Shown here: one piece after another, positions 1 to 12,614 of the stretch
How positions within the stretch are numbered: the stretch's first letter is position 1
Layout: each line of letters opens with the position of its first letter
Assembly (NCBI GenBank): GCA_964493715.1
Contig: CAZBPC010000019.1
Span: 1 to 12,614 of the forward strand
DNA: 12,614 nt
Direction of reading: 5' to 3'
Origin: an uncultured archaeon
GTDB taxonomy: Archaea; Asgardarchaeota; Lokiarchaeia; Sigyniarchaeales; SOKP01
Notes under the pieces: generated by a model
Seen by the model: the letters and a program-made list of their open reading frames with translations, nothing else
What the model was told of the DNA's origin: nothing
Databases searched by the model: none
Translations under genes and position numbers: made by a program

Positions 1-564
1 GATAATGTATTCTTATTCACTCACGGACCCCCAATTAATATTCAAAAAAATTTGAGCATCTTTGACAGAATTGCTTTTAAAAAGTCTAAAAATGATTTTA
101 TTAGTAAATTTGATGAATTCAAAGAATCAGTAATTAAAAAACTCGGTAAAAAGCGCACTAACGCTCGAATAGATATTAATTTCAATGTTAAATATGGTAC
201 AGTTTCAGCAAATTGGGAAAAGTTAGTTAATTTTTGTAAAGATCATTGCATTCTTACTCTCTCGGGGCACACTCATGAACTTAAAGAATTTAGATTGGAA
301 GATTCCGATATTAAAACTCACGTCTTGAATGCTCCCCCTTTTAGCTTGAAAAAAATAGAAAATCCAGCAGCAATTTATTATGATTTATACTCTGAACTTT
401 ATACAAATCCAAAAGATATTGAAATGTTTGCACCATTTGTAGTTCAAACCCCAGCACTTGGGTTGGGAGGATATTCGAATACAAATTTGGTGGGAGCATT
501 TAGAGAAATCAAAATTGTGAAAGGAAAATTAGCGTCTTTTAGGTTAGCATTCATTAAGAAATAA
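1..564 (+). CDS. Calcineurin-like metallophosphoesterase, C-terminal part (5'-truncated by window edge)
   Basis: Frame 1 is open from base 1 (DNVFLFTHGPPINIQKNLSIFD...), so the listed TTG start at 52 is internal. It has the last two metallophosphoesterase motifs, LFTHGPP and LSGHTH. Stop TAA at 562-564. Confidence 0.75.
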   Translation, partial: DNVFLFTHGPPINIQKNLSIFDRIAFKKSKNDFISKFDEFKESVIKKLGKKRTNARIDINFNVKYGTVSANWEKLVNFCKDHCILTLSGHTHELKEFRLEDSDIKTHVLNAPPFSLKKIENPAAIYYDLYSELYTNPKDIEMFAPFVVQTPALGLGGYSNTNLVGAFREIKIVKGKLASFRLAFIKK

Positions 565-584
565 AATTATCATAGTCCATGATC

Positions 585-1217
585 TCATGAAATCAAATTA
601 TATCCTATCTCAAATGACTTAATTGCATTTGGTTCTTCACTTTGCATGCTCATTAAGATTTCTAAAGCCAAATCTTTTCTGAAGAAACCATTGAACTCTT
701 TTATGGTAACCCCTGTCATGATAAAACTCGCAAGATGTGGTTTATTGAATTTTATGAGCGCAAGTTCTTCGAAATCCATGCAAACTGTCCTTCTAACATA
801 CTCATCTAATAATTCAACAATTTCTCCAACTGAATGGCTTACCTTTTCATTGTAAGAATTAAGATTAGCATTTAATATTACTAATGTTCTCTCAGAAATC
901 AATTTCAAATAATTTACTACTTCCAATGGATCCAATCCAAAAACTAAGTGTACTCCTTCCTCTGGAATAATTGGAGAAATTTCATCATTTATATCATATT
1001 CTGGTTCTGTAGAATAAATACTACTTTCAATTAAATATCTGATAGTAGCGATTTTAGTGCCATCATCCCCTATGCTTGTTTTTTTTTTATTGATCACGGT
1101 TTTTTTAATGAAATGTGATGCTTGGCCGTATTCCTCAAAGAATCTTACTACATTATGAATACCTTGATTTTCGAAACCAGTTATTAAGATGTTAAAAACA
1201 TTTGCCAATATAATCAA
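585..1217 (-). CDS. Divergent indolepyruvate:ferredoxin oxidoreductase beta / 2-oxoacid oxidoreductase gamma-domain-like protein
   Basis: NILITGFENQG resembles GVGGQG. SPIIPEEGVHLVFGLDPLEVVNYL resembles SPLIPxGxADxLxxxEPLEALRY. The C-terminal NAIKSFEIGY resembles NLKAFELGY. The start is uncertain (TTG at 1217 or 1208). Confidence 0.7.
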   Translation of the reverse strand: MIILANVFNILITGFENQGIHNVVRFFEEYGQASHFIKKTVINKKKTSIGDDGTKIATIRYLIESSIYSTEPEYDINDEISPIIPEEGVHLVFGLDPLEVVNYLKLISERTLVILNANLNSYNEKVSHSVGEIVELLDEYVRRTVCMDFEELALIKFNKPHLASFIMTGVTIKEFNGFFRKDLALEILMSMQSEEPNAIKSFEIGYNLIS

Positions 1218-1238
1218 TTCATGAAATTTGTATTCATT

Positions 1239-2450
1239 TTAAGTATTAATTACAGATTTGGATTTTCTCCAAGCAGATTCATTTATTAAACTCATTCTTT
1301 TAAGATATTCTTCTGGAGAAATTGATTTTTCTTGAAGTTCTAATTTTTTAATGCTGTGTATCAGTTCTTTTTCAATTTCTCTAAGTTTACTATAATAAAC
1401 ATCTCTCTCTAAATTCTCTGCATTCGGTTTTTTTATAAAAGGAGCGACAAATTCTACGTGTTTTGCCCAAAACCAATTCGAATTGATTTCATTATATTTT
1501 TTTGCGGGCATGGTCTCTTGGTCTTCTATGGAAAAGGCATAAGGTTTATATATACTCAGACATGGTATTGTGCTACCAGTTAACCAGTGAATTGAATGAA
1601 GATTCCCTTTTTTTAATTCAGAAACCTGAGAACCAGTTGATTGATCATTACGTTGATGCATGCATATCCTTACCGGATCATGTGTTCTTAAAAAGTTCAT
1701 CATCATCTCTGTCGTAATTTTTCCGTGATTTTGCTTTAATTGATTTAAAGAACATCCATCTCTACTATCGAGAGGAAATACATCAGGTAACTTAGATGGC
1801 GAGAAAATCAATTTGAAGTCGAAATCATTATCATCATTACAGTAGTTTTGTTCAATCGCGTGCTGAATGATTCCTTCTTTTCTTATATCTCCTTTTCCCC
1901 TAATTGAGACATTATTTGAGATCGAACGAAAATCTTTAACAATTTCTACGATCCACCAGTTACCAGCAGTTTCTAAGACATATGCCTCTTTTGAATCTGC
2001 TATAAGGAAAGAATTATGATAGTTCATTCCTTTTTTGTTATGTGCTCCCCCTTGACCGTATGTTTCTAATAGTTTAATAATAATCTCTAATGCGTCCCTA
2101 GCAGTTTTTCCCCGTTCGAGCCCAAGTCGTAATAAATCCATTCCCAATAACCCTGTTTCATTAAGTGGTTCCTTTGTAGCAATAGCTTCATTTCCTATTA
2201 CTACATTGTGCTCATTTGCACCCATTTCAGCACCCCACATCCAGTAAGGTTGACTTAATAAAACAGCAGCGGTTTCTGATACTTGAGAAATGCTAATATG
2301 AGTGCATTCTAAGATATCCCCTTTAGGATACCTCATTTTGGGAGCATACGTTATCAATTGAGCTTCTGCTCCAAAACGATCACTATTTTTACCAAAAATA
2401 ACATTCCCATCTTTAGTGTAGTTGCTTAAAGCAACATATGTGTCACACAT
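1239..2450 (-). CDS. Secernin-like peptidase family C69 (Ntn-hydrolase, Cys2)
   Basis: N-terminal MCDTxVAL plus FGKNSDR, WMWGAEMGANEH, IGNEA, LLGMDLLRLGLERG and YHNSFLIAD...ETAG are hallmark secernin/C69 motifs. An AGGTGA RBS lies 9 nt upstream. Confidence 0.93.
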   Translation of the reverse strand: MCDTYVALSNYTKDGNVIFGKNSDRFGAEAQLITYAPKMRYPKGDILECTHISISQVSETAAVLLSQPYWMWGAEMGANEHNVVIGNEAIATKEPLNETGLLGMDLLRLGLERGKTARDALEIIIKLLETYGQGGAHNKKGMNYHNSFLIADSKEAYVLETAGNWWIVEIVKDFRSISNNVSIRGKGDIRKEGIIQHAIEQNYCNDDNDFDFKLIFSPSKLPDVFPLDSRDGCSLNQLKQNHGKITTEMMMNFLRTHDPVRICMHQRNDQSTGSQVSELKKGNLHSIHWLTGSTIPCLSIYKPYAFSIEDQETMPAKKYNEINSNWFWAKHVEFVAPFIKKPNAENLERDVYYSKLREIEKELIHSIKKLELQEKSISPEEYLKRMSLINESAWRKSKSVINT

Positions 2451-2459
2451 GTTAATCTC

Positions 2460-2465
2460 TCACCT
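2460..2465 (-). promoter_or_regulatory. Shine-Dalgarno site (AGGTGA) for the secernin-like gene
   Basis: The minus strand reads TAA-AGGTGA-gagattaac-ATG in the 15-nt gap directly after the aminotransferase stop, which supports co-transcription. Confidence 0.7.
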
Positions 2466-3767
2466 TTATTTTCTTAATTTATGTATCCCATTTCTAATTC
2501 TAATAAGAACTTCTTCAATCTCATTTTTTTGAACAATTAAAGGAGGCATTATAATAAGTGTATCTTTTTTATTCCCACAATAATTCAATAAAACTCCTTC
2601 TTTTATTATCTGAAGCATTGAAATTTGACATTGGTCCTTTTCATGAAATTCAACACCCCACATTAAACCTCTACCTCTAACGTCTTTAATTAAGTCAGGA
2701 TAATCATTTCCAATATTTTTCAAGCCATCCCCAAAAATTTTCCCCATTTCTCTAACATGTTCAAGGAATTTTGGATCAGATTGAATGTCTAGCATTGTGT
2801 TAGCGACAACACATCCTAAATCAGAACCTCCCGTTGTCGAAATGTGAATAAACGCATCTTCATTGAATATTTCTTTTTCTATAAAAGATTTATAAGAACA
2901 AGTAGAAAGGGGATATATACCAGAACTCATTCCTTTCCCACAAACGATAAAATCAGGAATCACTTTTTCATTGGGATACATCCCTCCATAAATCGCCCAG
3001 AACTGACCCGTTCGTCCTAGACCTGCCTGAACCTCGTCTATGATTAACATAACTCCCTTATCATCGCAAATTTCACGAACTTCTGCGAAATAACCTTCTG
3101 GTGCAATTAAAACCCCTCCTGTAGCCGGAATTGTTTCTAAAATGACACAAGAATCTTCCTCTGTTACAATTTTCCTCATTGCATCAGCATCCCCAAAAGT
3201 TACTTGTTTAAAATCGGGATTATGCCATAAAAAAGTTTCTCTGAATTCAGGATCTCCTGTTAATAAAGCAAATCCTGTGTGACCATGATAACCTCCTCTA
3301 GCAGATACACAACCCTTCCTTTTAGTAAATGCACGTGAAAATTTTATTGCTGTATCTATGGCTTCACCACCGCTTACTCCAAAAGTTGTTCTTGTAATTC
3401 CCGGAGGCATCAAATCTGCTAATTTTTTACCTAATAGAGCTCTCCATTCTGATAATAACATATGATCCCCAATATCTAATCCACTATCTAATGCATCCTT
3501 TAGTACTTGGACAATTTGAGGATTACTATGACCAAGATTGAAAACACCGCCACTGGATCTGCAATTATAAATTTCTAAAGGTGGATCTGAAGATTTAATA
3601 CCTGCTAATGTTTTAAATTTTATTCCACTTCTTTCTCCAGGCATTACACCAAATCCAAATCCTTTAAATGTACGTACTTTTGGTGCATTCACATGTCTTG
3701 CATATAATTTTAATAACTGATCTTGAGGCAAAGTTCCTATATATTTCTTTTTTGAATCTTCTTTCAT
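2466..3767 (-). CDS. Class-III PLP-dependent aminotransferase (ArgD/PatA-like fold, substrate uncertain)
   Basis: Motifs include NLGH, SGGEAIDTAIK, YHGHT, DEVQAGLGRTG, CGKGMSSG (PLP lysine), STTGG, VRGRGLMWGVEF and MPPL. Confidence 0.92.
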   Translation of the reverse strand: MKEDSKKKYIGTLPQDQLLKLYARHVNAPKVRTFKGFGFGVMPGERSGIKFKTLAGIKSSDPPLEIYNCRSSGGVFNLGHSNPQIVQVLKDALDSGLDIGDHMLLSEWRALLGKKLADLMPPGITRTTFGVSGGEAIDTAIKFSRAFTKRKGCVSARGGYHGHTGFALLTGDPEFRETFLWHNPDFKQVTFGDADAMRKIVTEEDSCVILETIPATGGVLIAPEGYFAEVREICDDKGVMLIIDEVQAGLGRTGQFWAIYGGMYPNEKVIPDFIVCGKGMSSGIYPLSTCSYKSFIEKEIFNEDAFIHISTTGGSDLGCVVANTMLDIQSDPKFLEHVREMGKIFGDGLKNIGNDYPDLIKDVRGRGLMWGVEFHEKDQCQISMLQIIKEGVLLNYCGNKKDTLIIMPPLIVQKNEIEEVLIRIRNGIHKLRK

Positions 3768-3780
3768 AATTAATCATTTA

Positions 3781-3804
3781 ATTAAGTACTTAATATAATT
3801 TAAA
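3781..3804 (-). promoter_or_regulatory. Putative TATA box plus palindromic operator upstream of the aminotransferase operon
   Basis: Minus-strand TTTAAATT at 3804-3797 lies 30-37 nt upstream of the ATG at 3767. A perfect 14-bp palindrome ATTAAGTACTTAAT is at 3781-3794. Confidence 0.4.
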
Positions 3805-3980
3805 GATTGGAAAATTGTTGAGTCCTATTAGAATTTAATTAATAAGGTGCGACTCAGAGTTGAAGTGATTAAGATCTCTTAAAATTTCTTTTTTAATGAA
3901 AAATTTAAAATTCAACATATTTAATTATTATACGTTAATCTATTGATGAAATCGATGTCAATTGATATTGAATATCGTTC

Positions 3981-4000
3981 AAAAAAAGAGAAAAATAAAT
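3981..4000 (-). terminator. Oligo-T archaeal terminator after lpdA
   Basis: The minus strand directly after the stop codon reads ATTTATTTTTCTCTTTTTTT. Confidence 0.5.
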
Positions 4001-5485
4001 TTAATGAAGTTCAGGTCTACCTTTTTTATGAATAGCGAAGCCAAAGACGTCCTCTGCACCTTCGAGAACCATTTCTGACATTGTGGGGTGACTATGGATT
4101 GTTTCACCTATATCATGAACGGTTAGTCCATGTTGCATTGCTAAAGTAATTTCTGCAATCAATTCTGATGCTTCAGCACCAATACAAGAAGCTCCAATTA
4201 CTTTATGGTCTTGTTTATCAACTAAAATCATGATAAATCCTTCTTCGTGCCCTGCACACTTCGCTTTTCCTAAGGACGAGTATGAGAATCGTCCCATTGC
4301 TACATCTATACCTAAATCTTTTGCGTGTTTTCTACGTAGGCCAACAGAGCCAATATTTGGGCTCGTAAAAATAGTAGCAGGGACAACTTTATAATCAGTA
4401 GTTCTTTCCTTTATAGGAAATCCTCCAATACTTGCAAGAGCATTTGCTATGGATACATCTCCCATATAACTTGCAATGTGGGCAAGCATTGGTGCTCCAG
4501 ATAAAGCAACATCACCAATTGCATAAATACCTTTAACCGAAGTTTCGCAAGTTTTTTGATCGATTGTTATTGCGCCTCTATTTGTTTCAATACCCAATTC
4601 TTCTAAACCTAAATCTTTAGATTCGCGAGCTCTTCCAATTGAAACCAAGCAGTAATCCGCTTCAAAATACGATTTTTCGGCACTTTCAACTTGATCTCGC
4701 GGAACATCTGCAGAACATGTCGTAGCTTTTACTCCAGAGCCTGTATTTTCAACAGATAATACATTCTGAGATAGTTTTATTTCAATATCCATTGAAACTA
4801 ACTTCTTTTGGAGTTCTTTAATAACCATGGGTTCCTCTGTAGCTATCGGGGTTGATAGATATTCTAACATAGTGACTTTAGAACCAAATGTTGTAAAAAT
4901 ATTGGCAAATTCACACCCAATTACTCCAGCTCCTATAATTAATAATCTTGCTGGGACATTTTTAAAATCAGGGTGTAGTATATCATCACTTGTTAATATT
5001 CTATTATGATCAATGTTGAAGGCGGGAATCAAAGCTGGAGATGATCCAGTTGCAATAATTATTCTCTTTGCTTTTATATTCTTAGTTTCTTCTCCGCTAA
5101 TGGTAATATCAAAACCATCATTCGCATTTCCACCAATGATTTTACCATGACCATTATACACATCGTTCTTCCAAGCTTTTTCAAGTCCAGCAATGCCATC
5201 AACCAATTCTTTAACAACTTTATTCTTTCTTTCTACAGCTTTGGCAAAATCTATCTTCGGTTCACATGTTACCCCAAATTCTTCCGAATGTTCTCTTATT
5301 GACTGGATTAATTCAGCGGATGCATATAGCGCCTTGGTGGGTATGCATCCCCAATTCAAACACGTACCTCCCAAATTTCTCTTTTCAATCAAAGCCACTT
5401 TTGCTCCATATTGCGCTGCTCTCACTGCTGTATGGTATCCTCCCGGACCAGCTCCAATAACTGCAATATCATACATTTCGGTCAT
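4001..5485 (-). CDS. lpdA: Dihydrolipoyl dehydrogenase (E3 / glycine cleavage L-protein)
   Basis: It has the FAD-binding VIGAGPGG, redox disulfide GGTCLNWGCIP, NAD-binding IIGAGVIGCE, YAIGD and catalytic HPTMSE. I moved the start from 5578 to ATG 5485 (MTEMYDIAVIG), which follows a GAGTG SD-like site; the extra 31 codons look non-coding. Confidence 0.93.
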   Translation of the reverse strand: MTEMYDIAVIGAGPGGYHTAVRAAQYGAKVALIEKRNLGGTCLNWGCIPTKALYASAELIQSIREHSEEFGVTCEPKIDFAKAVERKNKVVKELVDGIAGLEKAWKNDVYNGHGKIIGGNANDGFDITISGEETKNIKAKRIIIATGSSPALIPAFNIDHNRILTSDDILHPDFKNVPARLLIIGAGVIGCEFANIFTTFGSKVTMLEYLSTPIATEEPMVIKELQKKLVSMDIEIKLSQNVLSVENTGSGVKATTCSADVPRDQVESAEKSYFEADYCLVSIGRARESKDLGLEELGIETNRGAITIDQKTCETSVKGIYAIGDVALSGAPMLAHIASYMGDVSIANALASIGGFPIKERTTDYKVVPATIFTSPNIGSVGLRRKHAKDLGIDVAMGRFSYSSLGKAKCAGHEEGFIMILVDKQDHKVIGASCIGAEASELIAEITLAMQHGLTVHDIGETIHSHPTMSEMVLEGAEDVFGFAIHKKGRPELH

Positions 5486-5609
5486 TTTACACTCGACTGC
5501 ATTAATTTTTATGTTTTCAAATCTTATAATATTATGGATGAAAATAATACAACCAATTATAAGTTTAATTAAATGCAATGTTTACTTTCTTACATAAGGA
5601 GTATTTAAC

Positions 5610-7064
5610 ATGACAAATTTGTTAATCAAAAATTTGGAGCAATTATTATCTGGCAATTTAACGGAGATAGAATTAAATCTTAGAAAAACCTGTTTAGACT
5701 GTTTGGAAAAAGCAATCCAATCAGTGAGCCCTAGAAAATTGATTGAAAAATCTATAAAAGTTATGAATACCACATTATACATTCAAGATGATGCGTATCC
5801 ATTAGAGAATTTTGAATCTATTTACATCATCGGCGGTGGAAAAGCAAGTGCAGATATGTTTTTTTCTCTTGAAAAACTCCTTTTAAAAATTCCCAATCTC
5901 CAATATCAGGGAATTATAAATGTTCCACAAAATCAAGATGTAGGCACTTATAATATGACAGGCAATGTTCAGATTAATGTTGCATCACACCCAATTCCCA
6001 ATCAATCAGGACTGGAAGGAACAAGAAAGATGATGGAGCTTATTGACAACTCTACCTCCAAGGATCTTATTTTATGCTTAATTTCAGGAGGCGGTTCAGC
6101 TCTTTTACCATTACCAAGATCAGGTATAAAATTGGAGGATTTAAAAATTATGAATTCCCTCCTTATTGCGTCAGGTGCTTCAATTCAAGAAATAAATGTT
6201 GTAAGGAAACATTTATCTTCTATAAAAGGAGGAAATTTAGCGAAAAGAATATATGATAAAAGTGGTGCTATGTTTATAGCGCTAATTATTTCTGATGTCG
6301 TTGGAAATGATTTAGGTTCGATCGCATCTGGACTATCCGTTCCTGATTCATCTACATTTGAAGACACAAAAAGAATTCTTAAAAAATATAAAGTTTGGAA
6401 TAGATCACCCTCTTCCGTGCATAAAGTAATTGAGGAAGGCTTAAACAACCCAAAATTGGAAACTCCTAAAGAAAGGTTTCCCTCGTTTTCACGAGTAAAG
6501 AATTATTTAATTGGTAGCGTTGAATCTGTTATTCAAGTACTTAAACCCATTTTAGAAAGGCAAGAATTCCTTGTTGACTACTTCTCCAATAATTTATCAG
6601 GTGAAGCTAGGAATTTTGGAATTCAATTATCTCAAATCATTCCTAAAAAAATAAAATTTTTTAATGAGAAAGGTATTGAAAAATTAGCACTAATAGCTAC
6701 GGGAGAACTTACAGTTACAATTAAAGGGGAAGGAGTTGGTGGTAGAAATCAAGAAATGTTACTAAGTTATTCAAATGAAGTTAAAAATTCTAAATTTGAA
6801 TATAACCATGTAATTATAGGTGCAAATCTTGACGGTCTTGAAGGTAATAGTAATGCGATGGGTTGTTTAATAGATAATGACACGATCTCTAAAATTTCGT
6901 ATCAAAAAATTGATCCAGCGCGATTTCTTGATGATAATAATTCAAATGCGTTCTTTAAGGCAATCGGAACTGAAATAATATCAGGTCCTACTGGATGTAA
7001 TGTAAATGATTTAGTTTTAATCTTAATCACTCAAAAAAAGAAAAATAATGGAAAAAAAAATTAA
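5610..7064 (+). CDS. Class-II glycerate kinase (DUF4147 + MOFRL domains; GckA/TtuD-like)
   Basis: Motifs include IGGGKAS, ASHPIP, LISGGGSAL, INVVRKHLSSIKGG, ISDVVG, IASG, GELTV, GGRNQE and GPTGCNVND. RBS AAGGAG is at 5596-5601. Confidence 0.93.
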   Translation: MTNLLIKNLEQLLSGNLTEIELNLRKTCLDCLEKAIQSVSPRKLIEKSIKVMNTTLYIQDDAYPLENFESIYIIGGGKASADMFFSLEKLLLKIPNLQYQGIINVPQNQDVGTYNMTGNVQINVASHPIPNQSGLEGTRKMMELIDNSTSKDLILCLISGGGSALLPLPRSGIKLEDLKIMNSLLIASGASIQEINVVRKHLSSIKGGNLAKRIYDKSGAMFIALIISDVVGNDLGSIASGLSVPDSSTFEDTKRILKKYKVWNRSPSSVHKVIEEGLNNPKLETPKERFPSFSRVKNYLIGSVESVIQVLKPILERQEFLVDYFSNNLSGEARNFGIQLSQIIPKKIKFFNEKGIEKLALIATGELTVTIKGEGVGGRNQEMLLSYSNEVKNSKFEYNHVIIGANLDGLEGNSNAMGCLIDNDTISKISYQKIDPARFLDDNNSNAFFKAIGTEIISGPTGCNVNDLVLILITQKKKNNGKKN

Positions 7065-7242
7065 AATTAAAGGAATAGGAAAAGATTTCATAATAACTTG
7101 TCCTGTATGTGGATATAGTTTCAGAGGTTTAGATCCTACATCTAAAAAAACAACAAAAACTTGTCCCATGTGCGGATATAAATTCATTGAGCCTCATTTT
7201 CTTCCAGATGGAAAAGACAACTTCGAAAAAAGATTTCTATGA
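7048..7242 (+). CDS. Small Zn-ribbon protein (CPxCG-type), 64 aa
   Basis: It has two knuckles, CPVCGYSF and CPMCGYKF, and overlaps the glycerate kinase 3' end by 17 nt. Confidence 0.8.
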   Translation: MEKKIKIKGIGKDFIITCPVCGYSFRGLDPTSKKTTKTCPMCGYKFIEPHFLPDGKDNFEKRFL

Positions 7243-7272
7243 TCTAACTCCGACAAATTTTGATAGTATATA

Positions 7273-7290
7273 TAAAAAAGCTTTTTTAAT
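7273..7290 (+). promoter_or_regulatory. Possible BRE/TATA promoter (within a 16-bp palindrome) upstream of the 722-aa gene
   Basis: In TAAAAAAGCTTTTTTAAT, a purine run is followed by a TTTTAAT TATA-like box. Positions 7273-7288 form a perfect palindrome. It could instead terminate the upstream genes. Confidence 0.3.
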
Positions 7291-7383
7291 TATAGTAAGT
7301 ATATTATTACACACATGAAATTATTTTATCAAATGATAAATAAATTCTAATAATTTAACAAAAATATAAAAAAATGATGAACA

Positions 7384-9552
7384 ATGGCACGAAAGAAAGA
7401 TAAGAAAATTCACGAAGAACCAACACGGGGTTATGGTTGGGATGCCTCTGAAGCAAAGGAAGAAAAAATCGCTGAAGGATTAAAACGTTCACAAATGGAT
7501 GATGGAAAGGTCACTTTGATTGATAGAGATCTATCAACTCCCGTGATTGAAACTTATGATGCTGATACTGGCGCTTTAGAAGGGTCCATCTTATTAAAAG
7601 ATGGAAATCGTGAGGGTTTATTAGGTTTAGTAAAGATTGTTGAAAATGTAAGTGTAGAATTAGATCATGACTCTAACATTGAAACTATGAACTTTCAAGG
7701 AAATCTAAACATAGAAAATCCCAGTAAGAAAGATAGAATCTGGGATATTGACATCACGCTTAAAAATATTGATAAGACCGATTTAGCTTCAGAAAATATT
7801 AAAATCCGAGAATTGGGTACTGACGATGCAACAAATGTTGAAACTCACAAATTTCAGATTAAAGCTGAAGTTCCTAATCTACTTTTAGTAAAAGAATACG
7901 TTAATACCCTCCCAAATGCAGATGATGTTTTAACTGTGAAGGATATTGAAGCAGATCTGGGAAAATTAAAAAATAAAACGAGTAAAGCGGGTTCTAAGGT
8001 AAAAGCTATAGTTAAAGAAGAAGAGGAAGAAGAGGAAGAAGAGGAAGAAGAGGAAGAAGAACCAGAAGAAGATGAAACTTATCCCGATGGAGGAACGAAT
8101 GCATCAGAATATTCCTTAGAATCATTTGGAATCTCCATTGATAAAGAGAACGTAGTTTGGTTTGCAATTGGGTTACGCTCTATGTTTGAAAAAGTGATAT
8201 CTAACGTTAAAATAGTTAAGTCAATCCCATCCGATTTCAAAGGAACAATGATTAGGAACACTTCTGTAGGACGCGCAGATGTGAAAGGTGATAAGGTAGT
8301 ATGGACTATCGATAAATTAGAACCAGATCGTACGGCTGTTTTGAAGTTTACAAGCAGTATCACTGTATCTGATATAGCAGCCCGAAATACAGGTCCAATT
8401 GAGATTACATACCAAGGATCCTCGTCATTTGCCGGAGGTTTAGATATTGATAAATATGATGCTTATACTCGAAACCGATTCTATGTTGATACAGTAGAAC
8501 TTGATGCAGAGCCAGGGAAATGGGATTGCAAATTAGTATTTGAAAATGCATCTGAATTTATTATTCAATTATTTAATGCGGATGTATACTCCCCTGATGA
8601 TGAAAAAACCAAATTTGTAGATATTGATCCAAATGACGTCTCACTCCTTCCTGCAGGCGCACAATGGCACTCTAACAAATGGAAGTTCGAATCTGAAGAA
8701 TATCCTGCTTTTAGAAAGAAACTTGAGTTCAGAGTCATGCCTGATTTTCAAACTCTTGTTAATGGTTCAACAACTATCTCAGATGTTATTTTAGAAATTG
8801 CCAGCATGACAGGAACTATGTCTTATGATATTGATCAAGTACCTACTTACAAGGAGAAAGATCTTATTGCCACGCTTAAAATTGTAAACAATGGCTCTGC
8901 TCCATTAAATGAAGTAAAGGTCACCCAACAGTATTTCACTGACGAATTTCAACCTCCAAAAGCTAATGAAATTAAGTTATTATGGAATGAAAGTGAACTT
9001 GAATTAGGTTCTAATGCTGTTTCTTTTGATGGGAACGTATTTAAAATCTCATTAAAGGACTTGAGAAATTCAGAAACAGGAATGTTCCAACCAGAATCCA
9101 GTTTACAATTTGAATATCCAATCCATTGTGTGAATCCTGTCCAAGATGCGAAGTTTGAGTCAGAAATAATCTATAACGCCAATACTTTTCCTATGTCTTC
9201 TGAATTAGAATTTATACCTGAAGTACCTGTTGTAGAAGCACTTCACTTGAGAAGAAGATTCAGAATTGGAAAAGAAGTTGTGCCTATTGGTAAATTAGGA
9301 CATTATAAGATTATTTTATTAGTAGAAAACATTGGTACAGCTGCTCTTCAGAACTTAGTTTTAATGGATAAAGTACCAGATAGTTTTGAATATGGTACTT
9401 ATTCGAAAAAACCAGAGATTACAGATGAAGTTGGAAGTGATACACTCAAATGGACGATCCAAAAGCTTGAAGCCGAAGAACGATTAGAAATCACATATGA
9501 GATAAACGGTACTGGCGAATATAGTCCCAGCGATGCTCAATTAGGATTATAA
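7384..9552 (+). CDS. Multi-beta-sandwich protein: mu-homology-domain-like N-terminal half plus DUF11/Ig-like repeats, with a poly-Glu insert
   Basis: This 722-aa ORF has no signal peptide or TM helix. C-terminal repeats match the DUF11 pattern (TLKIVNNGSAPLNEV; GKEV...YKIILLVENIGTAALQNLVLMDKVP...LKWTI..L...E...ITY). Residues ~82-360 follow mu-adaptin/delta-COP MHD motifs in order. The CDS itself is secure; the MHD call is by eye. Confidence 0.6.
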   Translation: MARKKDKKIHEEPTRGYGWDASEAKEEKIAEGLKRSQMDDGKVTLIDRDLSTPVIETYDADTGALEGSILLKDGNREGLLGLVKIVENVSVELDHDSNIETMNFQGNLNIENPSKKDRIWDIDITLKNIDKTDLASENIKIRELGTDDATNVETHKFQIKAEVPNLLLVKEYVNTLPNADDVLTVKDIEADLGKLKNKTSKAGSKVKAIVKEEEEEEEEEEEEEEEPEEDETYPDGGTNASEYSLESFGISIDKENVVWFAIGLRSMFEKVISNVKIVKSIPSDFKGTMIRNTSVGRADVKGDKVVWTIDKLEPDRTAVLKFTSSITVSDIAARNTGPIEITYQGSSSFAGGLDIDKYDAYTRNRFYVDTVELDAEPGKWDCKLVFENASEFIIQLFNADVYSPDDEKTKFVDIDPNDVSLLPAGAQWHSNKWKFESEEYPAFRKKLEFRVMPDFQTLVNGSTTISDVILEIASMTGTMSYDIDQVPTYKEKDLIATLKIVNNGSAPLNEVKVTQQYFTDEFQPPKANEIKLLWNESELELGSNAVSFDGNVFKISLKDLRNSETGMFQPESSLQFEYPIHCVNPVQDAKFESEIIYNANTFPMSSELEFIPEVPVVEALHLRRRFRIGKEVVPIGKLGHYKIILLVENIGTAALQNLVLMDKVPDSFEYGTYSKKPEITDEVGSDTLKWTIQKLEAEERLEITYEINGTGEYSPSDAQLGL
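8017..8061 (+). repeat. 9-bp tandem repeat (GAAGAAGAG)x4 + GAAGAAGAA encoding 15 consecutive Glu
   Basis: Read directly from the sequence; it is in frame in the 722-aa ORF (aa 212-226). Confidence 0.95.
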
Positions 9553-9566
9553 TTTTTTTTTTTTTT
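9553..9566 (+). terminator. T14 oligo-T terminator
   Basis: Fourteen consecutive T directly follow the TAA at 9550-9552. Confidence 0.7.
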
Positions 9567-9700
9567 ACTAATTTTATTAACACAAGGATTAAATATTTTT
9601 TAGATAACTTCTATATTTATAGATAAGTGGATTATTTATTTGTAATAGTAATTAAATTATAAGAAAAATTCTATAACCTCAATTATTATTTTTCATAATT

Positions 9701-11359
9701 ATGTCAACGTTAAAAAAGCGATTTAATTTAAAGTGGCTGTTTGAAGCTCCGGAAGCTGTACTAACGTGCTCTACTTTAAAATGCGATGAAAAGCGATTCT
9801 TTGTTTTTGGTGGACATGATAAAACGCTCTACTTGATGGATGATGAAATGCAAATATTAGATAGCGTTTCATTTGATGGATGGTGTCGTTGCAGTTATCC
9901 GATCGACATCACGGGTGATGGATGCGATGAGATATTAGTAGGAGCTGGTGATGGTAATTTTCTCGTTTTGAAATTAGTCAAAGGGATAAATAAACTAGCA
10001 ACCATAATGAATTATCGCTCTTCTGGGAAGATCTTGTGTGTAACTGCGGGAGATTTAACGAATGATGGGAATATCGAATTAATTCATTGTGGTGAAGACA
10101 AAACAGTAAAAATCTTTGATAATATTGATGCAATATCTCCTATACATGTATTATATTATGATTCTTGGGTGACTTCTTGTGCTTCTGGATGTTTAAAATT
10201 ATCTGACTTTAAAGATCCTCTCCAAGGATTAATTATAGGAACAAAGAATGGAATGTTACAAATGATACAAATAAAAGAAGGAACACCAGATATAATATGG
10301 AAACGAGAACTTGAATCCCAAATTAATGCTATTGACATTGGAGATGTAGTAAATAATGGGTATAATGATATTATTGTTGGCTCAGATGATTCAAAGATAA
10401 GAATTTATAATGCAGACGGAGAAGAACTTAATTCTATCGAAATTGAAAGCGGTCGACCGATTTCAATCCGAGTCGCCGATATAGATGGAGATAATGCCAA
10501 AGAAATCATTGTTGGTTGCTCAGATGGAACTTTACGTATATATCATAATCAACAAATAGACTCAAAAAACTTTGAACTGAAATGGAAAACTACTATATCA
10601 AATTCAATAAAAATTGTCTCTCCGATGTTGGATTCTGAGAGGGGTCTAATTTACATAATTTTTGGAGGGTATGATAGAAGTTTGAGGTGCGTTTCTGATT
10701 TTGAATGGGGAGAAAAACCAAAATTAGATGTACCCGATAAAATGGGTCCCATTAAAAGTGAAAAACCTAAAGCTATTGAAGAGGAATTAAAACCACCTGG
10801 AGAAAAAAAGACAGTTCCAACAAATCTTCGAGACTATATTTTTAAAATTTTAGATGAAACAAGGGTCATTGATGGAGTTACAAAAGAGTTAGAGAAGATT
10901 GGGTATTTAAAAGAAAATATAAAAAATGAATTTGAATTAATGAAAAATCAAAAACCTGGCACTTATGAGAAGATAACATATTCTTTATGGAGCCTTTCTG
11001 AAGAGGAAATTAGTCCTGGAGGAGTTATACAAGAACCAAAAGCTTTTGTTAATATTAAAACTGAAATTGTTGAAGAGACCACTTCAAAAGGAGCTGATTT
11101 GATTCGTGCATTACAAAAAGAAAAAGCACCAGATAAATCTGAAGAACAATTGAAAATTGACGAAAATCTCAGGTACATTATTATGCATAATCTCGAGAAA
11201 CTCAAATTGATTCCCACCAGAACAAAATTGATCAATGAAGTAACCATTTTAGGCTACAGTGAATCAGATGTTGAAGAACAAGTAGATTTGTTAAAAGAAC
11301 ATGGTATCATACAATATTCCAAGTCAAATCCCAAAGGTTGGCGATTAACACCCCAATAA
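9701..11359 (+). CDS. 7-bladed beta-propeller (FG-GAP/WD40-like; BBS2/ITFG2-like) with two C-terminal winged-helix-like repeats
   Basis: Seven blade motifs are visible: FGGHDKTLY, VGAGDGNFL, HCGEDKTVK, IGTKNGMLQ, VGSDDSKIR, VGCSDGTLR and FGGYDRSLR. Four are preceded by DxxxDG/NG-type acidic loops. A helical repeat occurs at aa ~375-432 and ~489-550. There is no signal peptide. Confidence 0.8.
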   Translation: MSTLKKRFNLKWLFEAPEAVLTCSTLKCDEKRFFVFGGHDKTLYLMDDEMQILDSVSFDGWCRCSYPIDITGDGCDEILVGAGDGNFLVLKLVKGINKLATIMNYRSSGKILCVTAGDLTNDGNIELIHCGEDKTVKIFDNIDAISPIHVLYYDSWVTSCASGCLKLSDFKDPLQGLIIGTKNGMLQMIQIKEGTPDIIWKRELESQINAIDIGDVVNNGYNDIIVGSDDSKIRIYNADGEELNSIEIESGRPISIRVADIDGDNAKEIIVGCSDGTLRIYHNQQIDSKNFELKWKTTISNSIKIVSPMLDSERGLIYIIFGGYDRSLRCVSDFEWGEKPKLDVPDKMGPIKSEKPKAIEEELKPPGEKKTVPTNLRDYIFKILDETRVIDGVTKELEKIGYLKENIKNEFELMKNQKPGTYEKITYSLWSLSEEEISPGGVIQEPKAFVNIKTEIVEETTSKGADLIRALQKEKAPDKSEEQLKIDENLRYIIMHNLEKLKLIPTRTKLINEVTILGYSESDVEEQVDLLKEHGIIQYSKSNPKGWRLTPQ

Positions 11360-11377
11360 ATTTATGCTCGGCTAATA

Positions 11378-11815
11378 TTAATTAGAAAAAAAAACTGGAA
11401 TCTCATCCTGAAATGGTGAAAACTGATCTAACTCCGTAAAATCCTTGTTCGAATATTTTGATATGAAAGATTCTATTATAGGTTCAGATTTCTCTAAGAA
11501 TTTCTTGACTAATTTATCTTGATCTTTTTTCCTTTTATCTGTAAGCCCGTATAAAATTATAGTTTCTGCACAATTACAGTCTGAAGCTTTAATTTCACGT
11601 GGTTTAAAAATGAACAAGATATTTTTTGATTCTAAATACTCTAACGATATGTTATTGAAAGCATTTTTAGCGAACGTATTGATGGCAGAAATAAATGCAC
11701 CTCTTAAATCCTTATTTGGATCTTTTGAACCTTTGGATTCTGGAATCTCCTTAAATATATACTTAACTAAAATAAATCCGCGGAATACAATTCCGAGTTC
11801 ATATAATTCTTTCAT
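11378..11815 (-). CDS. Standalone longin-like domain protein (Asgard type)
   Basis: It shows the beta-beta-alpha-beta-beta-beta-alpha-alpha pattern: LYELGIVFRGFILVKY, DLRGAFISAINTFAKNAF (typical LxSGFxSAIxxFA helix), LEYLE..ILFIF..IILYGLTD and FISKY...FSPFQDEI. Confidence 0.75.
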   Translation of the reverse strand: MKELYELGIVFRGFILVKYIFKEIPESKGSKDPNKDLRGAFISAINTFAKNAFNNISLEYLESKNILFIFKPREIKASDCNCAETIILYGLTDKRKKDQDKLVKKFLEKSEPIIESFISKYSNKDFTELDQFSPFQDEIPVFFSN

Positions 11816-11992
11816 TTTAGGATTCGAATATGTAAAAGTTAAAATTGATCAAAAATAACTATAATCCTAATAAAAATTTTCATATTTAACTATCAACTTA
11901 TCTAAAAGATACAATTTATTTCTTTATACCTAATTTAATCGCATTATTAGGGCATTTGGTATACATAATCCACAATAAAAATAAAGATCTGA

Positions 11993-12007
11993 GAAAAAGT
12001 TTAAATT
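11993..12007 (+). promoter_or_regulatory. Putative BRE + TATA box
   Basis: GAAAAAG-TTTAAATT matches the archaeal BRE/TATA arrangement. A second TATA-like element (TTTTATAA, ~12109-12116) lies ~30 nt before ATG 12143. Confidence 0.4.
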
Positions 12008-12142
12008 TTTATCTATAAAGAAATTAAACTTCTCCGCTATAGGTGATTTGATCATATGTTGCTTCTCTCTCATTATGATTGCTTAAATTAGTGGAATGAT
12101 TTAATAATTTTTATAATAAATGTTGTAATCTTTTAATCAATT

Positions 12143-12614
12143 ATGATTGTTCATAAAGAAGAAATATTGGAAAAAGCATATCAACTCGGGAAAACTTATG
12201 AGAAAAAATGTACAGGGTGTGCCCAAACTGCTATAGCTGCAACTTTTGAAGCCCTTGGCATTTGGAATGAGGATGTCTTTTTAGCGGCAAGTGGATTAGC
12301 AGATGGATTAGGATTAACTGGAGATGGTTCTTGTGGAGCTCTTGTGGGGGGTTCCATGGTTATCGGATATCTATTTGGTCGTGGAAAGGATGATTTTGAA
12401 GATATGAATAAACCAATGAAAGCTTACACCTTGGTTAAGAAATTACATGATAAGTACGTTAAAATTTATGGATCATGTCGTTGTCATGATGTGCAAAACA
12501 AATTAGTTGGTAGAACTTTCAATTTATGGAGTGCAGAGGAATTAAAGGAAGCATTCAAGTCAGGAATGATGGAGCATTGTTCTGAACTTGTGGGAAATAT
12601 TGCTCGTCTCACCA
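12143..12614 (+). CDS. C-GCAxxG-C-C family putative redox protein (3'-truncated by window edge; missing from ORF track)
   Basis: Manual translation gives MIVHKEEILEKAYQLGKTYEKKCTGCAQTAI...ASGLADGLGLTGDGSCGALVGG...YGSCRCHDVQ...EHCSELVGNIARLT. All four family Cys motifs are present and the frame is open to the window end. Confidence 0.88.
   Translation, partial: MIVHKEEILEKAYQLGKTYEKKCTGCAQTAIAATFEALGIWNEDVFLAASGLADGLGLTGDGSCGALVGGSMVIGYLFGRGKDDFEDMNKPMKAYTLVKKLHDKYVKIYGSCRCHDVQNKLVGRTFNLWSAEELKEAFKSGMMEHCSELVGNIARLT

Follow-up and report, generated by a model that had tools for sequence, protein, structure and literature searches.

The window analysed here is the whole 12,614-nucleotide stretch of DNA from a Lokiarchaeia-type archaeon. 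Three consecutive open reading frames were located at positions 7384-9552 on the + strand (P0001), 9701-11359 on the + strand (P0002) and 11378-11815 on the − strand (P0003), the last of them convergent; this confirms the layout given in an earlier sequence-only reading. P0001 is a protein of 722 amino acids in which a predicted MHD (mu-homology) fold is followed by a pilin-like Ig domain and a DUF11 domain. P0002 (552 aa) comprises an FG-GAP-type propeller, identified by Pfam, and a C-terminal tail, and P0003 (145 aa) is a stand-alone longin-fold protein according to its AlphaFold2 model. On the upstream side lie a glycerate-kinase-like gene (DUF4147/MOFRL by Pfam and NCBIfam; 5610-7064, + strand) and a gene for a 64-aa Zn-ribbon protein (7048-7242, + strand). 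Both belong to a backbone with the order oxidoreductase, glycerate kinase, Zn-ribbon and longin, in which the MHD and propeller genes form a cassette between Zn-ribbon and longin. The cassette comes with no GTPase, and the Pfam models located neither a specific adaptin trunk nor a sigma chain in the genome. There the adaptin trunk family PF01602 gave HEAT-repeat matches only, and it also matched 3 of 14 control prokaryotes. On balance we regard the locus as a two-gene module within an ordinary metabolic neighbourhood.

P0001 and P0002 are separated by a spacer of 148 bp. It includes a run of 14 thymidines (9553-9566, + strand), read from the sequence directly 3' of the P0001 stop codon; a T14 tract between the two genes had been noted earlier. 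Oligo-T tracts serve as terminator signals in archaea, and T-runs of at least five were found within 30 nt of the MHD-gene stop in all five family loci examined. The T14 run is probably such a terminator signal, so that P0001 and P0002 are probably transcribed separately or with attenuation.

P0001 is a soluble, acidic (pI 4.58), all-beta protein, and its AlphaFold2 model has a pLDDT of 89.6 and a pTM of 0.77. Structure comparison of the model places the MHD fold at residues 76-467 (7609-8784, + strand). Aligned with VIA-align, residues 77-467 matched residues 169-435 of AP2 mu2 (5wrk_A) with Z 17.1 and an rmsd of 3.3 Å over 225 of 245 residues. The best matches of residues 76-467 were MHDs only, namely mu2, mu1, mu3, mu4, delta-COP and SGIP1 (Z 17.1 to 13.6). 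When the model was compared with 48,161 representative chains without a Foldseek prefilter, the top seven were again all MHDs, and Syp1 was matched at Z 11.9. Neither structure search returned a non-MHD chain that covers residues 76-467 at low rmsd. Against the MHDs of AP-1 to AP-4 mu, delta-COP and the muniscins SGIP1 and Syp1 (reference structures include PDB 5wrk, 4en2, 4ikn, 4mdr, 4o8q, 5awr and 3g9h), Z ranged from 17.1 to 11.9, with 208-228 residues aligned and rmsd values of 2.7-4.2 Å. The whole two-subdomain fold is common to P0001 and these proteins, and residues 76-467 are thus predicted to form a complete two-lobed MHD fold. The mu-homology-like beta-sandwich that had been suspected from the sequence is borne out by the model.

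P0001 differs from eukaryotic MHD proteins in several respects. Sequence identity to their MHDs is 9-17%, and none of the eukaryotic partner domains, such as an F-BAR or an N-terminal longin, is present. Residues 1-40 were modelled at low confidence with one short helix, and extra strands run ahead of the MHD from about residue 42; with no longin fold at its modelled N-terminus, P0001 is not a longin-MHD fusion of the mu-adaptin type. A 70-residue acidic insert (residues 180-250; 7921-8133, + strand) loops out of the MHD fold. It contains a run of about 16 Glu and 27 D+E vs. 8 K+R, has a low pLDDT (51-58 over blocks 201-240), and is missing from the homologues in other families of the order (alignment A1). 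The Ig and DUF11 domains that follow the MHD are a further difference, as is the acidity of the whole protein, which argues against anionic lipid binding in the style of mu2.

The MHD signal in the sequence itself is faint. Pfam Adap_comp_sub (PF00928) matched residues 255-363 with an E-value of 7.8e-6 at 25.9 bits, below the gathering cut-off of 31.6 bits, and in a six-frame search of the genome the score was 20.5 bits. Two relatives, P0244 (31.2 bits) and P0269 (30.6 bits), fall just below the cut-off, and a precomputed PF00928 match is present in 38 of the 120 P0001 orthologues listed. A search of PDB sequences with the P0001 family profile returned AP2 mu (2.6e-4) and AP1 mu1 (1.2e-3) only, the next match being at E 1.1; the sequence match to mu2 301-414 is collinear but weak. 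The PF00928 signal comes from about residues 250-340, a stretch that in relatives obtains a better score as a prokaryotic DUF11/CARDB Ig-like repeat (PF01345), for example residues 252-335 of P0244 at 2.3e-14, and that also matches repeats of giant DUF11 proteins. Conversely, a bacterial protein with DUF11 repeats and an LPXTG anchor is matched by PF00928 at 46.8 bits, which exceeds the cut-off. The sequence signal for an MHD in P0001 is therefore not clearly specific. Unlike in the DUF11/CARDB repeats, the sandwich in P0001 is predicted to be incorporated in a two-lobed MHD architecture. Asgard PF00928 candidates have already been published (Eme 2023, Nature 618:992, PMC10307638) and, judging from the accessible part of that article, they are the same kind of protein as P0001.

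The two C-terminal domains of P0001 raise the question of where the protein resides. The pilin-type Ig-like domain (residues 472-623; 8797-9252, + strand) was assigned by structural matches to BcpA (3kpt_A, Z 14.1), SpaD (4hss_B, Z 14.0) and RrgB (Z 13.7), each over about 135 residues at 2.5-2.7 Å. The C-terminal DUF11 beta-sandwich (residues 626-712; 9259-9519, + strand) is supported by a PF01345 match over residues 645-711 (E 1.4e-8) and by model strands at 626-709. Domains of the DUF11, pilin-like Ig and FG-GAP kinds are characteristic of extracellular proteins, and the P0001 domains resemble Gram-positive pilins and adhesins; the P0001 family profile also matches repeats of giant DUF11-repeat surface proteins. 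One could thus take the proteins for cell-surface or adhesion proteins. Against this, a Kyte-Doolittle scan of P0001, P0002 and P0003 detected neither a signal peptide nor a membrane segment or anchor, and the earlier statement on signal peptides holds. The N-terminus of P0001 is not hydrophobic (10-residue maximum of −0.46), and its 19-residue hydropathy maximum of 1.65 falls in the DUF11 domain, within beta-strands that were modelled with confidence. Nor did 15 diverse members of the P0001 family show any of these features in their first 60 residues. A role at the cell surface appears highly improbable. P0001 and P0002 are read as cytoplasmic, and within the explanation that we favour as a whole, P0001 would be a scaffold protein.

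The propeller of P0002 occupies residues ~1-345, the region up to which the family alignment (A4) is conserved. Pfam matches to the BBS7 beta-propeller (2.6e-25, 89.8 bits), Itfg2 (4.7e-14, 52.8 bits), BBS2_Mid (6.1e-13, 49.3 bits) and FG-GAP_3 (1.5e-14) were all above their cut-offs (27 bits each for BBS7, Itfg2 and BBS2_Mid). Searched against PDB sequences, the P0002 family profile gave BBS2 (4.6e-12) and ITFG2 (1.1e-11) as top matches and BBS7 at 7.8e-4. The translation contains seven blade motifs of the form hydrophobic-strand / D-x-D-G-D / (I/L)(I/L)VG, a count made from the sequence only. This FG-GAP-like blade motif is common to P0002 and the propellers of BBSome BBS2/BBS7 and KICSTOR ITFG2 (PDB 6vbu, 25ge, 9o5a). 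Collinearity does not support P0002 as an ortholog of BBS2 or ITFG2. Query residues 207-278 align to BBS2 chain residues 125-195 and query residues 65-174 to 166-306, so that separate query blades match the same BBS2 blades, and three stretches of the ITFG2 alignment are out of order. Orthology is unsupported since the matches are made blade by blade, and the likeness to BBS2/ITFG2 is one of blade type. What had been described as a seven-bladed BBS2/ITFG2-like propeller thus keeps its BBS2/BBS7/ITFG2-type blades and, provisionally, their number. An Asgard BBS7/ITFG2 cluster appears as catalogue-matched in the accessible part of a preprint (bioRxiv 10.64898/2026.10.28.762692). The domain families of the MHD protein and the propeller are both, then, already published as Asgard eukaryote-like candidates.

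BBS2 and BBS7 continue beyond the propeller with coiled-coil, GAE and platform regions. The tail of P0002 instead seems to consist of two winged-helix-like modules, the last of which (residues 481-550; 11141-11350, + strand; motif scan and alignments) ends in Y-S-(R/K)-S-x-P-(R/K)-G-(Y/W). The motif scan and alignments A4 and A6 showed one copy of this motif in P0002, none in its upstream module, and 0-4 copies in relatives. The winged-helix assignment comes from weak leads, with atlas scores of 0.79-0.84 to Mnd1, MCM-WHD, DsrD and RPA_C clusters, all lower than the lead threshold of 0.9, and a profile search of the PDB with the tail modules found nothing meaningful. These leads would fit a regulatory or nucleic-acid role, in which the P0002 tail binds nucleic acid (DNA or RNA) or a transcription factor, with the MHD protein as an accessory scaffold. 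In family f2, moreover, the propeller gene is immediately preceded, in the same orientation, by a TFIIB-repeat (TFB-like) gene at 7/7 loci that hold the latter. Yet the window genome has seven TFB paralogues and none at this locus, the number of tail modules varies from 0 to 4, and winged helices of the ESCRT-II type are understood to bind proteins, not DNA (cf. the accessible part of Makarova 2024). We consider such a role very unlikely.

The model of P0003 (pLDDT 87.5) has the topology beta-beta-alpha-beta-beta-beta-alpha-alpha, with DSSP strands at residues 4-11, 14-20, 60-62, 66-76 and 83-93 and helices at 35-52, 99-121, 129-136 and 139-144. P0003 matched no Pfam family, and PF01217 gave no match at E ≤0.1. 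Its structural matches among longins span Z 12.6-9.7 over 112-130 residues. The best of them (Z 11.2-12.6) are with TRAPP (Trs23/Bet5; 3cue_A, 12.6), CPLANE (Fuzzy/Inturned; 7q3d_C, 12.2), VAMP7 (11.4) and Mon1-Ccz1, and a Lokiarchaeal longin (8yqg_B) scored 11.3; all share their topology with P0003. The adaptor subunits of sigma/mu/zeta type are listed among the matches and are not the closest: sigma5 (10.4), mu4-N (9.9), sigma3 (9.8) and sigma2 (9.7) stand more than one Z unit under the best ones. The standalone longin proposed earlier is therefore upheld as a predicted fold that is not specifically sigma/mu-like. P0003 also has paralogues in other parts of the genome (C13, C28).

The MHD and propeller genes are linked well beyond this genome. 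They are adjacent in 22 of the 25 genomes of the genus; the other three have no MHD match, and in two of these the propeller gene stands at a contig end. A sample of 60 genomes from the family yielded both genes in 42, neither in 12, the MHD gene only in 3 and the propeller gene only in 3, a 54/60 concordance that overstates the number of independent events because related genomes are not independent samples. One case of discordance is G167 (L047), with propeller and longins present and the MHD ortholog absent. Among the 42 genomes with both genes, 35 have them adjacent on a single contig, within ~2.5 kb, whereas the other 7 have them on different contigs, the MHD contig exceeding 110 kb in at least one of these 7 (G292). 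In the order's other genera the pair lies within 7 kb in 8 of 16 genomes (L013-L020), mostly in convergent and not co-directional orientation. Near these pairs none of the oxidoreductase, glycerate kinase, Zn-ribbon, longin or GCAxxG protein genes was found. Three of the loci (L016-L018) have 1-5 unrelated genes inside the pair (alpha/beta hydrolase, DUF1028, GH26-like). In genera g13, g14 and part of g16, neither gene occupies the backbone slot of the cassette. Complete contigs from other Asgard classes carry the homologues at distances above 100 kb (G267, G261, G114), or the MHD homologue stands among unrelated metabolic genes (L050, L051); such homologues are more distant and may be paralogous. 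Within one Lokiarchaeia-type order, the MHD and propeller genes are retained, lost and relocated as a pair.

The longin gene does not follow them. Its ortholog was retained in 10 of the 12 family genomes that lack both the MHD and propeller genes (E 2e-32 or better), and locus maps show it adjoining the glycerate-kinase/Zn-ribbon genes where the cassette is absent. At L048 the Zn-ribbon gene is ~110 bp from the longin gene, and at L045, L046 and L049 the glycerate kinase or oxidoreductase gene adjoins it. In the order's other families no longin ortholog was found near the MHD-propeller pair, the best matches being on other contigs (E 1e-4 to 3e-9), and in L013-L015 the small ORFs that lie inside the pair look helical rather than longin-like. 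P0003 is a positional neighbour and part of the backbone synteny. These data bear on the proposal that longin and MHD protein jointly act as a split mu-adaptin alongside the propeller. Mu-adaptins and delta-COP are joined longin and MHD halves. All the folds required are present and adjacent here and in genera g1, g12, g15, g17 and g18 of the family, and AP mu/sigma longins are among the structural matches of P0003. The longin gene, however, holds its position without its supposed partners and is absent near them elsewhere; TRAPP, CPLANE, VAMP7 and Mon1-Ccz1 outscore the adaptor longins, and the sigma-type chain family PF01217 had no match in the genome, as in every control genome. We judge the three-gene proto-adaptor very unlikely. 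The "split mu-adaptin plus propeller" is only partly supported, as the longin belongs to the backbone and is not specifically sigma/mu-like, and the expected synteny of three orthologue groups reduces to MHD-propeller linkage within the order, extending neither to other Asgard classes nor to the longin.

The linkage of the remaining pair could also be inherited synteny and nothing else, the MHD-fold and propeller genes being functionally unrelated and adjacent through common descent in one order. The restriction of the linkage to that order, the T14 run with its probably separate transcripts, the convergent or interrupted arrangement in other families and the 7 of 42 genomes with the genes on different contigs all agree with this. 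It accounts less well for a pair that outlasts a new orientation and wholly new flanks while no other gene of the window follows, and for the joint absence from the same backbone slot. We regard it as doubtful, though worth keeping in mind. Our preferred explanation, held with modest confidence, is a two-gene module of an MHD-fold protein and an FG-GAP-type propeller that share a pathway and most likely serve as a scaffold for protein-protein interactions. P0001 would use its MHD and Ig surfaces to bind partner proteins or short peptide motifs, and the propeller and tail modules of P0002 would provide a second docking platform. By analogy, the scheme would resemble the use of MHDs and propellers in eukaryotic adaptor and coat systems. 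Reading the locus as an assembled proto-adaptor or coat is not supported.

These findings bear on how eukaryotic vesicle adaptors and coats arose; the MHD is usually regarded as a eukaryotic invention. For a cytoplasmic protein of the Lokiarchaeia type, the present model predicts a complete MHD fold with confidence. It is unlikely, though conceivable, that the MHD-fold and propeller proteins make up an archaeal adaptor-like heterodimer, a present-day relative of the machinery behind eukaryotic cargo adaptors. If so, the MHD would recognise short linear motifs, either in partner proteins or in cytoplasmic tails, further factors would be recruited by the propeller and its winged-helix modules, and the family would record how the MHD arose, from DUF11-type Ig sandwiches to a two-lobed domain before the longin fusion. 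The bystander longin and the overlap of PF00928 with DUF11 indicate that counts of Asgard "adaptor subunits" based on domains or adjacency overstate assembly. Because the MHD gene moves with a BBS/ITFG2-type propeller gene, the two products offer a concrete and testable protein pair for cultured Lokiarchaeia.

The window, with a GC content of ∼30-37%, is contig 19 in a genome of 160 contigs (3.68 Mb). Close protein relatives carry the source labels Promethearchaeota or Lokiarchaeota archaeon. The three ORFs of interest lie exactly where the sequence-only reading had placed them: P0001, the candidate mu-homology domain (MHD) protein (7384-9552, + strand, 722 aa), P0002, an FG-GAP propeller (9701-11359, + strand, 552 aa), and P0003, a longin (11378-11815, - strand, 145 aa). 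As it had also claimed, signal peptides are absent from all three products and a T14 run is present; the run lies immediately 3' of the P0001 stop codon, and membrane segments are likewise absent. NCBIfam was uninformative for P0001, P0002 and P0003. By Pfam and NCBIfam the remaining genes in the window are those of ordinary metabolism (a class-III aminotransferase, a pyridine-nucleotide disulphide oxidoreductase, a DUF4147/MOFRL glycerate-kinase-like gene, a 64-aa Zn-ribbon gene and a C_GCAxxG_C_C protein).

The AlphaFold2 model of P0001 is all-beta and confident (pLDDT 89.6, pTM 0.77). A Foldseek search with the whole model was topped by generic multi-Ig chains (PrgB, integrin alpha, central-apparatus proteins) at rmsd 18-54 Å, and AP2 mu appeared only at rank 46 (rmsd 5.5 Å). 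The MHD likeness is masked in this whole-model search, so that rigid-body re-alignment was needed to reveal it. Residues 76-467 were aligned with the complete MHD of AP2 mu2 (5wrk_A, mu2 169-435) at Z 17.1 and rmsd 3.3 Å over 225/245 residues, and with mu1, mu3, mu4, delta-COP and SGIP1 at Z 13.6-15.4. A Foldseek-independent search of 48,161 representative chains gave MHDs at all of ranks 1-7 and also listed Syp1, at Z 11.9. Residues 180-250 form an acidic loop of low model confidence with a long Glu run, which is absent in other families of the order. Further domains are a pilin-type Ig domain at residues 472-623 (Z ∼14 vs. BcpA, SpaD and RrgB) and a DUF11 sandwich at residues 626-712, seen in the model and by Pfam (DUF11 at residues 645-711, E 1.4e-8). 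What had been described as a beta-sandwich with mu-homology-like motifs is, by its predicted architecture, an MHD-fold protein.

Pfam Adap_comp_sub (PF00928) matched P0001 below threshold at residues 255-363 (E 7.8e-6, 25.9 bits vs. the cut-off of 31.6). A profile of 20 family members (alignment A1) searched against PDB sequences found only AP-2 mu (2.6e-4) and AP-1 mu1 (1.2e-3), the next match being at E 1.1. Among seven diverse family members scanned, the stretch matching Adap_comp_sub was called DUF11 in five (e.g., residues 252-335 of the P0001 relative P0244, 2.3e-14), and PF00928 was found at E ≤0.1 in only two, both slightly below cut-off. Giant DUF11-repeat proteins gave up to 41 matches each to positions 240-326 of the P0001-family profile. 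In the bacterial protein P0349, a 2,232-aa LPXTG-anchored surface protein with 16 DUF11 repeats, PF00928 reached 46.8 bits at residues 2077-2155, above the cut-off of 31.6; isolated prokaryotic PF00928 matches therefore need a structural check. The "mu" signal of PF00928 by itself appears to be non-specific. Given this overlap, the sequence evidence amounts to a "DUF11-like sandwich", and the term MHD comes from the predicted three-dimensional architecture. The idea that one MHD lobe is a DUF11-type sandwich is consistent with the data, short of proof.

Used alone as the query for related loci, P0001 returned one close relative (L053). In a library of 1.84 billion proteins, 3,653 proteins matched the P0001 family at E ≤1e-3 and 335 at ≤1e-30; representatives from this library and order-level homologues make up a 116-sequence alignment (A3). 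The form common across the Asgard phylum is the shorter one, of roughly 600 aa. The window genome encodes a second MHD-family paralogue of 701 aa (L041:7762-9867, contig 6) and a stand-alone propeller paralogue of ∼374 aa (G000:C32:24911-25165), which are non-adjacent and on separate contigs. P0305, a distant family member, starts with proline-rich repeats of the PPAPPGMPPAPP type. Profilin and domains of the SH3 or WW type bind such motifs; in view of the actin regulators of Asgard archaea, this N-terminus may deserve attention.

For P0002, Pfam gave Beta-prop_BBS7 (89.8 bits), FG-GAP_3, Itfg2 and BBS2_Mid above cut-off, and seven blade motifs were counted from the sequence alone. The P0002 family profile matched BBS2 (4.6e-12), ITFG2 (1.1e-11), BBS7 (7.8e-4) and kaptin (0.015) among PDB sequences. 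The alignments are non-collinear: two parts of the query match overlapping BBS2 residues, and the three ITFG2 stretches do not run in sequence order. The likeness is thus at the level of blade motifs and orthology is unsupported; the "BBS2/ITFG2-like" label holds for the blade motifs only. The motif count agrees with the seven-bladed propeller proposed earlier. The propeller is followed by tail modules of ∼60 residues each, the last of which ends in Y-S-(R/K)-S-x-P-(R/K)-G-(Y/W), a motif present in 0-4 copies in P0002 relatives. A tail-module profile (alignment A6) found only compositional matches to designed PPR proteins in the PDB, plus the MCM wH at E 1.4; the sole fold leads are weak ones toward small winged-helix families.

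The MHD-propeller part of the proposed synteny recurs across the genus, the family and other genera of the order. Within the genus the two genes are adjacent in 22 of 25 genomes; the other three have no MHD match, and two of these have the propeller at the end of a contig. Sixty genomes were drawn evenly from the family: 42 have both orthologues, 12 neither, three the MHD gene alone and three the propeller gene alone. Where both occur, they are on the same contig within ∼2.5 kb in 35 genomes and on different contigs in seven. In other genera of the order the pair lies within 7 kb in 8/16 genomes (L013-L020), mostly convergent rather than co-directional and with 0-5 unrelated genes between; no other window gene was found near the pair at these loci. 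Four further genomes have short separate contigs or one gene only (G036 lacks an MHD match), and the propeller ortholog is absent in the four genomes of family f4.

Several local variants were observed. Two tandem MHD-family genes (3823-5877 and 6501-8735) adjoin the propeller gene in G272:C146:3823-8735, apparently by local MHD duplication. In G167 (L047) the place of the MHD ortholog, upstream of the propeller gene, is taken by a 1,925-aa ORF with CARDB/Ig domains. A propeller match with six in-frame TAA stops (G284:C7:23216-24670) is on the strand opposite to the MHD gene and overlaps its end; gene decay or an assembly error may account for it. A TFIIB-repeat (TFB-like, ∼290 aa) gene is directly upstream of, and co-directional with, the propeller gene at seven loci of family f2 (L016:7579-8451, L017:17391-18308, and L018, L021, L022, L023 and L025), and a two-gelsolin-repeat gene is nearby at six loci. 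The window genome has seven TFB paralogues, none at the cassette locus. In genera g5 and g10 a conserved, Lys/Glu-rich and apparently helical ORF of 85-106 aa separates the convergent propeller and MHD genes (L013:3632-3952, L014:10242-10538, L015:9542-9799). These small ORFs were considered as longin/roadblock genes and rejected, since their alignment indicates helical proteins rich in Lys and Glu, with a weak DUF7367 match only.

Outside the order, among 249 sampled Asgard genomes, the propeller was found in at least 170 (≤1e-12) and an MHD-like protein in at least 205 (≤1e-15), and linkage of the two was not seen among the matches listed. In the single-contig genomes G267, G261 and G114 the homologues are >100 kb apart. 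In family f30 the neighbors of the full-length MHD homologue are genes for a DNA methylase, an amine oxidase and an aldehyde:ferredoxin oxidoreductase. The main rival explanation is that synteny was inherited within the order and the two proteins share no function; we regard it as rather unlikely. To stay within 1000 residues, co-folding was run on P0003, P0001 40-470 (short of its C-terminal Ig and DUF11 domains) and P0002 1-350 (short of its tail). Taking the propeller as partner, it scored 0.00 on both occasions, which is evidence neither for nor against a complex.

The sequence-only reading had joined P0003 to the pair in a three-gene split adaptin. A standalone longin is indeed encoded: Pfam found no match in P0003 and Foldseek with its model nothing at E ≤0.001, and the model shows longin topology (pLDDT 87.5) with clear VIA-align matches to TRAPP 3cue_A (Z 12.6), CPLANE 7q3d_C (12.2), VAMP7 (11.4), the Lokiarchaeal longin 8yqg_B (11.3) and Mon1-Ccz1 (11.2). 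The adaptor subunits AP sigma5, mu4-N, sigma3 and sigma2 scored lower than TRAPP, CPLANE and VAMP7 (Z 10.4-9.7). The longin gene flanks the propeller gene in genera g1, g12, g15, g16, g17 and g18; genus g16 has two tandem longin genes 3' of it (G167:C25:8296-9260; G292:C29; G293:C31). A longin ortholog is present in all 60 genomes of the family sample (E ≤1e-8), and 10 of the 12 genomes with neither MHD nor propeller ortholog retain it at E ≤2e-32. At loci lacking the cassette it holds its place in the backbone: L048 has, in order, oxidoreductase, glycerate kinase, Zn-ribbon, longin, isochorismatase-like and GCAxxG protein genes, L045 and L049 have glycerate kinase then longin, and L046 has oxidoreductase then longin. 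Within the order but outside this family, the top longin matches are on contigs other than that of the pair. With the Pfam models, neither an adaptin trunk nor a sigma chain nor a GTPase was found tied to the locus. The longin is a bystander of the cassette, and the split-adaptin model is very improbable. The earlier observation is confirmed, and its interpretation is supported in part, for the linkage of the MHD and propeller genes but not for the longin. The simplest reading is a two-gene MHD-propeller cassette gained by, or lost from, a slot between the Zn-ribbon and longin genes.

In eukaryotes, MHDs bind partner proteins as well as short peptide motifs, and BBS/ITFG2-type propellers are docking platforms within larger assemblies. 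With both proteins soluble, peptide or partner binding by the MHD and docking on the propeller would make the pair a cytoplasmic protein-interaction module; we lean slightly toward this function, in which the binding itself is what we infer. P0001 is acidic throughout (pI 4.58; each segment within 4.05-6.57), and an acidic surface, as judged from pI, speaks against anionic-lipid binding of the mu2 kind.

A BBS7/ITFG2 cluster appears among the catalogue-matched Asgard-eukaryote clusters in the available part of a 2026 preprint (bioRxiv 10.64898/2026.10.28.762692). Asgard PF00928 candidates are already published (Eme et al., 2023). Adaptin appendage domains and many longins of Asgard archaea, and no MHD, are covered in the available parts of Liu et al. 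(2020) and of Makarova et al. (2024). Our literature search found no paper joining "Asgard" with "mu homology domain", nor any account of the MHD and propeller genes as a pair; the content of Supplementary Table 3 in Eme et al. (2023) could be relevant here. The P0001/P0002 locus adds another member to already published Asgard families. A mobile two-gene MHD-propeller cassette without the longin is well supported and, as far as the search reached, unpublished.
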